Below are positions 1 through 64,000 of a stretch of DNA of 64,000 nucleotides, piece after piece. Where the stretch lies: the NCBI GenBank assembly GCA_963819655.1, contig CAWFXA010000002.1:672001-736000 (forward strand). Reading direction: 5' to 3'. The stretch's first letter is position 1; each line of letters starts with the position of its first letter. A program made the position numbers and the translations under genes. Origin of the DNA: an uncultured Chloroflexia bacterium. GTDB lineage: Bacteria; Chloroflexota; Limnocylindria; Limnocylindrales; CSP1-4. The notes beneath the pieces are model-generated. The model was not told the DNA's origin and made no database searches. It worked only from the letters and a program-made list of their open reading frames with translations.

Positions 1-2
1 AA

Positions 3-892
3 CCCGCCGACGACTCGGCCACGTCCCTCGCTCGCCAGCCCTCCCGCATCGGTCCGACCACCTTCGCCTGGGGCGAACGGACGTTCGTGATGGGCATCCT
101 CAACGTCACGCCCGACTCGTTCTCGGGCGACGGGCTGCTGGGCGCTGCCGACCCGGTCGCGGCGGCCGTGGAGCTGGCACGCCAGATGGTCGACGCGGGG
201 GCCGACCTGCTCGACATCGGCGGCGAATCGACCCGTCCCGGCCACGCCTCGGTGGATGCAGAAGAGGAGATCGGTCGGGTGATCCCGGTCCTCGCCGCGG
301 TCTCGGACGCGCTGCCGGGCACACCGTTGAGCATCGACACCACCAAGGTCGTCGTCGCCGAGGCCGCCTTGGGCGCCGGTGCGGACTGCTCAACGACGTG
401 TGGGGAACCGGCTCGGACCCCGGGCTGGCCGAGCTGGCCGCGAGCGCCGGCGTCCCGCTGCTCGTGATGCACAACAGGGCCGAGGCCCGCTACGACGACG
501 TCGTGCGCGAGGTCGTCGACGATCTCCGGGCTGCCCTTGAGCGAGCCGAGCGTGCCGGTGTCCCGCCGTCCGGTCTCATCGTCGACCCGGGCATCGGGTT
601 CGGGAAGACCGCGGACCACAATGTCGCCGTGCTTCGCCATCTCGGCGCGCTGCGGTCGCTGCGCCGTCCGATCCTGCTCGGCACATCGCGCAAGTCGACG
701 CTTGGAAAGATCCTCGACCTGCCGCCCGAGGACCGACTCGAGGCGACGCTCGCGACCACGGCCCTGGGGATCGCGGCGGGCATCGATATCGTCCGTGTCC
801 ACGACGTCCGGCCGAACGTCCGCGTCGCGCGCGTCAGCGATGCCATCGTCCGCGGTCGATGGCGGAGCGCACCGGAGGGAGGCCCAGCCTGA
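3..892 (+). CDS. folP: Dihydropteroate synthase; 5'-partial, apparent 1-bp frameshift near 386
   Basis: MGILNVTPDSFSGDG and DIGGESTRPG in ORF 87-467; DPGIGFGK, GTSRKS and VRVHDV in ORF 398-892. One added base at gcggac-tgctcaacgac restores ADLLNDVWG. Confidence 0.93.
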   Translation, partial: RRRLGHVPRSPALPHRSDHLRLGRTDVRDGHPQRHARLVLGRRAAGRCRPGRGGRGAGTPDGRRGGRPARHRRRIDPSRPRLGGCRRGDRSGDPGPRRGLGRAAGHTVEHRHHQGRRRRGRLGRRCGLLNDVWGTGSDPGLAELAASAGVPLLVMHNRAEARYDDVVREVVDDLRAALERAERAGVPPSGLIVDPGIGFGKTADHNVAVLRHLGALRSLRRPILLGTSRKSTLGKILDLPPEDRLEATLATTALGIAAGIDIVRVHDVRPNVRVARVSDAIVRGRWRSAPEGGPA

Positions 893-1266
893 GCGATCGG
901 ATCGTCCTCGCGAACATGCGGTTCGAAGGCCGGCACGGCTACTACGATTGGGAGCTGCAGGCGGCCCAGCCGTTCGAGATCGATGTCGAGCTCGTCATGA
1001 ACCTCCAGCCGGCCGGCATCGACGACGACCTGACGAAGACCGTCGACTACGGGCGCGTCTACGAGATCGCGCGCCAGGTCGTCGAAGCGACCTCGTTCCG
1101 GTTGCTCGAGGCGATCGCCGAGGCGATCAGCCACGAGGTGCTCGTCGCATTCGACGTCCAGGAGGTCGGTGTCCGGGTGCGCAAACCGAAGGTCAAGCTG
1201 GGTGGACCGCTCGACTACGCGTCGGTCGAGATCTGGCGCAGGCGAAATCCCCGGGCTGATGGCTAG
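889..1266 (+). CDS. folB: Dihydroneopterin aldolase
   Basis: DRIVL..MRFEGRHG, DDLTKTVDY, LLEAIAE, VRVRKP; directly after folP. Start uncertain (859 ATG, or 889 CTG after GGAGG). Confidence 0.92.
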   Translation: MSDRIVLANMRFEGRHGYYDWELQAAQPFEIDVELVMNLQPAGIDDDLTKTVDYGRVYEIARQVVEATSFRLLEAIAEAISHEVLVAFDVQEVGVRVRKPKVKLGGPLDYASVEIWRRRNPRADG

Positions 1267-1310
1267 CAGGAGCGTCGCCTCAGCCGTCGGAGCGGTCCTC
1301 GCCGGTTCGC

Positions 1311-2690
1311 TTAGCGGTCGGGGCGGGTTCCCAGCGTCAGTTGGACACTTGTCGACTGGCCACCGCGCAGCAGCTCGAGCGTCACGGTGTCGCCGGGGGC
1401 GTACTCGCTGAGCGTCGCATCGAGCGGATGGTCGCCATCGATCGCCTGGTCGTTGACCTTGACGATGATGTCGCCCTCACGGATGCCCGCGTCGTCGGCC
1501 GGGCTGCCGGGGACGACCGCAGGGGTCGGCGAGCCCTGGCTTTCGCCCTGCTGGACGAGTGCCCCCGCGTCGACTGGGAGGTTGTTCGTGTCGGAGAACT
1601 GCTTGTCGAGCGGCCGGTAGACGACCCCCATATACGGTCGCGCGAGCTGCTGGCCGGCGAGGGCCTGCTCCATGATCGGCCGGGCGATGTCGATCGGGAT
1701 CGCGAAGCCGATGCCATTGGAGTCAGCCGCGATGGCGGTATTGATGCCGACCACGTTGGCGGCGGCGTCGAGCAGAGGTCCACCCGAGTTGCCCGGGTTG
1801 ATCGCGGCGTCTGTCTGGATGAGGTTGTTGAGGTTCGTGTTGCCATCCGTCGTGATGGTCCGGCCCTTGGCCGACACGATCCCGCTCGTGACCGAATTCG
1901 AGTACGTGCCGAGCGGGCTGCCGATGGCGACGACGAGCTGACCGACCTTCAGGCTGTTCGACTGCCCGAGCTGGGCGACCGGCAGATCCGTACCCTCCAC
2001 CTTGACGATCGCCAGATCGGTCAGGGTGTCGATGCCATAGACGGTGCCGCGTAGGACCCGACCGTCGTTGAGCTCGACCGACAGCGTGTCGCTGCCCTCG
2101 ACGACGTGGCGGTTCGTGAGGATCCAGCCGCGCGAGTCGTAGATGACGCCCGAGCCCACCCCGGTCTCCGGGATGATGCCGGTCGAGGTGTCGACGCTGC
2201 CGCCGACAGTGATCCGGACGACTGCCGGGCTGGCCTTCGCAGCGACGTTGATCGTGGCCGACGACTCGTCGATCGTCACGGGCTGGTTGTTGGCCCCGAC
2301 GCTCGTGACGTTCGGCGTGGACACGACTGCCGCCGGACGGTCGAGGGCGCCCGATGCGTTGAGGGCGACGACAGTGCCACCGGATGCCAGCGCGGCTGAC
2401 AGGAGCGCGGCACCCAGGACCGTTCCCATCCCGGCCCGACCGGTCCCGGTGCCGCGGACGGCACCTTCGCTCACGGGTGCGGGGGAGACGGCGGAGGCCG
2501 GTTCGTACCAGCGCTCCGGTGTCGGTGGGCTCACCGCATCGTCCTGGCGGGTCCACTCGGGTCGGGCCGTCGCGGGCGGTGTATAGCCCTCGGGATCGCC
2601 GGATGTCCGCATCACGGGCGGCGGGGTCGGTTCGGCAGGCAGCTCGTGGCGCTGCGTGAGTTCAGGGTCGTCGGAGCGGTTGTCGGTCAT
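1311..2690 (-). CDS. htrA: HtrA/DegP-family trypsin-like serine protease with PDZ domain
   Basis: TM helix, ILTNRHVV, DLAIVK, IQTDAAINPGNSGGPL, C-terminal PDZ (GSPADDAGIREGDII). Confidence 0.95.
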   Translation of the reverse strand: MTDNRSDDPELTQRHELPAEPTPPPVMRTSGDPEGYTPPATARPEWTRQDDAVSPPTPERWYEPASAVSPAPVSEGAVRGTGTGRAGMGTVLGAALLSAALASGGTVVALNASGALDRPAAVVSTPNVTSVGANNQPVTIDESSATINVAAKASPAVVRITVGGSVDTSTGIIPETGVGSGVIYDSRGWILTNRHVVEGSDTLSVELNDGRVLRGTVYGIDTLTDLAIVKVEGTDLPVAQLGQSNSLKVGQLVVAIGSPLGTYSNSVTSGIVSAKGRTITTDGNTNLNNLIQTDAAINPGNSGGPLLDAAANVVGINTAIAADSNGIGFAIPIDIARPIMEQALAGQQLARPYMGVVYRPLDKQFSDTNNLPVDAGALVQQGESQGSPTPAVVPGSPADDAGIREGDIIVKVNDQAIDGDHPLDATLSEYAPGDTVTLELLRGGQSTSVQLTLGTRPDR

Positions 2691-2755
2691 CGTCTGCTGG
2701 TTCCTTTGGTCGGTGCCCCCGCCGGTGAGCGGCGAGGAGGCGAGTCCGTCGCTCC

Positions 2756-4465
2756 CTACGGTGCCGAGGCCGGATTCACGTGGGGAGAGTCGGACGGTGA
2801 AGTTTCCGTGATGTTGCGCAGCGCATCCTGAGAGGCGTCTGAGGCCGCCTCCCCTGGATCGGAGGCGCTCGCCGCGGCGATCCGCTCGCTCCCCTCGGCC
2901 GCCGACGCCACGGCCGCCCGCTGGGCGGCAGGCGTGCCCGCCACGCTTCGTGGGTCGCTCGGCAGCCGGACCGTGAACCGGCTGCCGGTCCCGGGTCCGC
3001 TCTCGACCGTCACGGTGCCGCCGTGCATATCGACGATCGATCGGACGATCGCGAGGCCGAGCCCGCTGCCCGAACCCCGCGCCTCGTTGGCCCGGGATCC
3101 GCGATAGAAGCGCTCGAAGATATGGGGCAGCTCGGAGGCGTCGATCCCGACGCCTGTGTCGGTCACGTCGATGCGTGCGCCGTCCGCGGCCGACGCTACC
3201 GACACCCGCACGACCCCTCCGCGCGGCGTGAACTTCACCGCGTTGCCGACGAGGTTGGCGACGACCTGGCCGATCCGCGGCGGATCGTGGCGGATCCTGA
3301 TCGGCGTCGAGGGCAGGTCCAGCTCGACAGTGACTCCGCGACGGGCGGCGAGGGCGTCGTGCTGGTGGGCCGCCGATTCGACGGCTGCCCGCAGATCGTC
3401 CGGTCGCAGGTCGAGCAGGACGAGACCGGAGTCGAGCTTCGAGAGCTCAAGCAGGTTCTGCGCCAGCCAGTCGAGCCGTTCGATCTGACCGGCGCTCGAC
3501 TCCAGGAACTCGGAGCGCGCCTCCGGGTCGTCCCCTGCTGTTTCCATGAGCAGCTGGTTGAACGTCCGGAGCGCCGCCAACGGTGTGCGCAGCTCGTGGG
3601 AGACGTCGGCCAGGAAGTCGCGACTTCGGTCCCGGTCGCGCCGGATGAGCTCGACGCTCTCGGCCAGCCTGTCCGCCATCGTGTTGAACTGCACCGCCAG
3701 CTCGCCGAGCTCGGATGCTCCGGCGCGCAGCTGGGCCGCGGGCACGCGTCGGGTGAGGTCGCCTTCCGCCAGGGCACGGGACGCATCCGTCAGCTGCCGG
3801 ATCGGCGTGGTGAAGCGGCGCGCGAGAGCTGCCGACACGACGACGGCCAGCCCTAGGGCGAACAGGCCGATCGCGGCGAGCAGCCCTGTCACGTTGTTGA
3901 TCGCCGTCGCGCGATACGTGTACGGGTCCGCCAGCGTGACTTCGATCGTGTATCGCCGGTTTTCCGGGCCGCCCGCCACGAAGTCGCTGACCGACGTGCG
4001 CTCACGTGCCTGCCCGGCGTCGGGCGGGGCCTGGCGTGGCAGGAACACCGTGCCGTTCGACGCCGGCTGGAACTGGGTTTGTTCGTCGGGGACCGTCACG
4101 GTGGTCCCGATCCGGACGATGACATCGGCTTGAGCGATCTGGTCGGCGATCAGGTCACGGAGCCCATCGTCCTCCAACCCGATCAGCACGCGTTCGGCGA
4201 CGAAACCATCCCTATCGATGACCGGCAACCCTCGCGACGCGGCCGACGTGGTCAACTTGACGAACGTGCTGACGGTCGTCAGCCGCTCCTTGAGGTCGGC
4301 CTCCTGCTGACGCGTGAAGTAGTCGTCGAGCCGATTCACGACGAAGATCGACACCAGGGCGAGCGTCAGCGCGATGACGGTCACGAAAGCGACGCTCAAG
4401 CGAGCCTGGAACGTCCGCGGCTTCAACCGCCGCAGCCAGCGCAGCCAGGTGAACCGCCTGTGCAC
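2756..4465 (-). CDS. HAMP-domain sensor histidine kinase
   Basis: Two TM helices, HAMP, H-box SHELRTPL, N-box NAVKFT, DTGVGI, GSGLGL. Confidence 0.95.
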   Translation of the reverse strand: MHRRFTWLRWLRRLKPRTFQARLSVAFVTVIALTLALVSIFVVNRLDDYFTRQQEADLKERLTTVSTFVKLTTSAASRGLPVIDRDGFVAERVLIGLEDDGLRDLIADQIAQADVIVRIGTTVTVPDEQTQFQPASNGTVFLPRQAPPDAGQARERTSVSDFVAGGPENRRYTIEVTLADPYTYRATAINNVTGLLAAIGLFALGLAVVVSAALARRFTTPIRQLTDASRALAEGDLTRRVPAAQLRAGASELGELAVQFNTMADRLAESVELIRRDRDRSRDFLADVSHELRTPLAALRTFNQLLMETAGDDPEARSEFLESSAGQIERLDWLAQNLLELSKLDSGLVLLDLRPDDLRAAVESAAHQHDALAARRGVTVELDLPSTPIRIRHDPPRIGQVVANLVGNAVKFTPRGGVVRVSVASAADGARIDVTDTGVGIDASELPHIFERFYRGSRANEARGSGSGLGLAIVRSIVDMHGGTVTVESGPGTGSRFTVRLPSDPRSVAGTPAAQRAAVASAAEGSERIAAASASDPGEAASDASQDALRNITETSPSDSPHVNPASAP

Positions 4466-4473
4466 CGGCTAGC

Positions 4474-5172
4474 TCAACGTTCCGCGAAGGCGTATCCGAC
4501 GCCCCGCACGGTCAGGACGAATGCGGGCGTCGTCGGGTCGTCCTCGATCTTCTCCCGAAGATGGCTGACATGGACGTTGATCGTCTTCTCGTCCTGGTCG
4601 AGCGCCTCGTAATCGCGCAGCAGCTCGAGCAACTCGCCACGCGTGTACACCCTCCCCGGGCGCGAAGCGAGGTGGCGGAGGATCTCGAATTCGGTCGGCG
4701 TCAGACTGATCCGGCGCGCTCCGCGCTGGACACGCCGCCGCTCGAGGTCGATCACGAGATCGCGGTGACGGAGGACGCGACCGCCGGCGGCATCGGCGAG
4801 ATCGCCGTACGACCGTCGCAGCAGTGCCTTGATCCGGCTGAGCAGCTCGCGCAGGCTGTACGGCTTGGTGAGGTAGTCGTCGGCGCCCATCTCGAGCCCG
4901 ATGACCTTGTCGACCTCGTCGTCACGCGCGGTGAGCACGAGGATCGGCATCTTGGCGCCGGCCGCGCGGACGCGCCGGAGGACCTCGAAGCCGTCGATGC
5001 CGGGCAACCGCACATCGAGCACGACCAGGTCGGGAGCCTCGCGCGTCGCGATATCGAGGCCCTCCTCGCCGGATCGAGCCACACCGACGTCGTAGCCCTC
5101 TTGCTGCAGGGCGTACTGGATGCCGCGCGCAACGGCGTGCTCGTCCTCGACGATGAGAATGGTGGCTGCCAC
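4474..5172 (-). CDS. OmpR/PhoB-family response regulator
   Basis: ILIVEDE, LDVRLPGIDG, GADDYLTKPY, winged-helix end TVRGVGY. Confidence 0.96.
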   Translation of the reverse strand: MAATILIVEDEHAVARGIQYALQQEGYDVGVARSGEEGLDIATREAPDLVVLDVRLPGIDGFEVLRRVRAAGAKMPILVLTARDDEVDKVIGLEMGADDYLTKPYSLRELLSRIKALLRRSYGDLADAAGGRVLRHRDLVIDLERRRVQRGARRISLTPTEFEILRHLASRPGRVYTRGELLELLRDYEALDQDEKTINVHVSHLREKIEDDPTTPAFVLTVRGVGYAFAER

Positions 5173-5349
5173 GCGGCGATGCTATACCCGGGCCCAGATT
5201 CAGGCCCGCCGCAGGAGGTGTGCCGCCCACCGGCGCCCTCATGCGGCGGGCCCTTGTGGTATCTTGCGCAGCGCTCCGGGCGCCTCGCTCCACCGGCGAG
5301 CCGCGGCCCGTGGTCCGCACGAACGAAACACCACCCGAGGTCCGACCCA

Positions 5350-6042
5350 ATGGCAACCGCCCGCCCGACGCTGGCCGCCGAGCACCGCGAGGTGACCGGC
5401 AAGGCCGTCTCACGACTTCGCAAGGACGGCCGCCTCCCGGCCGTCGTCTACGGACACGGCGTGGAATCGACCAACGTCTCGATCGATGCCCACGACTTCG
5501 ACCAGCTGCGCAAGCATGCGGGGCCGAACGCCCTCATCGACCTGTCGGTCGACGGGAAAGCGGCGAACCCGGTCCTCATCAACGGGGTGCAGATCCATCC
5601 CGTCCACCGCCGGCCGCTGCATGCCGACCTGTTCCTGGTGCGGATGACCGAGGAGCTCATCGTCGACGTGCCGCTCGTTGCCACCGGTGAGTCGTACGCG
5701 GTCACGCAGCTGAACGGGACCCTCCTGCACCCGACCGAGACGGTCCGGGTGAAGGCCCTACCGGATCACCTGCCCCAGTCGATCGAGTACTCGGTCGAGT
5801 CGCTCGCCGACTTCGACGCGACGATCCACGTGCGCGACCTGCAGATCCCTTCGGACGTGACGCTCCTGACCGACGCTGACGAGATCATCGCCAAGGTCCA
5901 GGCGCCGCGGATCGAGATCGAGGAAGAGCCCGTCGTCGCCGAGGGCGAAGAGGCCGAGGGCGAGGAGGCCGAGGGCGAGGGCGCCGACGGCGAAGCCCCC
6001 TCCGGCGAGGCGCCGGCTGCGGCAGACACCAACGAGGGCTGA
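5350..6042 (+). CDS. rplY: 50S ribosomal protein L25 / general stress protein Ctc
   Basis: GKAVSRLRKDGRLPAVVYGHG, QIHPV...HADL, LPDHLPQSIE, acidic tail. Confidence 0.95.
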   Translation: MATARPTLAAEHREVTGKAVSRLRKDGRLPAVVYGHGVESTNVSIDAHDFDQLRKHAGPNALIDLSVDGKAANPVLINGVQIHPVHRRPLHADLFLVRMTEELIVDVPLVATGESYAVTQLNGTLLHPTETVRVKALPDHLPQSIEYSVESLADFDATIHVRDLQIPSDVTLLTDADEIIAKVQAPRIEIEEEPVVAEGEEAEGEEAEGEGADGEAPSGEAPAAADTNEG

Positions 6043-6187
6043 GCGCTCAAACGTTTAGTCGCCGTCCTTCGAGTTCAGCGGGAAGGCGAGCGACTGATCG
6101 TGATAGCCGGCACATCACGGTCCGCGCTGGGACCAGGCTTGGGCCGAACGGCCGAATCAGGACGCGGGCCTACAGCCAGAAGGGACT

Positions 6188-6385
6188 TGCATCTGATGCA
6201 ACCAAGGTCGCTCGACGCGGTCGCCAGATGCCAGATGTGGTCCGATTCGTGCATCTGACGCAACTTCTCGGCGATCGATCCGCGAATCGCTGCGTCAAAC
6301 GCAAGCAACCGACCCGCTCAGTGTGCTGATTGGCGCTTACGTGCATCTGATGCAACCGGCAGCCGGAGATGCAGCATCAGACGCA
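6188..6385. repeat. Five copies of a near-palindromic 13-mer TGCATCWGAYGCA
   Basis: Copies start at 6188, 6250, 6291 (degenerate), 6342 and 6373 in the rplY-moxR intergenic region. Confidence 0.7.
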
Positions 6386-6540
6386 GGCGTCCGACCAGCT
6401 CACCGCGGCCACGACGCGCCGCCTCCTGACGCCCCGGTTCTCATGACGCTCTCAGCCACGGTCCGGACGATGCCCTGCGACGGAGGGACATCGACCAGAA
6501 CGTAGCGACGGTTCCGAGCCCACGGACCGCGAGGGCTCCT

Positions 6541-7557
6541 ATGAACGACACCCGTGTGCTCCATCCGGTAGACGACCCCCTGGACGGCCGGACGGCCAGT
6601 GAGGCCGTCCTTTTCGAGATCAGACGAGTCATCGTCGGCCAGGATGCGATGCTCGAGCGCGTCCTGATCGCGCTCCTCGCCGGCGGCCACCTCCTGCTGG
6701 AGGGCGTGCCCGGCCTCGCCAAGACGCTGACCGTCAAGACGCTGGCCGACGTCCTTGATGCGAGCTTCCAGCGCATCCAGTTCACGCCCGACCTCGTGCC
6801 GGCCGACCTCATCGGCACGCGCATCTTCCGACCCGACCGAAGCTCGTTCGAGACCGAACGCGGACCGGTCTTCTGCAACTTCCTGCTCGCGGACGAGATC
6901 AATCGGGCACCCGCCAAGGTCCAGTCGGCGCTGCTCGAGGTCATGCAGGAGCGGCAGGTCACGATCGGCCCGGAGACCTTCCCCGTGCCCCGGCCGTTCC
7001 TCGTGATGGCCACCCAGAACCCGATCGAATCCGAGGGCACCTACCCGCTGCCCGAGGCGCAGGTCGACCGATTCATGATGAAGGTGCGGGTCGATTACCC
7101 GACGCCCGGCGAGGAGGCCGTGGTCGTGGAGCGCTCGCTCCGCGCCGCCGCCGAGCTCGTGCCGATCCTGACCGCCGAGATGCTGGCACGACTGCAGGCG
7201 CTGACCGCCGACGTCTACGTCGACCGAGCGGTGATCGACTATGCGGTCGCCCTGGCCGGCGCGACCCGCGCCCCCTCCTTGGTCGGGCTGCCGAACGTGG
7301 CCCCCTTCATCGCCTACGGTGCCAGCCCGCGCGGGTCGATCTACCTCATCCATGCGGCCCGGGCTCTAGCGGTCGTGCGCGGGCGTCGCTACGTCCTGCC
7401 GTCCGACGTGACGGAGCTCGCGCCGGACGTCCTGCGCCATCGCATCGTGCCGAGCTTCACCGCGCTGGCAGAGGAGGTCTCGGCCGACATGATCCTCGAC
7501 CGCATCCTGCCGGCCGTCCCAATGCCCGACCTGGTCGCGACGGAGGAGACGGCATGA
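6541..7557 (+). CDS. moxR: MoxR-family AAA+ ATPase
   Basis: LLEGVPGLAKT, RIQFTPDLVPAD, LADEINRAPAKVQSALLE, ATQNPIESEGTYPLPEAQVDRF. Confidence 0.96.
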   Translation: MNDTRVLHPVDDPLDGRTASEAVLFEIRRVIVGQDAMLERVLIALLAGGHLLLEGVPGLAKTLTVKTLADVLDASFQRIQFTPDLVPADLIGTRIFRPDRSSFETERGPVFCNFLLADEINRAPAKVQSALLEVMQERQVTIGPETFPVPRPFLVMATQNPIESEGTYPLPEAQVDRFMMKVRVDYPTPGEEAVVVERSLRAAAELVPILTAEMLARLQALTADVYVDRAVIDYAVALAGATRAPSLVGLPNVAPFIAYGASPRGSIYLIHAARALAVVRGRRYVLPSDVTELAPDVLRHRIVPSFTALAEEVSADMILDRILPAVPMPDLVATEETA

Positions 7558-8474
7558 CGGCCGTGCGACCCGCCGCGCAACCGGGCCCCGGCCCCACCCC
7601 CGTCGCCATGCTGCGAGCGCTCGACCTGACGATCGGTCGACGCATCCGCGGCCTGCTGCCGGGTGATTTCCGGGCCCACGACCTCGGTGGAGGTCTCGAG
7701 CTGGCCCAGGTCCGGCCCTACCAGCCCGGAGACGATGTCCGCCGCATCGACTGGAACGCGACTGCGCGGACGACGATCCCGCATGTCCGCGTCCACGTCC
7801 CGGAGCGGGCGCTCACGAGCTGGCTGGTCCTCGACGTCTCGGCGTCCATGGCGTTCGGCACGGCGCTCCGGCGCAAGGCCGACGTGGCAGAAGGGGTCGC
7901 GATCGCGGCCGCGCATCTCGCCACGCAACGCGGGAACCGCCTCGGGATCGTGACGTTCGGCGGACCGGTCGACCGGCGCCTGGCCCCGACCGGCGGCCGC
8001 GACGGCGTCCTCTCGGCCCTCCTCCTCGCCCGCCAGGACATCGACCTGGACGTGCCCGCAGGCGCCGTTCAGTCGCCGGCGGCAGCGCTGCGCTTGGTCG
8101 CGGCTGCCGCCAGGCGCGGCGGACTCGTGGTCATCGTGTCCGACTTCCGCGGTCCCCGCGATTGGCTGCGCCCGCTGGCGGCGGTCGCGGCACGGCATCA
8201 GCTCCTGGCGATCGAGATCGCCGACCCGCGTGAGGGCGATCTGCCGGATGTCGGCGACCTGACGCTGATCGACGCAGAGACCGGCCGCGAGGTGCGGGTC
8301 GACACGTCGTCGGCGCTCCTCCGCGAGCGGTTCGCCGCCGCGGCCGCCGATGAACGTCGGTCGCTCGCGCGCGAGCTCCGGCGACTGGGTGTCGGCCACG
8401 TCACCCTGTCCACCGCGACGAGCTGGCTGGACAGCCTCGCGGGGCAGTTGCGCATCCTGGGGCGGGCGTCATGA
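7554..8474 (+). CDS. DUF58 domain protein
   Basis: VRPYQPGDDVRRIDWNATAR, LDVSASM; overlaps the moxR stop. Confidence 0.92.
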   Translation: MTAVRPAAQPGPGPTPVAMLRALDLTIGRRIRGLLPGDFRAHDLGGGLELAQVRPYQPGDDVRRIDWNATARTTIPHVRVHVPERALTSWLVLDVSASMAFGTALRRKADVAEGVAIAAAHLATQRGNRLGIVTFGGPVDRRLAPTGGRDGVLSALLLARQDIDLDVPAGAVQSPAAALRLVAAAARRGGLVVIVSDFRGPRDWLRPLAAVAARHQLLAIEIADPREGDLPDVGDLTLIDAETGREVRVDTSSALLRERFAAAAADERRSLARELRRLGVGHVTLSTATSWLDSLAGQLRILGRAS

Positions 8475-9532
8475 GCTTCGCGTCGCCCGTGCTGCTCCTC
8501 GCCCTGCTGCTGGTCCCGCTCGCGATCGCCGGGTATCTCGTCGTCCAGCGGCGGCGAGCGCGGTACGCCGTGCGCTTCACGAACGTCGACCTGCTATCCA
8601 ATCTGGTGCCACGAACCCCGGCCTGGCGCCGCCATGTTCCGCCGGCGCTCTACGTGCTGGCGCTCGCGGCGCTCGTCATCGGGCTCGCCAGGCCGTCGGC
8701 GATGCTGGCGGTCTCGCGTGAGGATGCGACGATCGTCCTGACGATGGACGTCTCGGGCTCGATGCTCGCGACCGATGTCGCCCCATCCCGCCTCGACAGC
8801 GCGAAGCAGGCCGCTTCCGCGTTCATCGACCAGCTGCCGGCCACGTTCCGGGTCGGGCTCGTCACGTTCGGCACGGCGGCCCAAGTGGCCGTCTCCCCGA
8901 CGACCGATCGAGCGGAGGTGCGCTCCGCACTCGATGCTCTTCAGGCGGACGGCGGGACAGCCCTTGGCGACGCGATCGGGCTGTCGCTGGGGATGGCGCA
9001 GGACGTGATCGACGCGGCCGCGAACTCGGCCGCCGACCCGGGTGCGGGCTCGCCCAGCCCCTCGTCGTCGCCGCCGTCGGCCGGCTCGTCGCCCGATCCG
9101 TCGGCGCCGGCCGGTGCGGCCGAGCCGCCGTTGGTCGCGACCGTGCTCCTGTCCGATGGTGCGAACTCGACGGGCCGGCTCGAACCGGCCGAGGCGGCAC
9201 GCGCCGCCGCGGCCGCCGGGATGCCGGTCTACACGATCGCGCTCGGCACCGCGACGGGCGTCGTGACGGTGACCGACGAGTTCGGTGTGCCGCACACGGT
9301 CGAGGTCCCGCCGGACACCGACACGCTCGCCGCGATCGCCGAAACGACCGGTGCGCGCTCGTTCGAGGCGCCAACAGCCGACGATCTCCAGCAGATCTAC
9401 GAGAGCCTCGGTTCACGCGTCGGCGTTCGCTACGAGGCCCAGGAGATCACCCAGTGGTTCGCCGCCGCTGGCCTGATCCTGATGGTCGCCGGCGCCGGTC
9501 TCGCCGCCCACTGGTTCAACCGGTTCCCATGA
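8471..9532 (+). CDS. VWA-domain membrane protein (BatA-like)
   Basis: N-terminal BatA-type TM segment, MIDAS DVSGSM, GGTALGDAI, LLSDG, C-terminal TM. Confidence 0.92.
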   Translation: MSFASPVLLLALLLVPLAIAGYLVVQRRRARYAVRFTNVDLLSNLVPRTPAWRRHVPPALYVLALAALVIGLARPSAMLAVSREDATIVLTMDVSGSMLATDVAPSRLDSAKQAASAFIDQLPATFRVGLVTFGTAAQVAVSPTTDRAEVRSALDALQADGGTALGDAIGLSLGMAQDVIDAAANSAADPGAGSPSPSSSPPSAGSSPDPSAPAGAAEPPLVATVLLSDGANSTGRLEPAEAARAAAAAGMPVYTIALGTATGVVTVTDEFGVPHTVEVPPDTDTLAAIAETTGARSFEAPTADDLQQIYESLGSRVGVRYEAQEITQWFAAAGLILMVAGAGLAAHWFNRFP

Positions 9533-9619
9533 CCGACACGCACGCCCGGACCGAGGTTGCGATGGCCTGACCCGTGTTGTGCCCCCAGCCACACGACCTA
9601 CCACTGACAGGAGACGCAC

Positions 9620-10021
9620 ATGCAATGGGATGACCAGCCGACGGGCGGGACGGAGACGCCCCAGCCCGTGGCGAACACTACGACGACCTCTCCGGCGACG
9701 GCTCCGAACCCGTTCCGTCGGACCCTTCTCACCGCCGGGATGGCGGCAGCACTGCTCGTCGCCGGCGGTGCCGCGGTCGTTGCGGCCGCCAGCCCGGATC
9801 CGTCGACCAGCCCGGCGCCGGGAGCGAGCGGGCAGCCCTCGACCGATGGGTCGACGGACTCCTCGCGAGGTGAACGGCTCCGCGACGGCCAGCCGTGCGA
9901 CGAGTCCAGCGGTGGTTCCGGCGGTTCGGGTGGCTCCGGCGGCTCGGATGGCGGCCAGACCCCGGACCCGTCGCCCGACACCCCGGACCCGTCGCCGAGC
10001 ACGCCTGCCCCGGTGACCTAG
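9620..10021 (+). CDS. Small secreted or membrane-anchored low-complexity protein
   Basis: AGGAG RBS; hydrophobic stretch AALLVAGGAAVVAAA; G/S/P-rich tail. Confidence 0.6.
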   Translation: MQWDDQPTGGTETPQPVANTTTTSPATAPNPFRRTLLTAGMAAALLVAGGAAVVAAASPDPSTSPAPGASGQPSTDGSTDSSRGERLRDGQPCDESSGGSGGSGGSGGSDGGQTPDPSPDTPDPSPSTPAPVT

Positions 10022-10067
10022 GCGGAGCCCCACGACTCGAGCGGCCGGCATCCCACTGGCCGCTCGA

Positions 10068-10976
10068 TCATGCCGTCCAGCCTGGAGGGACGTTGTCGAT
10101 CTCCTGGAGGACGTCCAGGAAGCCCGCAACCGGGCCCGATGGCGGCCCGATGTCGCGTCGCCTGATCGCCACGATCCGACGACGGATCGGCGCCGCTCCC
10201 TCGATGTCGATCGCGCGGAGCCGACCGTTCGCCAGCTCGACGGCGACCGACGTGTGGGGCAGCAGCGCGACGCCGAGGCCCTGGCCGACCATCTGTTTCG
10301 CCGAGTCGATGTTGTCGAGCTCCATGACCCCGCCGGGCGCGACGCCTGCCTCCCGGAAGAATGCGTTCGTCAGGTCGTAGTAGCTGGACGTGCGATCGAA
10401 CAGGATGAGCCGGGCGCCCTCCAGCTCGTGGATCCCGACCGTCGTCCGGTCCCCGAACCGGTGGCTGCCTGCTGCCACGAGGACGAGCTCGTCGTCATAG
10501 AGCGGCCGCATCTCGACGTCCGGGTGGCGGAGCTCACGCACCAATCCGAGATCGATCTCGCGGCGCAGCGCCAGATCGAGGATCTCCTCCGAGTGGCCGG
10601 TCCTGACGACCAGCCGAACATTCGGGAACCGTTGCGTGTACCGGACGAGGAGCGACGGCAAGACGTACGTACTGACCGCGGGCGCGGCACCCAGGACGAG
10701 TTCGCCGGTCCCGCCGCGGCGGAGCTCCGAGAGCAGGCTCGCTCCTGCATCGAGCGCGGCCATGGCCCGCTCCGCATACGGGAGGAACGCCCGGCCCGCA
10801 TCGGTCAGATCCATCCCGTGCCGCCCGCGAACGAACAACGCTGTGCCCAGTTCCGACTCGAGCGCCTGGATCCTGGCGGTCAGAGCCGGCTGCGTCACGT
10901 GCAGTGCACCGGCGGCGCGGCTGAGATTGCGATGACGGGCGGTCTCGAGGAACCCCTCGACCTGGCTGAGGAGCAT
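10068..10976 (-). CDS. LysR-family transcriptional regulator
   Basis: NLSRAAGALHVTQPALTARIQALESELG HTH plus substrate-binding domain; divergent from isocitrate lyase. Confidence 0.95.
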   Translation of the reverse strand: MLLSQVEGFLETARHRNLSRAAGALHVTQPALTARIQALESELGTALFVRGRHGMDLTDAGRAFLPYAERAMAALDAGASLLSELRRGGTGELVLGAAPAVSTYVLPSLLVRYTQRFPNVRLVVRTGHSEEILDLALRREIDLGLVRELRHPDVEMRPLYDDELVLVAAGSHRFGDRTTVGIHELEGARLILFDRTSSYYDLTNAFFREAGVAPGGVMELDNIDSAKQMVGQGLGVALLPHTSVAVELANGRLRAIDIEGAAPIRRRIVAIRRRDIGPPSGPVAGFLDVLQEIDNVPPGWTA

Positions 10977-10997
10977 GGCTGACTGTCCTACGGGTGA

Positions 10998-11014
10998 TAT
11001 CAACGAGATTGATA
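10998..11014. promoter_or_regulatory. LysR operator (ATC-N9-GAT / T-N11-A) in the divergent promoter
   Basis: Inverted repeat TATCAA-cgaga-TTGATA in an AT-rich patch between LysR and the icl operon. Confidence 0.7.
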
Positions 11015-11110
11015 GGAAACATAACATCATTCGATTGGACTGATGGGTCAGCATCGACTAGCCTTGGCCACCTCGCTGGCCTTCCCAGCGGGCGCACCGA
11101 GGAGACCGTC

Positions 11111-11365
11111 ATGGGCCCGAACGCGATACCCACCCGCATCACGATCGACTTCCGGGACACGGCTATGCCATCGCGGACGTGGATCCTCGGCGTCGACGAG
11201 GGCGGGCCGGACCGCCTCGAGCTCATCGCCTTCGAAGGTCGTGACGTGGCGCGGCCGCCTGCCGGACGCCCGAGCGGATCGCTCCGATCAGCGGGGCCTG
11301 CGGCCGCCCTCCTCGCGGAGTGCGCCTGCCCGGACTTCTGCGAACGCGACCACGCGAACGAGTAG
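11111..11365 (+). CDS. Small protein with C-terminal CxCPxxCxxDH motif
   Basis: GGAGGAG RBS; ends [15 protein letters not shown]; immediately upstream of icl. Confidence 0.65.
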
Positions 11366-11390
11366 TCGAGCGCCAGCCGTCAACCGCCAG

Positions 11391-13697
11391 ATGCCTCCGC
11401 GCTCCGATCCGGCCACCGACGCTCGCGTCGCCGATCTGCGGGACTGGTTCGCCTCGCCACGGTTCGCCGGGATCGTCCGACTCCATACGCCTGGCGAAGT
11501 CGCCGAGCAGCAGGGGACGATCCCGCACGACTACACGATCGCTCGCGAGGCGGCCGAGGCGTTCTATGCACGTCTCCGCGACCTGTTCGAGGCGGGACGG
11601 CAGATCACGACCTTCGGGCCGTACTCACCCGGACAGGCCGTGGTGATGAAGCGGCTGGGCATCGAGGGCATCTATCTCGGCGGCTGGGCGACGTCGGCCA
11701 AGGGCTCGGCGACGGAGGACCCCGGGCCCGATCTCGCGAGCTACCCGCTGAGCCAGGTGCCGGACGAAGCCGCGGGACTCGTCCGCGCCCTGCTCGCGGC
11801 CGACCGCAACCAGCACTTCCACCGCACGCGGATGACCGATGACCAGAGGGCCGCGACCCCGATGGTCGACTTCCGGCCGTTCATCATCGCCGACGCCGAC
11901 ACCGGGCATGGCGGCGACGGGCATGTCCGCAACCTCATCCGCCGGTTCGTCGAGGCGGGCGTGCCCGGCTATCACATCGAGGACCAGAAACCGGGTGCCA
12001 AGAAGTGTGGGCATCAGGCCGGCAAAGTCCTGGTCTCGTCTGAGGAGCAGATCAAACGGCTGAATGCCGCCCGACTGCAGCTCGACATCATGGGCGTGCC
12101 CGGGATCATCGTGGCGCGGACGGACGCGGAGGCCGCGACGTTCCTCGAGGGTCGGACCGACGAACGCGACCAGCCGTTCATCCTTGGCGCGACCAATCTC
12201 GCGGTCCCGAGCTATCGCGCCGGACTGGTCGCGATCCTCGGGACGCTCGCCAGTCTCGGGCTCGAGGACGTTCGCGGCCATCTGCTGTTCGCGATCCCCG
12301 ATGGGGAGCTCACGGTCGCGACGGACTGGCTCGACCGGACCGGTCTGCTCGATCGCGCCCGACGGCTCGGCGAGGCTGCCGTCGGAGGCGATCGCGATGG
12401 GGTCCACACCACGTTGGACGCGCTCGATGACGAATACGCCGCGACATGGCAGGCCCACGCCGTCCTGCGGACCTACAGCGAGGCCGTGGCCGACATCCTG
12501 GCGACCCGGATCGCTGACGGCGAAACGTTCACGACGAGCGTCGATGCGTGGCGGACTTTCGCCCGATCGGCGTCCTTCAGCGAGATCCGCGTCGCGGCCG
12601 ACGGGCTCGGTCTTCGGGTCGCCTGGGATCCGGAACTGCCCAAGACGCCCGACGGCTATTACCAGGTCCAGGGCGGTATCGAGTACGCGATCGCCAAGTC
12701 GCTGGCGGTCGCGCCGTTCGCCGACCTGCTCTGGATGGAGACCAAGACCGCCGATCTCGAGGACGCGCGCCGATTCGCCGACGCCATCCACGCGGTGTAC
12801 CCGGACAAGATGCTGGCCTACAACCTGTCGCCGTCGTTCAACTGGGACACGACCGGGATGGGCGACGACGAGATGCGTCGCTTCCCGGAGGAGCTCGGCA
12901 AGCTCGGCTACGTCTTCGACTTCATCACCTACGGGGGCCACCAGATCGACGGGCTCGCGGCCGAGGAGTTCGCGCGAGCGCTCAATGAGGACGGGATGCT
13001 CGCGCTCGCGCGGCTGCAACGCCGGTTCCGCCTGCTTGAATCGCCATACCGGACACCGCAGTCGCTCGTCGGCGGCGACCGTCTGGATGCGGCGCTCATG
13101 GCCTCGTCCGGTCGGACGGCGGCGACCAAGGCCATGGGCAAGGCCTCGACCCAGCACCAGCATCTCGTCCAGACCGAGGTGCCGACCTCGCTGCTCGAGT
13201 CGTGGCTGGCGGTGTGGCAGGACCATTGGGACCACGACGGAGAGCTGCGGGTCGAGCTGCGGCCCCACGTCGCGGGCTCGGACCTCCTGGAGATCCGGGT
13301 CGCCGACGCGGAGGGGGCGTCCATGGCGGACGTCGTGTTCACGAGCATCGTCGATCGCCGCGGCCGGACGATCCTGTCGGTCCGCGATCAGAACACGGAC
13401 GCGACGGTCCGCCGCCGTCGCCTGATGACGCTTATCCAGCTGTTCCTCGTGCACCGCTACGGGGCCTCGTCGATCCACTACCTCACCCCGACCGACGACA
13501 ACGCCGCGCAGACGGAGCGAATGCGCGAACTCGGGTTGTTCTCGACCGTCCAGACCGAGATCGGGCAGATCATCGTCGGACAGGTCGATCGCGCGCGGGT
13601 CGCAGAGCTCGTGGCGCCGGACAGCGAAGCGTTGGGCGACCTCATCCGCACGGCCACCGGCGCGCACCGGGGCGCACCGGTCCGCGTGGGCGGCTAG
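11391..13697 (+). CDS. aceA: Isocitrate lyase, long ICL2-type with C-terminal extra domain
   Basis: [20 protein letters not shown], catalytic [30 protein letters not shown]. Confidence 0.95.
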
Positions 13698-14519
13698 CTA
13701 GCCGGACCGCACACCCGAGGCGTACACGATGGCTGCCCGGAAATGGAGCTCGTCGGGATCAAGTGCCATCAGGCGCTCGCGGAACCGCATCAGGAACCGA
13801 CGCCGGTCGGCGCGGCCCATCTCCTCGAACAGCGTCTCCTCGTCGTACTCGGTCAGGAACGCGATGTAGCCGTCAACCGTGAATGCGTGGTCGAGCAGCG
13901 CGCGCGATGCATCGACATCACCGAAACCGGCACGCCGCAGTTCCGCCACCGCACGGTCGACCGACGGGATGTCGCCGCTCCTCGGCCGGTCCTCCTCGTC
14001 CTCGTAGCCGAACTCGGTGAGCAGCGCATCGAAGATCCGGTCCGGCGCGAACGCCCGCTCGTCGACGAGCCACGTGACGTATTCGAGGCGACCGCCCGGC
14101 CGCAACACCCGCCGGATCTCGCGCAGCGCCTTCGGTCGGCTTGCGACGAGCTGGAGCACGAACGATGACATCGCCAGGTCGAACGTGGCGTCGGCGAACG
14201 GCATGTCGGCCGCGGCTGCCACTGTGCCCGTGAAGCGTGCGCGCAGCCCGTCACCGGCCTCGGCGACGAGCGCCTCCGTCGTCGCGACCATCTCCCGTGA
14301 CGCGTCGACACCCGTCACGCGGACCGTCGGCCAGCGGGCGAGTGCCGGCCGGCTCAGGTTGCCGGTGCCGACACCGACATCGAGCAGCTCGGTCGCTCCG
14401 GCGTCGACGGCGGGAGCGACCCGGTCGAGCAGCGCGACGGCGCTCGGGGCCAGCACCGGCGCCCACCAGCGTTCGTAGCCAGCGGCGATCCGGTCGTACT
14501 TCTCAGCCTGTTCCGACAC
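13698..14519 (-). CDS. Class I SAM-dependent methyltransferase
   Basis: LLDVGVGTG, GVDAS, MPFADATFD, RVLRPGG. Confidence 0.9.
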   Translation of the reverse strand: MSEQAEKYDRIAAGYERWWAPVLAPSAVALLDRVAPAVDAGATELLDVGVGTGNLSRPALARWPTVRVTGVDASREMVATTEALVAEAGDGLRARFTGTVAAAADMPFADATFDLAMSSFVLQLVASRPKALREIRRVLRPGGRLEYVTWLVDERAFAPDRIFDALLTEFGYEDEEDRPRSGDIPSVDRAVAELRRAGFGDVDASRALLDHAFTVDGYIAFLTEYDEETLFEEMGRADRRRFLMRFRERLMALDPDELHFRAAIVYASGVRSG

Positions 14520-14563
14520 CGCCTCATCGTGCCATGCCCGCGAGGGCGGGTCAGGCCGACGGG

Positions 14564-15505
14564 TCAGCCGGGCGCCGCGACGTCTCCCCGACGCCGCCCG
14601 ATCCCGATCAGACCGAGGCGGCGCAGGATGGCGATCACGATGACGGCGAGGACGCCGATGACGACGATCAGCGGCAGCCAGACGATGGCGAACCAGATCC
14701 CCGCGGTCGTGAGCGCCTGAAGGATGTCGACCAGGCTCGCCGTGGCCTCGTCCACGACGGCAGCCGGCTCCCAGCCCTCGGCCGCGACCTGCACGGCCAC
14801 GACCGGCGTGCTGAAGCCCGCGGTCAATGTCGCATAGGACGCCTGATCCTCGAGCGCGGTCAGTTGGGCCGTGAGTTGCTCGATCTGGCCGCGCACCGCG
14901 GTCAGCTGGGCCTGGACCTCGAGCACGTCGGTGACCCGTGCTGCCTTCGCCGAGATGTCCTGGAGTGCCACCTCGCTCGCCCGCAGGTTCTTGATCCGTG
15001 CCTCGAGATCCACGACGGCGCCGGTGACCTCGACCGCGTTGGTCCTTTCGTTCATGACCTTCGTCGATGGGCCGGCGATGCCCCGGAGCAGATCGAGCGC
15101 CTCCTCCCAGCGGTCGACCGGCACGCGATAGGTGATCGTCGCGACCGGGCGGTCATCGACGTTCTCGGTCTGCGAGGCGCCGATATAGCCACCCATGCGG
15201 CGGATGCCGTCACGGGCCGCAAGGAGCGCAGCCGGGACGTCGGTGACCTGCAGCTCGATCGTGCCGGTGCGCACGATCTTGGCTTCGTCCACGAGGTTGC
15301 CGACCTCGTCGGGAGCCGACGCCGCGCTCGGGGCGGCGCTGGCTGCGGGTGCGGCCTGGCCGCCGCCGAACTCGTCTGGTGGCGAGACCGCATTCCCGAC
15401 CGTGGACAGCGTCGCGCCGCCGCCGGCGCCGGCACAGCCGGCGATCGCAACGAGCGCGACGAGGAACAGGACCGTTCGGGTGATCGATGATCGGTTCGGA
15501 CGCAT
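14564..15505 (-). CDS. DUF4349-domain lipoprotein
   Basis: Lipobox IAGC, KIVRTGTIELQV, VVDLEARIKNL coiled coil, C-terminal TM. Confidence 0.85.
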   Translation of the reverse strand: MRPNRSSITRTVLFLVALVAIAGCAGAGGGATLSTVGNAVSPPDEFGGGQAAPAASAAPSAASAPDEVGNLVDEAKIVRTGTIELQVTDVPAALLAARDGIRRMGGYIGASQTENVDDRPVATITYRVPVDRWEEALDLLRGIAGPSTKVMNERTNAVEVTGAVVDLEARIKNLRASEVALQDISAKAARVTDVLEVQAQLTAVRGQIEQLTAQLTALEDQASYATLTAGFSTPVVAVQVAAEGWEPAAVVDEATASLVDILQALTTAGIWFAIVWLPLIVVIGVLAVIVIAILRRLGLIGIGRRRGDVAAPG

Positions 15506-15706
15506 CGCGCGACCTCCTGATGCCCGGCGGCCGAGTGGTCGCGCGCGGCACCGTGCGGACGCCCGATGTCGACCAGCGGTTCCGCCACCGCACGTCAGGG
15601 GATCGCCCCACCCCGCCACATCGGGGCGCCAACGGGCGTCCAACCGCCGAGCGCCAGGATCCCGTCGTGCAGCCCGACGCCCGGCTCCAACCCCGAGGTG
15701 TGGCCC

Positions 15707-17215
15707 ATGGATCGTCGCGACGCCCGTTCCCTCGCTCGAGGCCTCCTTCTCATGGCACTCGGGATCGGTGTGCTCGGTGACATCGCGCTCGATGGGCCGG
15801 CACCCGGACTCAACGTGCCCTTGATGACGGGTGTCGTCCTGGGCCTCGCATGGATCGTCCGTCGACCGGGCCGCGCGCCGGATCCGCTCGATGCCTGGCT
15901 GCCGATCACGGCGATGGTGCTCGCCACGTTCGTGGCGATCCGTGCCGACCCCTTCGTCGCGTTGCTGGACCTGGTCGGGGTCGCGGCATTCACCGGCGCG
16001 TCGGTCGTCGCGTTCTCCGGTCTGGCGGTCACCCGGCGATCCCTGAGCGCGATCGTCGCGATCGGCGTGTGGGTCGTCGAGTCGACGCTGGCGGGCACCG
16101 CCCGCTTGCTGCGAACGGCGCGCCCGCGGCCGGGTGAGAGCCTGCCGAAAGGGCCTGCCTGGACGGGTTCGGTGCTCCGCGGGCTGGTCCTGGCCGTTCC
16201 GCTCGTGATGATCTTCGCGGCCCTTTTCGCTTCCGCGGATCCGATCTTCCGGCGCGGCATGGACGATCTGCTCGGCTTCCGCATCGATCTGGGTGATCTG
16301 CCCGGTCGGCTGATCTTCGTGGCATCGGTCGCATGGCTGGCCGGCGGCCTGCTGGCCATCTCGACGCGCGGGATCCCGGCGATGGAGGGCGCGTCGCTCG
16401 GTGCGGCGTCACGATCTGCAACGGTCGGCATCGCCAGGTCCCTGGGGACCACTGAAGCGCTGGTCGTCCTCGTCGCGGTCGACCTGATCGTCGGCCTGTT
16501 CGTGGTGCTGCAGCTGGCCTACCTGTTCGGCGGCCTCGACACGCTGGCGGCCGCGGGGATGTCGTACAGCTCGTACGCCAGGCGGGGCTATTTCGAACTC
16601 GTCGCGGCCGCGGCGCTCGCCGGCGGGATCCTGGTCGTCCTCGAATACCAGGTGCTCGCGCGGACGCGCGCCTACCTGGCATTGGCGGTCGGGTTGGTCG
16701 GGCTGACGCTCGTCGTGCTGGCGTCGGCGGTGATGCGCCTGCAGCTCTATCAGGATGCGTACGGATGGACCGAGCTGCGCCTGTACGTCGCGGTCTCGAT
16801 CGCCGCGATGGCGCTGACGCTCGGGACCATGGCCGCCTTCCTTGCGACCGACCGAACCCGCTGGCTCGGCCACGCGATGGCGGTCATCGGCGTCGTCGCG
16901 CTCGTCGGCCTGAACGTCCTCGCGCCCGCCGCGTTCGTGGCCGAGCGCAACCTCGAGAGGGTCATCGACCCGAGCCTGGTCCCGCCGGACGGCGAGGTCG
17001 CGCTCGATGCCGACTACCTGGGCGTCCTCCCGGACGACGCGATCCCGGCCCTCGTCGCCGCCCTGCCACGCCTCCCGGAGGTCGAGGCCGACAGGATCCG
17101 GCGCCTGCTCGTCGAGCGGCGGACCGAGCTGGATGCGCTCCCGGCGTACGACGGGCCGTTCGCCTGGAACCTCGGTCGTGAACGCGCGCGTGACGCGCTC
17201 GAGACGGTCCGCTGA
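15707..17215 (+). CDS. DUF4153/DUF4173 multi-pass membrane protein
   Basis: LFASADPIF, YSSYARRGYFEL, RLQLYQDAYGWTELR. Confidence 0.85.
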   Translation: MDRRDARSLARGLLLMALGIGVLGDIALDGPAPGLNVPLMTGVVLGLAWIVRRPGRAPDPLDAWLPITAMVLATFVAIRADPFVALLDLVGVAAFTGASVVAFSGLAVTRRSLSAIVAIGVWVVESTLAGTARLLRTARPRPGESLPKGPAWTGSVLRGLVLAVPLVMIFAALFASADPIFRRGMDDLLGFRIDLGDLPGRLIFVASVAWLAGGLLAISTRGIPAMEGASLGAASRSATVGIARSLGTTEALVVLVAVDLIVGLFVVLQLAYLFGGLDTLAAAGMSYSSYARRGYFELVAAAALAGGILVVLEYQVLARTRAYLALAVGLVGLTLVVLASAVMRLQLYQDAYGWTELRLYVAVSIAAMALTLGTMAAFLATDRTRWLGHAMAVIGVVALVGLNVLAPAAFVAERNLERVIDPSLVPPDGEVALDADYLGVLPDDAIPALVAALPRLPEVEADRIRRLLVERRTELDALPAYDGPFAWNLGRERARDALETVR

Positions 17216-17237
17216 CCGGCTGACCTACACTCCGGGC

Positions 17238-18331
<1,094 letters not shown>

Positions 18332-18332
<1 letters not shown>

Positions 18333-18985
18333 TGGACGCCTGCGGCTGCGACGATCGATTCTCGATCTTCGACCGGGCATCGGCCGAGGCCGACCTGCAC
18401 AGGTATCGTCGCAACGGGCCGGATCGGACCACGCGCCTCCTCCTCGACATGATCCGCGCCGAGAGCGTACGAAATGCCAGCGTGCTGGACATCGGCGGCG
18501 GGATCGGAGTCGTCGACCATGAGTTGCTCCAGGAGGGCGCGGCACAGGCGGTGCTCGTTGATGCATCCGCGCCGTCGCTCGACGCCGCCCGGGAGGAGGG
18601 CCGCCGACGGAGCCACCTCGATCGCCTCGAGACTGTCCACGGGGATTTCGTGACGCAAGCAGCTGCCATAGAACCCGCGGACATCGTCACCCTCGACCGC
18701 GTCGTGTGCTGCTACCCGGACATGCCATCGCTGGTGCGGCTGTCGGCGACGCGGGCGCGCGCCATGTACGGGCTGGTGCTGCCGCGTGATCGCGCGATCA
18801 TCCGCGTGGGCTTGCGCCTGATGAATGTCTGGTTCCGGGTCCGCGGCATGACCTACCGGGCTTTCGCCCATCCGAACGACCGCATCGACGCGATCGTCGG
18901 GGAGGCCGGCCTGCGACCCCGCTCCGAGACCCGCACGTTCTTCTGGCGGGTCGTGCTCTATGAGCGCCAGCCCGCCCGATCCTGA
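18332..18985 (+). CDS. SAM-dependent methyltransferase (BchM-like fold)
   Basis: VLDIGGGIG, DIVTLDRVVCCYPD. Confidence 0.8.
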
Positions 18986-19144
18986 GCGAAACGTGACCTT
19001 CGGCCGCTGATTCGCGGTGCGCCGGCGCCCCGTTGACGCGGCCGCTCACCGGCGAGTGGGACCTTCGTCCCATGGTGGGCCGCTCGGTGCGCGTGCCTAA
19101 AGTCGGGTATCAGGGGAGCCACCCACTCGAGGCATCGTCAAGCA

Positions 19145-20983
19145 TTGTTCGGCACACGCGCGCGACCGCCACGGCCAGTGCTTCTGATCCTGGTCTACGG
19201 CGCCTTCCTGGCGATCGTCGGGGCCGCCGCCACGGCGCAGTCCTTCCTCGTCGGTGCGCACTTCTCGACCGCGACCCTCACCGGCCTGGTCGGGAGCGAC
19301 GCGGCGACGATCCGGGCGTTCGTGAACGCCTACGTGCAGCCCGACGTCCTGTCCGGGACGGCGACACCGTCACCGGCAGACGTCGCGCGACTCGAGGCGC
19401 AGCTCGCGACCCTGCCGCGCGCCGGCGAGATCCTGCGCGTCGAGCTCCGACGGCCGGATGGCACGATCGTCGCCGCTAGCGACCCGGGCCTCCATGGCAC
19501 GGCCACCCCGGCCTCCGGCGAGTTCGACCTCGCGCGCGGTGGGACCGCCCAGGCGGCCATGGGCCCCGCCGCTGAGTCCGGTGCCGGTCCTGCCGACTTC
19601 GCGTCGCCGATGATCCTGCGGGAGTTCCTACCGCTCAAGGTGGGCAGCGAGGTCCTCGGAGTCGTGGGCGTCTGGCGAGACGCCGTCCCGATCCTCGATC
19701 GACTCGACCAGATGCGGCGCGAGATCGTGATCGTCACGCTCACGGCCGGCCTGGTCGCGGCCGGCCTCCTGTTCATCGTCTTCCGCTCGGCGCAGCTGCG
19801 ACTGACTCGACAGACGGCGGCCCTCATCGAATCGACCCGCCGCGACCCGCTGACCGAGACCCTCAACCACGGCGCTCTCGTCGCGTGGTTGGCGGAGCAG
19901 ATCGAAGGGGCGCGCGATGAGGTCAGGCCGCTCGGGATCGCGCTGATCGACATCGACAACTTCCGGCTGCTCAACGACAACCATGGCCATGAAGCCGGCG
20001 ATCAGGCGTTGCTCGCGGTCGCAGGGACGCTCCGACAGCACGTCCCTGGCGGCATCGAGATGGGACGCTACGGCCCCGACGAGTTCCTGCTCGTCGCCTC
20101 ACCGACCGCCGTCGCCGACCTCGAGCCGGTCGTCGACCGCGTCCGGACGAGCCTGGTCGACCTCAGCCTCCGGTTTGCGGAGACCGAGCGGCTGCCCATC
20201 ACGGTCAGCGTCGGGATCGCCACCTTCCCCGACCACGGCACGTCCGTCACGACCCTGCTCGCGGGCGTCGTGCGGGTCCTCGAGGAGGCGAAGGCCAGCG
20301 GCGGCGACACCGTCCGCCACGCCGCCGATCGCTCGGAGGACGACGCCGCGGCCAGCACCAGCTTCGATGTCCTGCAGGGCCTGGTCATCGCGGTCGACAC
20401 CAAGGACCGCTACACCAAGCGTCACTCCGAGGACGTCGCCCGCTACGCGACGTTCCTCGCGCGGCGGATCGACATGCCGGCGGACGAGATCCGGACCCTG
20501 GCCGTCGCTGGGCTGCTGCACGACATCGGGAAGATCGGTATCCCGGACGGGATCCTGCGCAAGCCGGGCCAGCTGACCGAAGCGGAGTACGCGATCGTGA
20601 AGCAGCACGTCGCACTCGGCGACATGATCGTCCGCGACCTGCCCGACGTCGCGGTGGTCCGGGCCGGCATCCGGCATCACCACGAACGGTGGGATGGGCA
20701 GGGCTACCTCGACCGGCTCGAAGGCGAGGCCATCCCTCTCATCGCGCGGATCCTTGCCGTGGCCGACGCCTTCTCGGCGATGACGACGACGCGCCCCTAT
20801 CGCAAGGCGCTCGACGTTCGAGAGGCCCTCGTGCGACTCGGTGACGCCGCAGGGACGCAGCTCGAGGAGCGCCTCGTCATCGCGTTCATCGATGGCATCG
20901 AGCGCGATGCCGATCCGCCGCTGCCCGGCGAGGCCGGGACCGAGCATGGCGCGCTGTGGGTCCCGAAGAGGTGGGTCGCGTGA
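19145..20983 (+). CDS. Membrane GGDEF + HD-GYP protein (c-di-GMP turnover)
   Basis: Two TMs; DPLTE, DIDNFR..ND..GH..GD, RYGPDEF; HDIGK, HHERWDGQGY. Confidence 0.92.
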   Translation: MFGTRARPPRPVLLILVYGAFLAIVGAAATAQSFLVGAHFSTATLTGLVGSDAATIRAFVNAYVQPDVLSGTATPSPADVARLEAQLATLPRAGEILRVELRRPDGTIVAASDPGLHGTATPASGEFDLARGGTAQAAMGPAAESGAGPADFASPMILREFLPLKVGSEVLGVVGVWRDAVPILDRLDQMRREIVIVTLTAGLVAAGLLFIVFRSAQLRLTRQTAALIESTRRDPLTETLNHGALVAWLAEQIEGARDEVRPLGIALIDIDNFRLLNDNHGHEAGDQALLAVAGTLRQHVPGGIEMGRYGPDEFLLVASPTAVADLEPVVDRVRTSLVDLSLRFAETERLPITVSVGIATFPDHGTSVTTLLAGVVRVLEEAKASGGDTVRHAADRSEDDAAASTSFDVLQGLVIAVDTKDRYTKRHSEDVARYATFLARRIDMPADEIRTLAVAGLLHDIGKIGIPDGILRKPGQLTEAEYAIVKQHVALGDMIVRDLPDVAVVRAGIRHHHERWDGQGYLDRLEGEAIPLIARILAVADAFSAMTTTRPYRKALDVREALVRLGDAAGTQLEERLVIAFIDGIERDADPPLPGEAGTEHGALWVPKRWVA

Positions 20984-22011
20984 GTCCCTCCTGGAAGGCG
21001 GCTGCGTCGCTCGTCGGCGCCGTGGCGATGGTCGTCACGCTCGGCGTTCAGCCCACGAACGCCGCAGTGCTGGCCACCGCCCGCAACGATTCCTATTCGG
21101 TGATGACCGGCAACCTGCTGACCGTCCCCGCCCCCGGCGTCCTGGACAACGACACGTTCGTCGTCGGGGCGGGCGCCGCCGACCTGCGTGACGACGTCAA
21201 CCATGGGTCGCTCACACTCGACGAGGACGGCGGGTTCCGGTATCAGCCGGCGAACGGGTTTGTCGGGACCGACCAGTTCAAGTACCGCATCCCGGGAGGC
21301 GTGCTGCTGCTTCTCCCGTCGAATACGGCGACGGTGACCATCACCGTGACGGCCCCGCCACCGACACCGACACCGACCCCCGCGCCCACGCCGGCGCCCA
21401 CTCCGGCGCCGACACCGGCGCCAACCGCGGCGCCGACACCGGCACCAACGCCGAAGCCCACGCCGACCCTGCCACCGCCACCGGCCGTGACCTTGCCGCC
21501 GGCGCCGACGATCGAGCCCCTCCCCACCGTCCGGCCCCTGCCGACGCTGCCGTCGCTTCCGTCCGCCTCCCCGATCTCGTCGGGGCGGCCCACGCCCACC
21601 CCGACTCCGCGACCCTCTGCCTCGGGTGAGACGCGCCCGGCATCGAACACGGATCCGTCGAACCCGCCGGCGATCGCACCGGGTGGTCCGATCGACTCCG
21701 GGGGCGGCGGGGCATCCGCCCGACCCGGATCAGACGAACCTGCTGCCCCCGTCGCAGGACCCGCGGAGCTGTTCGTCGTCCCGGCCGCCGGTTTCGAAGA
21801 TGGGCACGACTTCGACCCATCCTCGATGTCGTTCGCCGGGTTCGAATGGGCCGTCCCCGCGCTGGTCCTGACCGTGCCCGGGATCCTCATCGTCATCGCC
21901 GTGGTGGTCCAGACGATGATCGGGCTGGCCTGGCTGCCGGTCGCCCGCCGCTCGCTGGACAACGATCGGCGCCGCCGCCGTTCGGGTCTCGCCGCAGTCA
22001 GCTCTCGCTGA
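20980..22011 (+). CDS. Surface protein: signal peptide, Ig/cadherin-like domain, Pro/Thr linker, C-terminal TM anchor
   Basis: ARNDSY..APGVLDND..DGGFRYQP..GFVGTDQFKY; (PAPT)n repeat; TM followed by a basic tail. Confidence 0.8.
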   Translation: MSPSWKAAASLVGAVAMVVTLGVQPTNAAVLATARNDSYSVMTGNLLTVPAPGVLDNDTFVVGAGAADLRDDVNHGSLTLDEDGGFRYQPANGFVGTDQFKYRIPGGVLLLLPSNTATVTITVTAPPPTPTPTPAPTPAPTPAPTPAPTAAPTPAPTPKPTPTLPPPPAVTLPPAPTIEPLPTVRPLPTLPSLPSASPISSGRPTPTPTPRPSASGETRPASNTDPSNPPAIAPGGPIDSGGGGASARPGSDEPAAPVAGPAELFVVPAAGFEDGHDFDPSSMSFAGFEWAVPALVLTVPGILIVIAVVVQTMIGLAWLPVARRSLDNDRRRRRSGLAAVSSR

Positions 22012-23464
22012 CCTTCTTGCGCGGCGCGCGCTCGAGCTGACCAGCGCGATCCGGCCACTCGTAGCCGGCCCACGGGTCGTAGTCCGGATCCAGCTTCTCC
22101 TGCGGAGGCCGTTCTCCGTCGGGCACGTGGGTCAGATTGACCCGGACCCGATACCACAGCGACGAGCGGCCGCGCATCCCATCGACCAGGACGTCCGCCG
22201 GCTCGAGCGCCTCGGCGGCCGTCGGATGGCGCGCCTTCCAGCGCTCGAACCCCTCGAGTGCCTCGGCCTTCGATGCGGCGCGTGAGATCTCGATCACCGG
22301 GACGTTGGTGCGCCGCCTGCCGGTCGGGGTCGGGCGCGAGCCCTCCCAGTCGGTCGGGAGCCCGGCGTTGCGATCGCCCGCGGCGACCGCGGCAGCTCGT
22401 TCCGCGGCGACTTCCGGCGGTGGCCCGCCCGCCTCGCCTCGTCCCGTCTCGTACTCGGTGTCGGGTCTGCGCTTGCGCGACGGCTGCACCCGCGGCGGCT
22501 CACCGGCCTGCTTCGCGTAGTTCGGCGGCCACGGTGCGTCGCCCTCTCCCTCCGCCTCGTGCTTCGCCGACAGCTCGAGGAGGGCCTCCAGGGAGCCGAC
22601 GGCGTCGTCGATCCCGGCGCCCGGGTCGCCGATCGAGGCGTACCGCGCCGGCACCGTGGCGATCGTGAACGCCTCGGCTTCGCAGGTCGGCACCTCGTCC
22701 CAGGACAGGGGCATCGAGACCCGCGCGTCAGGCAGCGGCCGCACCGAATACGCCGATGCGACCGTGCGGTCCTTGGCGTTCTGGTTGTAGTCGAGGAACA
22801 CGCCCTGGCGCTCCTCTTTCCACCACTTGGATGTCGCCCTGCCCGGCATCCGCCGCTCGACGTCCCGGGCCAGGGCCAACGCGGCACGCCGCACCTCGGG
22901 ATACGTCCAGCGGCGCTCGATGCGCACGTTGATGTGGATCCCGCGCGATCCCGACGTCTTCGGCCAGCCGACCAGGTCGACGTCGGTCAGCGCCTCGTGG
23001 CACGCCATCGCCACATCGCGGATCTGCGGCCACTCGATGCCCGGCACCGGGTCGAGGTCGACCCGTAACTCGTCGGGATGGTCGAGGTCATCGGCGCGGA
23101 CGGGATGCGGGTTGAGATCGATGCAGCCGAGGTTGACGACCCAGATCAGAGCGGCAGCCTCGTCCACGACGATCTCGTCGGCGGTCCGGCCGGACGGGAA
23201 GGTGAGCTCAGCGGTCCTGATCCAGTCGGGCGTGTTGTCCGGTGCACGCTTCTGGAAGAACGGCTCCTTGGTGATCCCATCGACGAATCGCTTGAGGGCC
23301 ATCGGGCGCCCGCGGATGCCGGTCAGCGCACCGTCGGCGACAGCAAGGTAGTACTGGACCAGGTCGAGCTTCGTGTACCCGGTGTCTGGGAAGTACACCT
23401 TCTGCGGGTTGGAGATCGACACCTCGCGACCGCCGATCTCGAGGATCTCCTTGGGCGTCGGCAT
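21998..23464 (-). CDS. LigD-type primase-polymerase (Prim-PolC-like) with C-terminal extension
   Basis: ISNPQKVYFP, FFQKR, PDELRVDLDP, KTSGSRGIH, FLDYNQNAKDRT, AYSVRP. Confidence 0.92.
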   Translation of the reverse strand: MPTPKEILEIGGREVSISNPQKVYFPDTGYTKLDLVQYYLAVADGALTGIRGRPMALKRFVDGITKEPFFQKRAPDNTPDWIRTAELTFPSGRTADEIVVDEAAALIWVVNLGCIDLNPHPVRADDLDHPDELRVDLDPVPGIEWPQIRDVAMACHEALTDVDLVGWPKTSGSRGIHINVRIERRWTYPEVRRAALALARDVERRMPGRATSKWWKEERQGVFLDYNQNAKDRTVASAYSVRPLPDARVSMPLSWDEVPTCEAEAFTIATVPARYASIGDPGAGIDDAVGSLEALLELSAKHEAEGEGDAPWPPNYAKQAGEPPRVQPSRKRRPDTEYETGRGEAGGPPPEVAAERAAAVAAGDRNAGLPTDWEGSRPTPTGRRRTNVPVIEISRAASKAEALEGFERWKARHPTAAEALEPADVLVDGMRGRSSLWYRVRVNLTHVPDGERPPQEKLDPDYDPWAGYEWPDRAGQLERAPRKKVSES

Positions 23465-23606
23465 AGGGGAACGATACGCTCGACAGCCATCCCGCCGGGA
23501 GGGATGATGCCAGGGCTCCGGCGCGACGCTGTCGATTCGGGTGCCGGCCGTTCGTCGTACGGGTGATGGTCACCGACCGAGGCCAGGAGCCACCAGGAGG
23601 CACGAC

Positions 23607-24008
23607 ATGCGCTACGCGATCCTCATCTACGACTCCGAGACTGCGAACCCATCGCCCGAACCGCCGGATCCCGAGATCCTCGGCGAGGTCATGTCCGCCT
23701 ACAGCGGCTACAGCCAGATGCTCAAGGACCGCGGCGCCTACCTGGGCGGCGAGGCCCTCCAGCCCAATCCGACCGCGACGACCCTGCGCCTCAAGGACGG
23801 CCAGACCGTCACGACCGACGGCCCGTTCGCTGAGACCAAGGAGGGGCTCGGCGGCTTCTACCTGATCGAGGCCAAGGATCTCGACGAGGCCTTGGCGCTT
23901 GCCGCGCAGTGCCCGGGCATCCGTGCAGGGACCATCGAGGTCCGGCCGGTCTGGGAGACCGCCGGGTCGGAGCAGGATCAGGCACCGGTCGGGGCGACCG
24001 CGGGCTGA
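23607..24008 (+). CDS. YciI/DGPF-family protein
   Basis: TDGPFAETKEGLGGFYLIE, IEVRPV; AGGAGG RBS. Confidence 0.92.
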   Translation: MRYAILIYDSETANPSPEPPDPEILGEVMSAYSGYSQMLKDRGAYLGGEALQPNPTATTLRLKDGQTVTTDGPFAETKEGLGGFYLIEAKDLDEALALAAQCPGIRAGTIEVRPVWETAGSEQDQAPVGATAG

Positions 24009-25302
24009 ACCTCGACACCGCCGCCACCCACGACATCGTCGACCGCCTGTTCCGCGAGGAGCAGGGACGGGCGGTCGCGACGCTCATCCGCGTCCTCGGC
24101 GACTTCGACCTCGCCGAGGAGGCGGTCCAGGACGCGTTCATCGCCGCACTCGAGGTCTGGCCCGACCGCGGCATCCCGGCAAATCCGGGTGCATGGATCA
24201 CGACGACCGCCCGGAACCGGGCGATCGACCGGATCCGCCGCCGTCGGAGACTTCGCGACAAGACCGACGAGCTGGCCCGCGATGCGGCGATCGAGGCGGA
24301 TCTGGCGGCGATCGAGACCGGCACCGGTTCGGACGACGACATGCCGATCGCCGACGATCGACTGCGCCTGATCTTCACGTGCTGTCACCCGGCCCTGCCG
24401 CTCGACGGCCGGGTCGCGCTGACGCTGCGCACGCTGGGCGGCCTCACGACACCCGAGATCGCGCGCGCGTTCCTCGTCCCCGAATCGACGCTGGCCCAGC
24501 GGCTGGTCCGTGCCAAGGGCAAGATCCGCGCGGCCGGCATCCCGTATCGCGTGCCGCCGCGCGAGCTGCTGCCCGAGAGGCTCGACGGCGTCCTGAAGGT
24601 GCTCTATCTCGTGTTCAACGAGGGCTACTCTGCGTCGTCGGGCGACGCCCTCGTCCGGCGCGAGCTGAGTGCCGAGGCGATCCGACTGGCACGGATCGTG
24701 GTCTCGTTGCTCCCCGACGAGCCCGAGGCGAGCGGGTTGCTGGCACTCATGCTCCTCCACGACGCCCGGCGCGATGCGCGCGTCGACGCGGCCGGTGATC
24801 TCGTGCTGCTCGAGCACCAGGATCGGAGTCGGTGGGATGCCGAGCGGATCGACGAGGGCCGCGCGCTCGTGGAGCGTGCGCTGCGGCTCGGTCGCGCAGG
24901 TCCCTACCAGATCCAGGCGGCGATCGCCGCGCTGCACGACGACGCGACCACGTGGGCCGCGACCGACTGGCCGCAGATCGTGGAGCTGTATCGACGCCAT
25001 CTCGCGTTCGATCCGTCACCGGTCGTGGAGCTCAACCTCGGCGTCGCCGTCGCGATGGCCGACGGGCCGGCCGTCGGCCTCGCGGTCATCGACGGCGTGG
25101 CGGCCGGTGGCCAGCTCGACGGCTACCCGTATCTGCACTCTGCGCGCGCGGACCTGCTCCGACGCCTCGATCGGCGATCGGAAGCGGCGGCGGCGTACGG
25201 TCGCGCCCTCGAGCTCACCACGAACCGGGCGGAGCGAGCCTTCCTCGAGCGGCGTTGGCAGGACTGTGCACGGCAGGCCCGGGAACGGAGCGCCTTTCCT
25301 GA
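24005..25302 (+). CDS. ECF sigma factor with C-terminal TPR/DUF6596 extension; apparent frameshift near 25254
   Basis: DFDLAEEAVQDAF, DDRLRLIFTCCHPAL, LYLVFNEGY, GPYQIQAAIAA. One added base gives FLERRLAGL...stop at 25302. Confidence 0.88.
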
Positions 25303-25372
25303 GGGGCGCCGTGATGGGCGGCGTCGGCGCCGCCCGACCGAGGGGCGGCTCCCGCGCACTACCATCGGTATC

Positions 25373-26146
25373 GTGACTCGTGGCCGGATCGTCGCGACCC
25401 TCGACCGGCCGCCGGTCGCCGTGGCGCTGTCCGCGGCGACGATCCTGGTGCCACTGCTCTTCGTGGTCGCGCTCCAGCCGCCCCTCGACCAGCCCTTCGC
25501 CAAGGACGTGACGCTGTACCTGGATGCCGCGGACCGGTGGCTGGCCGGCGGCCCGTTCTACGAGCCGCGTCAGCTGGCCGGACCGTACGAGGTCGCGCAC
25601 GGCGACATCCTCTATCCGCCAGTCGGGCTGTGGCTGTTCGCCCCGGCCGCGATCCTGCCGGAGATCCCGGCGCTGGTCCTGTGGTGGGGCATCCCGGCCG
25701 CCCTCACTGCATGGGCGATCCATCGGGTCGGGCCCCGACCCGCGGTCTGGCCGCTCATCGCGCTGTGTCTGGCCTGGCCGACGACGCCGCTCAAGATCTG
25801 GACGGGCAACCCGGTCATCTGGAGCATGGCCGCGATGGCGGTCGCGATCGTCTGGCGCGGTGGCGCCCCGTTCGCGCTGCTAAAGCCGAGCCTGTTCCCG
25901 TTCGCCCTGTTCGGGCTCCGGCAACGGGCGTGGTGGATCGGGCTCGGGATCTTTGTCGCGCTGTGCCTGCCGTTCGGCGCGATGTGGCTCGACTGGACCA
26001 CGACCGTTCTCAACGCGCAGGGTGGCGGGCTCCTCTATTCGACACTGGAAGCGCCGATGCTGGCGCTGCCGCTCGTTGCATGGGCTGGGCGGCGCCGCGA
26101 GCCGGCCGGACCGTCGGGCACGGATATGCCATCCTCGGGGGCATGA
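25373..26146 (+). CDS. Multi-pass membrane protein (GT-C/GT87-like)
   Basis: D..LYLDAADRW...FY, LYPP, LLKP motifs and TMs; leaderless TACCAT before the GTG. Confidence 0.65.
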   Translation: MTRGRIVATLDRPPVAVALSAATILVPLLFVVALQPPLDQPFAKDVTLYLDAADRWLAGGPFYEPRQLAGPYEVAHGDILYPPVGLWLFAPAAILPEIPALVLWWGIPAALTAWAIHRVGPRPAVWPLIALCLAWPTTPLKIWTGNPVIWSMAAMAVAIVWRGGAPFALLKPSLFPFALFGLRQRAWWIGLGIFVALCLPFGAMWLDWTTTVLNAQGGGLLYSTLEAPMLALPLVAWAGRRREPAGPSGTDMPSSGA

Positions 26147-26168
26147 TCCCGACCACTCCGGGGCGTCG

Positions 26169-27224
26169 ATGCTGACCGACGTCCTCGTTCTGCTCGTCAG
26201 CCTCGTCGTCATCCTGTTCGCGGCCGAGCTCTTCACCAACGGCATCGAATGGATGGGTCGCAAGCTCGGTCTCGGCGAAGGCGCCGTCGGATCGGTGCTT
26301 GCGGCGGTCGGCACCGCGCTGCCCGAGACCCTCATCCCGATCATCGCGATCGTCTTCGCGACGGCCGAGGGGTCGCACGAGGTCGGGGTCGGCGCGATCC
26401 TGGGCGCACCGTTCATGCTGTCGACGCTGGCGATGTTCGTGACGGGCGTGGCCATCGTCGCGTTCCGGGCGCGCCGGACGATGGGCACCGTCGTGGCCGT
26501 CGATACCGGGATCCTCGCGTACGACCTGCGCTACTTCTTCGTCGGGTACGGACTGGCCGTAGGGGCGGCCTTCCTGCCGGCAGACCTGTCCGCCGCTCGC
26601 TGGATCGTTGCGGTCGTCCTGATCGGCCTGTACATCTGGTATGTCAAGGGTCACTTGGCAGGCGAGGCGGCCGATCACAGCGAGGATCTCGCGCCGCTCC
26701 GGATGCGCACGCTCGATCGAGGCGCCTATCGACTCGAGCCAGGTGATCCGCGGCTCCGCGTCATCGTTCTCCAGGTCCTGGCGGCCATCGGCCTGATCAT
26801 CATCGGCGCGGTGTTCTTCATCGATGCCGTCAACAACGTCGCCCACACGCTCGGAGTGAGCGAGGTGCTCCTGGCCCTCGTGATCGCCCCGATCGCCACG
26901 GAACTGCCCGAGAAGTTCAACTCGATCATCTGGGTTCGCCAGGGCAAGGACACTCTCGCGCTCGGCAACATCACCGGCGCGATGGTCTTCCAATCGACGA
27001 TCCCGACCGTCGTCGGCCTGACCCTGGCAGCGGACACCTGGGTCGTCCAGGAGGGCTCGTACACGGCCTTTGCGTCGGCGGCGATCGCGCTCATCGCGAC
27101 TGCGGTGATCTTCATCCCGGCACGTCGGCGGGGCGGCCTGGAGGCGCGCCACCTGCTCGTCGGCGGGCTGTTCTACCTGGGTTACCTGATCTTCGTGGTC
27201 GGCCTGATCGCAGGCGTGTTCTAG
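26169..27224 (+). CDS. Sodium/calcium exchanger (CaCA) family antiporter
   Basis: Alpha repeats GTALPE and ATELPE, LGNITGA; about 10 TMs. Confidence 0.9.
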   Translation: MLTDVLVLLVSLVVILFAAELFTNGIEWMGRKLGLGEGAVGSVLAAVGTALPETLIPIIAIVFATAEGSHEVGVGAILGAPFMLSTLAMFVTGVAIVAFRARRTMGTVVAVDTGILAYDLRYFFVGYGLAVGAAFLPADLSAARWIVAVVLIGLYIWYVKGHLAGEAADHSEDLAPLRMRTLDRGAYRLEPGDPRLRVIVLQVLAAIGLIIIGAVFFIDAVNNVAHTLGVSEVLLALVIAPIATELPEKFNSIIWVRQGKDTLALGNITGAMVFQSTIPTVVGLTLAADTWVVQEGSYTAFASAAIALIATAVIFIPARRRGGLEARHLLVGGLFYLGYLIFVVGLIAGVF

Positions 27225-27340
27225 CGTCTCCGCCTGGGCCCGCGCGGCTCGGGCTAGCACGACGGTCACGGGGTCATACTGTGGAGCGAGTCCAGCCGCC
27301 TGAGCGGGATGCCGTCGCGGCGGCCTGGCAGGAGGCCGAT

Positions 27341-28430
27341 ATGTCCGACGACACCCGCAGCCGTGACCACCCGACCGGCGCGGCGACGATGTCCGTGCCG
27401 ACCAGCGGGCCCGGCTTGATCCGGTCCATCGCTCATCGCCTCGCAGGCGAGCAACTCGGGCTGCCAGTCGAGGGGCACCTGGCATCGTTCAGCGGCGCGA
27501 CCGGCTGGCTCAACTCCGAGCCGCTGACGCCAGAAGGACTCCGGGGACGGGTGGTCCTCGTCGACTTCTGGACATACACGTGCGTCAACTGGCTCCGGAC
27601 GCTGCCCTATGTCCGGGCCTGGGCGGCGAAGTACGGCGACGCCGGCCTCACCGTCGTCGGGGTGCACACGCCGGAGTTCGGGTTCGAGCGAAACGTCGAC
27701 AACGTCGTACGCGAGTCGCGCAACTTCCGGGTCGAGTTTCCGATCGCACTCGACCCCGACTACGCGGTCTGGAGCGCGTTCGCGAACCACTTCTGGCCGG
27801 CCGTCTACATCGCCGACGTCGACGGACGGATCCGTTACCACCACTTCGGCGAGGGTGAGTACGCCGCGATCGAGATGGCGATCCAGCAGCTCCTCCTGGA
27901 CGCGGGCGTGGAAGACGTCGATCAGGATCTCGTGGACGTCGACCCCGTCGGGCTCGAGGTGGCCGCCGACTGGCGGACGCTCCAGTCTCCTGAGTCCTAC
28001 ACCGGCTATGGGCAGAGTGCCGGCTTCGCCCAGGGCGAGGTCGCTCGCTTCGACGAACCCCATGCGTACACCGCCCCCTCGCCATTGCCCCTCAACTACT
28101 GGGGGCTCGCGGGGACGTGGACGGTTGCCCGACACGCTGCCGTGGTGAACGAGCCTGGCGGACGGATCGCGTTCCGCTTCCATGCCCGCGACGTCAACCT
28201 CGTCATGGGACCGGCGTCGCGCGGTGCGTTCTATCCCGTTCCGGGTCTTCCTCGACGGTCAGCTCGCGCGGGACGTCCACGGGACCGACGTCGACCCCGA
28301 CGGCAGCGGAGTCGTGAACGACCAGCGCACGTATCAACTGATCCGCCAACGTGGGCCGATCGCCGACCGCACCTTCGAGATCGAGTTCCTCGATCGAGGT
28401 GCGGAGGCTTACTGCTTCACGTTCGGCTGA
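27341..28430 (+). CDS. DipZ C-terminal-like thioredoxin; apparent frameshift near 28230
   Basis: WLNSEPL, DFWTYTCVNW, GVHTPEF, HFGEGEY. The C-terminus RTYQLIRQ...AEAYCFTFG is in the next frame. Confidence 0.85.
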
Positions 28431-28442
28431 GGCGGGAACGAT

Positions 28443-29153
28443 ATGGCCGACGATCCTTCGACTTCGGACGCACCCGTACCCGCACCCGCAGTCGCATTGT
28501 CGCCACGCGATCCCGTCGCACCGATCGTCGTGCCGAACACGCTCTGGCGGGCCGCAGATCCGGAGGCGTACGGCGGGGGTCAACCCAGCGACATCACCCA
28601 CCTGGCCGAGTTCGAGGCGAGCGGGCTCGGTCGACGAGACGACGCACGCTGGTCGGGCGCCCTCGAGGTCATCCCGACCAAGGCCGACGTCGTGCTCGAC
28701 CTGATCCGGTTGAACAGCCTATGGCCATTGCTCTCGGGCCTCGCCTGCTGCGCCATCGAGATGATCTCGGCGGCGACCAGCAAGAACGATATGGACCGGT
28801 TCGGCTGGTTCCCGTTCCGGGCCAGCCCACGCCAGGCCGACGTCCTGATCGTCGCCGGGACGTGCACGACGAAGATGGCCGGTCCGCTCATCCGGCTGTG
28901 GGACCAGATGCCGGAGCCCAAGTGGTGCATCGCCCTGGGCGACTGCACCTGCTCCGGCGGTCGCTATAAGCGGAGCTATTCGACGATCGAGGGGATCGAC
29001 CGGATCATGCCCGTCGACATCTACATCCCCGGCTGCCCGCCGCGGCCGGAGGGTCTGATCTTCGGGTTCCTCAAGCTCCAGCAGCTGATCAAGGACCGTC
29101 GCGGCCACTGGCCGGAGCGGGCGATCGGGCCGAACGTGCCGGACGGCGTCTAG
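28443..29153 (+). CDS. nuoB: NADH-quinone oxidoreductase subunit B-like Fe-S protein (stand-alone)
   Basis: [28 protein letters not shown]...[20 protein letters not shown]. Confidence 0.9.
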
Positions 29154-29372
29154 CGCCTGGCGATCGCGCGTCCCAGCGCGGCCGGTCAGAAGCCCCGCCG
29201 GGGGTATGTGCCCCAGGTCCGCATCGGCCGCGCGACCACGCCCGCTACCCGGTAGCGGGTAAGGCAGAACTCCGGCCAGCAGCCGCGTGCGACGTCCGCC
29301 AGCTGTGATGCCAGTGCCGCCCGCATCTGCGACCTTCAGATGAACTCCCTGTTCACTGAAGGAGACCCACAA

Positions 29373-29948
29373 ATGTCCTCAGATCGGAACCAAGACGCTC
29401 GCGCCAGAGGCACGCGGATCGCAGCCCGGTGGCTCGGCATCGGCGTGTTGGCGTTGGCCGCTGCCGGCTGCGCCACGGGAGGCGCCGGTTCGGCCGGCTA
29501 CGGAGCCCCGGCGGCGTCCGCCGCCGCGGTGCCCGCCACGGGCGAGGCCATCACTGCGCAGACCACGTCGCTCGGCGTGATCCTGGTCGACGGCGCCGGC
29601 CGCACCGTGTACGAGTTCGCCAACGACACCAACGGCACGTCGGCATGCACCGGGGCGTGCGCGGCCAACTGGCCGCCCGTCGCGGCGCCGTCGCCGCTGC
29701 CCACGTCGCTGCCCGGAGTGACCGGCCAGCTCGGCGCGATCACCCGCCAGGACGGGACCAGCCAGATCACCGTGGCCGGCCACCCGCTCTACACGTTCGC
29801 CGGCGACACCGCGCCCGGCCAGACCAACGGTCAAGGCAAGGTTCTCGACGGTGGCCTCTGGACAGTCGCGTCCGCGGCGGGCGCGCCGGTGGCGAACGCC
29901 AACCCGCCCAGCGCTGCGCCGGCAGCCCCGGTCGCTCCCGGCTACTGA
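29373..29948 (+). CDS. Secreted-repeat (Y-X4-D) lipoprotein
   Basis: Lipobox AAGC; GRTVYEFAND, CTGACAANWPP, GHPLYTFAGD. Confidence 0.88.
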   Translation: MSSDRNQDARARGTRIAARWLGIGVLALAAAGCATGGAGSAGYGAPAASAAAVPATGEAITAQTTSLGVILVDGAGRTVYEFANDTNGTSACTGACAANWPPVAAPSPLPTSLPGVTGQLGAITRQDGTSQITVAGHPLYTFAGDTAPGQTNGQGKVLDGGLWTVASAAGAPVANANPPSAAPAAPVAPGY

Positions 29949-29955
29949 GACTTGT

Positions 29956-29986
29956 GCGGCAGGCAGGCCGGGGGCCTGCCTGCCGC
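29956..29986 (+). terminator. GC-rich hairpin (14-bp stem) after the lipoprotein gene
   Basis: GCGGCAGGCAGGCC-ggg-GGCCTGCCTGCCGC; no U-tract. Confidence 0.55.
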
Positions 29987-30031
29987 CGAGAGAGCCCATC
30001 GCGGCCGATGAACCGATAGGAGCGGGAGCCC

Positions 30032-30634
30032 ATGCGACCCGACATCAAGCCCTCGATGCCGTTCCCCGACTACGAGCTGCCTGACCAGAACGGCCGCCGC
30101 CGCCGGCTGTCGGAGATGCAGGGCGGCGACTCGATGATCCTTGTGCTGTCGCGCGGCCACTTCTGCCCCAAGGATCGCCGCCAGCACGCCAACCTCGTCG
30201 ACATGTACCCGGAGATCCGGGTCGCCTACACGAAGATCGTCACGATCAGCACCGACAACCTGCTCGAACTCAACGAGATGCGCGATGGGCTCGGCGCCGG
30301 GTGGCCGTTCCTGTCCGACCCCGGCCGAACCATCCAGAAGGACCTCGACATCGCCGAGTACACCGACCCGAGGCATGATCCGATGATCCCGTACACGCTC
30401 GTCCTCGAGCCGGGCCTCCGGATCTACTCGATGTACAACGGGTACTGGTACTGGGGTCGCCCGTCGAATGATGACCTGCGCCGCGATCTGCGGGAGGTCA
30501 CCCGGAGGATCCGGCCCGACTGGGATCTCGGCACGCCGGGCCTGCGGGAGAAGTGGGACCAGGGCCAGCGCGATGACGACTTCTGGCCGTATGGCCGCTC
30601 GATGCGCGAGGTCCTTGCCGCCCAGGAGGCATGA
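30032..30634 (+). CDS. Redoxin/AhpC-TSA-like protein
   Basis: FPDYELPDQNG, RGHFCPKD, FLSDPGR. Confidence 0.82.
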   Translation: MRPDIKPSMPFPDYELPDQNGRRRRLSEMQGGDSMILVLSRGHFCPKDRRQHANLVDMYPEIRVAYTKIVTISTDNLLELNEMRDGLGAGWPFLSDPGRTIQKDLDIAEYTDPRHDPMIPYTLVLEPGLRIYSMYNGYWYWGRPSNDDLRRDLREVTRRIRPDWDLGTPGLREKWDQGQRDDDFWPYGRSMREVLAAQEA

Positions 30635-30698
30635 GCCTGACATCCAGGCGCACCCCGGCGTCCAACCCAGGCCCATCCAGGAGATCAAGGAGCACGTC

Positions 30699-31172
30699 AT
30701 GTCCAAGATCCACGTCAAGCAGACGACCACGCTGACGCCAGAGCAGTTCATCGCGGGGCTCACCGACTTCGGCCCGGGTCGCTCGAAGCTCTTCCCAAAC
30801 AGCGCCGACCAGTACCTCAAGGTGCATGACGAGGGCCCCGATCAAGCCGACGTCACCGAGGGCTCGGCCGGGATCTGGGAACGCCTGCACTACGACTGGT
30901 CCGATCCCAACCGCGTCGTGCTCACGACCACCGACTCCAACGTGTGGGGAGGCGACTCGGGCCACACCTACACCTTCACACGACAGCCCGGCGGGACGAC
31001 CGATGTTGACGTCGTTATGGTGCGCGAGGGCAAGAACCTCAGGGGACGGGTGCTCGCGCTCGTCGTCGGGATGGTCGGCAAGCGTGCGCTGGAGAAGGGG
31101 CTCGGACAGACCATCAAGGCGATCGAAGCCCGGAACCAACGCCAGCCCCAGTTGCGGGTGTCGAGATCCTGA
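30699..31172 (+). CDS. Hypothetical protein, START/SRPBCC-like
   Basis: AAGGAG RBS; conserved-looking WERLHYDWSD motif. Confidence 0.65.
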   Translation: MSKIHVKQTTTLTPEQFIAGLTDFGPGRSKLFPNSADQYLKVHDEGPDQADVTEGSAGIWERLHYDWSDPNRVVLTTTDSNVWGGDSGHTYTFTRQPGGTTDVDVVMVREGKNLRGRVLALVVGMVGKRALEKGLGQTIKAIEARNQRQPQLRVSRS

Positions 31173-31187
31173 CTCCGAGAGCTCGCT

Positions 31188-33152
31188 TCAGACCCGAGCG
31201 TCGGCCTCTGACCGGGCCGGAACACTGAAGCGGTAGCCGAGTCCTCGAACGGTTTCGATCGAGCCCGCGTGGTCTCCCAGTTTCCGCCTTAGCGAGCGAA
31301 CGTTGGCCTCGATCACGTTGCTCCCGCCCGCGTATTCGTAGCCCCAGACGTCTCGCAGCAGCGCGGCGCGCTCCACGACGTGCCCCTGGTGCTGCTGGAG
31401 GTAGCTGATCACGTCGAACTCGAGCTTCGTGAGGTCGACCCGTCGCCCGTCAAGGACGAGCTGATGCTGCACGAGATCCAGGATCGAGTCGTCCTCGATC
31501 TGGAGCTCCGCGGCGACGAGCCTGGCCAACCAGCCGTCGATCGACGACGGACCGAAATCATTCTGTGTCGCGTAGTACGGCACGCCATCGAACTCGATGG
31601 GATCGCCCGGTAGCAGCTCGAAACCGAGCGGGGCCACCATCGGGCCGTACGTGGCGACGTCCTGGACGATCGAATAGATCCGCCGGAGGGTCGGCCGCAT
31701 CTCCATGTACAGGCGCTTGATGTCGAGCCAGCTGGCGGCCTGGACCGGAGATGGCGCCTCGCCGTGATCGCGAGACAGCCAGGCCCGGCTGTACAGGACG
31801 CGTTGGCCGCTTGGCACGGGATGCCGCCGGAGATGATCCCAACACCTGGCGAGGAAGAGATCCTCTTCGACGAGCCGGTGGCTCACGCTGTCGATCTCGC
31901 ACACGGTATAGAAGCCGGCGACCGTATCAAGCCGGTCACGCAGGACCCGGAAGGCATCCGGCGCGAGGCGCCACCATGCCGCCATCACGCTCGCCGAAGC
32001 GGGCAGCATGTGGCGGCTCGCGATCTCGGCGATCGCCGGACCGTCAGCCGGCCGGGCGGCCTCGGCGGAGAAAAGGTGGTCGGTCGTCGGGAAGAACGCC
32101 TCACGGACGATCGGGTTCTCGAGGATGTAGAGGAGGTCCGCCGTATATCGCCACATCTCGTGCTGCGGAGCGTGGGCGACCTCCTCGCGGAGCTGGCGCC
32201 AGGCCGCCGCACGATATCGCTTGGAACGCGCAGGATCGGACGCGCGGAGTAGAGCCGCGATCGACTCGCGAACCGTGTCGTGGATGACGAGACCGTCGTC
32301 GCCGAGCTCCACGAACGGCAGCGTGCCCAGTCGGTCGAAGGCATCCTGTGGAGCGGTTTCCGGAAGCATCGCGGCGAGCAGTGACAGGGTCGGCCGACGG
32401 ACGACTGACGCGGCATCAAGCGCCACGCGGGTCTTCGGGTCGAGGCCGCCGAGGTAGAGGTCGGTCAGGCCGTCCACGACGGCCTTGACAGCCACAGCCT
32501 CGAGACTGACGCCCGGGCGTTCGATCAGCGCCGACGCGGCGAGCCGAAGCGACAGCGGGTGTCCGCGGGCGAGACGGTAGATGCGGTCCGCATCGCCCCC
32601 ATCGACTCCGGCCCGCTTGAGAAGGTCCTCGGCTTCATCGCGACGAAGATTCTCGAGCGGGAGACCCCGAAAGAGTCCGCCCAGGGCGCTTGGCCAGCCG
32701 GTCATCGGCGGCTCCCGACCCGACAGGACGATCCGGATCCTGTCGGACAGGACGGGCACGAACGCCTGGCGCAGCCATGGATCAAGCAGCCGAGCGAGTT
32801 CATACGTGTCGAGGACGAGCACGACCCGTTCACCGAGCTTCCCCAGCCTGGCGGCGGCGGCGTCGGCGGTGATCAGCTCGCCGCCCGTCTTGCCTTCGAG
32901 CGCGGCGAGGAAGCCTCGCTCGGTCGGCTCGATCGAGCGACAGTCCAGTCGGAGCACGGTCGCCCCGACGGCCCGTGCCTCGACGCCGAACGCCTCGACA
33001 AGAGCCGACTTGCCGATGCCGGCGATGCCATGGACGAACACCACGAGAGGGCCGTCCTCGCCGAGCAACCGGCGAAGGACGTCCATCTCGTCGTCGCGCC
33101 CGACCAGCCGGGTCGCCTGCTCATCGATCAGCTGGCGAATGGTCTGGGTCAT
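31188..33152 (-). CDS. STAND-type ATPase with C-terminal OmpR-type winged-helix domain
   Basis: LVGRDDE, Walker A GIAGIGKS, GHPLSL, LTKLEF...LRRKLG...TVRGLGY. Confidence 0.88.
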   Translation of the reverse strand: MTQTIRQLIDEQATRLVGRDDEMDVLRRLLGEDGPLVVFVHGIAGIGKSALVEAFGVEARAVGATVLRLDCRSIEPTERGFLAALEGKTGGELITADAAAARLGKLGERVVLVLDTYELARLLDPWLRQAFVPVLSDRIRIVLSGREPPMTGWPSALGGLFRGLPLENLRRDEAEDLLKRAGVDGGDADRIYRLARGHPLSLRLAASALIERPGVSLEAVAVKAVVDGLTDLYLGGLDPKTRVALDAASVVRRPTLSLLAAMLPETAPQDAFDRLGTLPFVELGDDGLVIHDTVRESIAALLRASDPARSKRYRAAAWRQLREEVAHAPQHEMWRYTADLLYILENPIVREAFFPTTDHLFSAEAARPADGPAIAEIASRHMLPASASVMAAWWRLAPDAFRVLRDRLDTVAGFYTVCEIDSVSHRLVEEDLFLARCWDHLRRHPVPSGQRVLYSRAWLSRDHGEAPSPVQAASWLDIKRLYMEMRPTLRRIYSIVQDVATYGPMVAPLGFELLPGDPIEFDGVPYYATQNDFGPSSIDGWLARLVAAELQIEDDSILDLVQHQLVLDGRRVDLTKLEFDVISYLQQHQGHVVERAALLRDVWGYEYAGGSNVIEANVRSLRRKLGDHAGSIETVRGLGYRFSVPARSEADARV

Positions 33153-33177
33153 CGAGCGATTCTGCGCTCTGCGTCAA

Positions 33178-33495
33178 TCAGGCCGCGATCGCGATCGAAG
33201 CCCGGGTGATCTGGCTTGGGCCCTCGAGGATCCCGAAGACGCTCGAGGTGATATTCGCGAAGTTCGGATTGGTCGCGAACGCCTTGAAGAAGTCGCTTCG
33301 GGCGAAGGCGTCCATTGCCTGACGGTCGACCCACGTGTACACGCCGCCATACGTGTTCGAAGCTTCGTCGGCGAGCCAGACCTTCGAGAGGAGCCCGGGA
33401 ACCCGGGCGAGTTCCGGGGCAAGCCCGTCACATGCGCTTCGGTAATCGGCGTCGCTTAGGTCCTTGAGGTTGAAGTTGACGACCTGGATGATCAC
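33178..33495 (-). CDS. ydhR: YdhR-family putative monooxygenase
   Basis: VPGLLSKVWL..E..NTYGGVYTW; AAAGGAG RBS. Confidence 0.85.
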   Translation of the reverse strand: MIIQVVNFNLKDLSDADYRSACDGLAPELARVPGLLSKVWLADEASNTYGGVYTWVDRQAMDAFARSDFFKAFATNPNFANITSSVFGILEGPSQITRASIAIAA

Positions 33496-34072
33496 GGTCT
33501 TCGCTCCTTTCGTGAGTGGTCGCGGCGTTCGCTCGCGTTACTCTCGGCCGACGTCAGTCCTGCGGGGAGTAGGAGTAGGTCCTCCCAGTGCCTCCCCGTG
33601 TTTGTCTCGGTGACCGTACGGCGGTCCAGGCCCAATGGGCTGAGCCTTCCCTGAAAAGAATCTGAAGATGATCGGTGCGCACGGCACGGTGCCCTGGCTC
33701 GTCGGCGATGGTCGAGGTGGGCTCGCGGACTTACCGGCCGATCGAAGCCGTCTGCGATCGTCAGTTGGCGGTCGGTGCGCTCAACACCCCTACCAACAAC
33801 GCTGGACTGATCCGGAGGGTCGCCTCACCTACCCCTTGCTCCACCGCCGGTGCCGGCTTCCGTTCGGGCCGTGCGCGCTCGCCCAAACCGACTGCGTAGA
33901 AGACAGCTGATCTTCGAGGCGAATCCGCCACCATCTCGGTGCTCGCTAGCGCTCAGTTAGCAGGCCTCGATCTGGCCCTAACGTGGACTTCCATCGGAGG
34001 CGCCGTGAGTGCCCTCAGTTAGCAGGGCTTCGTTCCGCCCGCTCGCCGCATCTCGGCCGAAGAACCGGTCGG

Positions 34073-35938
34073 TCACCAATCCACCAGTTTCCAGATCTCG
34101 GGCTCGAACCCTCCTTCGCCAACTTCTGCGAAGGCGATGACCGACCGGACGAGCTCGTCCTCCGCCTCTACCCGCCGGCCCATTGCCTGGAGGAGGTCGG
34201 CCCGGTTGTTGCGAAGAGCCGCCTCGCGATGCCGATCTCCCAGGATCAGGCATCGTCGAAGCGCCTCGTCGGTCAGTGCGAGTGCGCTGTCGAGGTCACC
34301 GATGGCCCGCTCGAGCAGTGCCAGGTTGTTCAGGACCGCGACGCGAGCTGCCGGATCGCGGGCCAAGCCGGCCAGGTCGAGGCTCCGCTGCAGATGGCGG
34401 CGGGCGGCCTCGAGCTCGCCCGATCGTCTTGCGAGCAGGGCCAAGAGATTCTCCGCCTGCGATTCGACCTCCGGGTCGTTGATCCGCCGGGCTTCGCGCA
34501 AGGACGCCCGGGCGAGACGCTTGGCGGAGGTTGGATCGGCCCGTCGAACTGCAACGAGGCTCCGATCCGCGAGCACGCGTGCCCTCAGGGCGGAGGGCGC
34601 CGGATCAAGCCTCGCGAGCGCCGCCGCGAGGTGGAGGTCGGCCAGTCCGAACGCGCCGCGCCTGAGATGGAGGCTGCCAAGGCGGTGCTCGAGCTGAGCG
34701 AGGTGACCAGGGTCCGTGCGGGCGGCCGCGTACTCGTAGGCAGCCAGCGCTTCGCCATACCTCCCCTCCTGCGTCGCGACGTCTCCCAGCGCCTCGTGCA
34801 CCACCACCGCCGAATCCTCGCCCAAAGCGATCGCCAATCGGTACTGCTCCGCGGCGAGAGCGAGCGCGCCCGCCGCTCGCGCCGCGTCCCCTGCGCGAGC
34901 GTGGGCTGCTGCCGCGCGACGGGTGAGGGTGCGCCGGCGCGAGACGCCGAGACGTTCAAGGACGGTCCCCGGCCGCATGCCATCGGCAAATCGGAAGCGG
35001 TCCCCTCGTTCGCCCGGTCGGGGCTCGCGCAACAGCCCCTGTCCGACGAGCTGGTCGAGGCCGGCGGTCACCTCCGCTTCGGAGCGTCCACTTACGTCCC
35101 GCGCCAGGTCCGGATCGATCTCGTCTCCCAGGACCGCACTTGCCTCGAGCAGGTCGCGCGCGATGTGGTCGAGCAGAGGGTCGTTGGTCAGACCGTTGGC
35201 GGTCGCCCCGGGCGCGGCCGGTCCAGGGGCAGTGGACAGCAAGGCGTCCCGCAGGCCCGTCGTTTCGGGGCTCGGCGCGACACCGAGCTCGGCATCGAGC
35301 AGACGAACGACCTCGCGATACTGGCGCGCAACCGCGCCGCGATCCCCGCTCGCCGCGTGGAGCTGCATCAGTGATCGGTGAGCTGCCTCGTCGAGCGGAT
35401 CGAGCGTGAGCAGACGGCGGGCCGGCCCGACCGCCTGCTGCGGCCTGCCGTCGGCCGACTCGAGAGCCACGAGTCGTCGCAGCGCGTCGGCCAGCTCCGC
35501 GCGCAGTGCCTCCGCCTCGAGGAGCTGCCACTGATCGAACGACGCGCTGTCGCGAAGTGCGAAGCCCTCGAGGAAGTCGCCACGGTAGAGGGCCACCGCA
35601 TCGGCCAGGCTCGACCGGTCGCCGGAAGACGCCCGGATGCGGAACGAGGCGACGTCGACCTGCACGCCCTCGTGCGAGAGAGCTACCTGCCGCCGATCCA
35701 CATCCAGCCACGTCCCGCCAAGGCCGGAGCGGAGGGTGCTCAACGTCCTCCGCAGCGCACCCCTTCCGCCTTCAGGATCCGCGTCCGGCCAGAGCAGCTC
35801 CGCCAGCGAATCGCGGGCGATCGGTCGGTCGACCACGGCGACGTAGGCGAGCAGCGCGATCGCCTTGCGGGTGTCCACCACGAGTGGGTGGCCGTCGACG
35901 TCGACTCGTGGGGCCCCGAAGAGGTCGATCCGGAGCAT
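34073..35938 (-). CDS. SARP-family regulator (wHTH + BTAD + TPR)
   Basis: LRIDLFGAP, ELLWPD, LYRGDFLEG, DPLDEAAHRSLM, ELGVAPSPET, TPR repeats. Confidence 0.9.
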   Translation of the reverse strand: MLRIDLFGAPRVDVDGHPLVVDTRKAIALLAYVAVVDRPIARDSLAELLWPDADPEGGRGALRRTLSTLRSGLGGTWLDVDRRQVALSHEGVQVDVASFRIRASSGDRSSLADAVALYRGDFLEGFALRDSASFDQWQLLEAEALRAELADALRRLVALESADGRPQQAVGPARRLLTLDPLDEAAHRSLMQLHAASGDRGAVARQYREVVRLLDAELGVAPSPETTGLRDALLSTAPGPAAPGATANGLTNDPLLDHIARDLLEASAVLGDEIDPDLARDVSGRSEAEVTAGLDQLVGQGLLREPRPGERGDRFRFADGMRPGTVLERLGVSRRRTLTRRAAAAHARAGDAARAAGALALAAEQYRLAIALGEDSAVVVHEALGDVATQEGRYGEALAAYEYAAARTDPGHLAQLEHRLGSLHLRRGAFGLADLHLAAALARLDPAPSALRARVLADRSLVAVRRADPTSAKRLARASLREARRINDPEVESQAENLLALLARRSGELEAARRHLQRSLDLAGLARDPAARVAVLNNLALLERAIGDLDSALALTDEALRRCLILGDRHREAALRNNRADLLQAMGRRVEAEDELVRSVIAFAEVGEGGFEPEIWKLVDW

Positions 35939-36042
35939 CTTCGCGAATCTCTCCCGTACCGATTCCCGAAGTGATGATCGGGCCCGTTGGCGGAATGATG
36001 CAGCCAGGATGCCGCGAAATACCCCACCAACGTGCGAACCTT

Positions 36043-36060
36043 CGTAACGATTCCCGAACG
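36043..36060 (+). promoter_or_regulatory. Heptamer direct repeat CGTAACG-N4-CCGAACG (putative SARP site)
   Basis: 11-bp period; near-identical copies at 35955-35972 and 40795-40812. Confidence 0.6.
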
Positions 36061-36083
36061 GTGCCGTGCGAGAACTACTACCG

Positions 36084-37658
36084 ATGACCGCTTTCAGCCA
36101 GGCCTTTCGCCGCGTCTACCGCCGTCGGACCACCCGATCCGCGGCCGGGAACGCGGTCCCAGGCTTCGTGCCGCAGGTCGACCGCACCGCGCACGTCGAG
36201 ATCGCCGAGAGCGACCCCCTCCTCCCCTTTCTCCAGGCCTCGCCCGGCGCCGTCGACCTCCAGGCACTGGAGCTCGAGTCCCCGGCCCTGCACGAGCTGC
36301 GGGCAGCCGGCGTCCGGATCGTGGTGCCCCTCGTCACCCACGGCGAACTCATCGGGACGCTCAATCTTGGGCCACGACTCAGCGAGCAGGAGTACTCGAC
36401 CGACGATCGGAAGCTGCTCGAGAACCTCGCCTCCCAGGCAGCGCCCGCGCTGCGCGTGGCGCAGCTTGTTCGCGAGCAGGAGGCGGAGGCACGCGAACGC
36501 GAGCGCCTCGACCAGGAACTGAGGGTGGCTCAGCTCATCCAGCAACACTTCCTGCCGCTGACTCTGCCGCAGCCGCCCGGCTGGACCATCCAGGCTCACT
36601 ACCGGCCGGCACGCGCCGTGGGCGGGGACTTCTACGACATGGTCGAGCGCCACGACGGAACGCTCGCGTTCGCCGTCGGCGACGTCACGGACAAGGGGGT
36701 GCCAGCGGCGATGGTCATGGCCGCCACGCGGTCATTCCTTCGCGCCGCCGGACAAGAACAGGCCTCGCCCGGCCTCGTCCTGGCACGTGTCAACGACCTG
36801 CTTCACCCGGACATGCCGCCCCGGATGTTCGTCACTTGCCTATACGGGATCCTCGATCCGTCGTCGGGCCGGGTCACGTTCGCGAATGCGGGTCACAACC
36901 TGCCCATCGTCTGCGGCATGGGCGCCACGCAGGAGCTCCGAGCGACTGGCATGCCATTGGGGCTCCTCCCGGGCATGCGCTATGAGGAGACTGAAGCTCA
37001 ATTGGAACGCGGCCAGCAGATGGTCCTCCATTCCGACGGCATTTCGGAGGCGCACGACCCGAATCGCGAGATGTTCGGGATTCCCCGGCTCCGCGAGGTG
37101 CTCGCCGGCGGCGAAGGCGGCGATCGGATGCTGGGCAGCGTCCTCCAGGAGCTCGAGCGATTCACCGGACCCGACTGGGAGCAGGAAGACGACATCACGC
37201 TCGTCTCGCTCGGTTGGCACGCCGGCGGGCTGCTGGCCGCGTTCGAGCTGCCCAGCGAGACGGGCCGCGAGCGCGAGGCGATGGAGCGCGTCGCGACCGC
37301 CGTCGGGTCGTTGGGCCTGGCTCCGGCGCGCATCGAGAAGCTCAAAACGGCCGTCGCCGAGGCGACCATGAATGCGATCGAGCACGGCAACAGGAATGAG
37401 CCGGAACGCCCGGTGAGAATCACAGCCGAAGTGACCGACGGCGACCTCGTCGTCCGGGTGCAGGACGAAGGAGCCGCCACGCCGATCCCGATCGTGGAGA
37501 CGCCCGACATCGGGGCGAAGTTGAGCGGTGAACAGAGCGCCCGCGGCTGGGGCCTGTTCCTGATCCAGGAAATGGTCGACCAGGTTCGGATCACCACCGA
37601 AGGACCCCATCACGTTGTCGAGCTCCTGCTCCACCTCGAGGAGGCATCCGATGCCTGA
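36084..37658 (+). CDS. RsbU-like PP2C phosphatase fused to an RsbW-like kinase domain, with a partial N-terminal GAF
   Basis: VVPLVTHGELIGTLNLG, VGGDFYD, GDVTDKG, NAGH, SDG..E, DDIT; EATMNAIEHGN, RGWGLFLI. Confidence 0.92.
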   Translation: MTAFSQAFRRVYRRRTTRSAAGNAVPGFVPQVDRTAHVEIAESDPLLPFLQASPGAVDLQALELESPALHELRAAGVRIVVPLVTHGELIGTLNLGPRLSEQEYSTDDRKLLENLASQAAPALRVAQLVREQEAEARERERLDQELRVAQLIQQHFLPLTLPQPPGWTIQAHYRPARAVGGDFYDMVERHDGTLAFAVGDVTDKGVPAAMVMAATRSFLRAAGQEQASPGLVLARVNDLLHPDMPPRMFVTCLYGILDPSSGRVTFANAGHNLPIVCGMGATQELRATGMPLGLLPGMRYEETEAQLERGQQMVLHSDGISEAHDPNREMFGIPRLREVLAGGEGGDRMLGSVLQELERFTGPDWEQEDDITLVSLGWHAGGLLAAFELPSETGREREAMERVATAVGSLGLAPARIEKLKTAVAEATMNAIEHGNRNEPERPVRITAEVTDGDLVVRVQDEGAATPIPIVETPDIGAKLSGEQSARGWGLFLIQEMVDQVRITTEGPHHVVELLLHLEEASDA

Positions 37659-37986
37659 CCAATTCAATGTCGTCATTCGCGCTGAAGACGGCGTGCCCGT
37701 CATCGACCTGGAAGGCGAGATCGACGGCGAAGCCGAGGCCGCTTTGTTGGACGCCTACGACCGGGCCGCACGGGGCGTGAACCGCCTTGTCCTCAACTTC
37801 GGCCCGACGCACTACATCAACAGCACCGGTCTTGCCGTCATCGTCCAGATCCTTGCCCGTGCCCGTGCCGCGGGTGTCGCCGTCCACGGGTTCGGACTCA
37901 CCGACCATTACCGCCACATCTTTGAGATCACCCGACTCGCCGACTTCGTCGAGCTCCATGCCGACGAAGCCAGCGCAATCGCGTAG
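37651..37986 (+). CDS. STAS anti-sigma factor antagonist
   Basis: LEGEID, YINSTGL, FEITRL. Confidence 0.9.
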   Translation: MPDQFNVVIRAEDGVPVIDLEGEIDGEAEAALLDAYDRAARGVNRLVLNFGPTHYINSTGLAVIVQILARARAAGVAVHGFGLTDHYRHIFEITRLADFVELHADEASAIA

Positions 37987-38013
37987 GCCGTCACGACAGA
38001 GGAGGGAGGACCT

Positions 38014-38364
38014 ATGAATCAGACGCACTCACGGCTCGATGTCCGGCGGGCGTCCGAAGCCGCCGCCGTTATCGGCATCCGGGGCGAGTTGACCGGCGCG
38101 ACCGAGACGCCGTTGATGGACGCGTACGCGCGGGCGAGCGACCCGATGACGCGGACGATCATCCTCGACTTCACCGAGCTGGAGTACATGAACAGCACCG
38201 GCATCGGGTTGCTCGTGACGCTGCTTGTTCGCGCCCAGCGCCAGCGCCAGCGCGTCCTGGCTTTTGGGCTATCGGAGCACTACCGCCAGATCCTGTCGCT
38301 GACCCGCCTCGACGAGGCGATCGCCGTTGTCGGATCGGAGGCCGAGGCCATCGCCGCCGGCTGA
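38014..38364 (+). CDS. STAS anti-sigma factor antagonist (second copy)
   Basis: LDFTELEYMNSTGIGLLV, LTRLD; GGAGG RBS. Confidence 0.9.
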   Translation: MNQTHSRLDVRRASEAAAVIGIRGELTGATETPLMDAYARASDPMTRTIILDFTELEYMNSTGIGLLVTLLVRAQRQRQRVLAFGLSEHYRQILSLTRLDEAIAVVGSEAEAIAAG

Positions 38365-38391
38365 CGGCCGGCTCGGCGAGCTTCCGCGGCG

Positions 38392-39561
38392 ATGATCTCC
38401 CGGCGCTCGGCTCTGGCGGCGACGCTGATCGCGGTCTGCGGCCTGATCGGATTGGCCGCCATCGCGACCGCTCCATCGGCAGAGCTTCCGGTCTTCGCGC
38501 TGATGGCGCCGTCGTTCGTTGTCGCGCCGGCGGTGGGCGGTCTGATCCTGATAAGGCAGCCGGAGAATCGGGTCGGTTGGCTGTTCTGCTTCGTCGGTTT
38601 CGGTATCGCGGCCACCCTTGGTGTAGGGATCCTCGTGCAGACGAGCCTTTCGGTGCCTGCGGCATTGGCCCTCGTCGGCGGATGGATCGGACAATGGGTG
38701 TTCCTGCTCTTCGTCGTCCCCGCAGGGTTCCTGTTTCTGACCTTCCCGACCGGACGGCTTCCGTCCCGCAGATGGCGTCCCGCGGCCATCGCCCTCCTCT
38801 GCAGTGCCCTCGCCGCCGGCGTGGGCGCGGCCTTTGGACGCTCCGCGCTCTCCGGCAGCGAGCGGCTATTGGCCAATCCATTCGCGGCGCCGGAGATGAT
38901 CCGGCCGTACCTGCTCGTCCTGGGCGACGTAGGCGCGACCGCCCTTGGTCTAACGCTGATACCAGTCGCCGCCGCGATCGTGCTCCGCCTCCGCGGCGCT
39001 CAGGGGATCGAGCGTCTTCAGCTCAAGTGGTTCGCCTTTGCCGTCGTCGCGACGCTCGGCGTCGCCTTGTCACTCGGAGCCCTACCGTCGCCCTTCGCCG
39101 AATGGTCCTTCGGCGCGGTTGTCATCGGCTTCGGTGTGGGCTTGCCGGCGGCAGCGGGCGTCGCCATCCTCCGTTACCGGCTGTACGACATCGACGTCGT
39201 CATTCGCCGCACGCTCGTCTACGGCATGGTCGTCGCGATCCTGGGCGCCACATACGGCGCGCTCGTGCTCGGGTTGCAGGCTTTGCTGAGTGGGCTGACC
39301 GGGAGTGAGACCATTCCGGTCGCCCTCTCGACGGTGACGATCGCCGCCCTCTTCGGCCCGCTCCGGAGACGGGTCCGGGACGCCGTCGACCGACGGTTCT
39401 ACCGCTCGCGCTACGACACGCAACGGACCCTCGAGACGTTCTCCGCCAGGCTGCGCGACGAGGTCGTGCTCGACTCCGTGAGCATCGCGCTCGTGGATAC
39501 AGCGGGGCGAGCCGTCCGGCCGGCCTCCGCCGGCGTCTGGATCCGGGAGCGTCGCGCGTGA
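38392..39561 (+). CDS. Multi-TM sensor-like protein ending in a GAF N-terminal fragment
   Basis: ENRVGW, FPTGRLPSRRWR, ERLQLKW, AILRYRLYDID, VDRRFYRSRYD...VRPASAGVW. Confidence 0.85.
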   Translation: MISRRSALAATLIAVCGLIGLAAIATAPSAELPVFALMAPSFVVAPAVGGLILIRQPENRVGWLFCFVGFGIAATLGVGILVQTSLSVPAALALVGGWIGQWVFLLFVVPAGFLFLTFPTGRLPSRRWRPAAIALLCSALAAGVGAAFGRSALSGSERLLANPFAAPEMIRPYLLVLGDVGATALGLTLIPVAAAIVLRLRGAQGIERLQLKWFAFAVVATLGVALSLGALPSPFAEWSFGAVVIGFGVGLPAAAGVAILRYRLYDIDVVIRRTLVYGMVVAILGATYGALVLGLQALLSGLTGSETIPVALSTVTIAALFGPLRRRVRDAVDRRFYRSRYDTQRTLETFSARLRDEVVLDSVSIALVDTAGRAVRPASAGVWIRERRA

Positions 39562-40799
39562 CCGCCCATAGTGTGCTGGCCCGCATCGCCCTCCCGCTCG
39601 CCGCGGTAGTCGTCGTCGCGTGCGTCGCGATGTTGACGTTCGCGGTCGTGTCGCTCTTCCTCCCCGGCACCGAGCTCCTCCCCAACCGGCCGGGCATCGC
39701 GGACTTCCTCTCGCTCCTGGCGATCATCCTGGCGTTCCCGATCGTCGGGCTGGTGATCGCCTCCAGGCGGCCGAGCAATCCCGTGGGCTGGCTATTCCTC
39801 GTCGTCGGCGTGGTGATGGCGCTCGATATCTTCGCCGGCGAGTATTCCGGGCGGGTCGCTTTCGCGGGAGCCCCGCTGCCTGGCGGCGCGCTCCTGGCGT
39901 GGCTCTCAGACTCGTTCTGGATCCTCGGTCCAGCAGTCGCGCTGCCGTTGGCCATCGCGCTCTTCCCGGACGGCCGCTTGCCGGCCTCTCGCTGGCGCCC
40001 CGCGTTGATCGTTGCCGTCGCCTTGTCGGTGGTGGTGACAGCGCTGGGCGCTCTCGCCCCGGGCGACCTCCTGGGCTACGAGGGACACTTCGTCAACCCC
40101 TTCGGGGTCGGCGGTGAAATCGGACGGTTGGCCTCGTGGGCGTCGAGGTCCGGCGGGACCCTGCAACTGCTGCCGACCTTCATCGCGATCGCCGCCATCG
40201 CGGTACGCCTCCGGCGTGCTGAGGGCGCCGAGCGTCAGCAGCTGAAGTGGCTGCTGTTCCCGCTCGCCGTCTTCGTGCTGACGATCTCGACGGGGTTCGC
40301 CGTCGTCGTCTCAGTGCCGCCGGCGTCTGCCGATGACTTCGTATGGATCTTCACAGTCGCACTCGTGGCGCTGGGCGTCGTTCCGATCTCGGCCGGCATC
40401 GCGATCCTGCGCTACCGGCTGTATGACATCGACGTCGTGATCCGACGGACGGTGGTGTACGGCGCCGTCGTGGCGATCCTCGGCATCTCGTACATCGCTC
40501 TCGTCGTGGGACTCCAGAGCGCGCTCTCGCAGTTCAGCGGCAACGACACCCTGCCGGTCGCTCTTTCGACACTCATGATCGCGGCCCTCTTCGGGCCGGT
40601 CCGGACGCGAGTTCGCCAGATCGTCGACCGGCGGTTCTACCGATCGCGCTACGACGCCCAGCGCACGGTCGAGGCCTTCGCTGGCCACCTCCGCGATGAG
40701 GTCGAGCTGGACGCGGTCCGCCAGGCGCTCGCGACCTCGGTCGGCGACGCCGTCCGGCCGGCGTCGATCGGAGTATGGCTGCGGCCTCGGAGCCCGTAA
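39558..40799 (+). CDS. Paralogous multi-TM sensor-like protein
   Basis: Same motif series as 38392-39561 (NPVGW, FPDGRLP, ERQQLKW, AILRYRLYDID, VDRRFYRSRYD). Confidence 0.85.
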   Translation: MTAHSVLARIALPLAAVVVVACVAMLTFAVVSLFLPGTELLPNRPGIADFLSLLAIILAFPIVGLVIASRRPSNPVGWLFLVVGVVMALDIFAGEYSGRVAFAGAPLPGGALLAWLSDSFWILGPAVALPLAIALFPDGRLPASRWRPALIVAVALSVVVTALGALAPGDLLGYEGHFVNPFGVGGEIGRLASWASRSGGTLQLLPTFIAIAAIAVRLRRAEGAERQQLKWLLFPLAVFVLTISTGFAVVVSVPPASADDFVWIFTVALVALGVVPISAGIAILRYRLYDIDVVIRRTVVYGAVVAILGISYIALVVGLQSALSQFSGNDTLPVALSTLMIAALFGPVRTRVRQIVDRRFYRSRYDAQRTVEAFAGHLRDEVELDAVRQALATSVGDAVRPASIGVWLRPRSP

Positions 40800-40856
40800 C
40801 GATTCCCGGACGCTTGGCGCCCACGATCCTCGCATCCGTTACCGAGGGATTCCGAC

Positions 40857-41612
40857 ATGACCGGCGATCAGGCCGAGCCTCCTATCGACGGAGCCGCGCC
40901 CCACAGCAACAGGGCTGGTTGGGCAGAGCCCATCGACCGTCTTACCCTCACCGATCCCGCCTCGGGCGGCGTCGCCTCGACCGTCGTTGGGAGGCGGGTG
41001 GCGGGCCCAATCCAAGGCTTCGGCCAGATGTGGCAGAAGACATTCCGCGTCCGCCTCTCGGCCGACCCCGAGCTCACCCCGGAACAGGTCGTCGCCACCT
41101 GGAAGGAGGAGTTCCCGACCTTCTGGCCTAAGGGCAATACGTTCTACGCTCCGCTCGCCGGCATCCAGCCCGGTGAGGTCGCGCTTCTCACGACGGGATT
41201 GGGCCCCGCCAAGTTACATACCGGTGTCCTCGTGGTCTATGCGGACGATGAGGCCTTCACGCTGATGACCCCCGAGGGGCACATACTGGCCGCCTGGATC
41301 ACGTTCAGCGCCTTCCGGGCGTCCGACGGGATCGTCGTCGCCCAGGCGCAGGCCCTGGAGCGGGCAAGCGATCCGCTGTTCGAGATGGGGCTCATGCTGG
41401 GTGGACACGGGGTGAACACCCGCTTCTGGACGGCGACGCTGGGTAACGTCGCCACCCGCTTTGGCAGCCCGCCCGATGTCGAAACCGAGGTCATCTGCGT
41501 GGACAAGCGCCGCCAGTGGCGCCAGGTCGGCAACGTCCGCCACAACGCGGGCTTCCGCTCGATGCTCCACCTGGCCGGCGCTCCGGTCCGCTGGGTCCGT
41601 CGTCGCCCCTGA
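40857..41612 (+). CDS. Conserved hypothetical protein
   Basis: Clean high-GC ORF, GPIQGFGQMWQKT motif; preceded by the heptamer repeat. Confidence 0.7.
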   Translation: MTGDQAEPPIDGAAPHSNRAGWAEPIDRLTLTDPASGGVASTVVGRRVAGPIQGFGQMWQKTFRVRLSADPELTPEQVVATWKEEFPTFWPKGNTFYAPLAGIQPGEVALLTTGLGPAKLHTGVLVVYADDEAFTLMTPEGHILAAWITFSAFRASDGIVVAQAQALERASDPLFEMGLMLGGHGVNTRFWTATLGNVATRFGSPPDVETEVICVDKRRQWRQVGNVRHNAGFRSMLHLAGAPVRWVRRRP

Positions 41613-41670
41613 CGTCGGGACGTGGTGACGCGATGGCCCGGGTCCCCCTTCGGTCTCGAGTCGCGCCGCA

Positions 41671-42660
41671 CTACGCGGGAACGGCTGCCTCGAGCTCCGA
41701 CTCGGCGTGGGCGGCGAGCCCGATCTGGACGGCGATCTTGCCGCGCACGTGGCGGGTAGCCTGGAGCGCGACCGCGTCCTGGATGTGGTCGAAGGAGAAC
41801 GCCTGGATCGCAGGAATGCGGAGGCTACCCTCCGCGATCCGGACCGCGATCTCCGGGAACCGATGGTCAGCGGCGTAGCGGACCGTCATCTTGCCCTCGA
41901 TGCCATGATCGGCGACACCCTGCATCTCTGGCGGTAGCACCGTTGAGGTCACGCGGCCACCGGGCTTCAGGACGGATGCCACCCCGGCGAGCAAGTCCGG
42001 GATACCGACGAGATCGATCACCGCGTCGGCCCCGTCGGGGAATCGGGTCCGGAGCTCTTCGACGGGATCCTCGACGGTGTAGTCCACGACCCCTGCCGCC
42101 CCCATCGACTGCGCATAAACCGTGAACTCGGGTCGGGTGAGCGCGATCACCTCGACACCGCGCTCAGCGGCAAACTGCGTGGCATAGCTGCCGACGCCAC
42201 CCGTCCCGCCGAGCAGCACGAGCCGATCACCCCGGCGGAGCGCGACGTCCTCGACCGCCGCCGCGGCTGTGAGCGCCGAGTGGCCGACGACGGCGGCCTC
42301 TTCCCAGGTGATCGTGCGCGGCTTGTGGGTGAGGCCGCTGGTCCCGAGGGTGACGAGGTCGGCCATCGTCCCTTCGCCCATGACCTGCTTGCGGATGAAG
42401 CCGTAGACCTCATCGCCCTCGCGATAGGCCTCGACTCCGGCCCCGACCCGCTCGACGACCCCGGATGCATCGATTCCGATCACCAGCGGGAACCGGTGCT
42501 CGACGTAGTCCTTCATGAAGCCGGCCATGACGAAGATGTCGGTGGCGTTCATGCCCGCCACGTTGACCCGGACGAGCACCTCTCCGTCACCGGGCACCGG
42601 GGCGGGGATCTCGCGGATGCTTCCTTCCTCGCCGAATGCATCGATCGCGAACGCACGCAT
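41671..42660 (-). CDS. NADP-dependent MDR/quinone oxidoreductase
   Basis: GEVLVRV...N..D, G.DASGVVE.VG, GGTGGVG, RGKI; GGAGG RBS. Confidence 0.9.
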   Translation of the reverse strand: MRAFAIDAFGEEGSIREIPAPVPGDGEVLVRVNVAGMNATDIFVMAGFMKDYVEHRFPLVIGIDASGVVERVGAGVEAYREGDEVYGFIRKQVMGEGTMADLVTLGTSGLTHKPRTITWEEAAVVGHSALTAAAAVEDVALRRGDRLVLLGGTGGVGSYATQFAAERGVEVIALTRPEFTVYAQSMGAAGVVDYTVEDPVEELRTRFPDGADAVIDLVGIPDLLAGVASVLKPGGRVTSTVLPPEMQGVADHGIEGKMTVRYAADHRFPEIAVRIAEGSLRIPAIQAFSFDHIQDAVALQATRHVRGKIAVQIGLAAHAESELEAAVPA

Positions 42661-43045
42661 ACGTGCCTCCATCCGCCACGTCGTTCTCAAGGGGCGCTGG
42701 CAGTCCACCGGCGGCGTTCGCGCACGGCCCCTCCGGGCGAGGCGATGCAGCATTGTCGCAGTCGCCCGTCTGGCCGGTGTCAATCGCACCACTCGCGCCC
42801 CGGCACCCATCAGGTGGAGACCTGCTGGTGCGGAAGACGGCGGGTCGGGCAGTTGGACATGAGGATCTAGGATCGATATCTGGCGCCTCGTCGGTAGGGG
42901 TGGGTGCTTGTCGCGGTCGCCCAAGGCCCAGATCGCCGAGCTCTGATCGAAAGGCAGGTCCTGAACCTGACGGCATGAACAAAACCGGCCGCCTCGACCC
43001 GGGCGGGTCTCGAACCTTGCGATCGACTGGGTGTATTCAGGGCTG

Positions 43046-44266
43046 ATGCACGTTCGTTCGGTCGACGGCGAGGAGCGGGTCACGCCGCTCGAGCTGTTCT
43101 TCGACCTCGTCTTCGTCTTCGCCTTCACCCAGGTCACCGGCTTCCTCGCCGCCAACGAGACCGGGGAAGGACTGCTGCGCGGGGCGCTACTGCTTGCCGC
43201 GCTGTGGTGGGCGTGGGGGACGTACGCCTGGCTGACGAACACCGTCGATCCCGAGGAGGGTGCCGTTCGATTGGCGGTCTTCGCCGCAGCGGCCGCCATG
43301 TTGATCGTGGCACTCGCGACGCCGGCGGCGTTCGGTTCGGAGGCCATCGTCTTCGGGATCGCGTACTTCCTCGTCCGAACGCTGCACCTCGTCTTGTTCG
43401 CGATCGCCGGCCGCGACGATCCGGAGCTCCGCCGCGCGGTCCTCCGATGGGCGCCCGGCGCCGTCCTCGGGCCGTCACTGCTGGTAGTCGCAAGCGTCTT
43501 CGATGGGTCGGTAGAGATCGCTCTGTGGGCCGCCGCGCTGACCGTCGACTACCTCAGTCCGCTGGTGGGGCGCGGACGAGGATGGCACCTCTCGCCAGCG
43601 CACTTCGTCGAGCGCCACGGGCTGATCATCATCATCGCTCTGGGAGAATCGATCGTCGCCATCGGCGTCGGTGCGGCGGGGCTGCCTCTCGATGTCCCCA
43701 GGATCGCGGCCGCGCTACTCGGCATGGTCGTCGCCGCGTCGCTCTGGTGGTCCTACTTCGACTGGGTCATCTACGTGTCGCAGGCCAAGCTCACCGACGC
43801 CATAGGTGCGGCGCGGGCGACGCTCGCGCGCGACCTATACACGTACCTCCACATGCCCATGGTCTTCGGCATCGTCCTGTTCGCCCTCGGCCTCAAGGAA
43901 ACGCTCAGCCATGTCGACGAGCCGCTCGGGATCATCCCGGCGATCGGCCTGTGCGGAGGCTTGGCGCTGTACATGGCCGCGCATGTTTCCATGCGACTCC
44001 GGATAAGCGGCACGTTGGGCCGTGGTCGGCCGACCGCAACCGTCGTGCTCGTCGTTCTGATCCCCGTGGCGACGCTGGTGCCGGCGCTCGCGGCGCTGGC
44101 GTTGGCGGCAGTCGTCTGCGCGACGCTGATCGCTTACGAGGCGATCCACTATCGCTACGCGCGCTCCTGGATCAGGAGCCACCGCGGCGAGTTCACCATC
44201 GAGGAGGTCTCGCGCATCGCTTCAGTCACTGGGGGCGCGCCCGCCGACCCATCGGGTGACCAGTAG
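43046..44266 (+). CDS. ltrA: Low temperature requirement protein A family
   Basis: VTPLELFFDLVFVFA, HFVERHGLIIIIALGES, YLHMPMV. Confidence 0.92.
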   Translation: MHVRSVDGEERVTPLELFFDLVFVFAFTQVTGFLAANETGEGLLRGALLLAALWWAWGTYAWLTNTVDPEEGAVRLAVFAAAAAMLIVALATPAAFGSEAIVFGIAYFLVRTLHLVLFAIAGRDDPELRRAVLRWAPGAVLGPSLLVVASVFDGSVEIALWAAALTVDYLSPLVGRGRGWHLSPAHFVERHGLIIIIALGESIVAIGVGAAGLPLDVPRIAAALLGMVVAASLWWSYFDWVIYVSQAKLTDAIGAARATLARDLYTYLHMPMVFGIVLFALGLKETLSHVDEPLGIIPAIGLCGGLALYMAAHVSMRLRISGTLGRGRPTATVVLVVLIPVATLVPALAALALAAVVCATLIAYEAIHYRYARSWIRSHRGEFTIEEVSRIASVTGGAPADPSGDQ

Positions 44267-44469
44267 TAGTAGCCGAGGATCGCGATGCGCGCCCGGCGGG
44301 ATCGTCGTCCGACCCTGGCGAGTCGCATCATGCCGAACCGCGCCCCGGCCACGGGCCGCGAGAGGCCGAAGCGGCCTCCCCGCGACCGGGTAGACGGCCC
44401 GGTGCAGCATCCACAGGACCCGGACCAAGACGCGCTGCAGCGTTCGGAGCGTCTGCTCTCCTGCGGCCG

Positions 44470-45237
44470 TCATGCCGCACCCGCCTTTGCCGTGGCCACC
44501 GGCCGTTGGATGGTTGCCCCGGCAGGACGGTTCCCAGCCCCGATGTCTGCGTTCGCGGCAATCGCGATCGGAGACGACGGGTTGAAACCCTTGAACGTCA
44601 TCCAGAGGCCGAGTGACAGCTCCCAGAAAAAGATCGGGACGATCGCGATCGCGGCCCACGCGGGCGCTGCCGTGGTGATGCCGAACATCGTTGCGATCGT
44701 GTAGGAGAGAAGTAGTGGGGCACCGATGAGGCCCAGCACCGGAATGGCCCTCGGGACGAGCCGCGATCGATACATCAGGGTGCCGAGCAGCAGGGCGTTC
44801 AACGCCGGCGCGAGGCCCGGTCCAAGGAGCTGGGTCCAGTCACGGACCGCGACCAACGATCGGCCCGCAGTGACCAGCGAGGCCCATTCGGCGCCGGTCG
44901 CGCCGTCCTGCCGCAGGGTGACGACCGCCAGCAGGCTGACGACGCCGATCATGATCACGGCTCCTTCGTAGATTCGCGTGGTGATGAAGCCGAGCGCAAA
45001 CCCTTCGTGCTGCCGCTTGACGACCGAGTACAGCGCGACCGCAGTGCCGATGCAGGCGAGCGCGTTGACGATGTCGAGGAGGGCTCCCCAGGTCACCTGG
45101 GTGTCCGAGCCTACGCCCACGATGTAGGTCGGGTCGCTCAGCACGGGTTCGAGCAGGAAGGACGAAGGGATCCCGGCGATGAAGGTAATCAGATAGAGGA
45201 CGCCCGCGACGAGCGCCGTCCTGCGTAGTGAAGTCAT
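44470..45237 (-). CDS. DUF4386 membrane protein
   Basis: RTALVAGVLYLIT, YRSRLVPR, WELSLGLWMTFKGF. Confidence 0.85.
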   Translation of the reverse strand: MTSLRRTALVAGVLYLITFIAGIPSSFLLEPVLSDPTYIVGVGSDTQVTWGALLDIVNALACIGTAVALYSVVKRQHEGFALGFITTRIYEGAVIMIGVVSLLAVVTLRQDGATGAEWASLVTAGRSLVAVRDWTQLLGPGLAPALNALLLGTLMYRSRLVPRAIPVLGLIGAPLLLSYTIATMFGITTAAPAWAAIAIVPIFFWELSLGLWMTFKGFNPSSPIAIAANADIGAGNRPAGATIQRPVATAKAGAA

Positions 45238-45276
45238 GAGAATGTCCTCGCAATCAGGGTGAGCAGCAAGATCGAG

Positions 45277-45963
45277 CTACACGGCTGCCGCGTGGTCGGG
45301 CTTGGGCGTCGCTCCACCGAGCACAGGTCGCTCGGCTGGCTCGCGCCGTTCCGACCAGAGGGCGTACCCCATCCAGGCGAGGCCCAGGCCGATCGGCACC
45401 GCTGCCAACCGCGGGGTTCCGACCAGGACAACCACAGGCCCGGACAGCAACAGCCCGAAGGCAAACAGGCCCGAGGCCACGCGGGGCAGGATGCCGGCGC
45501 GAAGCGTCGTGATCCCGAATAGCAGCGTGCCGGCCAGGAAGAGCGCACTCGACACGGACCACAGCGTTGGAAGCGCGCCAAGGTCGACCGTACTTGGATG
45601 CCCTTCGACGAGCCCCAGCAGCCCTTCGACGAAGCTCGGATGGCCGTTGGCCAGGACCGGTTCGACGGCGGCTTCGACGAACTGGAAGGCGGCCGTCAGC
45701 AGGAGCCCGAGGCTCAACACGACAAAGCCGGCCAGTCCCAGCCAACCGACCTGTTCCACCTGGCTGGCGTAGATGCCCGCAATGCCGATCACGAAGAGGA
45801 TCGCCATCGCGATGGACACGTAATGGACGATCGCCCAAGCGCCGGTCGTCACCGACGCGAGCGTGTCCGGTGGGTGGATCGCTTGGATGACCACGAAGAG
45901 CAGCCCTGCCACCACGGCGGACAGACCTGTCCCATGGATGAGTTTCGAGGCGGTTACTTTCAT
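45277..45963 (-). CDS. Hypothetical membrane protein
   Basis: AAGGAG RBS; about 6 TMs, LFGITTLRAGILPR. Confidence 0.75.
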   Translation of the reverse strand: MKVTASKLIHGTGLSAVVAGLLFVVIQAIHPPDTLASVTTGAWAIVHYVSIAMAILFVIGIAGIYASQVEQVGWLGLAGFVVLSLGLLLTAAFQFVEAAVEPVLANGHPSFVEGLLGLVEGHPSTVDLGALPTLWSVSSALFLAGTLLFGITTLRAGILPRVASGLFAFGLLLSGPVVVLVGTPRLAAVPIGLGLAWMGYALWSERREPAERPVLGGATPKPDHAAAV

Positions 45964-45992
45964 GTCAGTCTCCTTGTTGAGTTGGTCATCGC

Positions 45993-46268
45993 CTATCGAG
46001 GCTTGGTGGTGAGGTCTCGGGGCCGGTTGACGTCGATGCGGATGACCGAGACCAGCGGCACGCCGACGTCGCGCACCTTCTGGAGCAGGCCATGCAGCGC
46101 AGCCTGGTCGGCCACCGCGCCTTGGATGACGGTGCTGCCGTCGGTCTCGTGCCTGAAGGTCAAGCCGTCGAACCAGGCCGCCCATCGGCCATCGAGGTGG
46201 CCTTTGACACGGATTTCGTAACGTCCGGCTTGGCCGCGATCGTTGGTCGATTCGCGTCCTTCGCTCAT
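45993..46268 (-). CDS. Small conserved protein often found beside MalT-like regulators
   Basis: YEIRVKGHLD..W..WFDGL...DQAALHGLLQKVRD; AAAGGAG RBS. Confidence 0.8.
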   Translation of the reverse strand: MSEGRESTNDRGQAGRYEIRVKGHLDGRWAAWFDGLTFRHETDGSTVIQGAVADQAALHGLLQKVRDVGVPLVSVIRIDVNRPRDLTTKPR

Positions 46269-46634
46269 CGCACTCCTTTCGTAGTTCCCGTCGGATCGCT
46301 GCTGCAGATCCCGACGTGCGTTGGTGTGTGATCCCAACGTGGAGGCGGACATGGGGAGTGCGCATCCCCATCAGTGGGGACTGATGTGGGGATTTTCTGC
46401 TTGGAGCGAGGAGGCGCCCGACGCACCGATCACCGCGCACGACCAGCCGTGCCGCGACTTCGCCAGCCGGCCCGTGGCCGTGCCCAGGCGTAGCGGGGCG
46501 TTGCGTCTGTCTAACGACGCGACGTGACTAGGTCGGCCCGTATATCGTCGCCTGTGGTCTCCAGGGCCAGTCGAAGGATGGCAAGAACGTTCGACTTGGG
46601 CCGGACCGCGCTTTGGCCGGGCCGCCGAAGCGCC

Positions 46635-49385
46635 TCAGGCGCGGTCGGCCTCGATGCGCCGCGGATGATTGTTGTCGGTACGCGCCAGCAGGTCCAGCTC
46701 CTCGGCGCGACGGACGGCGGCCCGGCGGCTGTTGACGCCGAGCTTGGAGTAGATGCTCTTGGTGTGTGTCCGCACCGTGCTCAGTGCGACCACCAGCTCG
46801 CGGGCAATGTCCGGGCCGTCGAGATCGGTTCCGAGCAGGCGAAGGACATCGAGCTCCCGATCGCTCAGGGGTTCGATCAGCCGCTGGCGGGCGATGGGTC
46901 GTCCATGCGCCGGGATCGCTTCGGCAAGCAGCCGCCGAAGGTAATCCGGAGCGGTCCTTCGCTTTGCAGCCAGCTTCAGGAGGGCGGCCATGGGCTGGCC
47001 TTCGTCGAGCAAGACGCGGACGTGACCGTCGGGCTCGGCCAATGCCACCGCGCGGTCGAGCCGCGCGATCGCGCCCGCCACGTCGCCGCCTGCGTGGCGG
47101 GCGAGCGCCTGGACAACGAGGACGTCGATGAGGCTGCCGTTGCGCCCGAGGTCGTCCGCCGCAGCAAGCAGGCGTTCGGTGAGCTGGATCGCTTCACGGA
47201 TGGTCTCCTGGGAGGCGTCATGGTTCCCCTGGGCCAGCAGCAGCCTGGCCAGCGTGGCGTGCTCGAACTCGTGCACATAGGCGAGGGTGCCGGCCGTCGA
47301 GATGTCGTGCGCGCGCGCCCATGCCCACGCGCGCGAGAGCTCGCCCTTGGCGATCCACACTCGGGCCTTCAGGGCCGTGATCGGCCGCACGTTGGGAGAG
47401 AACTCGGCGACGTACACGCTCTCGGCCTCATCGAGGAGCCGCAGCGCGCCTGCCGGATCCCCCTCGGCCTGATGGATCCGGGCCATGACGACGCGCGCGC
47501 GATACGGGGACTGCGGGAAGCCGTTCTGGTCGCCCAGACGCCTGGCTGCCTCGAGATGGCGTGTGGCCCCCGCCAGATCGTTCCGCTCGCGCAGGATCTC
47601 GCTGATCCCGACGTGCATGTCGGTGGCTCCCCGCAGGACGGTCCCTCCCGATCCCGTCGCAAGCGTCAGCCCGCGCTCGAGCGTCGCCAACGCCTCCGTG
47701 AGACGCCCTTGCGCGATCTGGATGTCGGCCTGGGTGACCGCGCCGCCGACGACATCGGACAGGTGCCCGGCCCGCCCCAGGCTCGCCATTCCGTCGGCGA
47801 ACCAGCGGTAGGCGGCGTCAAGGTCGCCAGTCGTCCAGTACGCGAGGCCGAGGAACGCCGCCGCTCCACCGCGTCCCAGGTGATCGCCCTCGTCGACGAG
47901 CTCGAGCGCCCGGCGGGCATGGTCCATCGTCGCGGGCACGTCGCCGCTGACCCGGGCCTGCGCCGTCCTGTACAGCGCGATCGCCCCCGGTAGACGATCG
48001 AACTCCGCGGCGTCCGCCACGACCATGCCCGCCGACGAGCGGTCGCTTGCCGGCGTCTCAAGCCACTGCTCCGCGGACTGCAGGAGCTCCTCGACTCGCC
48101 CGAATTCCCCCGTCGACATCAGGGCCCCAACGTAACCGACGCTCAGCACAGGTCGCGCCCTGACCAGGTCGCCAGGAATTGCGTCGAGCCAGCTGCGCAG
48201 CGTCATCTCCCGTCGAGCCTTGCGGATCTCCGGGATCGCGAGCTCGATCAGCTCCGCAGCGCGAGCGAAGTCGCGAGCGGCCATCGCGTGGCTGATCGCC
48301 TCTGAGCGCTCCCCGTTTCGTTCGAACCAATCACTTGCCCGCCGATGCAGCTCCGGGACCTCGTCAGATTGCTCGTCGAGCAGCCGTGCCCGAAGAACGT
48401 CGGCGAACAGTTGGTGATAGCGGTACCAGCGCCGCCGGTCGTCGAGCGCGACGAGGAAGAGGTTCGCCCGCTCGAGCACCTCGACCATTGCCCTGCCGTC
48501 GTTCCGCCCGGTGACGGCATCGCATAGCGGTCCGCTCATGCGGTCGAGCACCGCGGTCTTCATCAGGAAGTTGCGGATGTCCTCAGATTGACGGGCGAGG
48601 ACCTCATCGACGAGGTAATCGACGACGTAGCGGTCCTCGCCCGCGAACGATGCGATGAACGACGTCATGTCGCTGCGGCCCCGCATCGAGAGCGCAGCGA
48701 GCTGGAGCGCCGCGATCCAGCCCTCGGTCCGCGCCTCGAGGGCGGCGATGTCCGCCCCAGCCAACTCGAGGCCCATCGTCCCATTTAGGTATGCCGCGGC
48801 CTCGTCTGGTGTGAACCGAAGGTCCGCGGCGCGGATCTCGACGAGTTCCCCGCTCGCCCGCATGCGGGACAAAGGCAGCGGCGGATCGGCGCGGGTAGTG
48901 ATGACCATGTGCATCAATGGAGGCAGCTGGTCGAGGATGAAGGCAACGCCGTCGTGCACCTCGGGCCGATCGATGGCGTGGTAGTCGTCGAGGACGAGCA
49001 CGACGTCACTCGGCAGGTCGGCGAGGTCGTTGAGCAGTGCCCGCAAAGGAAACTCGGTCCGCGGTTGCGGCGACTCGAGAAGCGAGAGCGCGCTGGCGAC
49101 CACGTTGGGGACGGCGGTCTCCAACGCGGCGATGACGTAAGTCCAGAACGTCGAGGGCTCGTTGTCCTGCGCGTCGAGAGTCAGCCAGGCAGCCGTCATT
49201 CCAGAGGGCCGAGCCGCGATCCACTCACTTACCAGGGTCGACTTGCCGAAACCGGGTGGAGCCGAGACGAGCGTCAGCTTCGACTCGACGCCGTGCGATA
49301 TGCGATCCACGAGCCGTTGACGGACGACGGCGCCAGGGCGCGGTCGCGGCGCGTGCAGCTTCGTCTGGAGGAGTCGCGGATCCAC
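46635..49385 (-). CDS. MalT-like LuxR-family STAND regulator
   Basis: LLQTKLHAP, APPGFGKST, LVLDDYH, RTEGW, YRYHQLF, C-terminal LuxR HTH LSDRELDVL...TVRTH..SIYSKLGV. Confidence 0.95.
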   Translation of the reverse strand: MDPRLLQTKLHAPRPRPGAVVRQRLVDRISHGVESKLTLVSAPPGFGKSTLVSEWIAARPSGMTAAWLTLDAQDNEPSTFWTYVIAALETAVPNVVASALSLLESPQPRTEFPLRALLNDLADLPSDVVLVLDDYHAIDRPEVHDGVAFILDQLPPLMHMVITTRADPPLPLSRMRASGELVEIRAADLRFTPDEAAAYLNGTMGLELAGADIAALEARTEGWIAALQLAALSMRGRSDMTSFIASFAGEDRYVVDYLVDEVLARQSEDIRNFLMKTAVLDRMSGPLCDAVTGRNDGRAMVEVLERANLFLVALDDRRRWYRYHQLFADVLRARLLDEQSDEVPELHRRASDWFERNGERSEAISHAMAARDFARAAELIELAIPEIRKARREMTLRSWLDAIPGDLVRARPVLSVGYVGALMSTGEFGRVEELLQSAEQWLETPASDRSSAGMVVADAAEFDRLPGAIALYRTAQARVSGDVPATMDHARRALELVDEGDHLGRGGAAAFLGLAYWTTGDLDAAYRWFADGMASLGRAGHLSDVVGGAVTQADIQIAQGRLTEALATLERGLTLATGSGGTVLRGATDMHVGISEILRERNDLAGATRHLEAARRLGDQNGFPQSPYRARVVMARIHQAEGDPAGALRLLDEAESVYVAEFSPNVRPITALKARVWIAKGELSRAWAWARAHDISTAGTLAYVHEFEHATLARLLLAQGNHDASQETIREAIQLTERLLAAADDLGRNGSLIDVLVVQALARHAGGDVAGAIARLDRAVALAEPDGHVRVLLDEGQPMAALLKLAAKRRTAPDYLRRLLAEAIPAHGRPIARQRLIEPLSDRELDVLRLLGTDLDGPDIARELVVALSTVRTHTKSIYSKLGVNSRRAAVRRAEELDLLARTDNNHPRRIEADRA

Positions 49386-49869
49386 GTGAGTCGGATTGTG
49401 AGCCGTGCAACCAGATCGCTCCCGGCTCCGATATGGGAACGCTACTTGTGTTCCACCTGTTCCAGCCAGCGGAGGCGCTCATCGACCACGCGGGACGGGT
49501 ATCGCTCCGATGCTCGTAGGCGTCGCAATCGCCTCGTGGAGACGTCCCTTCTGTCCTGGACGGCTACACCTACGAGTGCCCTCACGGCGACGTGTCTTGG
49601 CGAGCAACAAGGGCGCCTGAGGCGTACCCAGGCGATCGAGTGGTCACCTTCGGCGTCCGACTCTCGAGCACCTGCTGTATCGAAAACAGCACGGCTTGAA
49701 AGCTTGGAGCAGCTTCGCCTAGGTCTTGAGACCTATCCAGAGCGGTGTGTGCGGCCCGCTGGAAAACGCTCAGTTAGCAGGTCTTCGAGCGTTGTGGCAA
49801 CCCCGCTCGGGCCTCTAATCGCCTCCGGGAGACAGTTTGCTGTTCTTCCTGAGCACGAAAAGAGGGGAG

Positions 49870-49914
49870 TGGAGCCGACACTCGGATTTGAACCGAGGAC
49901 CTGCTGTTTACGAA
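49870..49914 (-). pseudogene. 3' half of tRNA-Thr(CGT); att junction of an integrated element
   Basis: Minus strand reads TTCGTAA-ACAG-CAGGTC-CTCGG-TTCAAAT-CCGAG-TGTCGGC-TCCA (anticodon loop, T-arm, acceptor strand, CCA). No D-arm or 5' half follows. Confidence 0.88.
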
Positions 49915-50020
49915 TTCGGAGGGCCGGTGTCCGCTGATGACCTCTACCGGCCACCCACTCGGGAAACGCATGAGGCCATTCTGCTACTTGCTATACACGG
50001 CTACCCGAGTTCGCGGGCGT

Positions 50021-50043
50021 AGGGGTCAGCACAGGGGTCAGCA
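50021..50043 (+). repeat. Tandem 11-bp direct repeat AGGGGTCAGCA (putative integrase arm sites)
   Basis: Exact copies at 50021-50031 and 50033-50043, about 105 bp inside the att junction. Confidence 0.65.
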
Positions 50044-50165
50044 AAGCCCGGTTGACCTTGTCACGCCTTCTTAGCCTCGCGTAACGCGGTTCCTCGGCCT
50101 TGAGAAAGGCGACACTCGGCTTCGTGACGCCGAGTGCCGCCACTAAATCTCTGGCTGCGGCTCCC

Positions 50166-51402
50166 ATGGTCGCTTGGCGAAACCGGATCGTCGGCCACGC
50201 CGATGTGCCGCCGGCCGACCTGGTGCCCAACCCGCGCAACTGGCGAAGCCATCCGCCCGAGCAGCAGCGTGCGCTGGCCGGAGCCCTGGCCGAGGTCGGC
50301 TGGGTGGCCGAGGTGCTGGTCAACCGGACGACCGGCAACGTGGTAGACGGTCACCTGCGCATCGAGCTCGCCCTGGCCCGTGACGAGCCGACCGTGCCGG
50401 TCACGTACGTCGAGCTGACCGAGGACGAGGAGCGGCTGGTGCTCGCCAGCCTCGATCCGCTGGCGGCGATGGCGACCGCCGAGCAGGAGCAGCTCGCCGC
50501 GCTGCTGGCCGGGCTCGAGCCCGCCGACGCCGCGCTCGGGGCGCTACTCGAGGATCTCGCCAGCGAGTACGAGATAGAGTCAGATCCGGTCGGGACTCGT
50601 CGACCCGGACGATGCGCCACCGGTGCCGGATGAGCCGTACGTCGAGGCCGGGGATCTCTATGCCCTCGGCGAGCACCGCCTGTTGTGCGGCGACGCCACG
50701 AGTGCAGTCGATGTGAGCAGGCTCCTCGGCGACGACGAGCACGTTGACCTGATGTGGACCGATCCACCGTATGGCGTGGCCTACCAGACCAAGCTATCGG
50801 TCGAGGAGGCCGTCGCCCGTCACCGGCGGACGGACGGGCTGGAGGTCCCCAACGACCAGCCCGACGACATCCCGGCACTGCTTACGTCCGCCTTCGGCCT
50901 CGCCCCGCTGCGGCCGGGCGGCTCGTTCTATGTCGCCTCGCCTTCGAGCGGCGACGCGCTGCCCGCCTTCTACGCGGCTTTGGCTGCCGCTGACATGCCC
51001 GTCCGGGAACAGCTGATCTGGGTCAAGGATGTGTTCGTGATGGGCCGACACGACTACCACTACCGACACGAGCCGATCCTCTACGGCTGGAAGGAAGGCG
51101 CCGCCCATGCGTTCGCCGGTGGGCGTGACCAGGACACGGTGTGGGAGATCCCGCGACCACGGCGCTCCGAGGAGCACCCGGTGATGAAGCCCGTTGAACT
51201 CGTCGCTCGCGCCCTCGCCAATAGCAGCCGCACGGGCGACCTCGTGTACGAGCCGTTCGCCGGTTCGGGCAGCACGATCATCGCGGCGGAGCAGACCGGG
51301 CGGCGCTGCGTAGCGCTCGAGATCGATCCGCGCTACGCCCAGGTCGCCGTAGAGCGCTGGCAGGCGTTCACTGGGGACACGGCGGTCAAAGTCGATGGCT
51401 AG
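50166..51402 (+). CDS. ParB-N domain + N6/N4 DNA methyltransferase; apparent frameshift near 50590
   Basis: PNPRNWRSH, VDGHLR (ParB); HRLLCGDAT, TDPPYG, HPVMKP, EPFAGSGST. The linker GLVDPDDAPPVPDEP is in the second frame. Confidence 0.88.
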
Positions 51403-51459
51403 ACACGATCCTTCCATCGTGTCGCCCTACCATCGCCCACGCCGTACCGGAGCTAGCGC

Positions 51460-51861
51460 TTGGTAGGCCCGGCGTGCACGGCGCTGCGCAACGATGGCCG
51501 ACCATGTCGGGCGACGCCGATGCACGACGAACCGTTCTGCTTCTGGCACGCGCCGGAGACCGCCGAGGAGGCGGCCGAGGCGCGCCGGCTGGGCGGGCTG
51601 CACCGGCGCAAGAAGAAGTCGGTCGCCACGGTGTACGGCTTCGGCGGGCTGCGCACGATCGCCGACAACCAAGCCCTGCTCGAGACGGCGGCTATCGAGA
51701 CGCTGGCCATCGAGAACTCGATCTCGCGCAACCGGGCGCTGGCCTCGATGGCCGCCACCGGCGGCAAGCTCATCGAACTCGGCGACCTCGCCGAGCGCGT
51801 TGCCGCGCTGGAGGCGGCTGCCGCCCGCCCGATCCCGGCCGACGACCCGTTCATCGACTGA
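51460..51861 (+). CDS. Cys/His-motif protein (HGGxSTG-like / small terminase-like)
   Basis: C.A...DGRPC........FCFWH, ARRLGG, C-terminal DLAERVAALE coil. Confidence 0.6.
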   Translation: MVGPACTALRNDGRPCRATPMHDEPFCFWHAPETAEEAAEARRLGGLHRRKKKSVATVYGFGGLRTIADNQALLETAAIETLAIENSISRNRALASMAATGGKLIELGDLAERVAALEAAAARPIPADDPFID

Positions 51862-51862
51862 G

Positions 51863-52615
51863 GTGACCGTCGCCAGGCGGCTCGCCGCGTTGGAGGGCGA
51901 GCTCCATCCAACCCAGCGGGTGATGGCCTGGCTCGCCGAGGCACACGCGTACGACAGGTTCGAGGCGTACCTGAATGCGGTCATCGACGCCGATCCGTCG
52001 CAGCTGCCGATGGATCGGCTGCCCAGGGAGGCGGCTGAAGCGGCCCGTCGTCAGCGGAACGGCACGTCAACTGACCGGGACGACATCGTCCACCGAGCCA
52101 TCCGCGATGTGGTCCTGCGCGTGCACCTCGTGCTGCGCATCGTCGACCTGACCGACTCCGTGATGCGACGCGAGGAGCTGGTCGTTGCGCTGCTGTCGGC
52201 GCACGTGTCGCTCACGTTGGCCAGCCAGAACGAGCCCGCCGGCTGCCTGTCGCTCGTCCAGCTTCGTGATCTCCTCCTCGGCCGGGTCGCCGAGCTGCTG
52301 GCCCAGGAGGAGGCCCGCAAACTCGTCGAGACTCGCTACCTCGGCGGACATGCGTCGATCTACCCGGCTACCATGCGTCGCTGGCAAGAGCTGATCCACG
52401 AGGCCCAGGAGGCGGCGGTGATGACCCTCCGGCTGGCCGAGCTCGACGGCGCCGAGCCGATCAATGAGGAGCGCCAGCTGGTCCCTGACCCGGCACGCAT
52501 CGAGGCGATCGCCGCCGACTTCGTCGAGGTCGCCCGAATCAAGACCCTCGACGACGTGGGCGAAGGGTATGCCGCCGTCGCTCGGCTTAGGCGCTGGCTC
52601 GCAAGCTCCGCGTAG
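51863..52615 (+). CDS. Hypothetical helical protein of the element
   Basis: Coupled to the upstream gene; starts MTVARRLAALE. Confidence 0.65.
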   Translation: MTVARRLAALEGELHPTQRVMAWLAEAHAYDRFEAYLNAVIDADPSQLPMDRLPREAAEAARRQRNGTSTDRDDIVHRAIRDVVLRVHLVLRIVDLTDSVMRREELVVALLSAHVSLTLASQNEPAGCLSLVQLRDLLLGRVAELLAQEEARKLVETRYLGGHASIYPATMRRWQELIHEAQEAAVMTLRLAELDGAEPINEERQLVPDPARIEAIAADFVEVARIKTLDDVGEGYAAVARLRRWLASSA

Positions 52616-52729
52616 CCCTTGACTCGAGCGAGGGCAGACACCAGCACCGATCCTGAAGCTCGTCACACGAGCAAGCATTGCGCACGTCAATCCTCTGGCG
52701 GCGACGTCGCGGATTGGGGACCTTTGACG

Positions 52730-52918
52730 ATGGACCTATCGGGCTGGGGATTCAACCTGGGCGTCCTAGTACTCCTGATCGGAGGGGCAGCGGGCCTCTT
52801 CCTGCTTCGAAGCCGGTGGCCTGGACTGACGCCGATCGCCATCGCTCTGGGCATGAGCGCAGTCCTTTGGATCGCCTTCAACGCCCTATGGATGCTCGCC
52901 TTCTGGGGCTGGGACTAG
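52730..52918 (+). CDS. Small two-TM protein
   Basis: Two hydrophobic helices, 62 aa. Confidence 0.5.
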   Translation: MDLSGWGFNLGVLVLLIGGAAGLFLLRSRWPGLTPIAIALGMSAVLWIAFNALWMLAFWGWD

Positions 52919-52974
52919 TTGATGGGGCGGTCCTGGCGTCTGCAACCTGGGCCTTACACGATGACCAGATCGTG

Positions 52975-53277
52975 ATGATGGACCCGACGACCGTGTACTT
53001 CGTCGGCAACCGCCTGTGGTGGTCGGTGGCCCTCTTCTTGAGTCCGATCGCGGGAGCGATCGCCGGTCAGCCCGTGGTTGCGATCCTGGCTGCTGCCGTG
53101 CTGGTGCTGCCCTCGTTCGTGCTGTTCGACAGCGACCGCCCGTGGTGGCCGGATCAGGTCAAGGGTCTCCCGCAGGACCAAGCGCGAATGCGCTCAGAGA
53201 CACGCAAGCTCACCATCGCGAGCGGGGCTGCACTCATCGCTGGGCTAGGGGCCGCGCTGCTGTTGCCGTGGGGATAG
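52975..53277 (+). CDS. Small membrane protein
   Basis: Three hydrophobic segments. Confidence 0.55.
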   Translation: MMDPTTVYFVGNRLWWSVALFLSPIAGAIAGQPVVAILAAAVLVLPSFVLFDSDRPWWPDQVKGLPQDQARMRSETRKLTIASGAALIAGLGAALLLPWG

Positions 53278-53387
53278 CGCCGCTTTAGGACACCGTTCGT
53301 CCGGCTAGGAACGAGCTCCGGAAGCCATGGAGTCCCGTGAGCCCTGGATCGTGGGCGAGCGTCCCCGGATGCCACTCCCGCTCCTCC

Positions 53388-54143
53388 TCACAAACCCGGC
53401 CCCTCCCACCTGGCCTGCAACCACCTCGGGCTTCCGAAATGCCCCTCGATCAAGTTCTCGAGCCCCGGCGGGCCTTCATATCGGATGACGACGACGTTAT
53501 CGAGTTCCGCGATAACCGGGTCGACGAAGCGCGCGCCGGTCGACTCGATCCAGGCTTGCTCGGCCTTCACCTGTTCGAGGAAACCTTCGAGCTCCTTCAG
53601 GCTCCAGGTCGCTTGGCGGACTTCGACCGGCCCATCGAGCGGGAGTGCCACTAGTGCCGCCCGATGTCGCTCAAGGTTCGCCTTGAACTCGACCACGGCG
53701 CCCGATGCCTTCTGATTGATGTACGCCGTTGCGAAGTCGTCCGGGAACTCCTCCCCGTACGTGCGGAGCTGCACGATCAGGCTGTTCGGCCAGCGACGCG
53801 ACATGAGATCGGCCAGTTCGTCGGGCATGAACGGGATGCCATATTGCTCGGGGACTAGCGCGGCCGGGTCGTCGGCCACGGCTCGGACCCATGCCTCGTC
53901 GGCTCGCAGGCCATACTGCTCTCTTATCTCGATCGCCTCGGCGATGTCGGCCTCGAGAATCGCCGTCGGCGTCGGCTGCATGGTCGGAGTCGTCGCGGTG
54001 TCAGCGGCTGGCGAGGCCGGAGCATCTACGCAGGCGCTCGACACAGCGACCACGGCAAGCGAGAGAGCCGCGGCTGTAAGAGCAAAGCGATGCGATCGGA
54101 CCATCGAATCGTGAGATGTCGCCAGTGGTTGGATCCGCATCAT
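53388..54143 (-). CDS. Cassette 1: hypothetical lipoprotein
   Basis: Signal peptide with SSAC lipobox; fills the interval between sites 53352 and 54184. Confidence 0.7.
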   Translation of the reverse strand: MMRIQPLATSHDSMVRSHRFALTAAALSLAVVAVSSACVDAPASPAADTATTPTMQPTPTAILEADIAEAIEIREQYGLRADEAWVRAVADDPAALVPEQYGIPFMPDELADLMSRRWPNSLIVQLRTYGEEFPDDFATAYINQKASGAVVEFKANLERHRAALVALPLDGPVEVRQATWSLKELEGFLEQVKAEQAWIESTGARFVDPVIAELDNVVVIRYEGPPGLENLIEGHFGSPRWLQARWEGPGL

Positions 54144-54252
54144 TCTCGCCTTGTCCGTGCTAGCACGGTACGGCGCCGTGCCTTGCCAAAAGGTCCGGGA
54201 ATGTCACCCGCTCAGCGATAGGCAGGGACCTACCACCAGGATGGGTCGATGC

Positions 54253-54861
54253 CTACCCATTTCGTGGTCGAACGCCAGTCCTTGCGTATGCGAGAAGACC
54301 GCCGAGAAGTCCCGCAAGAACTGCGGGGAATGTGACCCAAGACACCTCAGGGTTGGCGTCGGGCGGTGTCGTCGATGTGTCAGGCGGCCGTAGGCGGAAG
54401 AGTGCAAAGACCTCCGGCTCCGAGATGCGCTCGGCAAACGGAAAGGGCGGCCCGTCGATCCATGCCGCGGTATTTATCCGCTGCCCGAAGGCCGATATTC
54501 CGAGCGCGAGCGCGATCCGATCCCCTTTACGCGCCATGAGGATGTGGTCGGAGCATTCGAGGTATGCAAGGTCCCGAAGTGTCATGGTGCTCTCGAAAGG
54601 GCCCCGGACCGCGTGTTGAACACGTAGGGTGAAACGGCTGAAGGCACCCTGTTCGTCCCGCCATGGGGACCCGGCGTCGACTGCAGTGACTCTGCCGATG
54701 ACGACCCTATCCGCTGACGTCGCATGCTCACGGAACGACGGCACCGGGCCATCGCATTCAGCCAGCACGCCGGGCGCCGATAGGAGCGCGGCTGCCAGGG
54801 CCAGGGTTGCCGCGGTGCCGAGCGGGACGATCGATCGTGACCGCGGCATCCGGGGGGGCAT
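54253..54861 (-). CDS. Cassette 2: secreted/anchored protein (TIMP/NTR-like start AEC..P)
   Basis: Signal peptide, ADRVVIGRV, C-terminal TM with basic tail. Confidence 0.65.
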   Translation of the reverse strand: MPPRMPRSRSIVPLGTAATLALAAALLSAPGVLAECDGPVPSFREHATSADRVVIGRVTAVDAGSPWRDEQGAFSRFTLRVQHAVRGPFESTMTLRDLAYLECSDHILMARKGDRIALALGISAFGQRINTAAWIDGPPFPFAERISEPEVFALFRLRPPDTSTTPPDANPEVSWVTFPAVLAGLLGGLLAYARTGVRPRNG

Positions 54862-55049
54862 CGCACGGTTCCACAAACTTCGAATCGGCGATTCGAACGC
54901 GGGACTTTGCCGTCCCGTATCGGCGCTGCATGACACGACGTCTCGGCGGCGCTCGGTGTGTCAGGGTGCAGTGTTGACTCAGTGTCCGCCAATGTCACCT
55001 GGGCGATGGGGCCGACTCCGACCAGCGACGTCCGCTGGAAGTGTCTCAG

Positions 55050-55319
55050 TCAGTTTGAGTCGGATTCCCGTTTCGCGATGATCCGAGCCCGGAGGGCTCG
55101 CGCCTCCTCAGGCATGGGAGTCAGAGGGGCGCCGACCGCGAGCCACTGGAGAAAGACTTCACCGCAGGACTCGCAATCGAGCACCGCTTCGCATTTGACG
55201 CCTGGATAGGGCGATACGGCGGATGCGTATAGCAATTCACCAGGCCGCATTGGATTCCCGCTGTTTGGACAACTCCTGGGGCGCGGGACTCCGCTCTCTG
55301 TATCGTCCATCAACGGCAA
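55050..55319 (-). CDS. Cassette 3: small Cys-containing hypothetical protein
   Basis: CPNS...C...CESC; fills the interval between sites 54975 and 55349. Confidence 0.5.
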   Translation of the reverse strand: MPLMDDTESGVPRPRSCPNSGNPMRPGELLYASAVSPYPGVKCEAVLDCESCGEVFLQWLAVGAPLTPMPEEARALRARIIAKRESDSN

Positions 55320-55395
55320 GTCAACGAGCGGGCGACAGCCCGTCGGTGTGGCTCAGTGTTCGGGAATGTCACCTGGATGGTTAGTCCCTGGTCCG

Positions 55396-56013
55396 CTAGG
55401 GCGTGAGGGATGGCAGCCTAAACGGAGGATCCGGCGCCATCGATGGATTCGGGTTGAAGCCCTCCTGTCCCGTCTCGGCGTTGGGACCGCCATAGCCCTC
55501 CGGGGCGAACGTCCAATGTTGGCCACCGATCACGACGCACACGGGGTTGTCCGCCCAATACCCGGCGTAGTCGATCCGCCCGGCAAGCTGCACGACCCAG
55601 GCAGGGGCGTCCGTTAGGAGCTCGGGCTCGGTCCCGAACATTCGCGCATAGCGCGGGACGTCGCGAGCGCGAGCGACCAGACCCATCCCCACGACGCTGT
55701 CGAGGCGGGGCGGTCTATCAACACCGCATGCCTTGAGCGCAGCGGCTGCCGCAGGATCGGGATGCGATCTCGAAACGGGCTCGATCGTCCCATCGATCGG
55801 AGCACTCGCTAGTGGCCGGACGGGTGGCGGCGTCGCGGAACCCGAAGCTCCAGGATCGTCGGTGGCGACCGCCTGCGATGCCGTGATCGACGCCGGTGAA
55901 GTCGATGCCACGTCACCCGAATCGACTGTCGTCGGACTTGTTCCTTCGAAAGGACCGGAGCAGCCGAAAACCGCAAGGGCAACCAGGACCGCAGCACCCC
56001 TTCGAACGATCAT
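55396..56013 (-). CDS. Cassette 4: hypothetical lipoprotein
   Basis: Lipobox VFGC, S/T/P-rich linker; TACGAT upstream. Confidence 0.72.
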   Translation of the reverse strand: MIVRRGAAVLVALAVFGCSGPFEGTSPTTVDSGDVASTSPASITASQAVATDDPGASGSATPPPVRPLASAPIDGTIEPVSRSHPDPAAAAALKACGVDRPPRLDSVVGMGLVARARDVPRYARMFGTEPELLTDAPAWVVQLAGRIDYAGYWADNPVCVVIGGQHWTFAPEGYGGPNAETGQEGFNPNPSMAPDPPFRLPSLTP

Positions 56014-56091
56014 CCGGTCACCATCGTACCGGCGTTACAGGGCGTATCTAGACGGCCTGTTGGCTTAGTGTCCGGGAATGTCACCTCGTCA

Positions 56092-56502
56092 CTAGGCGAG
56101 AAGGACAAGCACCCGCGTCACATGGTCGACGGTGAACTTCGGATCGGCAAGCTCGAATACCAGCTTCGTCAACAACTCCACGGCGCTCGCGTACGCGGCC
56201 GAATCACTGCGTAGCAACCGCCCCGAATCCGGCCACACGATTGCGACCTTCTCCGTGTGCAGCTCGTGGAGACCCTCCCAGAGGGAGTCGCGTAAGGCGT
56301 CCCAGATGCCTCGATGGACGGGCGGGTCCAGCGGGAGCACCTGACGCACGGACCCGACGAAAGTGTCCCAGCTGTCGGGGGCCCCGGGAAGCGTGTACAC
56401 GGGCCAACCGTCCCGCGTCAAAGCCGCGACCAAGTCGGGTAGGGACACGCCTGTGCGTTCGTGGACACCGTACGCCGGGATAAGGAGGTCTCGTTCATCC
56501 AC
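56092..56502 (-). CDS. Cassette 5: barstar-family (RNase inhibitor) protein
   Basis: F...V...LPLDPP....WDALRDSLWEGL......VAIVW barstar-like signature. Confidence 0.8.
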   Translation of the reverse strand: MDERDLLIPAYGVHERTGVSLPDLVAALTRDGWPVYTLPGAPDSWDTFVGSVRQVLPLDPPVHRGIWDALRDSLWEGLHELHTEKVAIVWPDSGRLLRSDSAAYASAVELLTKLVFELADPKFTVDHVTRVLVLLA

Positions 56503-56547
56503 CTGGCCAAAGTACAGCCCGGACGGTTGGCTTAGTGTCCGGGAATG

Positions 56548-56946
56548 TCACCCCGGAGAGGTTGCGGAAACGGCATCGATCAGGGCCGGTCGGCATCGTG
56601 CGATGAAGCCCTCGACCCTAGCCGCAGCTACGTCCGCATCGGCGAGCATTTTGAGCTGGTCGGACCGCGAGATGCCTGTCTCCTCGGCGATGAACGCGCC
56701 CTCAGGGCCGGTCGCATCAATGGTCCAATTCGGTTCAGGGTCGAGCTTGAGGGCGACGTCGACCACCAGAAGCTCGCCCATCGGCGCGGCTGGGTCGACG
56801 AAGACGAGCAACAAAGTGAGCGCGTAAACGCGGGAGGGCTTCTCCTCGATGTGAGAGTGGATTTTCGGTCGGGCCGTGCTGATGGATACGGCTGTGGCCT
56901 CGAGGACCGCTCGAATCCTGCTTCGATGGTGATCGAGGCTCGTCAC
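56548..56946 (-). CDS. Cassette 6: hypothetical protein
   Basis: GTG 6 nt after TATCGT; the TGA stop lies inside site 56528-56552. Confidence 0.62.
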   Translation of the reverse strand: MTSLDHHRSRIRAVLEATAVSISTARPKIHSHIEEKPSRVYALTLLLVFVDPAAPMGELLVVDVALKLDPEPNWTIDATGPEGAFIAEETGISRSDQLKMLADADVAAARVEGFIARCRPALIDAVSATSPG

Positions 56947-57045
56947 GGGCTCACGATACAGGCCGTCGTCGTGGCAAAGTGTCCGGGAATGACACTTGAG
57001 GGCATGCGACTTCGGTTGCACCACGCGTAGCACTACGCTTAGCGC

Positions 57046-57324
57046 ATGGATGGAAGCCTGCAGTACAGATTGGGCGACCGAGTAATAGTCCGGCGCGATC
57101 GAGAGTTCGGACTTGGACCGTGGCCATCTGAGCCAAGCGGCACCATCGGGGAGCCCCCGGACTCGACAAATGCGCGGATCTGGCGACGGACGAAGACGAC
57201 CTCCGGGTGGCGGCGCTCTTACTGGATTCTGTTCGACGAGCCTCAGATCGATGCTGAAGGCGATGGGCCGTATGAGATGTCCGAGGTGCTTGACCTGTAC
57301 CTCGAGCGGGAACCCAGCGACTGA
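57046..57324 (+). CDS. Cassette 7 (inverted): small SH3-like hypothetical protein
   Basis: YRLGDRVIV...GTI...YWILFDEPQIDAEGDGPY; TACGCT 6 nt before the ATG. Confidence 0.72.
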   Translation: MDGSLQYRLGDRVIVRRDREFGLGPWPSEPSGTIGEPPDSTNARIWRRTKTTSGWRRSYWILFDEPQIDAEGDGPYEMSEVLDLYLEREPSD

Positions 57325-57391
57325 CTACAGCACTTAGCCATGGCTTAGTGTCCGGGAATGTCACCTGAACCTTCCACCGGGAGAGTCCCCA

Positions 57392-58117
57392 TCAGAAGGC
57401 TTGGCATTCTCCTACCCAGACGCGCTCCCCATCCACGGTTCCGACTCCCACATGAACGACCCCCGAGTCCCACAGGTTCAGACCGACACGCTCCTCGCTG
57501 TCGATCTGGAAGCAGTACACCGGCGAGGCCGGGTGCTGGTTGTAGGGGGCCCAGAAGATTTCGCCCTGGACCAGGCGCGGCCAACCGCCGAGCTTGGTCC
57601 CGCTCGTCGCACTCCCGATGACCTCGTGCGCATCGCGGCTTCCGAGGAGACCTTGGAGGCTATCGAAGTCGACGGTGGCGACCAGATCGTCCCAGTCCGG
57701 GTAGTCCTCGACTACCTCCCAGTCGAGCTGCCTCGGCCGGATGCCATCGATGACCCGACCGTCGACCGCGTGGAGTTCGTCGAGCGAGCGGTAGGCGCGA
57801 ACGGCCCAACCATCGCCGTTGGGACGGTCGTTAGGTCGGTCGAGGAACCCGTTGTCGTCGGCGATCCAGAACGAGACTAGGGCGAAGCCCGCCAGTTCCG
57901 GAGGCACGAACCTGGCTTCGGTCAGGTTAATCTGGGCGAGGGAGGCCATCGCCCGTCCCTCAACAGTTGGCCAGTCCTCACCGCGCCCGATGACCGAGAC
58001 GCGCCCGAGGCACGAGCGATAGGGATCGTCGCTGGGTCTCCCGATGACTACTCGTCCGACCGACGCCGGGCGCCTAATCGCGTTCCGGATCGCGTCGATC
58101 GAGTCGGGGACGAGCAT
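57392..58117 (-). CDS. Cassette 8: DUF1963/YwqG-family protein
   Basis: EDWP...G..M..LAQINL, TKLGGWP..VQ, FQIDSE.....LWDSG..H. Confidence 0.8.
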   Translation of the reverse strand: MLVPDSIDAIRNAIRRPASVGRVVIGRPSDDPYRSCLGRVSVIGRGEDWPTVEGRAMASLAQINLTEARFVPPELAGFALVSFWIADDNGFLDRPNDRPNGDGWAVRAYRSLDELHAVDGRVIDGIRPRQLDWEVVEDYPDWDDLVATVDFDSLQGLLGSRDAHEVIGSATSGTKLGGWPRLVQGEIFWAPYNQHPASPVYCFQIDSEERVGLNLWDSGVVHVGVGTVDGERVWVGECQAF

Positions 58118-58190
58118 CGATTGAGGGTAAGCGACCGTCGAGTGGCAAAGCGTTCGGGAATGTCACCAGAGATGGGACGAACGCTCAGGC

Positions 58191-58670
58191 CTAGAGCCTA
58201 GGGCCTTTGCCCCACTCCCAGTGAACGAGTCCGGCTATCGCGAGCCCGTCGATGATCCCCCAGAGTGGCTCGGGCACTTGGCCCTCGATGTCTATCGCGA
58301 CGAAGCCAGGCGATCGCCACTCATGTGGCCGATCGGAAGCCGCCAAAGCGCCGTGGAGCTCTTCGTGCCGATTCGGCTCAACGAACGCCACCCGCAATAC
58401 GAGTCGATCCGACGATTGGACGACGGGACCAAGCACCGAATCGAACCGGCCGGCAGCGCGTCGTAGACGGACGACGTCTCCTAGTGCATAGCCGTACGTG
58501 AAGAAAGGCAGGCAGCAAAGCTCGTACATACCTTCGCCCAGGTCGCGCGCCCACAGCTGCTCGTATCGGCCGGGAAAACCGTGGTCGGCGAGGTCAGCCT
58601 GCAGGATGGAATTCGCGCGGTCGCGCCAGACAGGAAGCTCATGCGTCGCGATCTCGTTGTCGCCTGCCAC
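58191..58670 (-). CDS. Cassette 9: DUF4265-family protein
   Basis: EQLWAR.LG.G.YELCCLPFFTYGYALGDVV. Confidence 0.82.
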   Translation of the reverse strand: MAGDNEIATHELPVWRDRANSILQADLADHGFPGRYEQLWARDLGEGMYELCCLPFFTYGYALGDVVRLRRAAGRFDSVLGPVVQSSDRLVLRVAFVEPNRHEELHGALAASDRPHEWRSPGFVAIDIEGQVPEPLWGIIDGLAIAGLVHWEWGKGPRL

Positions 58671-58804
58671 GTCTTGAGACTAAGGCAGGGACAGCCCTTC
58701 GCCATGGCAATGCGCGATGTCACTCGGACCGTGACACTACGAGCAAATCGCGCAGACCATTGCGGCACGCGTACTGATCTGACGATGGTTCACCTGCCTG
58801 CCCC

Positions 58805-59188
58805 CTATAGCTGTGGCTTGCCGCCGCACGCCGGAAGTTCCGCTTCCTGCACCGGCCCTTCGATGATTCGCGGAAGGGCGTCCCCGCTGATGACGAACGT
58901 CATCGGCCGCGGAGCCCCATTCCGAGGCCCAGGGATGCCCCTGGTGAGCACAACTGCGTCCGCCGGGACCCACGAGTAGTCGCCTTCCATCGCGAGCTTT
59001 AAGAACGCTTCCCCGGCCGCGTCCAGTTCAGCCTTAGTGAAGGCGGAAGCGGAACAGGGACCGAGCTGAACATCGGGGGCGAGTGCGATGGGCACGTCCG
59101 ACCGGTTGACCAGCACATAGTCCGGAGTGGCCGCACATCCTCCGGCGAAAAGGACGATGGCACCAATGGCGCGGACGGCGGTCATCAT
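58805..59188 (-). CDS. Hypothetical lipoprotein
   Basis: Lipobox AGGC, VLVNRSDVPI; follows degenerate site 58705. Confidence 0.6.
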   Translation of the reverse strand: MMTAVRAIGAIVLFAGGCAATPDYVLVNRSDVPIALAPDVQLGPCSASAFTKAELDAAGEAFLKLAMEGDYSWVPADAVVLTRGIPGPRNGAPRPMTFVISGDALPRIIEGPVQEAELPACGGKPQL

Positions 59189-59312
59189 GCCGCGAGTATG
59201 CGGCGAGGCACGAGCGCCTCGACGTGGATGGCCGGGTTCGTCAAAAGCGTGCCGAGGAAGCTCTCGGATCGCGAGGTATCCTGTTGTTCGTCGGGGCCGT
59301 GATCGGGGTGGT

Positions 59313-59534
59313 GTGGCTGGTCCGCAAGCAACGGATGCGGCGTTGAGCTGGCTGTTAGTTCTCCTGCCCGCGTCCGGCGTCCTCATCGGCACCCTCATCG
59401 GATCCATGCGTCGAGGCGACCCTCCTACAGAGGTTCGCCGCCGCCTTGTGGAGGCCGCCGTCGGGGGTCTAATCGCGGTCGTGATCATCGTGGCCGTCAT
59501 CACCATTGCGGGCGGTCGGCTGGTCTGGCCGTAG
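59313..59534 (+). CDS. Small two-TM protein
   Basis: Two hydrophobic helices; start uncertain. Confidence 0.4.
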   Translation: MAGPQATDAALSWLLVLLPASGVLIGTLIGSMRRGDPPTEVRRRLVEAAVGGLIAVVIIVAVITIAGGRLVWP

Positions 59535-59598
59535 TCCTCGTTTCGCATCCTGAAACTGACCCACTACCGGATCAGCCGGACAAAGCAGAAAACTGATT

Positions 59599-60576
59599 GT
59601 GGGCTGCGGCCGAGGGGAGACGCCTGTGGTGACGAACTACATCAGCGAAGAGCTCGGTCGGTTGATCTCGGCCGAGGGCGAACTCGTCGTTGGAACCCAC
59701 ATGAGCCCGCCGCGAGTAATCGGAGATTTAGATCCGCAACGCCCCCAAGACGCGTTCCGGATTGAGTGGGAGATCGCCGCCAGAGGATTAAGGGTGCTTG
59801 TGACCAGATCCGGCGGCCTGTTCGTGCGCCCTCCCGAGAACCTCGTGTCCTCGGGCTTCGAAGGGTTCGACGAGAAGTTCGCGTTCATGTCGGAAGCTGC
59901 GGCAGCAATCAATGTGGTCTTGTGTGAAGCGGCATTGACGGGCGCCGTGTCTAGCCCAGCGTCGCCAGTCCAGATGAGCAGCGGCAAGGTCGTCGATGAT
60001 CACGCGATCATCACCGGAGGCGGAGGCGGCCGCGAGGTCTATCTCGACAGAACCGCTGACATTTTGCTCGACGTGATCGGACTCAAGTGGATGACCTGGG
60101 TGCATGTCGAGCCAGCGTTGTTCGACATCGTGGCGTCTCTGCCGCGAGCACCTCGCCTCTTGGCCATGGCCTCGGCTCTGCCCGAGCTCGTTGTCGGAGC
60201 TTATTCGAACCTGTCACGCCACCACGCCCCAGAGGCAATCGTTGACGGTTGGGTGGTGATCGAGCAGTTGCTCGATGTGATGTGGCAGGAATTTGTCGCG
60301 GGCGTCAGCGAGCCGGGGCGAGCCGAGATCCTCAAGGACACGAGGTCCTTCACGGCTGCGGTCCGCGCCGACGTTCTGCTTACCGCGGGGAAGATCAGCC
60401 CCGATCTGTGGCGAAAGGTGACTAGGGCGCGGAAGTACCGGAACGAGCTGGCACACCGCGCCAGGGTGTCGATTGGCGCCGCCCAATCGGTCTGCTCCGC
60501 AATGCAAAGCACCGTTGAGCGAATCTTGGGGACCACGGTCGATCCGCCCCTCTATATGAGGCATCTGACGTGGTGA
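59599..60576 (+). CDS. Putative HEPN-domain protein
   Basis: W.VIEQLL helix and C-terminal RKYRNELAH (Rx4H); atypical codon usage. Confidence 0.6.
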   Translation: MGCGRGETPVVTNYISEELGRLISAEGELVVGTHMSPPRVIGDLDPQRPQDAFRIEWEIAARGLRVLVTRSGGLFVRPPENLVSSGFEGFDEKFAFMSEAAAAINVVLCEAALTGAVSSPASPVQMSSGKVVDDHAIITGGGGGREVYLDRTADILLDVIGLKWMTWVHVEPALFDIVASLPRAPRLLAMASALPELVVGAYSNLSRHHAPEAIVDGWVVIEQLLDVMWQEFVAGVSEPGRAEILKDTRSFTAAVRADVLLTAGKISPDLWRKVTRARKYRNELAHRARVSIGAAQSVCSAMQSTVERILGTTVDPPLYMRHLTW

Positions 60577-60953
60577 ACCAGGGCCCGCAAGCGTCGGGGG
60601 TGAGCTAGGCCCTGGGAGCCACCCGACGTTCCGGATCACTGGCGAACACGCCCGACCCGCCGTTCCTGGTCCGATCTCGGCAGCTCCTCCGTGACCGTCC
60701 TGGGATCTGGTCACTTGCGCCGGGTGTTGCCCTCCCGAGGTGATTAACCCACCGACACTATGAGCGGGAATTGGATTGGTGATCACCAGCCGACGACGAC
60801 TTTCGTACAACCTGGTACGCCTCAGGAGCTCTATCCTCACTGCCAGGTTTGCAGCAACAACCAGGGCCTTGAGGCAATCAATCTATTGAGGCGGGGGGAG
60901 AACCCGTACCCGTAACGCTGAGGGAACCGCGGCCAAGAATGGAAGAGGCGAGC

Positions 60954-61343
60954 ATGGAGACCGGCTTTCCCTGGGGAATCCTGCTGGTCTCAGACTCCAC
61001 ATCGAAGGAGCAGATACCTCCCTGGGAGTCCGAGGATCACCAGGTAGCGGTAAGCGGGTCGGCTCTGGTACTTCGCGTTCGTCATGAGCAAGAAGGCCCC
61101 GTTCAAGTTCACCTGTGGGCCAACACCTCACCGGAAGCTGGAAGCCCAGTCTTTGTCGGTTCGTTGGATGTGCCGAGCGGGGTATTGACTGTTGGGGACG
61201 CGCTTGGGCGGAGGCAGGTGTCTGCGCGCGTTGACCCTGGCCCGACGAGAATACAAATCCGCGCCGATCGTCCTCGCGAGCCTACGCGAGTAGACGTAAT
61301 TGTTCCTGATCGCGCAGAACCGGGTCATGGAGGAGGCAGCTGA
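60954..61343 (+). CDS. Hypothetical beta-rich protein (immunity-protein-like)
   Basis: VRHEQEGPVQV...GSLDVPSGVLTVGD; AT-richer codons. Confidence 0.6.
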   Translation: METGFPWGILLVSDSTSKEQIPPWESEDHQVAVSGSALVLRVRHEQEGPVQVHLWANTSPEAGSPVFVGSLDVPSGVLTVGDALGRRQVSARVDPGPTRIQIRADRPREPTRVDVIVPDRAEPGHGGGS

Positions 61344-61390
61344 AGACGATCCCGGCATCGTGTTGCTTTTGGCCGCGACCTGAGTGACTG

Positions 61391-61427
61391 ATGGCGGCGT
61401 CCAATCCGCTTACGGAGACGCCGCCAT
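61391..61427 (+). promoter_or_regulatory. Hairpin covering the RBS and start codon of the recombinase
   Basis: ATGGCGGCGTC (61391-61401) pairs with GACGCCGCCAT (61417-61427); an inner TCCG/CGGA stem includes GGAG. Confidence 0.6.
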
Positions 61428-62358
61428 GACTCCCCACTACCTCCCGGCCACCGCTTCGGACGACGTCCCTGGCTGGCAGCGAACGGTTCTCGCATTCCTG
61501 AGCGAAAAGGAACGCCGATCGGGCTCCCGGCGGACGATCGAGAGCTACGCTCGGATGCTCTGGCCGTTCCTCACGAGGGTGGGTGCGCCAAATCTGGTGA
61601 CGGCCGCCCACGTCCTGGCCTGGGCATATGGAGTGGGGGCGTCGGGGCGCGAACCGTCTTCCGCGACCGTCGGGGCACGAATCGCCTGCCTATCCTCCTA
61701 TTACCGGTTCCTGATCCGGATGAACGTGACGACCTCGAACCCGTGCGACGCGCTCGAGCGCCCGCGCACGACGCAGGCCGTGGCGCGGGGGCTGAGCGCG
61801 GAAGAGGTCCGTCGCCTGCTGGCGGTCGTGCCCGATACCGTGGCCGGCCGACGCGACCGGGCGCTACTGCTGTTCTTCGTCCTCACCGGTCGGCGCCGAT
61901 CGGAGGTCATCGGCCTGACCGCCGGCGACATCAGCGTCGAGGGGGACACCGCCTTCTACTCATACCGCGGCAAGGGGGGCAAGCGCGGCCGCCGTGAGCT
62001 TCCGCGGCCGGCATTCGAGGCGCTTTGTGTGACGTTATCGGACGCGAGTCTCTCCTTGGCCGAAATGGAGCCGGCGGCGTCGCTCTGGCAGGCGGCAGCG
62101 GGAGAGCGCGGCATCACCAGCTCCACCTTCTACAACCGGTTTCGACGCTACCTCCGGGCAGCGGACCTCGCTCCTACCGGGTTGCACATCCTCCGCCACA
62201 GCGCCGCGAAGCTGCGGCGTGATGCCGGGGCGTCGATCGAGTCAGTGAGCAGCTTTCTGGACCACAGCTCGCTCGCCGTCACAAGCGTCTACCTGCGGAG
62301 GCTCGAGGGCGAGGCGGATCGAACATGGCCGGACGTGGCGGTCGCGATCGGCGTCTGA
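61426..62358 (+). CDS. Tyrosine recombinase/integrase (XerC/D-like size)
   Basis: Core-binding N-terminus (SRRTIESY, LSSYYRFL, NP); catalytic R (TGRRRSE), K (GKGGK), HILRH, LDH, Y (TSVY). Confidence 0.93.
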   Translation: MTPHYLPATASDDVPGWQRTVLAFLSEKERRSGSRRTIESYARMLWPFLTRVGAPNLVTAAHVLAWAYGVGASGREPSSATVGARIACLSSYYRFLIRMNVTTSNPCDALERPRTTQAVARGLSAEEVRRLLAVVPDTVAGRRDRALLLFFVLTGRRRSEVIGLTAGDISVEGDTAFYSYRGKGGKRGRRELPRPAFEALCVTLSDASLSLAEMEPAASLWQAAAGERGITSSTFYNRFRRYLRAADLAPTGLHILRHSAAKLRRDAGASIESVSSFLDHSSLAVTSVYLRRLEGEADRTWPDVAVAIGV

Positions 62359-62391
62359 CAGAGCCTCGGCGAGAACGCCGCTAGGGCTATG

Positions 62392-63993
62392 TCAAGACGG
62401 CCGTCTAGGGCTGACGATGTCGTCGCCGAAGATGCGCCACGCCTCCGCCATGAGGTCGATCTCCCCGGGATCCCTTCCGGTACGGCCATGGGGATCGCTG
62501 TCCCAGCTGTCCCCACCGTCCGGGCCGTCCGCGGGGTGGGACGGCGGGGACAGCGATTCCCGGATACGCACCAAGGAGATGATCCGGTCTGATCCATGGT
62601 GCGCTGGGAATCGAACGTCGATCTGTTCGACCTTGCGTAAGTCGGGTGCGAGCCGCCGCAACGCCGTGCCGAGCCCAGCCGCGTTCATCGGCCAATCCCG
62701 ACGCTTGCGGACGGACTCGTCGGCGTGCGGGTAGAGCGCCCGAAGCAACTGGGTGGCCGTACCGGACCAGCTATCACGGTCGCGCAGCAGCTCCACGATC
62801 GGCGCCGCCAGGGGACTCGCCTCGAGCGTCAGGGCATGGCTCTGCCTGCGATTGGTGCGATACGCGGCGACGAATGAGCCGGTCGGCCAACGGAGGGCGC
62901 CCTCGGCCGCGGTTACCCATCGTGTCGCATCGGCCATGCGCGGCAGGCGTCCGATCGCGACCTCCTCATGACGCGCGAACGACACGGAGACGGCGTCGAG
63001 CAACGCGCCCAGGATGGTAGGTCTGTCGGCCTCGAACGCGGGCCAGAACTCCTCCTCGGGACGACGGAGACGATCGGGGATGGTCGCGAGGTCGACGACG
63101 ATCGCCCGATCCATCAGGTCCGCCCGGGTGACGATGCCGCCGATCCCGTTCAGGATGACCGGTCGGGCGACATGGACCAGAAACTCCTCGTCGTCCGAAT
63201 ACAGCTGCCGCGTCGAGAAGCCCGCCCCGGTCGCCAGACGCGCGATCGCGTCGGACTGCCACGCGGCGAGGCTGGACACGTTGTCGAACGACGCGATCCA
63301 GCTGTTGCTGGCGGCGATCGCCAAGGAATGCTCGTCGCGGGGCTGACTCCGATCGCCGACCGCGTTGGGGTCGATGAGAAGTCGGAGCAGGCGTGCCGTC
63401 GTGCTCTTGGCGCTGTCCTGCTCGCCGCCGAGGAGGAGCACGATGTATGGGCCGCGCGGTCGGAACGCAGCCAACAGCCACCCGGCGAGGAGGCGGTACT
63501 GGTCGTCGTCCACGACATTGACGAAGGTCCGCAGCTCCTCGAGCGAGCCGCCCGCGCGGGGAGTCGGAAGGGCCTCGAGCCCGCGCGGCCGGCGGAAGGG
63601 GATCGGCGACCGGTCGAGGATGCGCCAGCCGGCGGTATCGATCTCGACGACCCGCCAGCGGTCATCACCGAGATCGAGGTACATCGCTCCGTGGTGCTCG
63701 GCGATCCTCAGGCCGACGCGACGATCGGGTCCATCGAAGTGGCCGATCGCGGCGAGGACGTCGGTCGCCTCGGTGAGCGCCTGGCCTCCCGCCGGTCGGC
63801 CAGTCGCTCGCCAGTGACAGCCCGACAGCCAGGTCCGGAACGCTCTCGATCGAACGCGAAGGACCTCGTGATGGGGCACCGGCTGCGTCGTCAGGACATC
63901 GGCGTACGCGGTGTCGCCATGGTGGAACAGTTCGCTCGCCTCCTGGGCGGCTAGCACGAGTTGAGCGGCCTGGGTCGCCATGCGCTCTGGCAT
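62392..63993 (-). CDS. Replication-associated ATPase/helicase-like protein of mobile elements (may be 5'-partial)
   Basis: YLDLGD..W..VEI...GW, Walker A GEQDSAKST, FDNVS, LATG....RQLYSD, PRMAD, W.GTAT.LL. Confidence 0.8.
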   Translation of the reverse strand: MPERMATQAAQLVLAAQEASELFHHGDTAYADVLTTQPVPHHEVLRVRSRAFRTWLSGCHWRATGRPAGGQALTEATDVLAAIGHFDGPDRRVGLRIAEHHGAMYLDLGDDRWRVVEIDTAGWRILDRSPIPFRRPRGLEALPTPRAGGSLEELRTFVNVVDDDQYRLLAGWLLAAFRPRGPYIVLLLGGEQDSAKSTTARLLRLLIDPNAVGDRSQPRDEHSLAIAASNSWIASFDNVSSLAAWQSDAIARLATGAGFSTRQLYSDDEEFLVHVARPVILNGIGGIVTRADLMDRAIVVDLATIPDRLRRPEEEFWPAFEADRPTILGALLDAVSVSFARHEEVAIGRLPRMADATRWVTAAEGALRWPTGSFVAAYRTNRRQSHALTLEASPLAAPIVELLRDRDSWSGTATQLLRALYPHADESVRKRRDWPMNAAGLGTALRRLAPDLRKVEQIDVRFPAHHGSDRIISLVRIRESLSPPSHPADGPDGGDSWDSDPHGRTGRDPGEIDLMAEAWRIFGDDIVSPRRPS

Positions 63994-64000
63994 CGGTCGA

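Follow-up and report, generated by a model that had tools for sequence, protein, structure and literature searches.

The array at positions 53352-58723 of the window (the whole 64,000-nt stretch of DNA that was analysed) is, in our judgement, rather likely to be a row of about nine single-gene cassettes joined at 24-25-nt sites that resemble half-sites of a large serine recombinase (LSR). Related soil bacteria commonly have arrays of this kind as well, so the row may represent integron-like gene capture of a new type. More tentatively, and with slightly less than even confidence, we propose a serine-integrase counterpart of the integron, in which one LSR clade, together with a rolling-circle Rep, would capture and shuffle promoter-bearing single-gene cassettes. 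Exchange would take place at GA/CA next to a 22-nt half-site, and the partner half would double as a leaderless promoter. Such a system would be spread over soil and freshwater Chloroflexota and Actinomycetota, would stock genes for immunity and small-molecule resistance, and would leave orphan arrays behind. Our comparisons show how the site is built, that it is confined to arrays, that homology breaks at it, that cassettes turn over between species, and that the LSR clade and the arrays are linked with a fixed polarity.

The array contains eight strong and two degenerate copies of the site, all in the same orientation. On the gene strand, the site consists of an outer motif (GTGWCATT), 5 nt, an inner motif (ACRC plus 5 nt) and a terminal dinucleotide, which is CA in the genome of the window and GA in most relatives. 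There is a long form of 24 nt and a short form of 19-20 nt, and both contain these two motifs. A repeat search recovered eight same-strand copies, starting at 54184, 54975, 55349, 56061, 56528, 56972, 57341 and 58143 and scoring 36-44 bits each against the PWM. The exact 25-mer occurs three times, plus once with two mismatches, where 100 shuffles gave an expectation of 0. All sites lie on the minus strand, and all eight strong ones end in CA. Sites 2 (54184-54208, junction dinucleotide CA at 54184-54185), 3 (54975-54999), 4 (55349-55373), 5 (56061-56085), 8 (57341-57365) and 9 (58143-58167) are of the long type. Site 5 has the same sequence as sites 6 (56528-56552) and 8; site 6 is followed by 13 nt, TACTTT, 6 nt and the GTG start of the next gene. 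In site 7 (56972-56996), the inner 7-7-7 palindrome is perfect. The sequence-only reading had described ten same-orientation copies 369-832 bp apart; all ten exist, but the first and the tenth are degenerate. Site 1 (53352-53376), at the array tail, is a degenerate long type with two mismatches in the outer motif that ends in CA, while site 10 (58705-58723) is a short type that also ends in CA and is 5 nt shorter, its two motifs having moved 5 nt towards each other. Start-to-start spacings from site 1 to site 10 are 832, 791, 374, 712, 467, 444, 369, 802 and 562 nt. An inverted CTCAC about 10 nt past site 1 may be what is left of a short-type partner half.

The site is confined to arrays. Across the whole 3.49-Mb genome of the window, only three places outside the array reach at least 18 bits (C3:189496, C1:421322 and C1:422041), and the reversed genome used as a control peaks at 14.3 bits. 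This PWM scan, which the sequence-only reading had recommended, places the site in arrays and not scattered genome-wide, which speaks against a field of operators and rules out REP/BIME repeats, whose many copies are dispersed over intergenic regions. CRISPR, in which short repeats alternate with non-coding spacers of about 30-40 nt, is ruled out by spacings of 369-832 nt with an ORF in every interval. Nor is this an array of integron attC sites, as only 24-25 nt are conserved and single-stranded DNA folds of five sites (z -0.4 to -1.6) have no common structure. The site had already been set apart from attC and CRISPR, and rightly so: it has no long foldable palindrome, and the intervals are long and coding.

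Related genomes carry similar arrays. PWM scans of same-genus genomes revealed same-strand arrays of 16, 10, 9, 6 and 5 sites, and arrays are also present in two other genera. The site family forms arrays in Chloroflexota relatives and some Actinomycetota MAGs, with up to 16 units that measure 0.3-1.5 kb and hold single genes. One relative, G030, has four arrays with 40 PWM-scored sites altogether. A degenerate pattern, allowing at most one mismatch, matches 318 of 401 family genomes; reversed controls gave 0-2 matches per genome.

Homology between cassettes begins and ends at the site. In G030, three paralogous cassettes are similar from one site to the next and dissimilar outside. A recent tandem duplication, 97.5% identical, repeats exactly a leader, a gene and a whole site; the junction falls outside the longest shared stretch, to the right of the final position at which the sites differ. 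Metagenome contigs carry the 53388-54143 gene of the window at about 93% identity, with homology stopping at 54185; contigs from runs X5 and X6 match the last cassette to this position (TG/CA of site 2) and then continue with a short-type half. A contig from run X1 has the 5' part of the 55396-56013 gene and site 5 beside a different upstream flank. The sharpest breaks map to the terminal CA/GA dinucleotide of the site.

Cassette content turns over between close relatives. At one locus, the species G380 and G331 have flanks, LSR and Rep in common at 84-89% identity, but of their arrays, with 5 and 8 sites, only the terminal site is shared. G030 and G026 are set apart by a 2.9-kb array insertion. 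Related elements therefore have no fixed gene order; this is the outcome of a cassette comparison such as the sequence-only reading had suggested. Its idea of a site-specific platform for gene capture or shuffling appears sound to the extent of a site-bounded cassette array, given that the breaks seen in paralogous cassettes, in the tandem duplication and in metagenome contigs fall at the site. The evidence for recombination is all comparative.

Arrays in relatives sit downstream of an LSR gene that is paired with a rolling-circle Rep gene. Proteins at the head of the array matched the Pfam families Resolvase, Recombinase and Zn_ribbon_recom in all three cases tested, and PDB sequence matches include the TP901-1 integrase and another integrase. 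We considered 18 LSR loci with an LSR identity of at least 44% and at least 3 kb of downstream sequence. Array sites occur downstream in 15 of them, and the 18 loci together have 69 sites on the LSR strand and one on the opposite strand, while 250 kb of upstream sequence has only two. LSRs with less than 44% identity gave counts of 5 and 6. Loci of the LSR clade that have arrays include Actinomycetota MAGs. Where LSR identity reaches at least 50%, 14 of 17 loci show an inverted long-type site immediately upstream of the LSR start; none of eight more distant LSR loci does. The LSR clade itself occurs in 23 of the 401 family genomes, vs site-like matches in 318; therefore, most arrays are orphans or use something else. 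We found no intact LSR in the 91% complete genome of the window, only residues 155-463 of a 5'-truncated copy beside a truncated Rep, so its array is probably an orphan, like an integron cassette cluster without an integrase.

Studied LSRs bind two half-sites, normally attP paired with attB. At the LSR start, two inverted half-sites are clear in 14 of 17 loci, and in relatives the LSR gene start lies within an inverted hybrid copy of the site. At internal array sites, the second half is weak (mean -41 at the expected register vs a background of about -46, with no strong copy), and an inverted outer motif at +8/+9 is seen in 11 of 208 units. The 168 long sites include 132 that end in GA, 15 in CA and nine in TC; the TC endings fall mostly on inverted LSR-proximal copies, as a shared asymmetric dinucleotide would predict. 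Integrase C-terminal domains are reported to contact a 25-bp attP half-site, and in attB the zinc-ribbon motif is shifted towards the centre by 5 bp (PMC3783163); the long and short forms seen here differ in like manner. The LSR TndX is reported to require a central GA in its target in every case (PMC4430133). We infer which form is P-type and which is B-type; since an X1 contig has a long-type site at the position of the window's short-type site 10, an attB origin of the short form is unproven. A search for an empty short-short site in relatives without the element found none. Overall, the site has the anatomy and genomic linkage of an LSR half-site, which suggests that the LSR is the enzyme.

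The repeat could instead be purely regulatory, as a shared operator or upstream promoter element co-regulating the genes of arrays that grew by ordinary duplication and illegitimate recombination, a reading that we consider unlikely. Of 69 units, 18 have TANNNT, 5-8 nt and an ATG or GTG, starting 11-14 nt after the site, and the TANNNT spacing peaks at 13 nt (14 units vs 0.05 expected). The site, counted from those start codons, covers about -50 to -26, holds an imperfect 7-7-7 palindrome, and is well conserved even in genomes without an intact LSR. This spacing is not obligatory, however, as 12 further units have the promoter pattern at 24-91 nt, and some intervals hold an opposite-strand gene with site orientation unchanged. 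Furthermore, homology blocks and the recent duplication stop at the final dinucleotide of the site, and regulation explains neither the strict downstream, same-strand linkage to one LSR clade nor why a short and a long form are paired where the LSR gene starts. Given the fixed 13-nt spacing to the -10 box, the site could also, or only, be regulatory, and it may have a dual role in regulation and recombination.

The Rep gene offers another candidate for the LSR's part. An HUH rolling-circle Rep might define the cassettes by nicking the outer motif and copying or releasing the segment up to the next site; a REP_ORF2-G2P gene lies beside the LSR in all eight annotated loci, and the complement of the outer motif may resemble 9-nt origins known from certain rolling-circle replicons. 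Such a role is improbable, because the mapped junctions are at CA/GA, 14 nt away from the outer motif, and five sites offered no conserved stable hairpin to present the motif (DNA-fold z -0.4 to -1.6).

The tyrosine recombinase next to the array is probably not the enzyme that acts on it. The sequence-only reading had pointed to a complete tyrosine recombinase 2.7 kb on; the gene is there, at 61384-62358 on the plus strand, 2.66 kb from site 10, and encodes a complete 324-aa protein of the Phage_integrase family (E 6e-20). In favour of a role as the cassette recombinase, the gene is divergent from the array in the window, and orthologues occur near arrays in G331 (77% identity; 5 sites, about 300 nt away) and G293 (71% identity; 3 sites, 4.5 kb away), in the same divergent arrangement in all three cases. 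The G293 locus also has homologues of the window's methylase module. These three adjacent cases nevertheless look like one mobile-element family. Of the 401 family genomes, 46 have orthologues (66-85% identity), in up to five copies and with unrelated flanks. Only one of 29 other loci has array sites within 1.5 kb, and one of 16 has them within 10 kb. None of the gene's four neighbours in the window recurs at the 30 orthologue loci searched (29 plus L047), and conservation at this locus ends about 60 nt 5' of the start and directly after the stop codon. Arrays also occur without an orthologue (G030, G026 and G251), and the only two tyrosine recombinases of G030 are both distant from its arrays. 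The proposed link between array and recombinase thus finds no support, and we regard it as improbable that this protein moves the cassettes.

A role of the host's XerC and XerD at the site, of the kind known from dif-like (pdif) modules, is very improbable: the two tyrosine recombinase matches of G030, taken as XerC and XerD, accompany many sites, and family-wide site conservation fits a core-genome enzyme, but the sole dif-like candidate found in the genome of the window (C3:558491) is unlike the site in length and arms, all sites are in direct orientation, and the linkage to the LSR clade is left unexplained. The dif and pdif sites are 28 nt long (11-6-11), pdif resembles the host dif, and pdif sites alternate in orientation.

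On the LSR reading, the recombinase would bind the site and cut at the terminal dinucleotide, so that a cassette could be excised as a circle and inserted at another site. The result would be cassette shuffling and capture, as in integrons. The DNA directly after each junction would be the decayed partner half-site, which would often still provide a TANNNT -10 box at a distance of 13 nt from the junction, followed after another 6-7 nt by a start codon. Cassettes would thereby bring their own leaderless-type promoter.

Integrons are the main known machine for filing single genes into expressed arrays; they depend on one tyrosine-recombinase family and have mostly been studied in Proteobacteria. 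Their attC sites are imperfect palindromes of about 60-140 nt that fold as single-stranded DNA and have RYYYAAC/GTTRRRY ends. The arrays described here resemble integrons in having mostly one-gene cassettes in one orientation, with a conserved site at the 3' end and crossover at one edge, and in rapid content turnover between relatives. Many arrays likewise lack a nearby recombinase, and cassette content is of a similar flavour (transferases, glyoxalase-like proteins and unknowns). They differ in being linked to a serine and not a tyrosine recombinase, in a site of 24-25 nt without RYYYAAC/GTTRRRY boxes, and in that many cassettes seem to carry their own promoter. Integrons have an IntI-type tyrosine recombinase at the array head, whereas the tyrosine recombinase that neighbours this array is unlinked to the arrays. 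If our proposal is true, a second, unrelated machine based on serine recombinases exists, and the filing of gene cassettes arose at least twice in evolution. This second machine would be at work in soil phyla that are abundant but poorly known, would explain how banks of immunity and resistance genes are assembled in these bacteria, and might also yield serine recombinases that follow unusual rules at their sites, with a single strong half-site and a choice of dinucleotide.

Other systems share part of this organization. SCC elements are moved by Ccr serine recombinases, and their composite islands are tandem elements split by repeated sites; the likeness lies in the serine recombinase and in the tandem elements separated by such sites. 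Tn5397/TndX is also an LSR mobile element with an asymmetric central GA and relaxed targets (PMC4430133). Both span many kb and have, or depend on, complete transfer or recombination modules, whereas the units here are single genes of 0.3-1.5 kb, with up to 16 in a row. The recombinase-associated acquired interbacterial defence system of Bacteroidales (rAID-1) is described as having, on the 5' side, an XerD-like recombinase whose identity to a B. fragilis reference exceeds 44%, with co-directional orphan immunity-type genes, skewed GC and repetitive intergenic sequences on mobile DNA (bioRxiv 10.1101/471110). Our array likewise has co-directional genes, skewed GC and a repeated intergenic motif. 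Compared with rAID-1 as reported there, the linked enzyme here is an LSR, most arrays have no adjacent tyrosine recombinase, and the hosts are Chloroflexota and Actinomycetota. Heterogeneous polyimmunity loci consist of tandem, unrelated immunity-type genes that vary between strains and sometimes lie beside recombinases; the excerpted description names neither a repeated site nor a serine recombinase (Zhang et al. 2012, PMC3482391), and only a minority of the cassettes here match immunity-type families.

One plausible ORF lies in each of the nine intervals in the window; eight of these ORFs are read from the minus strand and the ninth from the plus strand, just as the sequence-only reading had it. 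From the array tail, the minus-strand genes begin with 53388-54143 (251 aa), whose N-terminus looks by eye like a signal peptide or lipoprotein and which has no Pfam family. The gene at 54253-54936 (up to 227 aa) looks secreted, and its homologues are the final array genes in L032 and L036. No family was assigned to 55050-55319 (89 aa) or to 55396-56013 (205 aa), the latter lipoprotein-like by eye. The gene at 56092-56502 (136 aa) has a weak Barstar-like match (E 1e-4) that, at 22.7 bits, does not reach the cut-off of 23.4 bits. The 56548-56946 gene (132 aa from the GTG after site 7) stops at a TGA inside site 6. The plus-strand gene at 57046-57324 (92 aa) is followed by two minus-strand genes with family matches: DUF1963 (57392-58117, 241 aa, E 2.9e-8, above the cut-off) and DUF4265 (58191-58670, 159 aa, E 3.4e-18). 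Predicted functions among cassettes are immunity-like (in a minority only) and small-molecule-modifying. Families represented include nucleotidyl-, phospho- and acetyl-transferases and glyoxalase-like proteins, alongside many unknowns.

In this genome, the array is cargo of an integrative element of 16.85 kb inserted at tRNA-Thr. No tRNA genes were found within the window; the tRNA-Thr(CGT) gene lies 2.7 kb past its end, at window-equivalent positions 66679-66753 (ARAGORN). Its 3' 45-46 nt recur as a perfect second copy at 49869-49914 (blastn), and this 46-nt direct repeat marks the left border of the element. The earlier claim of a tRNA-integrated element is therefore correct. The GC content of the array is 63-66% vs about 69% for the genome, and a sub-threshold Rfam tRNA match lies at 49873-49951.

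Four lines of evidence, all from comparisons between organisms, indicate that the units of the array are gene cassettes. In genome G030, three paralogous cassettes in three arrays have a reverse-strand gene; they are 85-91% alike from site to site and unrelated outside. Other shared blocks begin 2-8 nt ahead of one site and stop 8-44 nt into the next. A recent duplication in locus L030, 97.5% identical, repeats a unit of leader, gene and whole site, and its middle site copies the downstream site through the last variable position. This places the exchange within the final GA or immediately beyond it, rather than in the 9-nt stretch common to both parental sites. Two relatives, G331 and G380, are 84-89% identical in their flanks and recombinase module, but their array interiors (eight versus five sites) share only the terminal site. 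Furthermore, two genes that adjoin in G026 are separated in G030 by an array of 2.9 kb; the array of G026 itself is found across the spermidine synthase gene speE. At L030:8078-9990, a cassette of 326 nt is a copy of the 1.56-kb unit next to it with the interior deleted; their first 48 and last 276 nt are identical.

The window itself contains ten sites on one strand, of which eight are strong. The 25-mer first noticed there has three exact copies and one with two mismatches, where none is expected (100 shuffles). A repeat search of the window recovered eight same-strand copies (54184, 54975, 55349, 56061, 56528, 56972, 57341 and 58143), which score 36-44 bits against a weight matrix built from those eight. 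The first and last of the ten copies originally claimed are real, albeit degenerate: the outer motif of copy 1 (53352-53375) is altered at two positions, and in copy 10 (58705-58723) both motifs are kept but stand 5 nt closer together. One plausible ORF was found in each interval, and the reported strand bias stands, with eight ORFs on the minus strand and one on the plus strand (57046-57324). A candidate tenth cassette gene lies at 58805-59190. On the gene strand, the site falls 0-50 nt past one stop codon and 25-47 nt ahead of the next start. The GC content of the array is 63-66%, versus approximately 69% for the genome.

As the fourth line, public metagenome sequencing runs contain related array sequence in other arrangements. 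Contigs from runs X5 and X6 are approximately 93% identical to the last cassette up to window position 54185 (the CA of site 2), beyond which they run into a short-type half-site. A contig from X1 joins the fourth cassette (55396-56013) and site 5 to a flank resembling window 58727-58757, and X3 contigs have the same site between other DNA. Eight runs hold 7-13% of the sampled words, and the gaps in array coverage in the four runs compared are uninformative.

The site does not correspond to other classes of repeat. The sole weak dif-like candidate, found with dif search patterns at C3:558491 of the window's genome (G000), is unlike the array site; this only match is a candidate chromosome dimer resolution site. 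No attC-like hairpin was seen; the sites folded as single-stranded DNA give no common stable hairpin. A REP-like or operator repeat dispersed through the genome is ruled out by a weight-matrix scan of all 3.49 Mb, since only three places outside the array reach at least 18 bits (C3:189496, C1:421322 and C1:422041); the reversed-genome control reached a maximum of 14.3 bits. No Rfam family was found at the sites; the one match, a tRNA fragment below threshold, lies at the border of the element.

The neighbouring tyrosine recombinase is not generally associated with arrays. A Phage_integrase-family gene does lie near the array (61384-62358), as the sequence-only reading stated, but the link that it drew between the two is not supported among relatives: sites lie within 1.5 kb in one of 29 other loci and within 10 kb in one of 16. 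Of 401 family genomes, 46 carry orthologues (66-85% identity), in up to five copies, and these genomes span 17 of 49 genera. The conserved stretch comprises the recombinase gene and approximately 60 nt upstream, and stops at the stop codon; the leader carries TGA in all three frames right before the start. A search beside 30 orthologue loci (L047 and 29 others) recovered none of the four window neighbours. G030 has four arrays but only two distant matches to this recombinase. The two array-positive orthologue loci, G331:C2 and G293:C7, have the divergent layout seen in the window, and the three look like one mobile-element family that carries both features. The 324-aa recombinase (window 61325-62358, loci L054-L082) behaves like a one-gene unit with every flank different, and may be a self-contained mobile gene.

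We propose instead that a large serine recombinase (LSR) acts on the arrays. Clustering of the proteins around arrays revealed two head-of-array genes in three genera: an LSR with Resolvase, Recombinase and Zn_ribbon_recom domains, and a rolling-circle Rep (REP_ORF2-G2P). PDB sequence matches of the LSR include TP901-1 integrase and back its assignment. Of the 17 loci whose LSR is at least 50% identical, 14 have an inverted long site directly upstream of the LSR start; none of eight more distant LSR loci does. This inverted site places a TAATGT 6-7 nt ahead of the start codon, and on its left side the motifs recur at the shorter spacing, in a copy that ends in GA. LSR and Rep are paired in all eight long-flank loci, seven of which have long sites downstream on the same strand as the LSR; the eighth runs to the contig end.

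A wider scan by LSR alignment, using one genome per species, returned 59 loci. Among the 18 with at least 44% identity and at least 3 kb downstream, approximately nine of which repeat loci examined earlier, 15 have a site downstream. Their downstream sites are almost all on the LSR strand (69, with one opposite), and two sites occur upstream in 250 kb. For LSRs below 44% identity, again with at least 3 kb downstream, the corresponding figures are 4 of 21 loci, five sites on the LSR strand and six opposite, and one upstream in 193 kb. The new loci in the more similar group include Actinomycetota and Acidimicrobiia MAGs. This LSR clade is rare (23 of 401 family genomes), and most site-bearing genomes are without it. 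At least eight site matches occur in 9 of 17 genomes with an LSR of at least 50% identity versus approximately 18 of 384 others, by a hand count that ignores kinship. G000, which is 91% complete, has no intact LSR; it retains only residues 155-463, 245 kb from the array. These belong to an LSR-Rep remnant (C2:977201-978724; Rep residues 113-262) with no array nearby. Directly ahead of the truncated LSR is a sequence resembling a short-type half-site.

The two forms of the site can be compared with serine-integrase half-sites. According to PMC3783163, the integrase C-terminal domains touch the whole 25-bp attP half-site, and the zinc-ribbon motif is 5 bp nearer the central dinucleotide in attB. 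The array site measures 24 nt in its long form (25 if a leading G is counted) and 19-20 nt in its short form, with the outer and inner motifs common to both. The last two bases at the right end are the most conserved positions; 168 long sites end in GA (132), CA (15), TC (9) or another dinucleotide (12). CA endings mark the G000, G024 and G293 lineages; TC endings are mostly inverted LSR-proximal copies. For TndX, another LSR, a central GA is always required in the target, according to PMC4430133. In internal array sites the second half is weak, and no strong second half-site was found in the array units. At the position of the window's short site 10, the X1 contig has a long site, and thus "attP-type" and "attB-type" are working names. 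To find empty sites, 41 genomes of G331's genus were searched for the gene that borders the LSR end, and 37 matched. Among 30 loci examined, those lacking the element show neither a short-short site nor adjacency to the other flank; in the G395 and G447 loci, a short-type half gives way to other DNA.

A promoter-like pattern follows many sites. We counted 69 units from G000 and same-genus arrays, and in 18 of them TANNNT, then 5-8 nt, then ATG or GTG starts 11-14 nt past the site (expected, 0.05), with a peak at 13 nt. Twelve further units have a TANNNT-start pattern 24-91 nt past the site. A consensus scan against shuffles found no canonical -35/-10 promoters in the array, so it is the TANNNT pattern that suggests a promoter; one intrinsic terminator was found, not above shuffles. 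The array -10 box, 13 nt from the junction, occupies the position that TAATGT holds in the inverted half-site where the LSR gene begins. Given this matching spacing, we interpret the DNA past each junction as a decayed partner half-site that doubles as a promoter. In the genera of G251 (L048-L053) and G331 (L042-L047), all three gene-strand frames of the site contain TGA, and any upstream reading frame would thus stop within it.

The array works like an integron array and like a rAID-1 array. Its site does not qualify as an integron site, and the recombinases that define integrons and rAID-1 are both absent. A full-text literature search of limited scope found no description of cassette arrays linked to a serine recombinase.

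Cassette contents are diverse, and the majority have no family. Window cassettes encode DUF1963 (E 3e-8), which we take to have an immunity role, and DUF4265 (E 3e-18); a third has a Barstar-like match just under the cut-off. The remaining six have no family, and two or three of their products look lipoprotein-like by eye. Among 54 same-genus array ORFs, a set that includes the flanking housekeeping gene speE, single matches were found to DUF6228, DUF4265, DUF4279, DUF7674, Imm26, DUF1963, DUF6869, HEAT_2, Glyoxalase_3 and an aminoglycoside-nucleotidyltransferase-like domain pair. NCBIfam added only speE and an aminoglycoside nucleotidyltransferase-like protein. The 45 ORFs of nine further arrays gave one match each to SMI1_KNR4 (SUKH), DUF4265, DUF6228, APH, GNAT, isochorismatase and AHSA1. 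Imm26 and SUKH are among the immunity families listed for heterogeneous polyimmunity loci in PMC3482391, a text in which we found no mention of DUF1963.

The array resides in a 16.85-kb element integrated at tRNA-Thr, in agreement with the earlier suggestion of a tRNA-integrated element. ARAGORN found no tRNA within the window; tRNA-Thr(CGT) lies 2.7 kb past its end (within G000:C2:735001-739000, L009), adjoining a second integrase of 419 aa. Window 49869-49914 is a perfect repeat of the 3' 45-46 nt of this tRNA, which therefore places the array inside the element. A second repeat of 21 nt, near both element ends (window 50021-50041), is possibly an arm-type site. Window 50100-52615 holds a three-gene module (177 aa, an N6/N4 DNA methylase and 373 aa). 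Homologues with 30-40% identity occur in G293 (L147:3182-5774), next to an orthologue of the recombinase and an array of the CA type; the order of the genes there is consistent with a circularly permuted version of the window's element. A 533-aa ORF (62392-63993), convergent to the tyrosine recombinase and single-copy in the genome, has a strong coding signal and no Pfam family. Within the 3' end of this minus-strand ORF is a 24-nt inverted repeat (62490-62561; 88% complementary, 24-nt loop), where Rfam gave only a meaningless sub-threshold miRNA match.

The site family is widespread among relatives, whose contigs are titled Chloroflexota (Candidatus Limnocylindria/-ales). A strict 19-mer with up to two mismatches occurs in 9 of 36 same-genus genomes and 0 of 24 sister-family genomes (reversed control, 0). 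A degenerate 17-mer with up to one mismatch occurs in 318 of 401 family genomes and 40 of 49 genera, an upper bound given that approximately 9 of 13 such matches in G000 are real sites (control, 0-2 matches per genome). These tallies take in four unpublished genomes (G409, G140, G250 and G257), which underlie none of the other claims. Loci of G030 and G026 contain same-strand arrays of 16, 10, 9, 6 and 5 sites, and arrays are also present in G331 and G251, from other genera. In G331:C2, the same four sites recur at 298-2833 and 381581-384117, each shifted by 381,283 nt, at opposite ends of a 388-kb contig; overlapping ends left by the assembly of a circular replicon could explain this.
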